This document shows positions 1 to 64,000 of a DNA stretch of 64,000 nucleotides, in pieces. How positions within the stretch are numbered: position 1 is the first letter of the stretch; the number at the start of each line of letters is the position of its first letter. The position numbers were made by a program, and so were the translations under genes. Under the pieces are notes generated by a model. That model saw nothing but the letters and a program-made list of their open reading frames with translations. It made no database searches and had not been told where the DNA came from. Location: the NCBI RefSeq assembly GCF_036321535.1, contig NC_087440.1:1860001-1924000 (forward strand), in the 5' to 3' direction. This DNA is from Camelus dromedarius. Lineage: Eukaryota.

Positions 1-200
1 ACTATGTCCTAAACACCATTATAGGCATTTTATAAGCATTTAATCATGACAACATCCTATAAGGTATAGATTATTAACCTATTTTTAAAATGAGGAAACT
101 AAGGTACAGAATGATTAGGATCTTATGCCTAGAAGTGGCAGAGTCTAGATGTGAACCCAGTCAGTCTGACCCCAGGACATCTGATCTTAACCATTACTCT
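1..200. mobile_element. MIR-like SINE fragment
   Basis: MIR-type core 'aatgaggaaactaaggtacaga...gatgtgaacccagtcagtctgacccc'; family recognised by eye, boundaries approximate. Confidence 0.6.
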
Positions 201-1040
201 GCACTACTATATAGTAATTCTCCAAATTTCAGAACTGCTGAATATCCAAGATCCTTTGTTGACCCACTTATAAGAAATCTAGTGCAACTAAAAAAAAAAA
301 AAAAAAGCTTTGAGTCACTTTTAAAAAAGTGATAATAAAAGGAATGATTTAACACAATTTTATTACTTGTATTTAAAAAAGCAAACTACACTGTTCCTGA
401 ATTTCTAAACTGCCTAGCAATGAGTAAACTGTTCATTTTAATTCCACAAACACTTACTGACTGCTCACTGTGGGCAAGGCACTGTGCTAGGCATTGTTGG
501 AAATATTAATTTAGAGATATCAAAAAGTAAATTCTCTGGCATATCGCAGGTAACACCTTTGAAAGATAATACCTATCACTCAAAGGTTTAAAATGATGGC
601 TTCTTGGCATCTGAAAATCAAAGGCTATTTGTTGGGGAGGAAACATACTCTTGAATTACTCTAGAATTAGGTTTTTTGTCAGGAAGGGCTATTTTTCATC
701 TCAAGTTTTATAAGAAAGTAAAAAAGAGCAAAGTGTTGAATCTAAAGATCTTGAACTTTAGGGTATTGGGCACTACATCCTGAGATGCTCCCTTTCCACA
801 AAGAATTCCTGAAAATCAAGAACAGAGACTGGCAACAACTCACAGCTCTAACTCATAAGTTCTACCAAAGGAATAAGGCCTGCTGGTTGTGATCCTTGCT
901 TTACAGTTACACTCAGATATTATACACATAGACTTATCATTAAATAATTCCAAGTTCTAACTATTCAGTGCAATATGATAACACTGTTTTCCTTCCTACA
1001 GATTTGGGCCTTGTACATATAAACTCATTCCTTTTTGTAC

Positions 1041-1262
1041 CTGTAGGGTATTATAATCTCTTGTGAAGGGAACCATCAGCTCCCAGAGGGATGAAAAAAC
1101 CACCAGAGCTGTGAACTCAAGCTTGTAATTTGTGGCCATGTGTTCAAACAGCATCGTCAAACCATGGGCTGCCAGGTGCTTGCGCTGATATTCCTCGGAC
1201 CCCTCGATCGACACAGGTCGGGTCATGGAAAGGGACACGTCCATTACCACCACTGTTGGCAT
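1041..1262 (-). CDS. INTS14: Integrator complex subunit 14 (VWA9), first coding exon, 74 codons
   Basis: MPTVVVMDVSLSMTRPVSIEGSEEYQRKHLAAHGLTMLFEHMATNYKLEFTALVVFSSLWELMVPFTRDYNTLQ matches the INTS14 N-terminus (vWA MIDAS-like DxSxS); donor CAG|GTAC at 1041/1040; rest of gene lies left of the window. Confidence 0.96.
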
Positions 1263-1324
1263 GATGAATGTGATCCCAATGTTCCCAATCAGAATGCAAA
1301 CAGACAGCTAAAGAGAGACAAATG
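1263..1324 (-). other. INTS14: INTS14 5'UTR part of the first coding exon
   Basis: Acceptor ttttctacag| gives exon start 1324; a second acceptor tctctctttag| gives 1307. Confidence 0.65.
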
Positions 1325-4300
1325 CTGTAGAAAATAAATATGATTAGGTCTTACATGTCATGGAGGGAAAAAAAAAGCATTCTTTTTTTCACCAAAATCT
1401 TAACCAAACTTTCCAGAAATAAGTGAAGGCAAACTCCATTTAAGTTGAGGTGAGGGCAACACTGCAGAGAAGTTAGTGTGGGGGAAGGAAGCAGCTTAGC
1501 TCGCTGTGAGGGCCACTCCTAGAATCACCCACTCAATGGCCATAAATCAAGGACAACCTGAAGTATTTTTAGTAAAAAAACATTAAATCGGGTGGCCCTT
1601 GACTTGAATACTTTCCAATCTTATACAACTTAGTATAACAAACACTCCTGCATCACCTCTCCAACACTTAATTTACTAAGGAACATTTCTAGTTCTCTTA
1701 TGGTGGTGCTTTCTGATAATCAACCATTCTTTTTGGGAACCATCACTATCTTACTCAATACAGCAGTGTTTATGCAAGTGTTTGCTGAATTATCCAGTTG
1801 CTTGATGCCCTTTTAAAAAATTAAAATAAATGCAAAATATAAAAATGAAAGGGCTAGAAAAGTCATAATCCAAAGTAGAAAAGCTGGAAATCATTAAGCA
1901 GGACAAAAAGCAACAAACTTCTGGCCTCAGTGCTACTCACTGTAAATAAATGAGGCAATAGTGCTTTAATGTGAAAGAAAAGAACAAAATAAAGAATATG
2001 ACAGCTGATATCATCTTATGAAATTGTGTATAAAAGTCAAAATGTAGAAGAAATGGAGAAAACAAAGAGTTCTCTAAAATTATAGATTGAGAATGACCAT
2101 GAAGAAAACATTTCTGTGCTCAAAAATAAAGGAAAAAAGTTCACAGATACAGACTTGCTCTTGGGGACACAGCTTGCTGCTACTCTACTATTAAGCAAAC
2201 TATAGTCTATTGACACAATGAAATATCAGATAGCTATAAATAAATGACACATATGCAGAGATCAGAAATATTTATAAAAGCATTAGTAACTGAGAAAAGA
2301 AGGTCACAGGATTGTCTGTATACACTGATTACAACTTCATAAAAATCACATTGCATATATACAATTAGGGAAGACTGAGGATGGACATAAACATGTTAGA
2401 AATTTAATGTCCACTAATTTCCTTTTTGGAATTTACTTCGAAACACTTAACAGTGGCCAGAATGCTTGTTTTAGCACAGTGTTTAGGAAGGTATTCCACT
2501 TGTAAGTAGACTGCTGGTATCTCAGAACATATTGATTCATGGAAACAATGTTATAAATGGGGATCAGGGACTCAAGTCAAGTAGAAAAAGCCCTTTTACC
2601 ACATAATGGCCTGAGATACATTTCAAATACAATAATGCCTCATGTATCCAACATCAATAAAGATTAAACCCAAGATATAAATTACTCTTCTAGATTCTTT
2701 AGAATTCCAAAATGTTTAACTATTTTGATAGAAACAATTAAAATGTGCACCCGTCTGCCTCATTGAACTCGGAGTGCTATACATAATTCAGTCCCTCATG
2801 ATGACTTGGCATCACCACTCTAAACACCAGTACTGCTCAGCACACTGCCACCCTGATGTTTTATGTTACACCAGCATTCTTCCCAAGTGTGTGCTGCAGA
2901 ACACTGTCCTGGAGGGATGCTCCAAGGAAAATGAGTTCAGGTCTTATTAGAGACACTGAGAAACACTACAGCAAAGAATACAGTTTAATTTGCTAACTTG
3001 GTGTTTACCATTTAACCCTTCTCTAATAATTACTGTTAAGTCCCATGTAACAAGTATCATATAGAACATCCACAGAAACACTGACTTGTACTCAAGGGAT
3101 CCAGGCTGTCGTGCTGTTTTGGTGCCTCCTCCTTAAAATTAATTTTGGACCATCAGTTTGCATTCCCCTTTTCTCAGTAATCTCCTGTAATCATCCTCCC
3201 TGTTTCCAATTTGCTGCTTCTTGGCTACCATGAGCTGGAAAGCCAGGTAATCCAGCTTGTTAAAACTGTGTTCAAAGTCAGAGTTAATAGGCTCTGAGAG
3301 CCTGTGAGTTTCTTCTGGTGTCAAATGCATGAGCTTAGGTGTATAACCTTGTACCATTTTATCTACTCAGTCTTTCTCAGATCCTTTCTGAGTCTCAGCT
3401 GTGTTGTTCAAGAAGTAAGGTCCTGTGTAATATTGGTTCAACTACAATACATTAGACCATAAGCTCACTAAAGGTGGTGACTATGTCAGATTTTGCCCAC
3501 CAATATCTCCTCAGAACCTATCAAGGCAACTAGCACATAGTAACATGCTTGACAAATACATATAATGACTAATGAACTACCCATTAGCAGAACTACCAGT
3601 TATAACGCCAATTCTTTGGCAAAATATATTATAAATTTTAACTCTGGACACCAGAAATACACTTCCTCCTTGCCTCATTCAAGAGGTATCAGGGATCCCT
3701 GTGCCTCTGCTCATATCCAGCTCACGTGGTATTTCCACTCATGTATAGAGGCCCTAAGTTACTGAAAGTTGGGGTCATGGGGATTACTAGCTTTACCTTT
3801 TAGGATAATGGCAAATGGGATACACAGATACAGACCAGATATAAGAAAGCACTTCCACCCCATGAAATCAACTGTAACACTGGAATGGATGATCATAGCT
3901 GGCAGGCTTGCCTTCTGGGAAGACATCTCTGGAGGTGGCTCCTTCTTCTGACTGATGCATTTGTGTCCACCCCCAAACACACCTCCTTAACAATGGCGAA
4001 GTCATGGGAAATCAATTTAGAACTCAGGTTGTAAGAACAGAAGTAAAAGACAGAACTTAATGTTCTTGAATGGTTCACTCAAGTAGACTAGGCCTGATTA
4101 AATTTAAAAAAAAAATCCCTGCTCAGACAGTCCAGCAATTTTGTGAGAACAGTATGTTATTGGTCACTTGAGATGATTCTTACTCTCGAATCCTCCACAC
4201 ACACACACCTTTCCCGTAAGTACTGTCTACCTACAATGCTTAAGACAACTAGTGGTCTTCTTTCTTAAGAATAGTCTAGTCCTGAGAATAGCTCTTAGGC

Positions 4301-4886
4301 CCTTGATTTGGCCTTAAATCCCAAGTCTCTATCAGCTACACACTTAATAGTTCTTTCCTGAAGGTGACAATTAGCTCATTCATAAAGAACTGAGTCTCAG
4401 CAGTTTCGCTCTCAAAGCGTGATTCCGCTCAAATTTCTCGGGAAGCACTACCTACTCAGGTTTCCCCATCAGCGTGACTTCCCGTGGCCGGACGAATGCT
4501 TCCCGCATTCTCAGACTTCATCTTTCAACTGCCAGCCTAGAAACACAGAACTCCTGCATTTGGATCGCGTCTCCCGGGGGATGTATTTTTACCTTAAAAT
4601 CAGTCAAAAATTTTTGACATCTGGAAATCTCTTATGGGACGAGAGGGCGAAGGGGGCCTTGGCAAGGGGCCGAAATCGTGGTGTTTATGCGGAGCGGAGA
4701 TCCAGAGCCGCACAACACGGGGAGGCCGGGGGCAATGCCCCGGAACTGGCGCCGCACAGATGGCGCGGAGCGGCCTCCGGGAAGGCCAGGCGTTGGCCGC
4801 GCGTTGGGCCCCCTCCTCTGACCCCTTCCTTGCAGCTGCAACAAACATTCAAAGACAGCCCAGGGTCTCCGGCCTCCCCAACTCAC

Positions 4887-5000
4887 CCCGCGCCCATCAC
4901 CGGCCCAGTCCGTCCGCATAAACTTTCCGGCCGCGCGCCGAGGCCGGAACTATGGGGCCGCGTGACCAAGGGGAACTCGGCGCCGGGGCTGCGCGAGGCG
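4887..5000 (-). other. INTS14: Candidate non-coding exon 1 of INTS14 (5' end approximate)
   Basis: Consensus donor GGG|GTGAGT at 4887/4886 on the minus strand inside the CpG island; TSS not determinable from sequence. Confidence 0.55.
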
Positions 5001-5004
5001 CTTG

Positions 5005-5079
5005 GGGCGGGGCTCAAGGAGTCTGTGGGCGGGGCTCAAGGAGTCTGTGGGCGGGGCTCAAGGAGTCTGTGGGCGGGGC
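5005..5079 (+). repeat. 22-bp minisatellite, 3 full copies plus a 9-nt partial copy (GGGCGGGGCTCAAGGAGTCTGT)
   Basis: Identical units at 5005, 5027 and 5049; partial at 5071. Confidence 0.95.
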
Positions 5080-6114
5080 GCTGACTCAGCTGAGACGCTA
5101 CTCAGCGGAGACGCAGCTCCGCGCGTTTTGCTCCGCGCGTCTCTCCACAGGGGTTTACCCGCGACGACCGACCCCCTTCGACTCCCCAGCTTCGCTGGGC
5201 CGGCGCTGTCCCCGCCTCTTCCCTCCCCTCCTCCCCATTCTCGGGCTCTTCCTCCATTTACTTCTGGCCCTCAGCCCACCTCCCTTTCGTTGACCCGTGG
5301 GCCTCACCTGCCCGGGTAACCCAGTGACCTCTCCACAACTCTGCCTCCTCGCTCACCTGGGCCCGTTGGTGCACCAGCCAGACCCTCACCGATACTTGCT
5401 CCTCTTCCCCGTCTCTCGTCAGACCCCATACGCATATCCTCTGAACCAGTTGACAGAATCCTCTTCCTGCTCTTTTAAAACTAGAATTCCCGCCTGAGGC
5501 GTGCTCATACTAAGCGCGCTGTATATTTTTTGGAGCTGACCTGAGCCATTTTCCACGTCAAGACTTTTCCTCTTGGATGCTCAGTCTGGATGCTCACTTT
5601 ATCCCCCCACCCCTTTGAGGGAAGCAGAGAGAGGGTTCAGTCAGTTCCCCTGCCCTGAAAGGTGCGCTGGTGAGGGATTTGCACTCAGGCTTTGCGGTGA
5701 GGCACCGTTCGCCCTGCTTATCTCACCTTTGACCACCTGGTGTCCCCACAGCAGCCTATGCCTCAGCAAGGTCCTTGAGGAGACAATAAGTAACTTTCTC
5801 TTTACCTTTCTTTGTAACCATGTAAGGAGCCAGGAAATGCCAATGAGAGGGGAGCCTGAATGGCTGCCAGCAGGCCTCTGGGTAGTAAGGGTTCCATGAA
5901 CAATGTTGTACCACATAGGGTACAAGGGCCTCTAGAAGGCCTTAGGACTTTGCCTCTTCTTTTGGTTGGTGGGATGGGCTGAGGTAGGGGGTGGGTCAAG
6001 CAGGGAGGATGCTTTGAACCCAGCAACTGAGTCTGTCTGACTTTTCACAGCTTGTTCTGTGGGAGTGTGGGCTCCAGTTGCTTGTAGTTCTTTCTTGTCT
6101 CCTCCTTGTAACAG

Positions 6115-6273
6115 AGGTGGCAGAAGAAGGTGCATCAGTCCCTGGGAATGTCCCTGACAGCTTCAGGGTACAGGGGCCGGCAGACTGCCCTGGTTGCTTC
6201 AGAGCTTGTCTCCTCAACTTGGCTGGTCTCACCATCTCAAGACCTTGTTGTGCTTGAGCAGACAGGGATCTAG
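6115..6273 (+). other. Candidate non-coding exon (159 nt) in the SLC24A1 direction
   Basis: Polypyrimidine tract tctttcttgtctcctccttgtaacAG| and consensus donor TAG|GTAAGT. Confidence 0.45.
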
Positions 6274-7384
6274 GTAAGTGAGGCAGCATCCTAATTACTT
6301 AGATATAATTTCTAATTCTTTCCCTAGAATATGTGGGCAAAGGAGTTGTCGAGCTACCCCTAATGTGATGACAGCCCTACGGTCACTGTTCTCTTGGTAC
6401 TTCCAGCTCAGCTTCATGAACTGACTCGTTACCTTTCCCAGTCCTAAAGATAAAGTTTATTAGTTCGCAGAAGGGTGACCAGATCTCAGTTGACGTAGTT
6501 CTTCTAAATACAGGCTTTCAGGAGACCAGGGAAGCAAAAGGGCAATTTATTAAAATTGATAATAAAAGGTAGAAGTACCAAGAAGACCATGTCACTTAGG
6601 GCAACTGGTAAGTGCTTTTTTTTTTTTTTAAATTCTTAGTGGAACCCCATTCAAAACCAAAAGTTTGTTCAGTGAATATAAAATTGGAATATTAGCACGA
6701 AGAGCTAGAAGGTCTTCAGGGAGATTTATTTCAAGCCAAAGCTGGCTAATGAATTTCTTTTTCCCACTCAATCGACCCTTAGCATTTGCATGTTTCCACA
6801 CATACATTAAAGGAAATCAATACACAACTTCCTTTGCATAATCTATCATCCTCTTTATTTTTTGCTGCTTTGAAACACTGGATCACTGTCACAGAGGCTT
6901 TGAAAGGCAGAGAGATTTCATCTCCAGTCTGGCAGCGTAAAGGTTAGTAACAGAAATAGCAAGCTGCTCACAGAAGCCAGGTACTGGGGCTCAAGAGAGG
7001 TTCATACACCCAATCAGTTCTCCTGCAGCATGTGTTCAAAATGTAGGTTCCCAGGCCATACTGACTGAATTGGAATTTTTTGGGTTCGTGTCTGGAACCT
7101 TCATTGTTAAGTTGCTGAGATGATTTTTCATCTACAGAGATGAAGCAGGAGAGAGGGTAGGGGAAAGCAATGAGCCCATGTACCGTTTCTGTTCTTCCCT
7201 TCCTTTCCCTCTCCTGTGCTGTCCTTTGCCCTGTGTCTTCCTGCCTCCTCTGGGCTGGACCTTGTCCCTTTCCAAATCATACTTCCAAGCTCCAGGCTAT
7301 CCACTTTCCCTCATCATCCCACCCCATTTCACTCTTCACCAAAGTGAAAGTCTGAAGAAATTGTAGATATGACCCTTCTGTTTT

Positions 7385-9080
7385 CTTAAAAAATTGTATT
7401 ATTGAAAAACTTCAAACAGACAAAAATATAGGAAATAGCATAATAAATCCCCATGTACCCTTCACTCAGTTTCTACTATCAACTCAGTTCTCAGTCTTTT
7501 AATTTGTACCCTACCCACTTCTCCCCAATATATATTTTGATGCAGATTACAGATAGAATAACATCTTGTCCATAAATATTTCAGTAAGTATCTCTAGAGA
7601 AGGACTTTTTAAAATTAGTAAACTTGATTTTTAGAGCACTTTTTTACATTCACAGCAAAATGGAGTGAAAAGTACAGTGCGTTCCAATATACTCTGTCCA
7701 CAGGCACAGAGTCTCCCTCACTATCAACATCGCAGCAACAGATTGATACATTTGTTGTCACCTATGAACCTTCACTGACACGCTATTATCATTCAAAGAC
7801 CATATTTTATCTTAGTGTTCACTTTTGGTGGTGTACATTTGGTGATCATTCATTTATTGATATGGATCTACCATTGTAATACAATGTAGAATAGTTTCAA
7901 TGCTCTAAAAGTACTCTGTGCTCTGCCTTTTTATCCCTCCCTCTCNNNNNNNNNNNNNNNNNNNNNNNNNNNNNNNNNNNNNNNNNNNNNNNNNNNNNNN
8001 NNNNNNNNNNNNNNNNNNNNNNNNNNNNNNNNNNNNNNNNNNNNNNNNNNNNNNNNNNNNNNNNNNNNNNNNNNNNNNNNNNNNNNNNNNNNNNNNNNNN
8101 NNNNNNNNNNNNNNNNNNNNNNNNNNNNNNNNNNNATTCCTCTGTCTGGATGTACCACAGTTTACTGAAGAACACCTTGATTGCTTCTACGTTTTGGCAT
8201 TTATCAATAAGGCCGATAAACATTCTTGTGCAGGTTTTTGTGTGGGCATAAGTTTTCAATTAATTGAATAAATACCATGGAGAGAGAGACTGCTGGCTTG
8301 TATGGTAAGAATTAGCTTTAGTTTTGTAAGAAACTGCCAAACTTTCTTTTGAAGTGGGTGTACTGTTACGTATTCCCAGGAGCAATGAATGAGAGTCCCT
8401 GATGCTCCACAGCCTCATCAGCATCTGATGTTGTCAGTGTTCTGGATTTTGGCTATTGTAATGGGTATATGGTTGTATCTCACTGTTGTTTTAATTTGCA
8501 TTTCCCTAGTGACTGTGTTGAACATCTTTTCTGCCAACTTACCATCTGTATATCTTCTTTGGTTGAGGTGTCTCTTTAGGTCTTTTGCCCATTCTTTTAA
8601 TTGAGTGGTTCATTTTCTTATTGTTGAGTTTTAGGTGTTTATGTATTTTAGACAACAGTCCTATATCAGATAAATCTTTTGCAAATATTTCCCCCCAGTC
8701 CATGGCTTGTCTTCTCATTCTCTTGATGGAGAGGGACTTAAAAAATCCACAACAATTACAATATTATCGTCACATTTAAAATAATAAATAATAATCCCTA
8801 ATATCATCAGATACCCAGTCAGCTTTCAGATATCCAGTTGTCTCATAAATATCATAGAATTTTACTTTTTTACACTTGGTTTGAGTCAGGATCCAAGTAA
8901 GACCCAGTCATTGCAGTCTCTTGATATATCTGAGTCTTTCTAAATCTATATGTTTCTTCCTTCATGTCTTTTTTTTCTTTGCGGTGTATTTGATGAAGAA
9001 ACTGTGACTTCTCTTTTTTAATTGCTCTCAATCTTCCTTCAGTCTTTTCCGCATTTGAGAAACCCACAAAGCTTCTCTCT
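7385..9080 (-). mobile_element. L1 fragments: an old L1M piece interrupted by a younger L1 3' part (~7612-8735)
   Basis: Antisense L1 3'-end text 'ttttagagcactttttacattcacagcaaaatggagtgaaaagtacag' and 'tttgcaaatatttccccccagtccatggcttgtc'; similar flanks ggactt(t)taaaa; subfamily not resolved. Confidence 0.75.
7946..8135. other. Assembly gap (190 N)
   Basis: Run of N. Confidence 0.99.
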
Positions 9081-12000
9081 TCTAAAATAATGGAAAGATT
9101 CATTGAACAAAGAAATAATTTTGTATAGTTCCAGTTCCAACTAACTTCATCTCTGCTCTGTAAATAGCCTTATCCAGCACTGGATCCTCAGGGTCTGGCA
9201 TGTGACACTTGATATGCATTTGTGGAAGGAAGAGGAAGGAAGGGAGGTTATTAAGGGGAAGAAAAAAGTCAAAGAGGAAAGCAGAGAAAATTTGGTAAGT
9301 ACTACATTTGTCTAAGAAAGTAGAACTGAACATTTTTATTGAGAACGCCCTCTGCTTTGAAGTGTTACAAACTCTAAATTTTTAAAGGTCCCTTATGATC
9401 TGGGCTTGCATCTGTCTTGCCAGGCTCACCCCTTACCCTCTTAAAACTTTGGTAGTATCTTTTAATGAAAAGGCAGATAAAACAAAACTAGTTTTTAAAA
9501 AATTATAAAAGTAATTCATTTCTGTGGGAGAAATTCAAACAGTTTCAAAATACATGAGGTGAAAAATTAGTGTTTCCCCTTCCTAGAAATAACTATCTAT
9601 ATCTCCCTCCCTCAAGTATGGTTCCAGCCACTGGCTCGAGAGATGAAGTACCAGGGTTTTTTTTGTTTGTTTGTTTGTTTGATTGGTTTTGTTCATTCTT
9701 CCTGGCCTTTGCAAAATTGTTGCTACATAGTGTGTGTGTATTCATTCCTTTTAACTGCTATATAATTGTTGCAAAGATGTGACATCTTTTATGTAACCAG
9801 CTTTCCATCCACACTTACCTAGAGTTCAGTTTTGCTCTTACAAGCAGTGCTGGCAGACCATCATAGAGGCTTTTCCTCTGACTGAGGTGGGAATCCACTG
9901 GAAAGTTTGGAGTATAGGAGAGACATCTGATTTACAGTTTAACAGGATCACTTGTGCTGCTGTACCAGGTTTACAGAAGCACAAGTTAAATTTTTAGTTT
10001 TGTTAAATTTTTTAGTTTTTATCAACTGATAAACAACCCCCCCCCAAACAAACAAATAAAAAAAACCCCACTTCACTGTTGATTCAATTGACATTCCTTT
10101 GCAACATCACATTTGAAAGGGTGAGTTTTACTCAGTGGCTGTTTCTCGCTTACTCAGAGAGGAGCTGGTGGTTGTGCCAGTGTTATTCAGATTCCTGCGT
10201 GGCCACACTGAAGCCCTTTGAAATGCCTGTCCGACCTCTTCTCTGGACCACAGGCCCCTTGGGATGAGTACCTGACTGTGATGCCAAAACCCTGTCTCTG
10301 AACTGCGACTAACCTGAAGTGTCACACCTCCCTCCCCCACCCCCTACAGTCCCTGGCTTGGAGAGATGAAGTGTCATGGGGTGTTTTGGGGCTCATTTTG
10401 CTTGTTTCCACCAGTGACAACTGCATTGCCGCTTAAAAAAATCCTGTAAACAATATAATATAAACAATCAAAACAATATTAACAAAAGGTCTTGGACTTT
10501 GACACAGTTCAGTATCCAACAGATCCAAATGTTTCCCTGCAAGTTCTCACTATACCCCTTACAGCAATCCCATAAGAAATTTCGTCTTTCCTGGCTTTAT
10601 AAATGAGGAACCTGAGGATGAGAGACTTTAGGTGACTTGCTCCTGGTCAGGCTTGTTACTTTACTAGTACCTGAAAGTCAAATTCAGCCCCCAGACCTGT
10701 TTTGTTTGCCCTTTATTATTTTTAAATCATTTTACATCGGAGTGCCCATTGAGCGGTCATTCATTCTTCCTCCAGACACAGCTCTTGTTACTCTCCACTG
10801 ACTTTGAGTAGAGCTGATTTAACTTAATTTTATCCACCCAGGCCTTGAAGGCACTTGATTTTGCAACTCATTCCAAATCTTGTCTGCTTTATACCGTGCA
10901 ATTATAGGGTTGATAGCAACTCCTGAAATAAGCCAGCCTCAACCACAAACCCTCTCCTTCCTGTTCTGATAGAACTGTGGGAAAGACCTTGAGCTGCAGA
11001 GGGAGGGACAGGTAAGGACAGGTAAGCCCTGTCTTCCACAGCCTGTGACACTGTTGTGAGGGTCAGAGCCAGATCTACCTCATTCGTCCTGCCACCCTGT
11101 TCCTGGGAGAGGATAAAATGAGGCACCTTTGTAGAAAAAGACCAGCTTTCCCTCCTTGATGGTGCTTGTCTTCCTCTGGCAGTTTGATTTCTGAAGGCCT
11201 TGAGCCTCTGTGAGTGGGTATCTCCCCACATGACACGTGTGTAGCTCAGGGGCCCCATCTCTGAGCATCTCCTCACTGGGATGTACTTTTTTCAGTCCAT
11301 CAACAAATATATATATTGAGTGCCAGACACTGTTCTGGGTTCTGAGGATTCAGCTGTGAATAAGACAGAGAAGATCCCTGTCCTCTTGGAACTCACCTGC
11401 TAGTAAGAGATTAATGCAGACATTAATCAGGTGATCATACTAATAAATACACAGTAGAGCATTGTCACAGTGGAATGCATGAGGACCTGCTGCCCCCCAA
11501 CACGGTCTGGCCGTGATCTCCAAAAGCAGAATAACAACAACAACCGTACCAGGCACTGTTAGCATGTTTTACATATTAATTTACTTAATTCTCACAACAA
11601 GCCTACCAAGCAGGTAGTGTTATTATCACCCTCATTTTACAGGATGAGAGTTAAATACTTGCCCAGGCTCACACCACTAATACAGACAGTGTTTCCATTC
11701 TTGGTTGAGCAGCAGACTTTTCTACAGCTTGTTGAATTTCAAAATGTGCCACAACCCCATGATAAGAAGACAGAGGGAACCAGGTTCACCCCCAACAGGT
11801 GAGAGTTAGATTAGACACTAGGAGGAACAATTATGAGTGTGTGAGAGAAAGGAATCCTTTTCTGAGTTTTTGCTTCTCTCCTGAATTTTCTGTATTGCAC
11901 AAATAACATTGTAAAAACAGAGGAATTATTCTAGGGGGGAAAAAAGATTACTGATAATTCCACCTCAAGAATTGGGTTCCTTTTGCCATCTTTCTGGACC

Positions 12001-12505
12001 AAACAGACTGTATTAAACAGTTGGTGTGAGAAGGGAAGTAATTAGATCTGGTTCTGCCTGCAGCCTAAAAGGCAGCAATGTGGTAACTGACAGATGTCAG
12101 CCCCTCTACCCAGGCTTCCAACATCCAGAGTGACCTCTGGACACCTAGAGATAAAGACACCTCTTCCTCAGGGAGTGAGCACTGCAGTGTGTTTCAGCAG
12201 AGGGTAATGCATACCGTTTTACTGCTACAGGACTCTCAGGGAGAAATGGAGCAGGAGTGCGGCTGTGAGGGATTACCTGGTGTTTCAGATGAAAGTAATC
12301 CAAGCAGCATGCTACCCCTGTACCTTGGGGGAAATACGGAGGGGAGAGGGGACCAATCAGTAAGCGTCAGGCAGAGTTAGCTGAATGGTTGAAATGGCTT
12401 CCAGGTGAGTGGTAGGCGCGTGAGACCCTCACCACCTCACTCCATTCCCACTTCAGTCGGCTTCAGCCATAAGCTGGATGCACAGCTCCTCAGGTATCTT
12501 GGGAT

Positions 12506-13021
12506 TGTGAACAAAGAATGTCACCTACTGTATTAGCAAACAGTGGATGTTGTGGCTATCATGCTATCAGCCACTACAGCTCCCCACTTCCCAATTTTTA
12601 CCCTGAGGGGAATGCAGGATGGAGATAAACAGGTTACTGGCCCTAGGTACTTAAGGTGCATATCAAAGGAATAATTTCATTAAACCCAGACACTTGTACC
12701 TTCCTATACATAGAAAAGCGCCAAACTCATTAACTTGAAACGTCTGTTTTTTTTTTTTAAACAAGCTGTAATCTTTTGATGCTGGACTACCCGGGTGTTT
12801 TGTTTTGTTTTGTTTTGTTTTGTTTTGTTTTGTTTTGTTTTGTTTTGTTTTGTTTTTGTAAGAACTCCTATATATTTTGGCTCCTACCTTACCTCTTTGT
12901 AACAACAGCCCCTCAGAACTATCTTAGAGCCTGTATCCCAGGCTTACATCCTCAGTAATACCCCAAATACAACGTAATTCTCAACTTTTAGGTTGTGCTT
13001 TTTTTAAATTTTCATTTGGCA
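12506..13021 (+). mobile_element. 5' LTR
   Basis: Starts TG (tgtgaacaaagaatgtcacc), ends CA just before the PBS; aligns with the 3' LTR. Confidence 0.8.
12796..12855. repeat. (TGTTT)12 microsatellite inside the 5' LTR
   Basis: Directly visible; the equivalent site in the 3' LTR has a short imperfect (ttg)n. Confidence 0.95.
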
Positions 13022-13025
13022 GTTT

Positions 13026-13043
13026 TGGTGACCACGAAGTGAC
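13026..13043 (+). other. Retroviral primer-binding site, tRNA-Arg type
   Basis: TGGTGACCACGAAGTGAC, 2 mismatches to TGGCGACCACGAAGGGAC (complement of a tRNA-Arg 3' end, from memory); 4 nt after the LTR end. Confidence 0.75.
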
Positions 13044-16000
13044 CCAGAGCACTCTTCTCCTTCACCTGAACTCTATGAGAAACCAGAGCCTTGGTACCAG
13101 CAGAGGCCTCTTGTGCCCATCCTCCTCCTTTGGAGAGTCCAGATGAATTTGGGTGAGTCTCCCCTGTTTTCGAAGCTCCTGATTACTGGTTGATGATCCT
13201 GAGTTGTATTTGGCCGTGTGTAACAGGTATCTGGCTCCCTAGTTGAAAGACACTGAACGTTGCTCGGTTGAGCGACACCGAGCTGTCTGGCCTGGATGAG
13301 AGGCTGGCCTAACATCTTTCCTAAATGAGGGGTGTCAGAAAGTTGGCCTCCAAATAACACCCAAGCCAGATTTATGTATGTACAAACTTAATTACAAGTA
13401 CTTACTTATTGGGAATTAAAGGAAATTTCTCCTTGAAAATGGGCAGTATGGGGCTCATTTATTGTGTACGCAGTTAAGTTAGAGAAAGACAGCTTGGTAA
13501 ACATTTTTTCATAATTCTGACCTTAAAGAAACAAAAGCCCTTCTAAGGGAGAAGTTGGATTTCTCTCCCTGTGTCTTTGAGGTGACAGTGTTCTGCCTGG
13601 TCTTCTTAGGTGTTTATGTGTGTGTGATTTGAGAGTTTGGTCTCTGTCATCCAGAAGGTACACACATGGGTATATTTGACAGCAAGTGAAATAGGCTGAG
13701 ATTCTGAGCGGTTGTTTTTTATTTGTCTGTTTGTTTTTGTTTTTGATCTGGTTGTGCCAACTCTCAGGGAAATTTGTCATACAGCGTTCCAGCCTAGAAG
13801 GGGCCTTTGTCGTCTTAACCTTCATTGCACCCACCTGTAAATGAAGGCTTTTTTTTTTTTTTTTCTCCCCCTTAGACTGTTTTTAGGAGTAAACTTTCTA
13901 GATCTAGTGAAGGCTACATCTTTTGCATTTTTTATGGGGACACCTCTTGTTTCTTACTGGTCTGAGTTGCTATTAAAATATTACTCATCAGTGGTCAGAC
14001 ACTGGATCCTTTAAATTGGAAAAACTTCTGAACCGGTAAATTTATAGCTGTTTTATTGGTACCTATGAAAAAAACAAATTAGATGGTGGGAAAAAATATA
14101 TATGTAAAACTCTCTTAGTTTAAAAACAAACAAAAAACAAATTTGAGAAGCGTTATTTGTGGTCTCTGCTTCCCCTCAGTGGGTCTTACAGATGCTAATA
14201 AAAACATTAGGATAATTAATGTTAATTAGGTTTATTAACAGGGAAGTAAGAAAACACTGAAGAGATAGTCTAGAGACTTCTTCCTAACAAGGTGGAAGTT
14301 TTAAAGGGACTTGTCCCAAAAGGATAAAGAAATCTTTAAATGGTTATTAAGAAATGGGATAAATAAAATGGACATTAATGGGATTAAAACAAAAGTTTTT
14401 GATACAACACAACTTAAGACTGGATGGGCTAAAGGGACCCCGTATTGGTCCCCAGCATTAAAGGGCACCAAACAAATCTCCTAAAAAATAGTATTTATCT
14501 ATTAAAAAATAAATAGATATTTAAAAGGCTGGAAGAAAATTACGCTGATACCCGACCAACAATTACTTGGGACAACAGTGAGGCCAATTAATCAAATTGA
14601 AAGATTGACAAAAGGGCCTGAATCCCTTCACTTGGGGACCCCAGAGCCTTTTAAATAACAATAGATAAAATGATGGAGGGATTAAAAGAAAAGAAGGCTT
14701 CTAGGACTCCCTGTAAGACCAAGGCTTGTTGATGGGATCCTAATGGAAACTAAAGTTAAAGGTATGAAAGTTGATAAAATTGAAATGGGTGCTTATAAAA
14801 ATTGGTATGTTTAAATGGGCTTTATATAAGATGGTTACATCTCTTTTGCCTAATTATATTGTGGGATAGACATTATGTCTCCCTGGGGAATGCTTCCCCT
14901 GACTGGTATTATAAGACAGAGCATATTTCCCTGCGCCTGAGACAATTAATTAAACATAGTAGAGGAAACCAGTGGGGTGACCTGAGCCTGTACAATGTAA
15001 AGTAAAAAAGGGGAGCTAATAATCTGAGTTTAACCTGTACACTCAGAAAGAGGACGTTTTTGAATGCCTTGTGCAAACTTTTGAAACCATAATAAGTTGA
15101 ACCCTAAAGTTCCAGAACATAGGATTCTTGATTTTCAGTTTAGTTGGAAATCTTCTCATTGATATATAAAAAAAAAAAAAAACCAAGTTAAAATATACTT
15201 GGGCAAATCAATCTTTTAATACCATTTAGGCAGCAGACCGGGTCTTTGGGGACTGAGAAGCAGCTGTCTTTGTCCTGCACATTTCTACAAATCAGAAATG
15301 CAAATACAGCCCACAAAGACCTGAGCCTGAGCCTAATTAGCTCAATCAGATAGAACCTGAAACCAAAGGAAGAAAAGGCCTTTTTAAACTCAAAACTGGA
15401 AAGGCTCCCTCACCCAAAATGTAATTTATAGCCGTCTTAAGAGTTTATCAAGGACAAATACAAGTCTTAAAAATCTATTCTACAAATGGCGAAGCCTTAG
15501 TCATCTGAGCAAGCAAATTTAACTTACTCTGTTATTTATAAACTACTGTGTTTATACTGTAATACTTGATTCATAATTAAGTTTTAAAGCTGTGAAATCT
15601 CTAGTTTTGTCTGTTTATAGGGCTGTGTGTATATTATACATGAGAAATGTCTCTCCCTCTGGAAAACATTATCAAAATTAAATTTATAAAGGCTTTTTAA
15701 TTGACTTAACAATAAGCTCTTGCAAATTAAATATTTCTAAATATAAAAGAAACTGGCAAGAATGAATTTCAGGTCCACATGATCTAGGAAATATTCAATA
15801 TTAAATTAATATCTGGTATTAAACTAGCTTAAGCTTGTTGGTTTGATCAATACAGATATGTCTTTACTTTCATTGTATCTGGGTTTGCTAGAAGTCAGTA
15901 AGTTTCTGTTATTTCTGTTGCAGTTGTCAGCAAGAAAAAAGCACTTGGCATGATATTTTCACAAGTTATAAAATAAAGGTAAATGAGATAAGCATTTTCA

Positions 16001-17225
16001 GGTGAACTTTTTAGGAATAGTTTTGCCTTGGGTATATCTATCTAAAATAGTTTCTCCAGATTTTTGGTAACTTGAAACTTTAGAGTTTTGCTAAATTCAA
16101 TTAAATAATGGGAATTCATTGAATATCCAGGTCATTTCAAATAAGACAAAATACTGAAACATTAGTTACTAAACAGGTCTACGTTTACCTATTTATTCTT
16201 TCTTTGAGAGGAAAACTAAAGGTGTTTGGGGTTTATTAGACATATGCTTTGTACTACATTGAGAAAAGAAATTATGCTATGAGAAGATGTATGTTTCTAG
16301 AGGTTATGGAATATTACTAAATTTGCCAAGCAGGAAATGCTGGTATGACAAACAGGTCACAATTACTTGCTGCTTGTCGGCTTTCCCTAGAGATTAACGG
16401 TTTTAAGGGTTAAAATTGTAATATGTAAATAAACCTACCTGAAATAATAAAGGAAACATTTCAGTAAGCAAGGAAGGTAAGATTTGTGTTTTCAGCAAAA
16501 GAAGGTATGGGGGACTGGAAATGTATTTTGTTAAGGGGAATGAATGATTTTGTCCTAAAGCTGGTTATTTCAAATGGAAAAGAAAAATAAGAGATAAACT
16601 AATATAAATATAGAAAGTTTGGAAGGTTTGTGAAAAGGGAGCCCTTTGTACGAAAAGGCTGGGATTGGATTAAATTTAATTAAGTACATGAATTTTGTTA
16701 CTGAGTGTGGATAATGCAGGACTAGAGTTCCATTCTCTCTCAGTTCAGAGAACAAAGCTTTCTTGGAGTGTTGAGTTACTTTTGATAACTGTGCATTGTG
16801 AGTTTCTTTGCCTTCTAAACGGTCTGTGTTTGACTTAAAAATCTTTTATTGTCACTCTGGTTGAATAAATAAGTATTGTTTCACTAGTGACCTATGGTCC
16901 TCTTTGATCAAGTGTTTTAAAAATCTTTTGATAGCTTTGACAAATTTCCCCTAGACAGATTCTAAATGAAGTTCCTTTGACCTCTAGCTAACTTTGGGAT
17001 TCTTCAAAGGGCGTCTGAATGCCAAAGAGAGAAATACTAAACTAATTAGGCTTACTGGGTATGCTAAATTACTTGAGAAGTATTGTCAAGTGATTGGAAA
17101 TAAACCTTCTCAGGTTATATTGTACCTATAAATGTCATTAATATAGATATTCCAGAATTTTATGGAATTCCTAAAAGTCTGACTTGTCCTGGTACGTTAC
17201 CAGTCATAATTCTAGTGATTATCTT

Positions 17226-17402
17226 TTTTTTTTTTTTTGACTAAAAGATTTATTCAGAGAGGTACATACTCCATAGACAGAGTGCAAGATGTCTCAGAAG
17301 GCAAGAGAAAGGCCATGAGGTGCCTGGTTGGGTGTTTAGTTTAAAGTAAAAGTAGATACACAGTTACACACTCCATAGAGTGCAGGCCATCTTGGAAGGC
17401 AC
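17226..17402 (-). mobile_element. 177-bp polyadenylated retroposed insert with a 14-bp TSD
   Basis: TSD ctagtgattatctt at 17212-17225 and 17403-17416; poly(A) 17226-17238; AATAAA at 17249-17254 on the minus strand. Confidence 0.9.
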
Positions 17403-17960
17403 CTAGTGATTATCTTAAAATGTTGTATGTCACAGAAACATCCGAATTTCTTGTCACTTTCATTTTAATCAGATCCTTAACCATGCCAGTTTAAGTCTTT
17501 AGTCTTTTATAGACAGTCATTGTTTTATTGTGATGCTTTTATAAAATGAAGATCTTTAAGAAGATTCATATAAAGGACATTTTGACAAATAGAAGTTTCT
17601 GATAACTTTTAGAACCAGTTAAGAAATACGAAACTCTAATGGAAAACCTGATGATATCATCCAGATCAATAGGAATCAATAGGAATTAATTACATGGGAC
17701 TGAATGAACCGATAAGTATGATTTATTTTATAACTTTCTTTCTGAAATAATCTGGCTTTTAATCTTTGTTTCCCAGAAAACCTTTCCTCTTAAGCTAACT
17801 ATGACCTATAGCAAGTTGATAAAGTATGCCTTTGTAAGTGAGGGTGAAACATTTATCTTTTTCTCTCTGCCTGATCCCTCCAGAATTTGGCTTCTGTAGC
17901 TGACTCCCCCGTGGCCCTGAGGGCTTATTGTGACCTGATTACAACTAGTTATTCTGGTCA

Positions 17961-18120
17961 TTGTTTTTTTGTTTGTTTTTAAATTTTTTTTTGTTTTTTG
18001 TTTTTTTGGGGAAGTAGTTAGATTTACTTATTTATTTTTAGAGGAGGTACTGGAGATTGAACCCAGGACCTTGTGTATGCTAAGTATGCGCTCTACCACT
18101 TGAGCTATATCCTACCCCCC
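17961..18120 (-). mobile_element. tRNA-derived SINE (camelid vic-1-like)
   Basis: Minus strand reads ggatatagctcaagtggtagagcgcatacttagcatacacaaggtcctgggttcaatctccagtacctcc plus an A-rich tail. Confidence 0.9.
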
Positions 18121-18597
18121 AATCGTTGTTTTAACTTGTTGCTTACGAATTATTTATGCATCATGCCTCTCTCTGCTGAACCATGGCTTTATTAAGATTA
18201 CTAGCTGAATTACTTATATCCTGTCTATTTTTTGAGATTGTTGTCTCTTCATTACCCAATGTGTAACTAGGTCTCCATCAAAATTAATTTTGGCTGAACA
18301 TTTTGAGGCAGTCAATCATATATATAACTCTACATGGAATCATTTTAATCGTTGAACTCTAGGTATGGAAAGAAGCAAAAAAGGAAAACATTTCCTGGGT
18401 CATAATAGACTAGTAAGACAGGGGATCTGGGGAATTTTAGATTATCAACAAGGCCCGATCCAAAAATTAGCACATTGACTCGCTTATCAACAGAATCTTC
18501 GTCTGATCTAGGAACAAGCCTCCCTAGTGCCATTAGACAAAATTGGTCATGAAATGTCTCGCAAATGTTGGTTGAATTTATGACTGAGAGGAGGTAC

Positions 18598-19047
18598 TAT
18601 GGACTAAGTGTCACCTGCCATATCAGTAAATAAAGGACGTTGAGACCATCAAGCCATCAGCCGCTGTAGCTGCCCGGCCCCAGCGGTGTACCCGGGGAAC
18701 TCTGGCTGGAGATAAACAGGCTACTGGCCCTAGATAGTTAAGGTGTATATCAAAGGAATAATCTCATTAAGCCCAGACATCTTCCCATATATAGAAAAGT
18801 GCTAAACTCATTAACTTGAGATGTCTGTTTTTTAACTAGCAGTAATCTTTTGATGTTTGACTACCTGGGTTTGTTTTTGTTGTTATTGTTGTTGTTGCAA
18901 AAACTCATATTGTGGTTCCCCCTGTACTTCTTTTGGACAAAAACTCTTATATATCCTGGCTCCTCCCTTTCCTCTTTTGGACCAGTCCTGCAGAACTATC
19001 TCAGAGGCTATCCCAGGCTCAAGCCCTCAGTAATGCCCTAAATAAAA
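18598..19047 (+). mobile_element. 3' LTR (homologous part)
   Basis: Follows purine tract gagaggagg (18586-18594); aligns to the 5' LTR up to aaataaaac. Confidence 0.8.
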
Positions 19048-19089
19048 CAGGATGCAGGATGCAGGATGCAGGATGCAGGATGCAGGATG
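19048..19089. repeat. (CAGGATG)6 heptamer repeat
   Basis: Six exact copies. Confidence 0.95.
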
Positions 19090-19235
19090 TCCCAGCCTGC
19101 ACTGGGGAGATCTGTCTGTGCCCTTTCCCTCAAGGATATCCCTTAAACCTAATAAAATATTTTTCTTGTGTGAAATTCTTTAAACTTCCCCCACTTTCCC
19201 TCTTTTTATTTTATTTTATTAGTATTTAAAAAGTT

Positions 19236-19390
19236 TTTGTTGATTTTTTTTTTTTTTTGCCTTTTAAATTTTTTTTTTTGAGGGGGAGGAGGTAATTAGG
19301 TTTATTTAGTTATTTTGGTGGAGGTACTGGGGATTGAACCCAGGACCTTGTACATGTACTCTACCACTGAGCTCTACCCTCCCCTCTCCC
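19236..19390 (-). mobile_element. tRNA-derived SINE (camelid vic-1-like)
   Basis: gaggtactggggattgaacccaggacc...ctctaccactgagctctaccctcccc; flanking tttaaaaagt duplication. Confidence 0.9.
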
Positions 19391-19929
19391 TCATTTTAAA
19401 AAGTAAACTTTATTTCTTAGAGCAGTTTTAGGTTCACAGCAAAATTGAGCAGGTAATCCCTCATTTTTGACTTTAATTCTCACATCCACCCCACAAATAG
19501 GTAAGACAGGTGTCATTCACATTTAGATTACATTTAGAATGACATAGTAGCAAACAGACCCCAGTGCTAACTGAAGTTTTCTGATCTTTTAAGCCCCAGG
19601 CACTTTCTCTTGATTCCAACAGAGTGCCTTCACAATCTTTCTAAATCTTTCCTCCCTAAGCATGGAAACTACACCACCTCTCATTCTTAGAGCTTAGAAA
19701 CAAGTTTGAGAAGTTCTCCCATTTTCTCCCTTGAATGCAGGGGCTCACGGTGAGCCCATCTGTGTCCCTGGTGAAGGGTCTATCTACCCTCTCAGGCTCT
19801 GGCGGAGGCAGTGGGACCCAGAACTTGTACAATGCCCAGATAAGCTTCTTAGAGGCGAGCATTAGTGGGATTGGATATCCTTCCCCTGAGATGCCCTTCA
19901 CACCTGACCCTGCCTTGAACTAGGATTCC

Positions 19930-20054
19930 ATAGGGGAGCTGGGGGCAGGAGAATGGGGTGTTCCCTGCTGTCCAGCTTCAGGCCCACTCTTTGAGACCCT
20001 GGATTCTGACAAGTTTCCAGAACCGAGAAGATACCCCGATGTCCAGGTTTGAAG
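19930..20054 (+). other. SLC24A1: Candidate non-coding exon 1 of a proximal (retinal) SLC24A1 transcript; 5' end approximate
   Basis: Donor AAG|GTAAAT at 20054/20055, 1.85 kb upstream of the first coding exon; CRX-type TGATTAG at 20065-20071. Confidence 0.4.
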
Positions 20055-21927
20055 GTAAATGATGTGATTAGGTAGGAGGGATCAGCTAGGGTGTCAGCTC
20101 AGCTCTGTTATATAACTCAGGCACACCAGAAAGAGATAGTCTCCGAAGTTTCCTTAGGAGATTCAGTGTTGAGTTTTTGGCAAGGGACAGGGTGGACAGG
20201 GAGATGATGAAGACAATTACAGGAATCGAGGACAAACAAGGAAGTTCACTTATTCCATACTTCTCCCTTTGCTTGCCCCTCTTTTGCTCTGTAAGACAAT
20301 TGTATTTGGATGGCTCACTGGTGTGGTATGCTGGAGAGACTGAGGCATTAGATAGCTTACCTGCACTGCCGCTCACTCGCTGTGTAATGTTGAGCAAGTC
20401 ACGTCTCCTCTCTGGACCTCAGTTTCTTCATGTCTCTCAAATAAGGAGTTGCACTAAACAGTGTCAGTAATTCCTTGCACCTTTAATGACCTAAGATTCT
20501 ATGGGTTATTTATCTCATTTCTCATATATTACTTAAAGGCAAAACCAATCATTCAGTTATTGTTTTGTAATCATCTGTGGACATTTATTAGAGATTTAAT
20601 ATTTACTTAGGCTGGGTTTCTGTCCCCTCTATTATAAATGGAGCTTTCTTTGAGAGCCTTAAATGTTCTTCCCTCCTGTGTCCTTATGTAAGATTAACCC
20701 CTAATGGGGCATTGATTCTGTACAATTCTTTTCACAGACCTTATACGTTTACACTCTCCCAACGTTCCTGTGACATAGGTATTGTTATTACTGTTGTTAT
20801 CTCTATAAAATTTAAGTTTAAAATATTAGGACATGCATGTGATGAAAAGTTTAAATGGTTAAACTGAACAATAGCATATACTGAAAACTGAAGTCCCCCT
20901 CTGATCCCTGACCTTAGTTTCCCTTTTCTAGATGTCCTTTGAGAGATAATCTTTGCATAATCAACGCATATGTTGTCATGCTCACTTCACGGATAAGGCA
21001 CTGAGGTTCAGCCTTTCCAGGGTGACACAGCTAGTAAGCCTCAGAGCTGGCAACCCAGTCTTTGAGAACTTGTTTGGGGGTTATAGCAGGGGAGTGCAGC
21101 TGCTCGTTTACCCTTGACTAAGAACGGTCCTCCTCTATCAGGGAAGGCTGTGCTTTTTGACCGAGTGCGCAGCTTCGGGAGGGATGCGCATGGAGTGGTG
21201 AGGGAGGAAGGGGACACCCGCCTGGCCAGCCAGATCAGCCGAATCAACTGTGTTGATCAACGGGGTGTCAGCTGTTGCAGCCAGATTGCCCTCACATCCG
21301 GGAACCCAGTCTTTGACTCTGTTCCCTGTGTTCCTTCCACAACACCACACTGTCTGGGAAACTTCTTTACATTAAGCTTTGTTCTCTCTGGATGTTGGTG
21401 GAATCATGTAAGTCAGTCCAGTAAAAACATGTGGAGCTTGATGTCTGTGAAACTGCCTTCTACTGCTGCCTCTTTTTGTCTAAAGCTTAAAATCATGTCT
21501 CTTTGCTTCCCTTTTGCCTTTGATAAGATGAGATTTGTGACTTGGAGCACCAGCTACAGATGACTGAGCTTCTAGCAACTCGGGCTTGACCTGAGGAGTG
21601 TGGGCAGAGAGATCTCTTGCAGGGAGCCCAGAGTGGGCTGGGTGGACCCAGCTCATGAACCAGGGCTGCTGGCATGCCTACATGGCAGAGAGGACCCCAA
21701 GATGCCCTTTTCCCATGAGTAGGCATTGCCTCCCTGGAGTAGAGGGCAGGGGTTGTTTTGCTCCAGCAGGAACAACTGCCTTCCACCACAAAGGTCTCTG
21801 TGTGGATTGTCGCTCTTCCAGATGAGGGTTTGGTGAAGCCCAGCTCTCCTTTTAGAGGCAAGTAACCTCTTCTTTTTTTTTTTTTTTTTTAATTTCTAGG
21901 TTTGTGGATACCCCCTGGCCTGGTTTC

Positions 21928-22017
21928 ATGGAGAAATCTCTGATTACTAATCTGAATCCCAGAGCAGCCCCCATCTTTCAGTGGACAGAACGAGAGGCCT
22001 TCTGTAACCAGACGTAA
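21928..22017 (+). other. Upstream ORF, 29 aa (MEKSLITNLNPRAAPIFQWTEREAFCNQT*), in frame with SLC24A1
   Basis: ATG 21928 with G at +4; TAA 22015-22017; exon acceptor tttctAG| puts the exon start at 21900. Confidence 0.8.
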
Positions 22018-22026
22018 CTGGCCATC

Positions 22027-23925
22027 ATGGGGAAACCGATGAGGATGGGGGTGCAGGAGAGGCGGCTGCTCTGGCCGAAGCGGGTTCACTGGAGTCGCCT
22101 CCTCTTCGTATTAGGAACATTGATCATCGTTTCCACCTACCAGCACTTCAGGAGCCCCCGGGGCCTCCCCTCACTGTGGGCAGCAGTGTCTTCCAAACAC
22201 CCTATAAAACTAGCCAGCCGGGACCTCCCCAACAATGAGATGATGGTGAGCAGTGACCCTCCAAAATCTAGCTTTGAAATAGAGGGTGAGACACAGACAC
22301 CCCAAGCCACAGTGGGCAGAGATGGAACTACACCTGGCATAACAATGGAGCACACCCCCAGGACACCCAGAAGGACAACCAGCATCACTCCAACAATACC
22401 CAAGAACAACTACAGCCCAGCAACAACAAACACAGAAGGAGTGAAGGAAAACGCCCCAGCCACACCCAGTGGAGTACTGAGTCACTACAGCCCAACTGCA
22501 AGCAGACCAGTAGTAAAGAATCACAGCCCAGCGACACCCAGGGGAGAAATGAAGAGCTACCGCCCAACTCAAGCGAGGAGAAAGGTGAAGAAACACACCC
22601 CATCCCCACCTGGTAGAGTGGTCAGCAGTTATGCCCCACCCACACTCGTGACAATGACAAGGAGCCATGGGACCACCCCCAGAACAACAGTGAAAGACAA
22701 AGAAATTATGGCAACCAATAAAATACTGGAGACCAACCCCTCCAAGAGAATAGTGGAGGAAACCACCCCAACTCCTCTTAAGGGAATAACTGATAACACT
22801 CCAACTTTCCTGATAAATGACATCGAAACAGACACTTTGACTTCTCCAAGGAGTGTGATGGAGAAGAACACCCAAACTACTTCCAGAAGAGTGGATAACA
22901 ATAACCCAACAAGCCACCAGGGATTAGTGGGAAAGAACAACCTGACAGCTCCCCAAGGAGTGGTCCTGGAGCACACCGCAGCCCTCTCTGAGGGGCAAGT
23001 GACAGTAAGCTCCATGACGGGCAGCAGCCCAGCCAAAACCAAAGCCTCTACTGCTGCCTGGAAGGTTAGGAATCCCTCGTCCAGAACTAGCACACCAACC
23101 ATCGGAATATCCTCAGCCACCGTCTGGGGGCTGGTGAAAGCTCCTTCCACAGCACCCAGCACCCCAGCAACTCCTAGGATCAGGGCATCTCCGACCACTC
23201 AGGTCCGTCACTGTGTGGTTGTGGGGCCAGCCCCAGCTGCGCCTACTGCCCCCTCCCCCCGTCTGACAACGGCTGTGATCCCAGAGGTGGATCCCAGCCC
23301 CAGTCCCTCAGTGCTGCCTCCTAGCCAGCCAGACCTCCACCCCAAGGCAGAGTACCCCCAAGACCTGTTCAGCGTGGAGGAGCGGAGGCAGGGCTGGGTG
23401 GTCCTGCACATCTTTGGCATGATGTATGTGTTTATAGCCTTGGCCATCGTGTGTGATGAGTACTTTGTTCCAGCCCTGGGCGTCATCACAGACAAGCTGC
23501 AGATCTCTGAGGATGTGGCAGGTGCCACATTCATGGCTGCTGGAGGCTCTGCCCCTGAGCTCTTCACCTCCCTCATTGGCGTCTTCATCTCTCATAGCAA
23601 CGTGGGCATCGGCACCATAGTGGGCTCTGCTGTGTTCAACATCCTCTTTGTTATTGGCACTTGTGCCCTCTTCTCACGGGAGATCCTCAATCTTACCTGG
23701 TGGCCCTTGTTCCGTGACATCTCCTTCTACATCTGTGACCTAATGATGCTCATCCTCTTCTTCCTGGATAGCCTCATTGCCTGGTGGGAGAGCCTGCTGC
23801 TGCTGCTGGCCTATGCCCTCTATGTGCTCACCATGAAGTGGAACAAACAGCTTGAGCTCTGGGTGAAGGAGCAACTCAACAAGAGGCCAGTGGCCAAGGT
23901 CATGGCCCTAGGGGACCTCAGCAAG
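22027..23925 (+). CDS. SLC24A1: Rod Na+/Ca2+-K+ exchanger NCKX1, coding exon 1 (633 codons)
   Basis: N-terminal hydrophobic segment, long T/P/S-rich ectodomain, first TM cluster with alpha-1 repeat [17 protein letters not shown]; donor AAG|GTAAGA at 23925. Confidence 0.98.
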
Positions 23926-26900
23926 GTAAGAACAGGCTGGCTCAGTCTTCTCTAGCCCCTTGTGGGCAAAAAGATAGGGGAAAGCCAGGGACTAAAGAAT
24001 GGAAAGCTCTGGGTTAGACTTCAAGAGATGAGAGTCCTGATTCCTTTGCTATTCATTCAATATTTATAGAGTCCTGTTCTCTGCCAGGCACTATGCTGGG
24101 GCTTTTGCGGGAGTGACCTTGGCTTAATTCCCGATCATTCTATGAAATGGTTATTATTATGTTCCCCCCATGGCAAGCGAAGAAACTGAGGCCCAGTGAA
24201 GTTAAACCACTTGTTCAAGGTTACACAACAAATAGGCAGCGGAGCTAGGATGAACCCGGGTTGGTCTGATTGGGACTTTGGGAATGACATTTGAGCTGGA
24301 CTTTGGAGACTGTCCAAGGAGATATCAAGCAGGGAAAAATGATAATCTCTTCCATGTGCATGGTGCTTAGGGTTTATCTAGCACCCTTACTTTCATTTGA
24401 TCCTGTTCACATTCCAGAGGGGCTGGTGGCTTGGATGGGGTCTGAGAAAGGGGAGGCTTTCTGAGTTTCATTTCATTTTTAAAATATTGGAGATATGGCA
24501 GCTCCACTCATCCACTAACAAGCCAGCCCTGAGTGCAGAGCCCTGTCTACAGGGCTGACTACAGACCAGAGACTGGGAACTACAACCCTAGGGGTTTCTT
24601 CCGTCTCCAATGTTCCTTTCCAAGAATTTCTCTGCCCCTGTGAAGGAACTTCCTGCTAAATTCATTGCATGATTTAATAATCTGGACAATGAAATTAAAT
24701 TGGGGAAGTGATCTCTAAAAATTCATCCCGAAGTTTTTTGTTCCTTGAGACTCCAAAGTGAGGGTACCCTAGGGGAAGATAGTTCCCATTCCTCTTCTGC
24801 TCCTAAAAAGTAAGTTTGAGCAAAGGTTGGCCCATAGCCTGCCTGTTTCAGATCTCAGGGAAGCCACTAGTGTGAGCAGAGTTTTGCGTGCAAGGAGTGG
24901 AAGGACTTAGCTGCTTAATCCGGAGCAGTTTTGATGAGTGGGCAGGATGGAGACCAAACTCAGCGACATGTCTTGAAGATACACGATATGAAGGAAATGA
25001 AATGTACTTCCTTTAGGATTTTTGAGATATGTGTGGTGTTCAGAGCATGGAATTGAGAGTTAGGAAACCTGGGTTCTAATCCTGTTCTGCTTCTATGTAT
25101 CCTTGGATATGTCCTTTATTGTCTCTGGGGGAGATGACGGAGTCCAGCTAATCACCAGAGATTCTGTTTAGCTCTGACACTCACTGATAATGTCCTGTGT
25201 CTAAGTGAGTTCAGTTCTGGCAGGCCCAGCATAGCAGTTATTTGTCTGATCTGGTCAGTTGACCTTCAATTAGGGCATATTTGCAGATGACCCAAAAAGG
25301 AGAAATATCCTGCCCAAGTTAGACAGCCAGAAGATCTCCAAATTGGAATGGGAACCCAATATCCTAATTCCCCAGTCAGCACTATTTCCCTCCTGATGAC
25401 TGCTCTAAGAAGCCAAAGGCTTAAAAAAGAAAGGGAGGTTCAGCGCATTACATCATTTAATATGAGGAAACGGGGGCCTCCCCACTAATGAAGTTCTCAG
25501 GGCAGGCTTTGCTGAGGCCGGTCACGAAGCCTGGTACTCTTCTCTGAGAAGCATCTAATGCCTTGGTATGCATTAGGCCAGCAGTCTTCAGAATGCCTCT
25601 GACACTTGCCTCCTAGTCCTTCATAATAATCCTATTCTTATTAAACTCTACAAATTCTGAATTTTCCATTTTGCTAGATTGACCATCGAAGCAAAGCTTG
25701 CCAAGCAAGTAAAGCATGATCATGATTTCAAAAGAGTATTTGTAACCTGCTTCAGCGACTCCTTTTATGGCCTTCAGTGGCAGCTCTTTGCCAACCAGTG
25801 AGAATGGTGCCTATTACTATTCTGTTCTTATCTATGCGTTGAAACAGATCCAGTATGGATTTTAATTAACAGCATTATTTTTTTTTAAGTTTGAAATACT
25901 GGCTATCCTTAAAAGTAAATTTATTTTTATTTAAAATTAAAAACCAATAGTTTGAACTTTCTAGCTCTAACAACTGCCTTCTAAAAATTAATCCAAATAA
26001 TTCAAGCACTATAGCTATTTTGAAATGGTTTTTAAAAACATCTGGATTTGGAATTTCACCCAGAAATGATAGCCAGAGAGAGAGGTAACTGCCTTTGCCT
26101 GTATCATTATGTCTGTAGTTGGCTGCCCGAGAGCTAGAGGAAGATAAATTATTCTGTACATCACTGACAGACTGAGGCAAGCCATTCTGTTTTGAATTCG
26201 TGAAGTTATTCTCTGAAAATCCAGTATTTGATCTAGTAAGTGATCATTTTTGTGGTTTATGCAAAAGTTTATACTCACCCCTGTAAATTCTCTTACTTTA
26301 ACTATGAAAATGAACATACCTTGCTCACTCACTCACACTGACTTGTCAGTTCACACCTCTCCCTGACTAATGGGTCTCCCTTCTTTGAGCATCACCTCAA
26401 GAAGACAGGGGGCCAGGGACACTGGGCTTTTTCAGTCAGCCACGTTGCAAAGGTGAGGACGCCACAAAGAAGTGGGGTAAGGCCAGACAGAGTGGTAGGG
26501 AGCCAAGGAGGAGGCCGGGGAGGAGAGGTCACAGCCACAACTGCTCGAGCAGTCTAAGCAGGGGGAAGAAGAGTAGAGGGCAGTGGGAGCCAGCTCCTTC
26601 TTGGAGAGAAACAGGAGCAGGAGAAACACCTGGGCCTCCCCCTTCCTCTCTTGGCAGCCTGGGGCGAGGTGTGGAGCAGGTGGCCACAATGTCAGGTTCA
26701 TCACTGTCACTAAACAGGGAAAATAATCTTTATATCTCCCGAAGGGCTGAGCCCAGGGTCTCATCCCTAACAGAAGCTCCACGAGCATTTGGTTCAGTTT
26801 CCTCAGGGAACCCTAACATGTCAGGGAGTCCAGTTTGGAGAGAAAAAGGAGTAGGGGAGGGAATCCATACTTATGGAGAGCCTGTCACATTATTGACATA

Positions 26901-27314
26901 CATTATCCCAATAATTTCTCACAAAAACCCTGCAAGGATAGATCGTTATCGCCATTTTGCAGATGAGGAAACTTGGAGACTCAGAGAGGATAGTCAGCTC
27001 AGCCAAAGTCACACAGCTTATCTATGGTCCTTAGCAACGGTACGTGAACCACTTATCTGGGTTTTGACCCAGGCTGCACTGACAACTCTCCTCGTTACCC
27101 TGGGCAAGTAAGTGCCCTCCACAAAGCTTTATTATTAATCACTTAACAGAAAAGCAGTGTGGGAAATAAAATTGTGTCCCTTCCAGTAGAAGGGACAGGG
27201 ATAGACAAAAGGAACTGTGATAAAGGGAACACTGTGCAAAGGGCTGCAGAGTCACTTTGCTTTTCATCCAGGTCTCAGATTGCTTATCTGTGAAGAGAAT
27301 GGGATGAACTAGTG

Positions 27315-27470
27315 CAGGGGCTGGCAGACTTTTACTGTAAAGGGCCAGGCAGTAAGTATTTTAGGTTTTGCAGGCCATATAGTTTCTATCACAACTACTC
27401 AGCTCTGTCGTAGCGTGACAGCAGCCACAGACAAGAAGTAAAAGAACAGGAATGCCCATGTGGTGTTTTA
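27315..27470 (+). mobile_element. MER58A-like hAT DNA transposon
   Basis: caggggctggcagact...ctgtaaagggccagg..agtaagtattttagg..ttgcaggccatat recognised by eye. Confidence 0.7.
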
Positions 27471-29551
27471 CTAAGAGCGACATGCTCACAGGTGTTCTGC
27501 CTGAGCTTAAGACCAGCAGAGAATGATTCATTTTCTTATGGAATATTCACCCAACTGCTATCGGTGGAGTTTCTCGGCTGGAGGACCTTTCACTTTACTT
27601 TTTATTTTGCTCTGATAGGCTAGAACCAGGATAAAGATTTTTGAGGAATAATTCTAATCAGAATTCACTTAAGAGCATTTCCAGAAAAAAAAAAAGATGT
27701 AGCATTGAACATAGACACAGGGTAACTATTTCAGTCTTTTGACACTGTCTGTAAAAAGAAAATCAGAGCTAAAAATATTTCAGACAACACTGTCAAACTG
27801 ACAGGTGTTAGTCTGAGGATGCCTTTTATGAACACAATAAAGAAATGGTGAATGTTTGTACAGTTATCAATACAGTCTGACTTAACTCACTCTGAAATTT
27901 TATACCCAGTTTTGAAGCTGTCAGTGTATTTGTTCTGACCCCAAGTGATAGATATCTGACCTGCCTTGACCTTGCATAGTTGCAGGAAGACAAAGTTGAG
28001 GCTCTAGCCCGGCTGAAAAGCCTTGTTTGTATTTGAAGGACGAGGGGCCTTTCTTTATAGAGAGAGCTACAAGCTTCGCTAGAAAGGACCAGCCATCTGC
28101 GTGAGTTGCTGATTAGCAAGAGAACCCTGCAGGGCACCAGCGGTGAAGGGGGTTGCAAGGCGGGGAATGAGCCTGGTCCAGGCTCCTCTGGAAACCCCAC
28201 ACCCACATTCTGCCCCCAGGAATACTTCAGAATATAAAACTCCAGGAAGAAGTCTGCTACTCTTTCTTAGATGCATTGCAGACTGCTTTCTTCCTGGCAG
28301 GGTTTTTTGGTTTTGTTTTTGTTTTTAATTAAACCAACCAACAGGAACCCCAACCAGATACACCTGGTACCTGCTCAGGAGCCAGTTCTCCTTTCTTGTC
28401 AGGGTTAACATTTACCCCAAGGGTTCCCATCAGTGGCCTGTACTGCCAGCCGTCTGCTGTGGAGACAGGGTGCTGTGGATAGGATGCAGCCACTGCGGCC
28501 CTTCCTGCCTCCATGGGTCTGCCTGTGCTAGCTCGCAGGGACCCCACTGTGCTCCCAAAGAACCCATCCTAGCTAGGCTGAGGACTTCCTCCTTTAACTC
28601 CTTAAGCAGTAGCTTCCCCACAGTCGTCAGGAAAATGTGGCAAGAATCAAATTCTCAATTTTAAGGCTTCTTTGCCTCGTAAAATATTCTTAAGCTTTCA
28701 GCATTCATCTGCTGGTGGGTGCTAACAGATGACAAAATGAATGTATAAGAAACAAATATTAACAGAAAAACTCAAAACATCTGACCGTGTCTGGTAAAAT
28801 AGCTTGTTGTTTCCATGGATGTGTGTATGATTGTAGGAGATTTTTCATGTATTTGTACAACAGAGTAAACTTTTCTCCTAGGGTAGGTGATGGGATTAAA
28901 TAGGAAATTAGATCCTCATGGTGTTCTACAGAGAACAGCATGATTTCTAGACGCTCTACCACCTGGATACATTGGAAGTATGAAACTAACACAAAATGTT
29001 TCAGTGAGAAGGAGTGGACATATGGATGATAAACAAGTAAAATAAATTAAGAAGATATGCCCGAGTATAAAAAGTGCTGTGAAGGAAACAGTGCGTGTGC
29101 TGGAGAGTGACTGTAGGAAGTGGGCCCTTTTCAGCGAGGGAGAGCAGGAGAGGCCTCTTGGAGGAGGAGGAGTCCAAGTAGATATCTGAGAATGAGAAGG
29201 GAAACTACCTCATGCTTTGTGGGGAAGAATTCCAGAAGGGGAAATAGCATTTGCAAAGGCTCAGAGCATGGAAAGAGCTTGGTGCATTAGAGAAAAGAAT
29301 TAGAGGCCAGTACGGTTAGTGACTTAGGGGAGAGTGGTCCAGGATAACGCTGTGGGGGTGGGATGGGGGTGGGAACTGCTTCATACAGGGCCCTGGGATC
29401 AGATATGGAGTTTGGATTTTATTTGAAGTTTAGTGGGAAGTGATGAGGAGTCATATTTAAAAGGTCACTCCCTAACTGCTGTGTAGAAAAGGAATTGTTG
29501 GTTATACAAGGGTGGAAGCAGGGAGTCCAGTTAGGAGGCTGTTGTGGGCAT

Positions 29552-29556
<5 letters not shown>

Positions 29557-29598
<42 letters not shown>
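29557..29598. repeat. (GT)21 microsatellite
   Basis: Directly visible. Confidence 0.97.
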
Positions 29599-29600
<2 letters not shown>

Positions 29601-29688
29601 CTTTGAGAAATGTTTTGAAGACAGAATCATCTGGGCTTGGTGCTGGTGTGAATGTGGAGAGTGAGTGAGCAGAAGTCAAGATTTTTCA

Positions 29689-29802
29689 GGGTGGCTGGGT
29701 ATAGCTTAGTGGTAGAGTGTGCTTAGCATGCACGAGGTCCTGGGTTCAATCCTCAGTTCCTAAAAACAAACAAACAAACAAACAAACAAATAAATAAATA
29801 AA
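29689..29802 (+). mobile_element. tRNA-derived SINE (camelid vic-1-like)
   Basis: gggtatagcttagtggtagagtgtgcttagcatgcacgaggtcctgggttcaatcc with A/B-box-like motifs and an (AAAC)n(AAAT)n tail. Confidence 0.92.
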
Positions 29803-30659
29803 GGAAGGCAAAGTTTTTGGCTTGAGCTGCAGGGTGGATGTTGATGCCATGTAGTGAGAAAGGGAAGACTATAGGAAGAACAGGTTTAGGGAGACTCAAA
29901 AGTTCCCACTTTGGAATAGCGAGTTTGGGAGTTTATGTCACCTCTAAGTGGATATGTTTAAGAGGCAGTTGTACAAATAGGCTTAATGCTCATAAAAAAA
30001 GGTCAGGGCTGAAAATATAAATTTGTGAATCACCAACAAATATATGGTTATTAAAATCAAGGACCAACTGATGCTACTCTGAAAGAGAGAGATAGTTTAG
30101 GATTAAGTTCTAAAGAACTCCGATGCTCATTCATTTGGGAAACATTTATGGAATCTCTTTGTATGAGGCCTGTGTAGGGTCTGGGAACGTAGTGGGAAGG
30201 CACAGGAGCTCAGGAGCTCAACCTAGTGGAGGAGCAGGAATTGATCCAGGTTTTGTGGGGCCTGATACTCTTTAAGAAAAGGAATATAAAAAACATTCCT
30301 ACAAAATTAAATCCAAGGCCATGGGAAGGGTTTGCATAGGGGAGAGATGGGCCCTGAAGTTTAAGCTTCATCAGCCCTGCAGTAAATTCTCCTTAGTAGT
30401 GAAGACAGACTTGTACAACTGATAGTTACCATACCATGTGTGATGGTATAAGTAGGTGGCGAGGGATTTAGTACTGCAGAGAGTGGACATCTCAACAGAC
30501 CAGGAAGTCAGGGAAGGCTTCCCAGGGGAGGTGATGCTCAGCTGAATCTTGAAGGACAAGCAGGGGTTGGCTGGCTGAAGAAGGGGTGGGAGAACCCTAG
30601 GCATGCATGTGTAACGGCCAAGGGAGTAAGAAAGCGTGAGGAGAGACAGTGCAGCTGCA

Positions 30660-30970
30660 CCGTCCAGTGTGGTAGCCACTAGTTACATGCAGATCCCGAG
30701 CTCATGAAATGGGGCTAGTCTGAATTGAGATGTGCTGGAAGTATGAAGTATACTTTGGGTTTCAAAAGCTTAGTATGAAAAAAAGGTAAAAGAGCTTACA
30801 AATACTATATTAATTACACGTTGAATTATAACTTTGATATATTGAGTTAAATATAGTACATTATTAAAATTAATTTCACCTGTCTCTTTTACTTTTTTAA
30901 AAACTGTGGCTACTAAAAAATTAAAATTATGTACGTGGCTTGCATTCTATTGCTGTTGGACAGCATTGGA
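30660..30970. mobile_element. MER3-like hAT DNA transposon
   Basis: gaaatggggctagtctgaattgagatgtgctg...attattaaaattaatttcacctg...gtggcttgcattctattgctgttggacagc. Confidence 0.7.
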
Positions 30971-33599
30971 CTGGAGGTAGGCAGGAGGCTGGTGTGTGCT
31001 CGGCTGATGAGTCTGGACTCCCTCCTGGGGACACTGAGCCCCCAGTGCTGGGAGGGACATGATGTGCTTTGCTCAGAAAGTCACTCTGGCCGACAGGTGA
31101 AGAATGAATCAGAAGAGGAACAGATCAGGAGTCAGGAGGCTGTTGCAGGATTGTAGGCAGGAGACTGGAGAGACGAGGCCAGATGTGAGGACTTTCAGGA
31201 ACTAGGTCTGACAGCTAATTGAGCGTGAGCTGTGAGGGAGTGGGGAGGAATTTGGGTAGACTTTTGGGTCTAGCCTACACAAATGAGCTGATTGGGGTGC
31301 AAGATTGTACTCAGGTGGGTAAAGGTAGGACTCAGACCAGGGATTCAGTAAATCTTTGTTGAATGAATTTTTTTTTAAATCACAAGTTAAAATGTGTCAT
31401 TCAGGAAATGTGGGATAGTCTAGAAAGGGAGAGGTCAGTGATTAACTGCTACATCAGTGGGAGGTAGGAATTGGGGATCAGGAGGACAAGCCCCTTGAGG
31501 GGCTGCCCTGTGTGCCCTCCCCACCCAGCTTCCGAGGAATGGCTGCAGGGATTCTGTTGCTCGCCCTCACCTTGGCTGGCATGAAGACATCTTCTTTGGT
31601 TTCCTCAGCCCCTTGGTTAATCTTCATGAGGAGAAGGAAGAGATAGGGGTGGTGGGGCTGAAGAAAGTGGAGAACAAATGGTGTGGTATGAGAGGTGGGT
31701 ATGGGGATGTGTTTGTATTAAGGCCATATTCTGAAAGCACCTACTTATGGGACGGCTGCCCATCAATGGGTCCATCAGTCATGTTCACATGCAGACAAAC
31801 GTTTACATCCTTTTACCTGAAGTGTCAATCATTTGAAACAGAGCCACCAGGAGATATAAATTTGACTTACTTTCTTTATTTATGCTTGGGAAAAGAAATG
31901 TGATTTAGTAAAAACAACTTCAAAAACAGACCTCTGAATGGAGGTTAGGAAATCGGGGTTCTGTGAGTGTGGGCAAGTTACAGGATCTTTCTGCCTCTCA
32001 GTTTCGTTATCTCCCGAAATAGCCATAATAATATTAGCTTTGTCTATTTCACAGAGTTGGTAGTATTGAATGAGAAAATGGATGTGAAGGGCTTCAGAAA
32101 GTTAAAAGTGCACACTGATGTTAGAAGACATTTGTATGTGCAGTGAACAGTGAGCCCATGGAGAAGTATTTTGATTTAAGTAAGTCTGAATTGCAGATAA
32201 ATCATAAAGTGTGTGCTTCATGGGGCAAAAGTCAGTCTCTCCTGCCCCTTTGTGGACAGAACCAGCCACCCCAAAGAGTAGCCTGGCCTCTCGTAGCTCT
32301 TTGCCTCCAAGAAGAACACATTGGGTGAGAGTTGGGCATGGTAAGTAGTGAGACGGCTGGGCCAGTGGGGTTTAGGGCTGTAGCATCCAGTATCTCAGTA
32401 AACTTAACAGGTGTGTCGTGAAAGAGTCAGGGGACTTGCTAGGAAAATCCACAGTGCCCCTTTCATATTCAGACTGGTTACTTCTGCTTTGTTTCATTCG
32501 TTTGTGTGCTCATTCATTCATTCATTCAACATGGTGTGTCCAAGCACTCAGACCTCTCCCGTCTTTCAGAGATTACCCAAATGCCACCTACTTTCAGAAG
32601 GCTTCCGTGTCTATTCCAGCACGGCACCTTTGTCTATGCCTCCCATTTCTTCAGGCACGTTCTGCCTTGTCATGTGTTGGTGTTATCATCGGTCTCTATT
32701 CCTTTCTGTAAATAGGATCCATGTCCTAAACATCTCTGCGTCCCTGTAGCACTGGCACCATGCCAGGTAAACAGCAGGTGCTCAGGAAATGAGAATTGAG
32801 TGAATGAACAAACTGGGTGGATGGATGGGTAGATGGCCCTGGATCAGGCAGTATTTTCTGTATTTTCTGATCAGACAGAGAAGGGAGTGTGTCAAGTCCA
32901 GTTCTAGTTCTGGCCATGGAGGTTGGTGGGGCAGGGGGAGTGGGAAGGTAAAGACGATTACTGGAGGCATCCATTAGGGACCCCACTGTCTGAAGATGGC
33001 CCTAGAGGTCACTTGGGTGAATCTGTTCCTTCAGCTCTCTTTTGCTGAGCATCTATGGTGTACAAGACACCATGCCACAGGTTATGGGAACAGAGATGAC
33101 TATATCATAGTTCCAAACAATATGGAGTCTAGCCAGGTAGACAACTAATATATGTGAGCAACAATGATTTTTTTTTTGAAGTTCATATGGTACTACAAGA
33201 CAGCAAATGCAAAGCAGCAAGCTAGTGGTCCAGACAGTAAGTACTGCGGGCTTAATGATTCTTCATCTTGGATTTTCTAGGACTGTCCCCTTCCCCAGCT
33301 GGCTGCCCCACAGCCTCCCCAGAACACTAGCACTTACTTGATTACAGAGCCAGATACTAGTGTCACAAACCATGTCCACTGTTACACAACTTTCGAGGAG
33401 AGAGGTATCAGAGAGAGTGGGAGTTAGGGCCAGGGTGGGGGCGAAAGGGGCCATTTGGAAAGCCTTGTATAAGAATTCACCCTGAATTTTCTGAAAAATT
33501 GGTAGGCATAGAGGAATGGAGAAGGAATTTTAGGCAGAGGGGAAAGCTGTGAGCAAGGGACCAGGGGTTGGAATAGATTAGGGATACGTAGGAGACTGT

Positions 33600-34150
33600 T
33601 CACCCATTCATTCGTTCATTCATTAACCAGTATTTTTTGAACCTTTGCTAAGTGCCAGGCAGAGTTCTCATGCTTGACACACAGTCGTGAGTGAAACAGA
33701 CAGCCCACCTTCATGGTGCTAGCGGGCAGTCATTTTATGTGTTTGCCAACGTACAAATGACATACAAATAAATTGGGGAAAGTGCTATGAAGGAAAAGAA
33801 CGGAAGTCCGTAAAAGAGAATTAGATGGACAACTTAGCTTCCCAGAGGAGGCTGACATGTAAGTGGAGACCTGAGATGTGGGGAGTGGAAGAAAGAAGAT
33901 TTCAAACAGAGGAGGTGGGACCCTGTGGTGAGGGTTTTGAGGTGGGTAAAGAGGATGATACATTTGAGGGACTGAAAGGCATCTGTAGCTGGTGTTAGTG
34001 GACCTCGGTGAGTGGGCACATTTGACTGGAAATACTGTGTGCAGGTTGAAGCCAGACTATGGAAGGCCAGGCTGGGGATTTGGACATGTTTCTGAAACCA
34101 GGTTATCTCTGGGTGTGTTTCTATGTTCCAGCATGAGGGCTCCCTGGAGA
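33600..34150 (-). mobile_element. L2 LINE 3' fragment
   Basis: cattcattcgttcattcatt...gtgccaggc followed by typical antisense L2 text. Confidence 0.65.
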
Positions 34151-34218
34151 GAGAGGGAAGTAGGGAGAAAGGGTGAGGGTCTCTCTAAGCACTTCGTGAT
34201 TCCTGTCCTTGCTTGCAG

Positions 34219-34272
34219 CCAGGCGATGAGGCAGTTGTGGTGGATGAGCAGGAGGATAACAAGAAGCTGAAG
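34219..34272 (+). CDS. SLC24A1: NCKX1 coding exon 2 (54 nt, PGDEAVVVDEQEDNKKLK)
   Basis: ttgcttgcAG| ... AAG|GTGGGT; phase 0/0; matches the known 18-aa NCKX1 exon. Confidence 0.93.
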
Positions 34273-34951
34273 GTGGGTACCATGTGGAGTCTGCCCAGCG
34301 GGGACACTGCAGGGTCTCAGAGGACGGCCACAGACCCGGGGCACTGTCACCCTGATGTTGGGGATCCTAGACTGGGCTCTGGCCTGGGAAGCTCCTGGGA
34401 GTGCTGCCAGAGGGACCATCACCTCCAGGTGGCCTTGGAGGAGGCGCCAGTTTGGGAGCTAAGTCCAGAATGCCACTTCTCACTCTGCCACTAGCTTGCT
34501 GTATGAGCTTGGGCCTCAGATTCTGCATCAGTAAAATGACTGGACTAGATGAACTCAAGTCCCACTTCGTGGCGCCAGCCTTCTGTGATTGATCTAAAAG
34601 CCCAGTTACGTCTGGCTTTGGAATGCCGCAGAACTAAGAGAAACATCCGAAGGGCATGGTGGGGGTGAGAGGTGGGAATCTGAGGTTTCTGAAAACCTGT
34701 GTCTTAGCTGCCTTTGGCTCATGGGGCCCCTGGGAAGAAGTATGGGGACTTCAGAGAGGAAAGGCTAGGACCTGAATGAAACCTCACCCATCCAACGAAA
34801 ATCCCTAGGCCTGTTGTGAAGTAGTTGCTATCATGGCCACTAGATGGCAGAAGAGTTCAGATCAGAGGGTTTGTGGGGTAGGAGGGGGAGACAGCAAGCG
34901 GCTTGTCTGTTTGGATGTCCTCTTGTAAATCAGATGGTGTTTCTATGTGTG

Positions 34952-35270
34952 TCACTACTGTTAAAAAACAAAATTCAACTGAGTAAATTTAAAGATCAAA
35001 TTGGCTTTATTCAACGATTCATGAAAAAAGGGAGCTCCAGGTTGTTTTAGACGAGGGACCCTTCCTTTCGGGGACAGCCGGGGTCTTCCAGGTGCGTTAC
35101 CTCACTAGTGCCGACCAGGTGACTTCAGACTGACGGGTTAAGGTGACATTCCCAGGAGAGGCTGAAACTGCAGTTAGGTATTTTACGTCTTGGTTTGGTG
35201 ATACCGGCTGAGCACAGGTGACTCTATTTTGGGCCTGTTGTCTCCTTTTTAAAACTGTGAATGAGTGTGT
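34952..35270 (-). mobile_element. Solo LTR fragment, MER31/MER67-like
   Basis: tgttaaaaaacaaaattcaactgagtaaatttaaagatcaaattggctttattcaacgattc resembles that LTR group; family assignment tentative. Confidence 0.5.
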
Positions 35271-35887
35271 GTCACATCTGTGTCTGTACACACAGATGTG
35301 TGCATGTGTGTGTCCGTGAAGGTCTCTTGAGCACATGGATAGAGAAGAAAGGACGATCAGAAGACCGGGGTGCTGGTCTTGACTCTTTCGTTCATGCCCG
35401 ACATGACCTTGGCTAAGACACAGCCTCGCTGAGTCTTCTTTATCTGTAGGTGGAGGTCAAAGCCTTGCTTATCTCTGGGGACGGGGCAGTGATAAAGCTG
35501 ATGTTCTTTGTGGACTGTAGGGGGCTGTGCCACGCACAGTGGGTCTGTGAGGTGTGTGGGTGAGTGTGTGTTTCTTTGAGGGTGTACTTGCAGGGATGGA
35601 CGAACCCTTGGTAATATGATATCCTTAGTACACACTGCTCCCTGACAGGAGCTCGGGGAACTACTTAGTGCATAGGATTAGCCAGTCATGGAAGAGTTGA
35701 GGGGAGGCTGAGAAAGAAAGCAGTGTAAGTTTCCTGGTTGAGGTGAAGGAAGAGGGGAGGCCAGGAAAAGGGTCCTGTACTTCTGGCCTGATCTCGGCGG
35801 GAGGGAGGCAGGGTTAGGCCCCCGTGTGGCCCCTCCCCTGGCTTGGTCAGGGGCCCACTGAGGCCTGTGCGGCTCTCTCCTGCTCAG

Positions 35888-35996
35888 CTCCCGTCAGTGC
35901 TGACCCGAGGGAGCAGCTCGGCCTCTCTGCACAACAGCACCATCCGCAGCACCATCTACCAGCTCATGCTCCACAGCCTGGACCCTCTGGGGGAAG
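35888..35996 (+). CDS. SLC24A1: NCKX1 coding exon 3 (109 nt, LPSVLTRGSSSASLHNSTIRSTIYQLMLHSLDPLGE)
   Basis: tgctcAG| ... AAG|GTAAGC; phase 0/1. Confidence 0.95.
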
Positions 35997-38900
35997 GTAA
36001 GCAAGGCCCCCCCAGACCTGCGTGGTCTCCCCGTCCACTCCTTCCCTCCTGCAGCTGGATGAGAACTGGGACCTGCAAAACTGAGAGGCAACAGATGGAG
36101 TGAGGGTTGGAATGGGAAGAGAGTTAGCAGAACAGAGTGGGTGGGAAAGACAGACAGTGTGGGGAGGCTCACTGGGAGAGGGCCCCTGAGGAGCCACGAT
36201 CGTTAGGTATCTACATCCCACTACCTCCCTGGCTCCCTGTCCCTCCTGTAAAACAAGAGTTCACCTGTAGTGAGGCCATGAGTGCCATGCGTCTGGCACT
36301 GTTCTGTGTTAGGGCTGCCCTCAGTGACTTCCCTGCAAAGCCACCCTCTCCCCTCCCATAAGTCAGCCCCACTGTCCCACAGGGTCTCCAGCCAGACAGC
36401 GTGGCTCAGGCCAGGGCCACTTCTGGGGGCACCTCCTGTAGGGCCCCACAGCTGGAAGCTCTGAGTGGCACCTCCCTTTGCTCTATATTCAGCTCCGGCA
36501 ACTTGACAGATGATGGAGGCAGCTGAGATTCTCACCGCCCACCTGACCGAGTCCTGCTTTCTGTCCCGCTTCCCCAGAGAGCTGCTCCCAACATGCTTCA
36601 CAGGCCCCTCAAGGGCATCCTCAGGTGCACTCCTGTTCTCCTTGGCACTTTGTCTCTGGAACACTGATGCAGAACTGGGAGGCCCAGCAGGAGGGCCATC
36701 AAGGAAAGGCTGGCCTTTGGGCAGAAGCAGGGAGTTGGAGTGCAGTGGGGCAGGAGTCTGAGGGCGAGCTGAATGTGACACCAGAGACTGGCCCCTGAGC
36801 CCCAGGGAGCTCCCTGACTGACTGTTCTGGTTCAGGGACAAATTCTGAGGGCCTCAGAATTTCTCAGACCCTGAAGTGTCTTTTTCACATACAACGTGGA
36901 CTTTTGGTTGCTTCAAACAAGCACATTGTACTGTGAAGAGCAGAGTTAGTGATCAAACTTCCCACAGAAGATCCTCACGGTGATCCTGAGTAGACAGTGG
37001 GAGAGGCCACCCCCAAGTACCAGCTCTAGATAAACAGCACCCCTGGGGTCTCAAGAGTGGAGCCTGCAGCACGGGGCAGCCCGTGGGCGATCAGTGCGGG
37101 CGCGTGCCGGCCTGCGTGCAGTGGAAGAAGCCGTGTCCCTGGCTTATGCTTGGCCGTCCTCCTGGAGTCACCGACTCTAGCAAAGTCCTGAAGAAAAGGA
37201 CCTTCTCCTGAGAAGGACTGCAGGGCCCCCTGCCTGGGCCACATTCACAACCAGCAGCCGCCCTCTGGCCTACTTGTCCTGACAGGATTATGTGGTGTCC
37301 AGGCCAGGCCGAGGTCAGAGGAGATTGATACTAAGGAGATGATCTGGCCACGCTGAGAGCTGAGAGGCCACGTGAGGAGACAAGCGCGGAGGAGCCAGTG
37401 ACAGGCGTCCCGGGAAGACGGCATGCCTGGTACACGGTGTGGGTGTGCGAGGGGCATGGAATGGCCCTCTCGGGGAACGACTGCCAACATGCCTGGGACG
37501 CGTCCTGCTCAGAGAAGCCGGCCCTGATTCTGCACCCCGAGAATCCAGGAGGGGCTGCGACTGCGCAGGGCTGGGATGAAGGCCTTGGTTCCCAACACTT
37601 TCCAAATACACGTTTCTGTTTCCATATGCTGTTTCCAAATGGCTGTCCAGGTGTTTCCACCCTTTCCAGGGGTTCCAGCTCTTTCCACAGAGCTGATCCG
37701 TGGTCTGAACTCTTGCCCTGGGAAGTGGCTTTACCTCTCCAGAATCCCATTAGAATCCCATGCCTCTTCTGGTGATTTCACTTGGACGTATGTGTGTGTG
37801 TGAGAGAGAGAGAGACGGAGACAGAGAGAAAGACACAGAAACAGAACCTGCTGCTGACCTGGCTTCCTCGGTGGCATGGGAGATGAGAGGTTAAGGTGTG
37901 TGATGAGGGATGAGAAGGAAAGAGGGGAGCTTGGATTTCTCGCCAGCCCCTCCTGCCTACGGTCAGCAGATATTCTCAGCACCAGGCCTGGAACCAGGAG
38001 AGCCCTCCATTGATCAGAGTTACGTGTTGCTCAGCAGCAAACTGCAGTGCTTATCAGTACCAGGGGGGCGCTGGAGTGGTCTGGGTGATGGAGGCAGCGG
38101 AGTGCGTGCCTCCTGACCTCTCAGCCCTGGCGAGGACCCGCTGAGCAGGTCCTTCAGGACACTGCGAGGGACCACATATGCCAGCGTGATGGATCTGCAG
38201 GATGGAGCCGACTGCCAGAGAAGGCTGCAGCTGAAGCAACCTGATTGTTTAGGTGACAGGTTGACAGGAGGAAATTCCAGACCTACTTATGTGTCCTCCC
38301 CATCCAGGACCCAGGGAGCGTTTGATCTGCCCGGATTCCCAGACCTTCGCAGTTTGCCTGCATTATGGACCAGAGGAACTTGAGCGTCCTTTCTAACTCA
38401 GACCCTCCGGAGTGCTGGGCCTCAGCAGTGCGGAGTTGCTTCCTGGGTGGGACAGCTGCTCCCAGCTGCTGTTGCCAATTCATCGTTGTTGTCGTAGCTA
38501 AAACTCACGTAGTGCTTTCTAGGTGCCAGGCACTGGCTTAAGCATGTTCATATAAAAATTCACTTATTCCTTTAACAACTCTGTAAGATTTTTACAGGTG
38601 AAGAATTGAGGTATAAAGGATCACCCAGCTATGTCCACAGCTAGCGAGTGGCAGAACTAGAATTCAAACCCAGGCTGCTGGCTCCAGAATCCAAGCAGGC
38701 ATGACAATGTTTACCTGCAGCAGTTAAAGTATTTTTATTTATTTCGTCTCATGGACCCCCTCATCAGTGCTCTGAGTATATCATATTGTTGCCTTTTTGG
38801 AGAGGGGACACTGAGGCTTGGAGAGGGCACACAGTCTCCCCAGGGTCACCTAACACTCGCAGGGCAGAGCCAGCCTGGAATCTGGAATAGACCCCATGGC

Positions 38901-39819
38901 GCCACTTTGTTCTATCACGTGTGCCGTTGTCCTCACCCTCCCGGACTACACAGCTGCGCAGAGGGCCCTCACGAGCCCCTGCCCCTCAGTCCCTCTGCCT
39001 CCCACCTTGAAATTACTCACGTAACACACTCTGCGTGTTGCCTGGAACATAGTCACATTGAAAGAGAGTTCACTTCCCCATTTTTCTTGACTGGAAACCA
39101 GGGCAGCACTGTTCTGTGCCCGATGCTCTGTGGACCGCCAGCAAGGCACGCAGCGTGAGCAGGGGTCTGGAAAGAGGCCCTGCTCGCGCTCCGGGCTCAG
39201 GGGCCAAAAGGGCCGTGGTAGGAAGCTTGGTGATCGGCTGTTTGCCCTTCCCCACTGGGGAGGGAAGGCTGGTGAACATGGCCACCAGTAGTGCCCCTCG
39301 AGCCATAGAAAACCTTCTAGTAAATTCATAGAAAGTAACCTGCAGAGGACCTTACAGAGAGTCTAGTCCAAGGATGGCAAAAATGTCTCCCTGCCATTAT
39401 TTCTCCGTTCCCTGCCAACCATAGACATCATCGATGAATCACGGTACTCTCCTAGCAAGCTTGGATCAGAATTCCCAGTTCAGCACCCAAGCAGCCATCA
39501 CTTGGGTTCATAAAGGAAATAAATCCTATCTGTTGTCTGCAAGTCCAACCATGTCATTTTACCAGAAGCGATACAGAAGGGAAGTGACTTGCTCAAGGTC
39601 ACAGACAGTTAGTGACAGTGTAGAGAACTTAAGGCGAAAGTTTGGGAATGGGGCACCATGAGTAAGCCTAGTAGGACCGGAGTCCAGACCTGGCAACCTC
39701 CAGGCCAGCCTCTTTCCACCCACCCCAGCTGCTCTGGCTGTCAGCTGACTAGCCTAACTATAGAGGGTAGCAGGGATGCTGTAGTCCTGGATAAGATGTG
39801 TTTCCTTTCTCATTCACAG

Positions 39820-39903
39820 CCCAGTCCTCCAAGGACAAGGAGGAGGAGAGCTCGAATCAGGAGGCCAAAGCCAAGCCTCAGGCCAAAGCAGAGAACAAAC
39901 CAG
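39820..39903 (+). CDS. SLC24A1: NCKX1 coding exon 4 (84 nt, (A)QSSKDKEEESSNQEAKAKPQAKAENKP)
   Basis: cattcacAG| ... CAG|GTGAGG; phase 1/1. Confidence 0.9.
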
Positions 39904-40953
39904 GTGAGGGGATAGTTGGACCAGTAGTTTTTTCCTGCCCCCTTCCTCCCTCCTGTGAGGCAGGGACTGAGGCGCGCCCCTTGGCCTCTCTGAGCCAGTC
40001 AGCTGGAATGCTGAGCTGGTGCTGCCCTGCCCTCTGCTGTACTCTGGCCTCCTCCTTCAGGATGTTCCCTTCCTGGCCTGGCTGCAGCTCCCTCCACGCT
40101 CTCCTCAGACGGGGTAGGCAAGGCCTGGCCGGGGGTTGTTGAACATCTACTTTTTTGCTAAATCTTGTCCCAAGTGAGATTCTATTGGGCTGTTTCTTCT
40201 TCCCGTCACTTCTACACACAGACAGTGCTGCTAGGGATTGGTCTGAGAGCAGCAACCCCAGTGAGGGAAGGCCTTCAAGGGGCCTGGTGACATAGACATC
40301 CAGCATCTGTGTGGCAGCTGGGATCTGGAAGTGAGACAGCTACTGCCCTGTGGACTCAGCACAGCACCCCAGGCCTGCCTGATCCACTTGGCAACCCCCG
40401 GAGGGAATGGACTAGCAGTCATTGTTCCCATTCTGTAGACAAGGAAACTGAGGCTCAGAGAGGTCAAGTGACTTTCCCAAAGCCACACAGCCAAGAGATA
40501 GCCTTTACCTAAAACCAGATCTCCAGGCTTTCCAAGTCTCCCTTCCCCACAATCCAATTCCAAGGCTCCCCAGCTGCTGCCTTTGAAATCTCTGGGCTCC
40601 TCTCCATGCAGTTGGTGGTGGGAAGGGTCACGCCCTGAGGGCTGGGGCTTTGCCCTCTCTCTCAGGCTGTTCACAGTATTCTTGGCTACCTGGCCAGGAT
40701 GGAAATATCTGTGCATCCAGGAAGAGGAACTTCCCAGCTGTCCTCTCATCTGTAGACATCTCTGTGGACAGGACAATAGCAATTCACATCACATAATTTT
40801 ACTCTTCCTTTTAACAAGAAATTCCCCAAACAAACCTACTGAGACCCTGAAGGGGACAAGTCCAGTAGCCCTGTAGCCACTCACACCAGCCTTGCCTGCT
40901 GCCCTCAGAACCTGGCACGCTCTCCTAACCTGTCCCATGTTTATCTTTCAAAG

Positions 40954-41045
40954 AGGAGGAGCCAGCCAAGCTCCCTGCAGTCACGGTCACACCAGCGCCT
41001 GCTCCAGACGTCAAGGGAGACCAGGAGGAGGATCCTGGCAGCCAG
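40954..41045 (+). CDS. SLC24A1: NCKX1 coding exon 5 (92 nt, (E)EEPAKLPAVTVTPAPAPDVKGDQEEDPGSQ)
   Basis: ctttcaaAG| ... CAG|GTAGGC; phase 1/0. Confidence 0.93.
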
Positions 41046-41459
41046 GTAGGCACAAACCTCTTCCCAGGAGGAGAAACTTGAGAGACCCAGGAACCTCAAA
41101 TGCTGACCAAAAATCCTTCCTTCCTGAAGGTTTGAAATGCTATTTGAGGTTCATTCCTCTGGAGTAAGCCTTGCCCCTTCTCTGAAGATCAGATACTTCA
41201 TGGCGCCAGTTAATTCACCATAAGGCCTTAGTATGAGTGAGATAATATACATGAGAATGTGTTGCCAACTGTCGCGTCCTGTAAAAACATAAAGAACAGC
41301 TGCTAAGGGGTCTGTCAGCAACTAGGGGACAGTGAGACCAGGCATCTTGAAACGCAGGGTGAGGGTCGCTGGGCAGAGGCCTTGGGACCTTCCGAGGTAC
41401 CTCAGCCTTGCTCCGGGGCTTCCTAAGTCCTGACACTGCTGCTTCGCAGACTCACAGCC

Positions 41460-41850
41460 TCTTTTTCCACCATGCTCCTCTACCTCTCGGCCTGGCTCAC
41501 ATGGCTTCCTTCCTCTACAGTGCCTTTCCCCCTCCATCTTCATATATCTTAATCTCACCCATCCCTGCAAGCTAGTGTAAATGCTTTTATTTATTTATTT
41601 ATTTATTTATTTATTTTTTGCCACGAAGCTTCCTTGATCCCCCAGCCTGAATGCCTAAAGTACTTTGTCCCTCTCTTAAGGCTCTTACCACTGCCTCCCT
41701 TGTACTCTGAGTGCCTCTTAGTTTCCCTGTTGGTGGTGAGGTTCCTGAAGGCAGGATCCAAGTCTGAGTCATCTCTGTCTACCCCCTAGAGCGAAACGCA
41801 AGGCCCCGCATACAGCTGTGCTCAGTAAGGATTGATTGACTGACAGTAAA
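41460..41850 (+). mobile_element. L2 LINE 3' fragment
   Basis: ...gttcctgaaggcaggatcc...ctcagtaaggattgattgactgac typical L2 3' end. Confidence 0.6.
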
Positions 41851-42614
41851 TAAGTATTTAGTTTGCAAGTTCCATCCTTGTTTGTTTTTTCTATTCGACA
41901 CCCAGAAACACTCAGTTATATCTCATCCTTAAGCCAGCAACTTTGGGCTCAGTGTCTAAAACTCTTCAGTTGTATCATGAGTGTCCCGAGTAGGCCAATT
42001 ACAGCCGGACAAGTAAAGAGGATTAAGAGGGTACAGAGGTATCTCCTGGAATCCCAGGGCAGGAAGTGAAGCTTGGTCCCACAAGGAGGTGGGCCTAGGC
42101 CTGAGAAGGCATCTGTGACCCTGGTGGCCCTCCCGCATGTCCCCTTCTCTGTGGGCATGCTCTATCACTTGGCCTCTCCTGGCAGCCTGGCTCCATCTGC
42201 TTCCTTATTAGCATACATAGACTTAAACCACCACCCCAGTGCCCCAGTCCACAGGGGGACCAACCAGTGACTGGCTCTCAGTCTCAGAAGAGAGGGAATC
42301 CGTTCAAACCAGGTCAGGAATCCAACCTATGTCCAATCGGCTGTGGCAGGGACAGGTGGGGTGTTTTGACTCCAACATGGAAGAAGGGAGCCACCTATGC
42401 AGGGGCTAGTAGGGATGACAGTTCTTAAAGAAGAGGGTGCAGGCTGGGCAGACAGTCCCACACCTATCAATCTAAATGACTTGTCATCTCCTCTAGGAAG
42501 CTGCCTCTCCTGATGGGAGTTGGGGAGGGAAGGCAAGAATTACTTCAGACTCAAATCTTCTCACTCTTCATTCCCAACTAAAAGCACAGATACTAATATT
42601 TGACTTCTTCATTG

Positions 42615-42785
42615 AGTGCTCTGAACCCTGGTTTCATTTTAGAATAATTTGGGGAAGCTTTGAAAACTGTCCAGGCCCCGCTTTCAACTAATTAAGTCGG
42701 AATGTCTGGGGTAGGTCCTTGGGCATAAATATTTTTAAATCCTCTAAGTGATTTTAATATGCAGCAGCGTTGCGAATCACTGAGC
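42615..42785. mobile_element. MER5A-like hAT DNA transposon
   Basis: ttagaataatttggggaagcttt...gtgattttaatatgcagcagcgttgcgaatcactg. Confidence 0.7.
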
Positions 42786-42951
42786 ATCCCTTGGGGACTG
42801 GCAGTGTCATGAAACTCATTACAGACAGCATGCTCCGCGAGCACACAGCCCGGGCCATTTGTGTAAGGGACTAGACCAGCACATTGTTACAGGTCAGTCA
42901 GGAGCGCAGTCTGAGGGCCCTCAGAATCAATGGCTGTTAGAGTGCGTGCAG

Positions 42952-43110
42952 TCAGTCCGTGGTTCCCAAACACTGGTCTGCAGGTGCAGTGGGCATATGA
43001 AACCAGATCCCTGGCTCCAGTCCTAGAGATTCTACTTCAGTTGGTCCAAGTGGGGCAAGGAAATCTGTATTTCTAATAAGCTCCCCAGACCACCAGGTCT
43101 GGGAACCAAA
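42952..43110. mobile_element. MER5-like hAT fragment
   Basis: gtggttcccaaac...ggaaatctgtatttctaataagctcccca...ctgggaacca. Confidence 0.6.
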
Positions 43111-43999
43111 GATATCATTTGGCCCCGGTATTTGCAAAGCAGGGTATCTTGGTGGTTACGAGTTGGAGTTTTAACCATATTCAAATGGCAGCTTCATCAT
43201 TTACAAATTGTGCGGACCACGGGCAAATTATTTGACTCCTCTGTACCCTAGTTTCTTCATCTGCCAGATAGGTTTAGCTCTGTATATAATCATAAGTTAA
43301 TTGACTCATGACACATAGTAAGTGCTAGTTGTTGTTGCTGTTATTATTACGCCACTTAGCATGACGCCTGGTACATGACAATCCTCAATAAATAGGTATC
43401 ATTGTCATCATTCTTTTATACATATAAGATAGCACAAGAGTTAAGGAGTTTAGTGGACTTAGCAATGTGAAGTGACCACCAAAGATATGCCATATTAGGC
43501 AACATTAATGGACGCATACTATCTAAGACTCTGTGAGGTGTTCTGTGTTGCTTTAGAGACCTCCTTGTGGGGTATAAGCTAGTTAGAATGAGTTCACCAA
43601 GAAGGGAGGGAGGCTCTGGGCCGCAGTACGGGGGAGCGATAGAAGGACCTGGGGGTCTGACCCAGGGAAGAGAGCTGTCTCGTGGGAGAGTGATTAGCCT
43701 TGTTCCGTGTGGCTCCAAAGAGTAAACCTGTCTATACACAGGGGGCAGAACCTTGGTATGAATATGGCCTTCATACCAGAGTTGTCAAGATGACAGAAAC
43801 TGCTTTAGGGGGTGAGTACTCCTGTCCCTAGAAATGATCCAATAAAGACCAGACAACCACAGGGTGGGAGTGTTGTGAAGGGAGTTTTGCTGAATGCACT
43901 GGTTTCCTCCTCGTACTCGAGCAAAAAATGATGGGGGGAATCTGAGAAGGAAAGAAGCAGAGCAGTTATTACACATGAATCTGTTGGTTTGGGCTGCAG

Positions 44000-44640
44000 G
44001 GAGGAGATGCGGCTGGAGCTGAGAGCACAGGTGAAAGGACAGGTGATGAGGCTGAAGCTCCTGAGGGTGAAAATGGAGAGCAGAGTGGAGGTGATGCTCG
44101 ACTAGAAGGTGAAGGTGAAGTCGAAGCAGAAGGAAAAGAGGAGGATGAAGGTGAAGGTGGCATCCAAGCAGAAAGGAAAGGAGATGACGAAGGCGAAGGT
44201 GAAGTTGAAGCAGAGGGAAGAGAGGAGGATGAAGGCGAAGGTGACATCCAAGCAGAAAGGAAAGGAGATGACGAAGGCGAAGGTGAAGTTGAAGCAGAGG
44301 GAAGAGAGGAGGATGAAGGCGAAGGTGACATCCAAGCAGAAAGGAAAGGAGATGACGAAGGTGAAGGTGAAGTTGAAGCAGAGGGAAGAGAGGAGGATGA
44401 AGGCGAAGGTGACATCCAAGCAGAAAGGAAAGGAGATGACGAAGGTGAAGTCCAAACAGGAGAAGATGGTGAAATGAAAGGTGAAACTGGAGAGCAGGAA
44501 TTCAATGCTGAATATCAAGGTGGAGCTGAAGAGGATGAGAAAGGTATAAATGGTGAAGAGGGAGGCAATGGAGGTGACAGTGAAGACAAGGGGGAGGAGG
44601 AAGAGGATGAGGAGGATGAGGAGGAAGAGGAAGACGAGGA

Positions 44641-44674
<34 letters not shown>

Positions 44675-44791
44675 AATGAGAAGCCTTTGTCACTGGAATG
44701 GCCTAAGACCAGGCAGAAGCAGGCTATTTACCTCTTTCTCCTGCCCATTGTGTTCCCGCTGTGGCTGACGGTGCCCGACGTCCGGAGGCTG
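44000..44791 (+). CDS. SLC24A1: NCKX1 coding exon 6 (792 nt): acidic cytoplasmic loop and next hydrophobic segment
   Basis: ctgcAG|GGA GGA GAT...; open frame GGDAAGAESTGERTG...PLSLEWPKTRQKQAIYLFLLPIVFPLWLTVPDVRRL; donor CTG|GTGAGT; the ORF track only shows the part from ATG 44474. Confidence 0.93.
44105..44440 (+). repeat. SLC24A1: Coding tandem repeat, 4 x 84 bp (28 aa: EGEGEVEAEGREEDEGEGDIQAERKGDD)
   Basis: Units start at 44105, 44189, 44273 and 44357. Confidence 0.97.
44594..44674 (+). repeat. SLC24A1: 27 consecutive Glu/Asp codons ((GAG/GAA/GAT)n)
   Basis: EEEEDEEDEEEEEDEEEDEEEEEEEEE; the polyacidic tract is a known NCKX1 feature. Confidence 0.95.
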
Positions 44792-45524
44792 GTGAGTTTG
44801 CCCTGCCGTGTATCCCCCGGGAGGCTGTGGGGTCTCCAGGCACTCCCGCGGGAGGTGGGAAGGGACAGGACAAGTCAGCGTGGCAGGGCTCCACCGCAGA
44901 GAGGGTCTGAGACGGAATACGCAGCCCCGGAGGGGACCACGCCCCTGGAGGGACATATGGATAGGTTTGGGAGGCCCTAGAATGCGCTTATTTCATAACA
45001 TCCACTGTAAGCAATGTGAACTAATTCCTCCTTGAATTCTGTCTCAGTTTCTTGATTTTAATATGGGGAATGGTGCCACTACACCCCCTCCATATTTCAC
45101 AGGGATATTGTGAGAAACTAGCGTGGTAAGTGCCAGCATTCCTATTTATCAGGAAAGATCTGACTAACATACTCCACCCAAAGGGGGACCATATTCTGTC
45201 TCCTGGTCAGCAGAGGGGCAAGGTGGGGAGAGGTTTCAAAAGCCAAACCAAACACCTAGATTTGTCTGGTTTTAGGACAAATAGGTCTCTTCCTTTTGGC
45301 ACCTGCTGAACCCCCTACTGTCTGGATGCTCCTATGGGACCAACCTCATCCTTCTCCAGACATCTTACGGTCCTCACTGGAGAAAGAGATCTCAGCTCAA
45401 ACATCTCCAGATCCTCTCCATCACTCCTCCAAGCATCTCGTCACTGATCCTGGGGCTCCCTCAGAAGGGCCAAAGACCTTTGGCCTCCAAAACTTATTTC
45501 TCTCCTTCTCCAACTTTCCAACAG

Positions 45525-45614
45525 GAGGCTAGGAAGTTTTTTGTTATCACCTTCCTGGGATCCATCGTGTGGATAGCCATGTTCTCATACCTCATGGTGT
45601 GGTGGGCTCACCAG
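45525..45614 (+). CDS. SLC24A1: NCKX1 coding exon 7 (90 nt, EARKFFVITFLGSIVWIAMFSYLMVWWAHQ)
   Basis: ttccaacAG| ... CAG|GTGAGT; phase 0/0. Confidence 0.97.
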
Positions 45615-45772
45615 GTGAGTGTACAGCGGGACATCTGCGGGTCAAAAGAGCTTTTCCTTCAGGAAGAATTTCCAGTACCCAGGCAATGGTGAGGACCAAG
45701 TGAATTTGTAGTTTATACATTGTTTGTAAAGGCTTAAAAGTAGACTTTATATTCCAATGAATGCAGTACTTG

Positions 45773-45896
45773 GTTTTTTCTTTGGAGGGGGTGGTAATTA
45801 GATTTACTTACTTATTTGATGGAGGTATTGGGGATTGAACCCAGGACCTTGCACATGCTAGGCAGGCACGCTACCACTGAGCTACACCCTCCCCCC
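45773..45896 (-). mobile_element. tRNA-derived SINE (camelid vic-1-like)
   Basis: ggaggtattggggattgaacccaggaccttgcacatgctaggcaggcacgctaccactgagctacaccctcccc. Confidence 0.9.
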
Positions 45897-46612
45897 GTGA
45901 GTGTGACTCTTCTGCTTTGTAAAGTATTCACACTGTAGCCTGACAGGAGGCCCTTCACAACCTGACCCAGCTGAACATTGTTAGCTTCATTCCCAGCTTT
46001 CTCTGGCCCCTCTTCTCTCCATCTGGTGACATCAGTTTTGCCTCCTCTCGGGCCTTTGTTCAGTCTCTGAGTGCCCACGGGTTTCCTGCTCTACCGGGAG
46101 CACTTTGCTGCTCTGTGCTGACGGAACTGCGGCTGCCGCTCACAGGCTTTTCTCTTTCACTAAGCGGAGAGCAGGCCAGTGTTGCACTGCTCATCCTTCT
46201 GCCTCCAGCCTCTAAAAAGTTGCTGGCGTTACAGGTGCACATGGTTCTGGAAATGGACGTGTGACGTGAACAGGCCTTTGGAGGGGCAGTTCTTTGGGGA
46301 AAGCAGAGGTGTTGTAGCTGGAATGACAGTAGGTGGTGTCATAGGTGGGCTTTTAGTCCCGTTTAGAGAAGAGCGGTGTCATTCACTGACGCCTTGAGCA
46401 GGGGCCCTATTCTTTATTCTTTCTTCTCCGTGCCCCCCCCCCCCACCCAAGGCGTTAGTTCCGCCGTGACCCTACCTCACTCAGGCCAAGGGAGTGTCAG
46501 CTCCCTGGAAGGTGTTGGCTTTGCACAAAGTAGTATGTGGTTGGTGCTTTGAAGAGGCTCAGATTTGTCACCTGCTGCTTCCAGGTTTCTCACTGCTGTT
46601 ACTGTTTACCAG

Positions 46613-46779
46613 GTTGGTGAAACAATAGGGATTTCTGAAGAGATTATGGGTCTGACAATCCTAGCAGCAGGCACGTCAATCCCTGACCTCATCACCAGCG
46701 TGATCGTCGCTCGGAAAGGCCTGGGAGACATGGCTGTGTCCAGCTCTGTGGGCAGTAACATATTTGACATCACCGTGGG
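46613..46779 (+). CDS. SLC24A1: NCKX1 coding exon 8 (167 nt, alpha-2 repeat [17 protein letters not shown])
   Basis: gtttaccAG| ... GG|GTGAGT; phase 0/2. Confidence 0.97.
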
Positions 46780-47755
46780 GTGAGTGGCAAAGTTGCTTTC
46801 TAAGGCACATTAAGTACGACTGGAAAACACTGTTGGCTGTGTGTGCTGGGTTCTTGCCGCATTCATTACACGTGGAATAAAAGGGCACTGATATGAGCTT
46901 CTGCAAGGCAATAAAGTACCCTCCCTTCATTCACCACAGCCAGATAGGATAACAGAACTGAAATGCTGCATGAAATGTAACTGACTGGAATTCACAGGTG
47001 AGTTGAAGAATGAAGTCCATTAAATTCCACTACCAGATACAGTCAAGTGCTTTGCTCACTGACCTCCAAGGTGGTGGAGGTGGGGCTGGACAGAGCAGTG
47101 ACTCACTCTCACTTCCTGATATTCCTGCTCCTTTGCATTGGGATTCCTGCCAGCCCAGAGGCTCTAAAAGCATTTTGTATAAACAAGCAAATGCCACATC
47201 CCCCTGCACAGGTTCCCTTACCCTCTCTTCCCATCTTCAGAGCAGAGCACCTGCCCTATTTTCATTTCCCCAGTCGTGTCCTGGATTTGGGTGGTGGCTT
47301 TGGTTTCTTTAATTTGAATTTGTCTATGTGTGTATTTGCAGGGTGCAGTAGGTAAAGGTGCACAGGAGGGCCCTGATTAGTACAGAATTGAAAGAGATGT
47401 TACCCTCAGCTAGGCCTTGTAATAACTGATGGAGAGGTCACAGTGTCACACATCTACCAACTTGGGTTAGTCACACCGGAGTCATGAAGTATGAAGGAAC
47501 CAAACTCAGCCCCAGAAAACCTGAGTTTCAATCTGGGCTCTCCCAGTTACTAGCTGTGAGTCCTTGGGCATGTAATTTAATTTCCTTGAACCTTAGTTGC
47601 CTCACGTGTGAAATGGAGCTGGTATTTTCTGCTCTGCTTCATAGGTTTGTGTGTACGTGTAAAAATAAGTGCTTTGAAAATTGTAAAAACACTGTGAAGT
47701 GCATGGAATTATTATCACCGTGAAGAACACTGACATTGTTTCTTCCGCCTTGCAG

Positions 47756-48005
47756 CCTGCCCCTTCCGTGGATGCTTTTCTCTCTTATCAGTGGCCTGCA
47801 GCCTGTCCCAGTCAGCAGCAATGGCTTGTTTTGTGCAATTGTGTTGCTTTTTCTCATGCTCCTGTTTGTGATCTCCTCAATCGCATTATGCAAATGGAGG
47901 ATGAACAAGATCCTGGGCTTCACCATGTTCCTCCTGTACTTTGTATTCCTCGTCATCAGCGTGATGTTAGAGGATCGAATCATATCCTGTCCTGTGTCTG
48001 TGTGA
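47756..48005 (+). CDS. SLC24A1: NCKX1 last coding exon (250 nt, ...EDRIISCPVSV*)
   Basis: ccttgcAG|C CTG CCC; TGA at 48003-48005; summed CDS 3537 nt is divisible by 3. Confidence 0.97.
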
Positions 48006-49528
48006 AATGGACAAGGATCAGAAAACCATGCCAGAAGTTACCTCTTGTTCCATTAAAGAAAGAATGAACACAATCCAGGAGAGTGAACTGAGTGGCCAAG
48101 AGCCTCGTGTGTGGATGTGACCCGGGACTGAAGTTTATCCTCGGAAACACCTGCGACTCTTTGTGGGTTAGGCGTCTCAGGAGCAGTGGAGTTCCTCCCC
48201 CTGACTGATGCAGACACCTGTCACACCGAGGCCAGTAGGAAGACCTGAGTCGAGGGTTTTCTAAATGAGATCATTGCAGGGTGAGGGATGGGACAGGCAC
48301 CATCGCAATAAGGCAAGCTCCGTGTTCACACTTCCCTGATCATCCCCGAAGGGCTGCTGACCCAAAAGATGCAGGTGTGGTCTACATGTCACCCCCGGGC
48401 CCCTGCCCCAAGCACAAGCTGCAGTTTGCTGTCTCTTCTTTTTCTGTTCAAAAAACGTAGTTCTACCAGGTTTGTATTCATTACAGATTCAGTTGTTGGT
48501 GAGTTTAAATAAGGAGCTAAGGCTACAGGAAACAAACAGGAATCACTAATCATTACACATCATGGTCCCGTAAAATGTGTACCAATGTTTTACAGCTTAG
48601 AAGGACTACATTAGCGCTCATTGTTGCGTTTCAGAAAAGTGAAATTAAAATAAGCGGCTCAAGAAGTTAAAATTTATAAATTGCCCTTGAATTGGAAGGT
48701 GTGGGGATTAGGGAAGGAAAACTACCCTGAGGACTATGTAAAACTATGTTCTTCTTAGGAGATCCAAGTTAGTGCCGTCTCCACCAGGTGGTCACCTTGA
48801 GGGACTGGACGTTCTAACAAAGCTGTCCTGGCTCTGCACCCCTCCCTCCCATATTCTCACCCAGCGGTGGCAGCTGCTACTAGTGGGTGAGAGAAAAAGC
48901 AATTTTTAGAGAGTCTAAAGTCAGTAGAGCCAAATCTGGCTTATAAAGTAAGAGATCCAGTGGGGCAATGCTATGCTATTTTTGTATGCCATCCTAGATG
49001 GGATTATAAAGCAAGAAGATTGATCCCCTGCGTGGCTTACAATTGGATATTAAGGCGATTGTTTACAAAGGAGAAATTCAAAAAATGCTTAATTAACACA
49101 AGGACAAGGTGGTGAGAAAGAGTATTCCTGCTTCCAAGGTAGCTGGTGGAAAGGACACCTGACTTTTTAAAACCTGTGTGGTTAAACGTTTCATGTGGAA
49201 GCTGAAGCGCGCGTGTATTAAGTACCGCTGTCTGCTGCTTTTACTGGCATCAAGGGGCACATTAAAATGAAACAGTTCTGTGTCACTGGTTATGGAGCAA
49301 AAGAAGCTCATGTGAATGGAACTTACAACATAAATATGGCTTTAATTACAAACATGAGAGGATTCCTTGAAGACTAGAAGACAGCAGGAAAAACCGGAAC
49401 ATTTTGGTGTTGAAGGACTACGTTCAAAGTACTTCAGGCCATGGTACGTCTTTTAAGACGGGCTGATTAATTCATGGCCTCACAATTCCAGGATTCACAT
49501 TCTTTGGAAATGGCTTTTACTAAATTCC

Positions 49529-49534
49529 AATAAA
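49529..49534 (+). terminator. SLC24A1: Candidate SLC24A1 polyadenylation signal AATAAA
   Basis: AATAAA ~1.5 kb after the stop, followed by G/T-rich sequence; ATTAAA alternatives exist upstream (e.g. 48052). Confidence 0.5.
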
Positions 49535-52500
49535 TTGTGAATCCCAGTGGTATTTTACTTTACAAAAATGGATGCGTTCATCCACATCTTTAGGTCACTT
49601 TGTCACAATGCTCAAGAAAAGACTGGTGAAGAATGTGGCACCACGTTCAGATTCACACTGTGAAGTCAGTTCCCCTCGGTCCTGGTGCTGCCGCACCGCC
49701 GGGGCTGCACGTGCCCTGGCCTGAGAACAGGAGGGACGCGCAGCGGCTGTGGGAGGGAGAGCCACACAACAGCCTTCTGCACGCCAGTGCAGCCCAGCTC
49801 AGCTGCCCTCAGGGACGTCCCGGCCTCCCGGGCAGCCTGCCAGCTGACGCCCTTCCCCAGGGCTGAGTGAGGAATGAAACGCTCTGCAATGATGGCAGTG
49901 CTGGACCGCCATTTAATGATTAAAATCACCTGTAATGACTGAACATCTTTTTCCTGATCAGTTTGCTGAATTGCTGCCATTTCTCTTTGCCTCGAAAGGG
50001 AGTTCTGACGTCACACTATGACAGAAAAGGGTCAAATATGTAAAATGAAGGCTGGGCCTTGATGGATGAGCAGCTGGTGAGGAGAAAGAGGAGGTTTCAA
50101 GGAGATGGAAATTTTATGTAACTTCTAAAAGATGAATTCGTTATGCTTGGAAATTAAAAATTTTGTGATACATTATAAATCTATAATTTATTAAAATTAT
50201 GCTGTGTTGGAGGTAAAGTACTATCTTAAAATGTCAAGATAATGGTTAGATGGTCCTCTCATTCGATGGGCAGAATGATCTGTGTAGCCAGTTACGTGGG
50301 ACAAATTCTAGGTCACTCATTCAGCCTGGCAAGTCTGACCTGTCCCCTGTGACTAACTAAACTGGAAGCAGCGGCTGCACAGATGACTTCTCCTTCACCC
50401 TCCTTGAGACCGAACCTCCTTGATGGCCCTGGTAATAGGTTTGGACCAAATTTATAAAAATGTAAAACTCCTAATTTAATGAGTTAAGATTCTATATAGT
50501 ACCAGAAAAAAAGGATGTATTCCAAATGTTAAAAAATCAGTATATGTTTAAATGGTTACTACACATTTTGAACATTATGTTGTACCCTCTTCAACAGATC
50601 TGAAAATGTTTTTATTCAATTATAGGCTTGGCCTTTTATGATACTATAAAAGTATCATAAAAAGTCTATATCCTAATTATTATTTATAGATTAAATACCA
50701 AAGGGGGCAAGAATCGGGATTTAATATTTAAGGCCCAGTCTGCTAGATAACATTTGAAGAACTGGCTGGCCTCATGGCCACAGAATACACTTGGTTCTGG
50801 CTGCCCTCCTCCACCCTTTTTTGGTGGGAGGGTCCCTCTACAGGTGCAGCTTGCAATGTATTATGGGACTGATTACTATGAAAGGTACAAAGAGAGGGCT
50901 CGTGAGCAGGGCTGTCCATCCCTGGAGGAGGTCACTAGAGCCGGGCTGGACCCCCTGGCCTAAGGCTGCCCACAACCAAAGCACACTTCTGGTCCTCAGG
51001 CCCTCCACTGTGATGAGCAGGCAGATCTGGAGAATTTCATTTACAGAAAATTCCATCAGTTGCTCCAATGGTTTTGTCACAGTACTATGAAAGGAAGAAT
51101 TTTAAATACAAAAGGAAGGAGCCATCCAAAGAACAGCAATGGTGGAAAGGCTGCGGTAACTTTATCAGCGTCTGTTACCATCTCACACGTGCGCACAGAC
51201 TTTTTGCATCAGAGACAGAAATTCCTGTATTAATTTGTCCGAAACGAATTTGGAACCAAAAATGAGTCAGCAAAGTACCTACTATGGGGCCAGAGGGAGA
51301 GGACAGTATGAAGGGATAAGCAGAAGATACCAAGTTCTGAGGAGATCAAGGTAAACTGGTGTGCAGCTGCCAGAGAATTCAATTCTGAAATAAAACTCAG
51401 TCTTGTATCCAAACAGGAAGGGCAGAGCATGCTAAGACCAGCACAAAGGCAGGCCAAGGACCATCTCAAAGAGGCAGCCTGCTCTTTCCCTTCCTGCTCT
51501 GAGATAAAGTGCCTGACAGTAGCTTTCAAGTTCTAATGGGAGAAATAAAAATAAAGCCGGGCCGCTGCGCACTGCCATACAAATGGGAATTCTCTTACCC
51601 TGTCTTACAGCGTACGTAGAAGTACAGTATCTGTATACAGCAGGCGAACTCTTGCCAGCTGCACTGAAGTATCAGGAATTACCAGCATGAAATAAAATAA
51701 GTATTTATCACCTAAAATGCTGAATCAACATTTCCAGGGGCCATTTCTCTATATACCAAAATGGAAAGACACTTAAAAAAAGCTTAAAATAAGCTGGTGG
51801 CTTTAGGGTTTTTAAAACAAAAAACATCCCCCAAAATTAGAAAAAAAAAAAAAAAGACAAAAATCAGAATATAAACAGGTTCTATAACTCCATGACAAGA
51901 GAAAAAAATCAAATATTGAAATATATAAAATACAAATGTATGACATTCAAAACACTAATGGGAGGAAGTAGTAAACAAGTCGTACCGGACACAGCATGGT
52001 TTATTTTCAACTGGTAAACGAAGAAGAAGAAAATAAAAGACAGATAATGTAGCAAAAGGGTATTTCTCGCCAACATGATTGGCCGTGATTCTCTAAAATG
52101 TATGGTCAACAGAGAGAAAATCAAAGAAAAGTTTATATGGTGTTATTTTAAAAGATGATCTACATTTTAGTTTTCTTTTGAGCAGGGTTTACCACTTTTT
52201 CTTCATGTTTTAGGTTTTATTTTTAAAGAGTAAATATGTGCAAATAATAGACCCTGGGGATTAAAAATAGGGGAAATAAAACCTAACCAAAAGCAGAAAC
52301 AAAACTTGGTGTTGGGGGGGGGGGATAACAAATTGCAACCACTTTTCCAAATGAGGATGAGCCATAAAGAATGGGCTTTACCTTACTTTTTTTGGTCAGG
52401 TATTTGAAACCAATAAACTATGACTCATTGCTCCCGGTAGAGAAAAGGTAATCAATCGTGAAAAGCCGTTCTTTTAAGGGGAAAAAAACAGTAACAAAAA

Positions 52501-53336
52501 ACTAGAACGGAGCCTCAGAATTCTGCTTGGAGGGATGTTTGTCACCAGTGCCAAAAGCCACACCCATCGAATGTTTCTCCCATTTGACAACTTTCAAATG
52601 ATGATGACTTAGAGAACATAAAACAGAGCGCGAGGCTAAGACCTTGAATAGTAAAGAAGGACCAGACAGGAGTGGTATTTACAAAGGAGAGGCAGACACA
52701 CGTGCATAGCACCAGATTTTTCAAGTAATCAAGTTCAGCCCCAAACTAACTGAACTAAAATTTTATATTTTTAAACCTTCCCCATTACTTCCCAGAGCAG
52801 AAAGCCGTTGAAGTGTTTCAGCTCGGTGCTATTCACTAACAGTGTGAACTCAAGGGTTTTTTCCTACAGCTGAACTGGTTGTAAGTCTTAGGACTTTAAG
52901 GTAACTCCAGTCCCAGTGCCCTGAACTCTGTGGGCTTTTACACATTGGACTGAGGACCATTCTTTTTTTTTTTCTTCTTTGACAGTGGCTAGAGAATTCC
53001 TTCATTAATGACAATGTGTGCAAACACACACCACACAGACACCTTGAAAATCTATAAATAATTCTAACAGCCAAAGGACACTTTTTATCAGAAATTACCC
53101 AAAGAAAATGATATTAGAAATAATGGGACTACCAATACTTTTTAAGAGTCTATTTAATACCCATAGTGCTTAAACATTCAGTTTATTGTCTGATTTCTGG
53201 ATATTTCTGGATTTTAGATTCCATAAACCAGATTCTGAAGGCTTATTGAAAAAGCCAAGTTCCTCAATATGGGAAATTCTATCTGGCTGTACGTTTAGAG
53301 AGTTATTATTTTTCTACTTTTGAAAAAATATTTTGA

Positions 53337-53362
53337 ATATATATATATATATATATATATAT
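53337..53362. repeat. (AT)13 microsatellite
   Basis: Directly visible. Confidence 0.93.
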
Positions 53363-54306
53363 TAACAGACTATTCCAGTAGGTTATATTCCAGATAAATA
53401 TAGTACAATTTGCATCATACCCAATATTTCAGATATTAAAATAAAGTTCAAATTTGGGAGAAACTAACATATTTCCCAGCATAAGTGTGCATGTAGAACA
53501 TTTGGCTTTGTTAAGCTACCTTCCCTGTGTACTGTACGTACCTATTAACAACAGAGGAAATTCTGGACTCGTGGTATATCGAGCCTGACTTTATAGAAGC
53601 CAACCTGGAACCTCTCTGGCTCTCCTTCCACGAGGATCAATGAGTCAGGCTGGGCCACGCACACCCCCGCTGTGACGCGCTCCCTGCGCTCAGGGGACAA
53701 CAGTGACACTAACGTGACCTTTTGGAATCATTCTCCCAAGTAACAAAATACAGAGAGACAGATACACATATAGAGACCTGCAGCTGCATTAACTTCAAGT
53801 AGCAGACAAATAAGCACTTAACTGCCTTGCTTCATAAGTTTAAGTTCATTTTGTTTGCTATATTAAGTTTAAAAATTAAAAAAATAGCAACTTACTATAA
53901 ACAGTTTAAAATATGTATAATACAACTTCATGGTCAAAACATTTTGAATCATCTGTGAAAACAGGAGATACTTGCATCTTACATTTGTTTAAGTTCCATA
54001 CACGATGTTTTAATCTGCCTCTTCCAAGAGAAACCGTAAAACAGTTGTCTTCTTTTATGGGAACTAATTTTTTGTTTAGAGCTTTCCTCATTACAAAAAT
54101 ACTTAATTACTTGTTAACCGGAGGGGGAAAAAATGGACACTAAGTGGCTCTCTCCCACCTGTCACTTACTTTCTCTTTCAGACATTCTGTACATAAACTA
54201 TCTGGACTTTCTGAACCATTTACAAATGTATTTTTAAAAATCGAAGAAAAAAGTTTAGAGTCTGAAAGTGTTATTTTATACACTGACTGTACAATACTTA
54301 CTGGCA

Positions 54307-54362
54307 GTACACACACACACACACACACACACACGCGCGCGCACGCGCGCACGCACACGTGT
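54307..54362. repeat. Compound (AC)13/(GC/AC)n alternating purine-pyrimidine tract
   Basis: 56 nt of unbroken RY alternation. Confidence 0.95.
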
Positions 54363-54363
54363 C

Positions 54364-54500
54364 CTAAAGATAAGGCTCTCCAAAGGTTTTGCGACATTCC
54401 ATCACCCCAGTACTTGGCGGCCTGTCACAGTTGTGTGTATTCTTGACTTGACTCGGTGTGAGGCGATCGTATGCCATCTTGTATTCTTTATCAAATACAT
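54364..54500 (-). CDS. DENND4A: DENND4A last coding exon ((D)[44 protein letters not shown])
   Basis: atttctacAG| acceptor, TAG stop; matches the DENND4A C-terminus; not in the ORF track. Confidence 0.95.
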
Positions 54501-55932
54501 CTGTAGAAATTCATAAAGAAATAAAGGCATGAAGAAATTTGTATTTGACACTGCCAGCAATCAAGTTTTTGTCACACTACCGAACTGCAAAATTAAGAGG
54601 CCAAGAGGGAGTCTCCAGGTCATTGCTGCCAACGAGAGGACCGCACCATTTCAGAGCTGGCGTGGGGGCCTCAGAGACCACAGCATTGTAGAGCTAGACT
54701 ACACAGACCAGTGAAATGCAAAGTTGTAGCCAACTGTTTAAAGTTATTCTCTCCCATATTAAAAGAAATTTTGATAAAATATAGATAACAGAAAATTTAC
54801 CATCTTAACCATTTTTAAGTGCAGTTTGGTGGTATGACATACATTCATAATGTTGTGCAATCACTACCACCACCCAGCTCCATACCTCTTTTCATCTTAT
54901 GAAACTGGCACTCTACTCATTAAACAATAAAACCCTTCCTCCCTTCCCCTTGGCTCTTGTCAACTACCATTCTACTTCTGTCTCCATGATTCTGACTACT
55001 CTAAGTATGTCTTAAGTAGAATCATACAGTATTTGTTTTTTTGTGACTGGTGGATTTCACTTAACATAATGTCTGCAAGGTTCATCCATGTTGTAGCATG
55101 TGTCAGAATTTCCCTCCTTTTTTAAGGCTGAATAATATTCCATTATATGTATATTATCACATTTTGCTTATTTGCTCATCCTTCAGTGGACACTTGGGTT
55201 GCTTCTACAGTTTAGCTATTACATAATAGTGTTACGAATATGTGTGTACAAAAATCTCTTTGAGACTCTGCTTTCAATTCTTTAGAGTATATACCCAAAT
55301 GTGAAGCTGCTGGATAATGTGGAAATTCTATCTTTAATTATTTGAGGGGAATGCCATACTGTTTTCTGCAGCAGCTTTATACCATTTTACATTTCTGCTA
55401 ACAATGCACAAAGGTTTCAATTTTCCCATATCCTCACCAATACCAGTTATTTTCTGAGAGTAGCCATTCCATCTAACGATGTGAGATGATATCCCACTGT
55501 AGTTCTGACTTGCATTTCCCAAATAATTAGTGGTGCTGAATATCTTTTCATGTGCTTAATGGCCACTGTCTTATCTCCTTTGGAGAAATACCTATTTACA
55601 TTCTTTGTCCATTTAGCAATGGCTTATTTTGTTGTCAAGCTTTAGGAATTCTTCATAGTTCTGGATATTAATCCCTTCTCAGATATATAACTTGTAAATA
55701 TTTTCTCCCATTCTGTGGGATGCCTTTTTACAATACTGATACCACCTTTTGATGTGCAAAATTTTAAAATTTCCATGATGTCTGATTTGTTTATTTTTCT
55801 TTTGTTGCCTGTGCCTTGGGTATCATATCCAAGAAATCCCTGACAAATCCAATGTCCTGAAGCTTTTGTTCTATGTTTTCTTCTATTAGTTTTATAGTTT
55901 TAGGACTTACATTTAGGCTTTCAATCCAATTC

Positions 55933-56148
55933 NNNNNNNNNNNNNNNNNNNNNNNNNNNNNNNNNNNNNNNNNNNNNNNNNNNNNNNNNNNNNNNNNNNN
56001 NNNNNNNNNNNNNNNNNNNNNNNNNNNNNNNNNNNNNNNNNNNNNNNNNNNNNNNNNNNNNNNNNNNNNNNNNNNNNNNNNNNNNNNNNNNNNNNNNNNN
56101 NNNNNNNNNNNNNNNNNNNNNNNNNNNNNNNNNNNNNNNNNNNNNNNA
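55933..56148. other. Assembly gap (216 N)
   Basis: Run of N. Confidence 0.99.
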
Positions 56149-56624
56149 AGAGTTTTGATTGCTGTAGCCCTGCTGTAAGTTTTGAAATCAGTTAAGTGTG
56201 AGCCTTACATATTTGTTCCTCTTTGAAGTTGTTTTGGCTACTTGGGGTCCCTTGAGATTTCATGAATTTTAGGATGGGTTTTTCTATTTCTGCGAAAAAC
56301 GTTGAGAGTTTTGAAAGCGATCGCACTGAATCTGTAATTGCTTTGAGTAGTACTGATATGTTAAGAATATTAGTCTTCTGATCTACACACATGGGGTGTG
56401 TTTTCATTCATTTATGTGACCTTTAATTTCTTTGCAATGTTTTACAATTTTCATCATACAAGTCTTTCGCCTCCTTGGTTAAACAAATTCCTAAGTATTT
56501 TATTCTTTTTGATGCTATTATAAATGGAATTGCTTTCTTAATTTCATTTTTGGATTATTCACTGCGAATTACAGAAACAGAACTGACTTTTGCATCTTGA
56601 TCTTTATCTTACAAACTTGCTGAA

Positions 56625-56787
56625 NNNNNNNNNNNNNNNNNNNNNNNNNNNNNNNNNNNNNNNNNNNNNNNNNNNNNNNNNNNNNNNNNNNNNNNNNNNN
56701 NNNNNNNNNNNNNNNNNNNNNNNNNNNNNNNNNNNNNNNNNNNNNNNNNNNNNNNNNNNNNNNNNNNNNNNNNNNNNNNNNNNNNNN
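56625..56787. other. Assembly gap (163 N)
   Basis: Run of N. Confidence 0.99.
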
Positions 56788-57325
56788 AAGGACTTCCAGC
56801 ACAAGGCTGAATGGAAGCAGTGAAAGCAGGCATCCTTTCCTTGCTCCAGATCTTAAGGGGAAACTTTCTGTTTTTCACAGGAAGTATGGTGTTAACTGTG
56901 GGTTTTTCATAAATGCCTTTTATCAGGTTGAGGATGTTTCCTTCTATTCCTAGTCTGAATTTTGTCAAATGCTTTTTCTGTGTCTATTGAGATATCATGT
57001 GGTTTTGGCTTTTATTCTATTAATACAGTATATTACATGGATGGAGCTTTTTAAATGTTAAACTAACACTGCGTCCCTAGGATGAATCCCATTTTGTTGT
57101 GGTGTATAATCCTATCCATTTGTTGCTGAAACTAGATTGGTTTGCTAGTGTTTTGTTGAGGAGTTCTACATCTGTATGAATAAGGGCTATTGCTCTGTAG
57201 TTTTCCTGTAACGTTTCTGTCTGGGTTTGGTCAGGGTAATATTGGTGTAACTCTCAGAACGAGTTAAGAAGCACTCCTTTTTCTTCTTTGTCTTTTTTTT
57301 TTCCCTGTCAAGAGTGTGAAGGATG

Positions 57326-57470
57326 NNNNNNNNNNNNNNNNNNNNNNNNNNNNNNNNNNNNNNNNNNNNNNNNNNNNNNNNNNNNNNNNNNNNNNNNNNN
57401 NNNNNNNNNNNNNNNNNNNNNNNNNNNNNNNNNNNNNNNNNNNNNNNNNNNNNNNNNNNNNNNNNNNNNN
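57326..57470. other. Assembly gap (145 N)
   Basis: Run of N. Confidence 0.99.
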
Positions 57471-57681
57471 GCTGGCAGACAGCTTCTTCTGCATCCTCAC
57501 ATGACTGAGAAAGAGGGGGATAGCTCTCTTCTTTTTCTTGTAAGGATACTAATTCCATCCTGGGGGCTCCAGCCTCATGATGTAATTATTTCCCAAAGGC
57601 CCTACTTCCGAATACCATCACATTAGGCTTTCAGTGTGTGTGACTTTGGGGCTGGGGGACACAAACATGCGGTCCGTAACA
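57471..57681 (+). mobile_element. MaLR (MLT1-like) LTR nested in the L1
   Basis: gcatcctcacatgactgag...taccatcacattagg...ggggacacaaacatgcggtccgtaaca typical MLT1 3' end; 5' part probably lies in the gap. Confidence 0.7.
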
Positions 57682-59481
57682 AATGCTGTTTCTCCTCCTC
57701 TAAACATTCGGCAGAGTTCACCACCTGACCCTGGGCTTTTCTTTGTGGGAAGCTTTCTGATCACTGACCCGTTCTCTCTGTTTCAGCTCTGCTAAGATTT
57801 TCTATTCTCGAGTCAGTTTGGCAGTTTATGCCTTTTTGGAATTTGCTTCTCTCTTCTAGGTTATCTAACTTGTTAGCATATAATTATTTACTGTGTTCCC
57901 TCATAATCCTCTTTATTTCTGTAAGGTCAGTATGAACATTCCCTCTTTTATTCCTGATTTCAGTCATTGGAGTCATCTCTCTTTTTCTCTTCGTCTAGCT
58001 TAAAGGTCTGTCAATTTTGTTGATCTTTTCAAAGACCAAACTTTTGATTTCGATCAGTTTCTCTATTTTAAAAAATATTCCCCCCCCCATTTCCTCTAGT
58101 TTATTTACTTCTGCTCTAATATTTATTTCCTTCCTTCTACGTGCTTTGTTCTTCTTTTTCTAGTTTCTTAAGGTAGAAACTACTTTCACTGCATCTCAAA
58201 GTTTTGGTATGTTGTGTTTTCATTTTCATTTTTCTCACAGTATTGTCTAATTTCTATTAGGACTTTTTTGAACCATTTGCCTTTTAGGAATGGGTTGTTT
58301 AATTTCCACATATTTGTGAACTTCTTATTTTCCTTCTGTAACTGATTTCTAATTTCATTCTACTGTGGTGAGAGAACACACTCCGTACGATTTCAAACAT
58401 TTTAAATTTGTTGAGATTTGCTCTATGCCCAAGTATTTGGTTTATCCTGGACAATATTCCATGTCCAGTCGAGAAAAGTATGTCTTTTGTTGTAGTCGGA
58501 TGGAGTGTTCTGTAGATGTTTCTCAGGACTAGCTGCTTTACAGTGGTGTTCAAGTCTTCTGTTTCCTTGCTGATCTGCTGTCTAGTTGTTCTATCCATTA
58601 TTGAAAGCAGAATATTAAAACATCCAACTGTTATGGCTGAGTGTCTGTTTCTCCCTTCAATTCTGTTAGCTTTTATTCATGTATTTTGGGGCTCTGGTGT
58701 TAGCTGCATATATGTTATAATTGTTATAAACAATTAATAATTCTTGGTGGACTGACTGTTTCATCATTATAAAATGTCCTTCTTTGTCTCTTTTAGACTT
58801 TGTCTAAAGTCTATTTTTGTCTGATATTAATATAGTTACTCTAGCCCTCTTTTTAGTATTATCTGCATGGAATGCCTTTTTCGACCCTTTTACTTTCAAC
58901 ATATTTGTGTCTCTGACTAAAGCAGGTCACGCACAGTAACTGGGAGAAACAGACGATCAACCAAAAATGTATGGAGCCCCTCAAATATGTATTTAACTAC
59001 CTTACATCTTTTCTGATGCAAGCTTAATGTCATTAGTGATATGACAAAACAGTTAAAAGCACAGGATTGGAAATTAAGACTGCTTGGTTCAAATATGGCT
59101 GTTACTGCTGTGAAACCCAACTTTAAGTTACTTAACCTCTTGGATCCTCAGTCGTCTCAATAATAATACGGACATGATAATAGTACCTACCTCAGAGGGC
59201 TTTTGGGAGAATTATATGAGATAATACATGGAAAGTACTTGCTATAATATGAGGCATAAAAAAGCCCTCAAAAAAATGGTAGCTTTCATTATTTATCATT
59301 ATTATAACCAACATGACCAAAATATCAAAGTATCTTTAACATTACATCAAAAAAAAAGTCAAAGAAACAATTCAAGTATATTAATAAAATTTTACATTAA
59401 ACTAAGACTACCAAGATAAAAACACTTTGAAAACTATACCATGATATATAAATATTACATGTTATGTATTTGCTAAATTAC

Positions 59482-59546
59482 CTATATCAATGTTTTCTCT
59501 TCCCAGTGCCACAAGTGAGAGAAACAGTATTTCTCTATATAAACTC
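59482..59546 (-). CDS. DENND4A: DENND4A exon (65 nt, (R)SLYREILFLSLVALGRENIDI)
   Basis: cctAG| ... G|GTAATT; phase 2/1; not in the ORF track. Confidence 0.94.
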
Positions 59547-59740
59547 CTAGGGGGAAAAAGGAGCAGAGAAGACATTACTATCTACGTAGTCTATTTATAG
59601 CTACAAAAATGTTTATGTTAGTATAAGCATGAGATAGTCTAAAATATTACAAAGCAAGAAAAAATAAAATAAAATATTACAAAGCAAACAATATGAATCT
59701 GCTTATAAGAACAATATACTCATTTAAGAGAATGAATTAC

Positions 59741-59903
59741 CTCTGTCTTTTAAAATGAGGACATTTATTCAGTGTCTCTAAAATCTGACTCATTGGTCCA
59801 TAGACATCATTCATTTTAATGCTTTTTACCATACTTTTCAATAATTCCTGGTTAAATGAATTATCACCTTTTTGCAATAAATGGACCATTGGATACTTCT
59901 GGG
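59741..59903 (-). CDS. DENND4A: DENND4A exon (163 nt, (T)QKYPMVHLLQKGDNSF...CPHFKRQ)
   Basis: tttacAG| ... AG|GTAATT; phase 1/2. Confidence 0.95.
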
Positions 59904-60528
59904 CTGTAAAAGAACAAAAGAGCAAATGAAGGGAAATGTTCTGTGTGGAAAAGGAGAATGTAATTAAGCAGCAACTGATAGCTATTTAAAAAGTTACAAA
60001 GCATTAAAAATAAATTAAGGGCAACGGACAAAGAAACAGAAATCTAAGAATAAAAAAAGGAAGAAATAAGACAAATAATGATAAAATAGGCTTAAAGCTT
60101 TTTGTGACTTCAAATACACAATAACTAAAAATACTGTTTTCTTTAATACAGCCCCTTGGAAGAAATACTAAATCAGCAGCCTGGGATGGAAACAAAAAAA
60201 TAAGTAAAATGAAGAAACAGGGACAAGCAATGTGCCAAAAATGGAACTTTACAAACACAACCCACCCCTCCAGCACACACACAGCACCACTCAAAAACAA
60301 AGCCAAAAAAACCCAATAAAACAAAAATCCCTTGATCCCCATGGAAGACAGCACTAAAAACATCAAACTTAACACTCACTCTCAAACAAAAGAGTGCGAT
60401 TTTGACCTGTAAGACAAAAAGCAGGATAGTAAAATACAAGTCAGTTATACGTTAGCGCAGGCTATCTCAAGCAAGGAGAGAAGTCATCACTCCGCGCGAA
60501 GGAAGCTGGCATCTGCGACAGCACTTAC

Positions 60529-60646
60529 TGTGGGCGTTCCAGAGGATGTACAAGGGCTGTCCCGGATCCTGATGCAATTTCATGTTGTCCCACAACATCT
60601 GGATTAAAACATGTTTACTATCTTCAGACATACAGTGGCGAGGAAT
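60529..60646 (-). CDS. DENND4A: DENND4A exon (118 nt, [39 protein letters not shown])
   Basis: acacAG| ... A|GTAAGT; phase 0/1. Confidence 0.95.
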
Positions 60647-61316
60647 CTGTGTTGAAGAATAAACCAACATTCATTAATGATCCTTATATGACAATGCTTT
60701 GTAAATATTTTATAAAAATCCTTACAGACATTTTGTAGGATTGTGTGTGTGCAAGAGAGAAAAGAGAAGAGAAAATGACTGACGTGCATGCATTTTACAA
60801 CCTACTGAAGGAAGACGGGCTGAGGTGAGAAGCCAGTGAGCCTCTAAAGTAGCAGATTTAACCAAGAACTGGGATGAGTGAGGAAGGGAACCAGGGAGGG
60901 CTAATCTTGACCAGTTTACGATTATGGCTCCACAGAAGGAGGAACCCAGGAGCCCCATTCTACGTCAGTTCAAGCCACCCCCCCGAAGCGCTAGGCTCGC
61001 TTGTGAAGGAGGCAGGAGACATGGGTGGGGCCGATTCACAGACTCTTCTCTAAGAGTCATTTAGTTTACTTTTGACTCTATAACAAAAACTCAAGCCCAT
61101 TTTGTGTCAATTTTGTAAGAAGTCCAAAAAATACGACTTTCTCTTACTGCTAGACTGTGGAAAGAAAAATTCCTTGCAACTGAAATAATTTTATTGATTC
61201 AGATGGTTATTAAAAATATTTAGCATAAAAATTACTTTTTGTCATTAGGGCTATGCAAACATTACAATAGTGTCAGTAGCACTGGCTTTTAGTTCATTTT
61301 TACTCTCATACCTTTG

Positions 61317-61450
61317 TTTTTTTATTTTTTATTTTTTGGGGGGTAGGTAATTAGATTTATTTATTTCTTTGATGGAGGTACTAGGGATTGAACCCAGGAC
61401 CCCATGCATGCCAAGCACACACATTACCGCTTGAGTTATGCCCTCCCCAC
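61317..61450 (-). mobile_element. tRNA-derived SINE (camelid vic-1-like) with a perfect 16-bp TSD
   Basis: TSD tactctcatacctttg at 61301-61316 and 61451-61466; head gtggggagggcataactcaagcggtaatgtgtgtgcttggcatgcatggggtcctgggttcaatcc on the minus strand. Confidence 0.93.
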
Positions 61451-61461
61451 TACTCTCATAC

Positions 61462-61716
61462 CTTTGAATACTTGTTACAATGTTCAGAAGAGAGAATCAA
61501 TCCAGGTAAATTACTGGGTAAGTCAAGACGTCTAAAATACCACACCAGGTTCCAAAAAACAATTGGATGATGGTCCACAAAATCTGCCACTGTTATTGCA
61601 TGATCGCCTTCATTTTCCAATAAGCTTTCAAGCTCCTTCCACACCACTAAAGGACTAAGATACGGAACAGTGATAGGATCTGGACTTGGGAGGTGCCATT
61701 CTAACCCTAAAGAATC
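61462..61716 (-). CDS. DENND4A: DENND4A exon (255 nt, [14 protein letters not shown]...SEHCNKYSK)
   Basis: caacAG| ... AAG|GTATGA; phase 0/0. Confidence 0.96.
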
Positions 61717-61975
61717 CTGTTGAATAAACAAAAACCATAAATGGCAATTACAATATTGATGATACTGAATGATTAAAAAACACTCCTGTCAATGATTTCC
61801 AAGTAAGTAAAAATGTAACTGTATCATGCAACGAGAGACTCTGCTCAACAGTAATAAAAATCGAAACTAAGAAGGCTGTTTAGCACATGGGGAACAAAGT
61901 CTTATGTAAATTATCAATGTCCAAATTGTAAAAACAACAACAACAACAACAACAAAAAAACACCAAAATACATAC

Positions 61976-62174
61976 TGTAGCTCCTTGTAAAGTAGCTGGC
62001 AGGCTGCCTGTAGGAATGATCTTCTGCCCTCCAGCGTCCTCCTTACCCAAGGGGCCGTAAGAACTAACACTCCTGGCCATTGGAAATATCGGACATTTTG
62101 ACATAGCTGTTTTTGATCTGTCAGCAGGGATCTGAATACTTTGTGAACACGTATTTTCCAGAAGTTTAGATTTG
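61976..62174 (-). CDS. DENND4A: DENND4A exon (199 nt, (S)KSKLLENTCS...LPATLQGAT)
   Basis: cccaAG| ... ACA|GTATGT; phase 2/0. Confidence 0.93.
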
Positions 62175-63220
62175 CTTGGGCATTGAAAAAAGAAAAAAAG
62201 CATATCACTGTCTAGATTTACTTTATTTTGTCTAGCACAGAGAATTTCTCTTTAGAATCAGAGCTAGGCACAGCCAAGTAAAACAAAGGAAAGATGCTAC
62301 TCGGGCTTCGGCTGGGAAACAGGATTTAGTTTACAGTAGTCTAGTCATGTTCAATTTCCTTTCTATCCAGTGAACTTTAAATATTCAAGAGTCACTCATT
62401 TTTATTCAAAACATTTAGCGGACAGCTTTTCATACTGCAGGAACCACAACAGGGCCAGAGGATACAAAGCAGAAAACATCGGCACCTATTCCTTCAAGAG
62501 TCAGAGCTAGTGGGAGACAGTCAGAGAAAGGGCTAGCGGACCTATGATGGAAGAAGGTGCACACACAGCTCTGCCGTTCTGCAGCCTAAGCATATTCATG
62601 ATCAAACAGGGCACCCGCCTGCCAGTATTAAGCAGGCGTTTTCCTTTTCACATTCAGTTACCACTGTGGCTTCATCTGCCCAGCTATATGCAGCGTGCTT
62701 GGCACTTCTCCAAACAGGAGTGCATTTCTGTATTTGTTTTAAGCAAAGACTTACTTATATTAGGCTTACTGTATAAACCTTAGCTTAATTTTACAGTCCC
62801 TCTATCAGTTCCAGATGTTTTCTCAGGCTATTAAATATTCCAAGGTAGAAAATTAAATATTCCAAAGTAGAAGTAAGTTAGTCTGACTTGATTCCTCAAG
62901 AGTAGAGATAGGAGAAAGATGTTCATTATGAACTTCAAGTGTTCTCCAGAATTTTTACCTTTAAAATAATGGTACACATTATCATTATGAATTATACAGC
63001 TAAAACTTTGGGGATTCATAAAGCATAAACTATTAACTGTTTAAACATTTAGGTCATTAGAGAGAATTTTAAGACTGTTTTAAAGGAATAAGAATTTAAG
63101 ATTAGGAATCTCTTATATATAAAAATTTAAACCTTAAAATGGTCAGCTAATTTTTCTGTCATTATTGGAAACACGTGCAATATATGTTGTTAAAATGTAG
63201 TTCCACATAATCATAATTAC

Positions 63221-63364
63221 CTATTTAGATCAAAAGTCCGCTGAACAGAGATAACAGATTTGTCAAGATCAGAGGCTGATGTTGAGATACAAGATGGCCT
63301 TGTCTGACTTGAAAAGGACGGAAGATGCATATTTTCTGTAGATGGGCTTGACTTCAAAAAGTAT
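63221..63364 (-). CDS. DENND4A: DENND4A exon (144 nt, (R)YFLKSSPSTENMHLPS...QRTFDLN)
   Basis: ccttacAG| ... AG|GTAATT; phase 2/2. Confidence 0.93.
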
Positions 63365-63456
63365 CTGTAAGGTGAATCAAAGGAGCTTTTTGAGAAAAGA
63401 GATATTCTAGGAAACATGATCCTTAAACATGAAGGGAAAAAAGCATAAATCGTTAC

Positions 63457-63632
63457 CTTCCAGGGCGTCTTAAATCTCTTATTTCGATATTCAGGAAGGG
63501 CAAGAAAAGATTGCCACAGAATGGGCACGTAGTATTGAGATTTGAGTCGTCTGCTGTCCAGCCAGCCATGATCTCCTCATCATGGACAAGACAGTCACAG
63601 GTTCTGCACCGAGAGCAGCTGGAGATGAGAAC
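63457..63632 (-). CDS. DENND4A: DENND4A exon (176 nt, [58 protein letters not shown])
   Basis: ccctAG| ... AG|GTAACG; 92-nt intron to the next exon; this frame is absent from the ORF track. Confidence 0.95.
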
Positions 63633-64000
63633 CTAGGGGAGGAAGCAGCGCTTCGTCAAGTAAGCCAGTTGGTGCATATCATGAAGTAACCACCAGTTCA
63701 ATTCATAAATCTATTGGAAAACTAAAACTCAGGATTGAGAAGTGGCAAACAAAAAATGGATTACATTCAGTACATTATATAATACACTCATCTTTAACTA
63801 TTTCAGCTAAATCTATTACAGAATTATTGCCTGAAAGGGAAACTTCCATTTAAGTGAGCATTTTTACCATTATAATTACTAAAAAAATCTGCCATCATTT
63901 TATTAATGGAAAAGTAAACCCAAGCATTAATTTGTTAATACCCAAAACAGGCACTGGTAACAGGTTACAGATCTGGGCTGCTCACAGTATGGTCAACCAG

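Follow-up and report, generated by a model that had tools for sequence, protein, structure and literature searches.

A SINE target-site duplication spanning a 5′ splice site of DENND4A in the dromedary

Splice sites derived from the target-site duplications (TSDs) of mobile elements are already known, from canine merle and from Introners. In merle, a tRNA-derived SINE lies exactly at the splice junction between intron 10 and exon 11 of PMEL, and the original splice site is part of its 15-bp TSD; the mRNA is normal or aberrant depending on whether splicing takes that site or one brought in by the insertion (PMC7349775). Introners resemble this situation in that a TSD supplies a functional-looking splice site beside the mobile element, although they are mostly DNA transposons of protists and fungi that give rise to whole new introns and have TSDs of 3 to 9 bp (PMC9860276). 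A different precedent is provided by globin and adenovirus constructs with duplicated 5′ splice sites, in which identical tandem donors more than 45 nt apart face one acceptor; when two identical strong donors were separated by at least 45 nt, splicing went almost entirely through the intron-proximal one, both in model substrates and in cells (PMC3413131). Finally, poison exons and NMD-coupled unproductive splicing involve a premature stop codon more than 50 to 55 nt upstream of an exon junction. Regulated poison exons are used in vivo, often ultraconserved and autoregulated.

At the DENND4A locus described here, the competitor of the original splice site is an exact TSD copy of a donor, while in merle it is a cryptic site inside the SINE that depends on tail length. 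Merle, moreover, involves an acceptor and a recent antisense insertion with a phenotype, whereas the DENND4A case involves a donor and a sense insertion that is apparently old and is known from sequence alone. In contrast to Introners, a retroposed mammalian SINE has duplicated an existing donor, and no new intron was formed. The locus can be regarded as a natural version of the duplicated-donor constructs with a spacing of 150 nt, although those relied on strong consensus sites and neutral spacers, while the DENND4A site is weak (−5.7 kcal/mol) and its two copies have exchanged contexts, a real exon with a new intron start for one and the SINE tail with the ancestral intron for the other. With poison exons, it shares a stop at the required distance, which its second potential donor would add, but this donor is a sequence-only candidate, and its role as a regulated switch is unsupported. 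The reading that we favor, with a probability of roughly 0.55, is that of an old, fixed L1-type insertion whose duplicated donor would contribute few NMD-targeted transcripts, if any.

The exon/intron junction and its duplicated donor

The window, that is, the whole stretch of 64,000 nt analyzed here, carries on its minus strand (61462 to 61716) a coding exon of 255 nt with phase 0 at both ends, translated as D-SLGLEWH...HCNKYSK and preceded by an acceptor AG at 61718 to 61717. A protein homology search with the exon ORF retrieved 150 homologues, and those that bear a name are called "C-myc promoter-binding protein," including two fish proteins (P0017 and P0019) with 76 to 78% identity, while mammalian exon ORFs were 97 to 100% identical to that of the window. 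We take this name to be an alias of DENND4A, the gene of a Rab10 GEF. Among the members listed, which are 15 of the 24 in the case of the P0001 cluster, this search found solely non-camelid forms, and an exact look-up in the protein collection found neither the exon ORF nor 15 other ORFs of the window. The gene neighborhood was also considered. A convergent gene on the plus strand (44100 to 48100) has two exon ORFs with Na_Ca_ex (PF01699) domains as well as tandem repeats and a long acidic stretch rich in E and D, and looks like an NCKX1/SLC24A1 gene. In human 15q22, SLC24A1 and DENND4A lie tail to tail, an arrangement that a Na_Ca_ex neighbor fits. Both orthology and gene neighborhood point to DENND4A as the gene to which the exon belongs. 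The window also contains 713 N in several blocks between 55.9 and 57.5 kb, which are either masked sequence or gaps.

The flanking coding exons could be located by combining protein searches with the sequence itself. The 3′ part of the upstream exon (61976 to 62080, minus strand) was found by tblastn with residues 1 to 37 of P0017 and by reading the sequence, and it ends in ...GCT ACA | GTATGT, followed by an intron of 259 nt up to the exon with the SINE at its end. A T-rich (GTT)n microsatellite (61930 to 61975, minus strand) starts directly after this ACA|GTATGT donor. The next coding exon downstream has 118 nt (60529 to 60646, minus strand), with its acceptor AG at 60648 to 60647, and was found by tblastn with P0019, P0026 and P0028, with positions 60537 to 60577 masked. 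These three spliced homologues join ...SK or ...SQ straight to the exon that starts at 60646, which supports 61462>60646 as the conserved junction.

A direct-repeat search within 61100 to 61700 returned a single family, formed by two copies of the 16-mer TACTCTCATACCTTTG at 61301 to 61316 and 61451 to 61466, 100% identical and with a spacing of 150 nt. On the gene strand the 16-mer reads CAAAGGTATGAGAGTA (61466 to 61451 and 61316 to 61301) and covers the last 5 bases of the exon and the first 11 of the intron, the latter starting with GTATGAGAGTA. The upstream copy (61451 to 61466, minus strand), CAAAG|GTATGAGAGTA, remains attached to the exon and has its donor GT at 61461 to 61460. The downstream copy (61301 to 61316, minus strand) is attached to the intron and offers the same sequence as a potential donor, whose exon side would end at 61312 and whose GT is at 61311 to 61310. 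Both donors are thus AAG|GTATGA, the second exactly 150 nt downstream from the first, and the match between them extends for exactly 5 nt to the exon side of the junction and 11 nt to its intron side; with positions −5 to +11 in common, any 9-mer donor score must be equal for both. The space between the copies is occupied by a SINE of 134 nt (61317 to 61450, minus strand) that is oriented like the gene.

The exon (61716 to 61462) is one open frame with a codon boundary at the junction. Read-through past the upstream donor gives SKV*E*, that is, Val followed by an in-frame TGA at the second codon past the exon end (61456 to 61458, minus strand), which is a premature stop in any such transcript. 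The 150-nt extension contains six in-frame stops, and a coding exonization of the SINE is ruled out by them. If the distal donor were used, the exon would measure 405 nt, and 144 nt would separate the TGA from the would-be junction 61312|60646 that follows it, with more coding exons downstream; this is a formal fit to the rule for NMD targets, being above the threshold of 50 to 55 nt. The earlier note on this DNA had anticipated this anatomy, from the assignment to DENND4A and the perfect 16-bp TSD across the junction, with the SINE 11 nt into the intron, to the second donor, the GTA TGA stop of the extension and its status as an NMD target, and all of its coordinates and counts proved correct. 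It overlooked the four AATAAA hexamers located between the donors, which add intronic polyadenylation as a second possible outcome (see below).

To reconstruct the state before insertion, we used eight orthologous loci (L001 to L008), Logan contigs that carry close relatives of the exon ORF, and compared them locally with window positions 60700 to 62300. Seven of them are 83 to 87% identical to the window across the region, and the eighth (L008) varies between ~68 and 90% depending on the segment. In all eight, window segments 62299 to 61451 and 61316 to 60986 align next to each other, with an overlap of exactly 16 nt in the locus, and the contigs read ...TATTCAAAG GTA(G/T)GAGAGTA AAAATTAAC..., with one copy of the 16-mer. 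The empty site was found in contigs of two non-camelid mammals; judging by their distance (68 to 90% identity), which is too large for closer relatives, the source organisms should be outside the family of the window. Motifs of PRE-1, CHR-2, Bov-tA and Can-SINE were found in none of the eight loci. One contig, L004 (DRR658121), differs from six SRR4292xxx contigs within the intron (L004 positions 2700 to 2720) by an insertion of 14 nt and a deletion of 4 nt, and is taken to represent a different population or a close species of the outgroup in the latter.

Since these empty-site orthologues lack exactly the SINE and one 16-mer, a repeat by chance is excluded. An assembly error as the origin of the SINE or of the second 16-mer has a negligible probability as well: the order TSD, SINE, A tail and TSD is canonical, and word searches over stretches made up to ~40% of the SINE and its junctions recovered 0.73 to 0.96 of the sampled 31-mers in each of over 20 public runs, which come from at least 10 studies. 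A metagenome scan for the 26-mer of the filled-site junction gave 0 matches, a result without bearing on absence.

A 16-nt TSD, a near-consensus TTTT/AA nick and a join of poly(A) to the TSD form the signature of L1 target-primed reverse transcription. At this locus the plus-strand target is ...CCTTTG/AATACTT, with the T run derived from the tail following the CCTTTG of the downstream repeat; a TTTT/AA-like nick, a TSD in the range of ~7 to 20 bp and an A tail abutting the downstream TSD are all present. The favored sequence of events would be as follows. An L1-mobilized SINE with a tRNA-Ala-like head would have been inserted by target-primed reverse transcription at the exon/intron junction, with a first nick in the exon, 5′-CTTTG/AATA-3′ on the plus strand of the window, and a second, staggered nick 16 nt away at intron position +11. 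Fill-in of the stagger would have duplicated the segment from exon −5 to intron +11 and, with it, the whole 5′ splice site. The upstream copy would have retained its exon and gained the G-runs of the SINE head just downstream, while the downstream copy would have retained the ancestral intron and gained the A-rich tail as its upstream context. The former is the probable working donor of the conserved mRNA, and the latter a putative latent or decoy U1 site that, if spliced at all, would produce a minor isoform terminating at the second of the added codons, fitting the NMD rule.

The SINE family and the age of the insertion

The first 73 nt of the SINE (61445 to 61373) were called as tRNA-Ala by ARAGORN, and the Rfam tRNA model gave 28.6 bits (E = 4e-4), just missing the gathering score of 29. 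Of the two pol III boxes, the B box (GGTTCAATCCC) has remained intact, in contrast to a degenerate A box. The remainder of the element reads AAAGAAATAAATAAATCTAATTACCTACCCCCC, with a body of the form AAATAAATAAATCTAATTACC..C-run, and ends in an interrupted A tail adjoining the downstream TSD. Four other copies were found in the window, at 17984 to 18119 (minus strand), 19260 to 19386 (minus strand), 45764 to 45896 (minus strand) and 29690 to 29805 (plus strand), differing by 8 to 15% from the joint majority. The family thus has five copies in 64 kb, with a common body AAATAAAT..CTAATTACC..C-run, and the AATAAA hexamers are one of its features. The copy at ~45.8 kb sits within the region of the NCKX1-like gene. 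A tRNA head with A and B boxes, an A-rich tail, a TSD and dispersed copies characterize the element as a tRNA-derived SINE. SINEBase describes vic-1 as a camel SINE and groups it with the rodent ID family (PMC3531059), and a camelid vic-1 (SINE_VV) type is our lead for the junction element, by its match to this description rather than by alignment to a consensus. A study of transposable elements in Camelus lists SINEs that are almost all MIRs (PMC8605555).

The earlier note had considered the insertion young and possibly polymorphic, a claim that is not supported. Its youth is probably wrong, while polymorphism may exist beyond the best-matching runs that the word searches list. Of 102 positions compared, the body of the junction SINE departs at 14 (~14%) from the leave-one-out majority of the four remaining copies, a divergence equal to that of these copies in the window; age figures drawn from five copies are rough. 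In the word searches, ~40% of the stretches consisted of the SINE and its junctions, and a locus without the SINE could hold at most ~0.55 to 0.59 of the words. Runs of two organisms (A and B) hold 0.78 to 0.96, above this ceiling, among the best holders that such a search lists, and many studies contain the SINE. The insertion is therefore probably old and common to at least two related organisms, as far as these comparisons go.

Perfect identity of the two TSD copies had suggested youth, and this argument was rejected in view of the ~14% divergence of the SINE and the ~7% divergence of the surrounding intron. In ~70 aligned intron bases past the downstream copy, we counted ~5 changes in the lineage of the window (~7%), over a branch longer than the residence of the SINE. 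The chance that 16 free bases remain unchanged is ~0.3 at 7% divergence and 0.07 to 0.19 at 10 to 15%. The TSD is a poor clock because its upstream copy is shielded from change by serving as exon end and splice site, and because the intron has diverged by only ~7%. Selection on the distal copy, as deduced from its perfection, was likewise rejected, since the probability under neutrality (~0.07 to 0.3) is not significant.

Choice between the two donors

Which of the two identical sites is used should depend on their surroundings. The donor itself is weak to moderate, with a U1 duplex of −5.7 kcal/mol for AAG|GTATGA compared with −15.2 for the consensus. The upstream site has four G-runs within positions +1 to +100, derived from the GGGGAGGG start of the SINE and from later runs, and the downstream site has none. 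G-runs are described as intronic splicing enhancers that aid 5′ splice-site choice in two reports (10.1101/2024.10.07.617118; PMC3390395). The upstream site is also the one with the real exon behind it, while the 60 nt that would form the exon side at the downstream donor are 63% A and include 2 G. These features point to the upstream site as the main donor, and to a downstream copy that is latent or at most in minor use, a conclusion that we consider slightly better supported than its opposite. The exon protein is identical across other mammals, so a fixed insertion in a gene under such constraint should leave normal splicing largely intact.

A second explanation is that the distal donor is used appreciably, constitutively or under regulation, so that transcripts carrying the SINE and the stop would be sent to NMD and the site would act as an unproductive-splicing valve. 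We regard this as possible but rather doubtful. The donors are identical from −5 to +11, the rule established with duplicated constructs would favor the intron-proximal site at a separation of 45 nt or more (PMC3413131), and the intron flank that follows the downstream copy is the ancestral, conserved one, 86% identical to L001 over 170 nt. Predicted accessibility is slightly in its favor too, with a mean probability of being unpaired of 0.60, compared with 0.43 for the upstream copy, and the position of the stop 144 nt before the junction is what such a valve would need. The position rule, however, comes from sites with strong complementarity to U1 and depends on U1 occupancy being saturated; a weak donor may not obey it, and the enhancers lie by the upstream copy, while the A-rich tail of the SINE is on the exon side of the other. 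The extended exon would reach 405 nt, and a heavy loss of product would not be expected from an insertion that is old and fixed in a conserved gene. The distal 16-mer is perfect while the SINE body has diverged by ~14%, which could be taken as a sign of use, but, as said above, this perfection is not significant under neutrality.

Expression data were approached through the share of sampled words found in RNA runs. Three of them (X34, X17 and X18) hold about the share expected from the exon alone, while X16 (0.42 and 0.76 on two stretches) and X15 (0.56) hold ~56 to 118 words above it. This excess is RNA, or DNA carry-over, that extends past the upstream donor into the SINE. Unspliced pre-mRNA, splicing from the distal donor and transcripts that end in the SINE would each account for it, and it is compatible with the valve as well as with the 3′-end effect discussed next.

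The third explanation, in which the RNA would be affected mainly at its 3′ end instead of in splicing, concerns the four AATAAA hexamers of the sense SINE (61321 to 61365, minus strand, with gene-strand starts at 61365, 61361, 61333 and 61326). They are located directly upstream of the distal donor, ~100 to 140 nt past the exon, and this donor could be a U1 landing site that suppresses premature polyadenylation (telescripting). Sense SINEs with AATAAA are selected against in dog gene introns (PMC11699766), and protection by U1 snRNP against proximal intronic polyadenylation signals is described in two further studies (PMC5499120, PMC10404622). If suppression failed, a truncated mRNA ending in ...KYSKV-stop and immune to NMD might result, which is speculative. 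The word shares of X15 and X16 are compatible with RNA ending within the SINE. The context of the hexamers is nevertheless poor, with no GU-rich stretch closer than ~70 nt beyond the last of them; the upstream donor alone, 95 to 140 nt away, may already suppress these signals; and the hexamers belong to the SINE family, so that their presence needs no special explanation. We consider this effect quite improbable.

Under the favored reading, with the upstream donor doing the work, the locus would show that an insertion at a splice junction can be tolerated, since the exon-attached site survives within the TSD and G-run enhancers happen to come with the SINE head. It is unlikely that the TSD-born donor is a working element of the gene, either as a substantial and perhaps tissue-dependent NMD throttle of DENND4A or as a U1 decoy that silences the AATAAA signals of the SINE. 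If it were one, the locus would amount to a fixed natural experiment, with two identical 5′ splice sites competing in swapped exon and intron contexts. Use of the downstream copy in splicing would give the lineage an inherent loss of output from a conserved Rab10 GEF gene, and would provide a test in living animals of the rule that favors intron-proximal donors.

Such arrangements are expected not to be rare. As a rough estimate, five copies in 64 kb correspond to ~1.6e5 SINE copies per genome, and ~2e5 donors with 8 registers for a 16-nt TSD give, also roughly, in the order of 100 donor-spanning insertions before selection.

A variable position was also observed within the donor itself. Intron position +4 (~2861 in L001 to L007, ~409 in L008, and 61458 and 61308 in the two copies of the window) is G in L001 to L007 and T in L008 and the window. 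The U1 duplex of the GTAGGA form has −9.2 kcal/mol, compared with −5.7 for GTATGA, and it is the T that creates the in-frame TGA, which the G form lacks.
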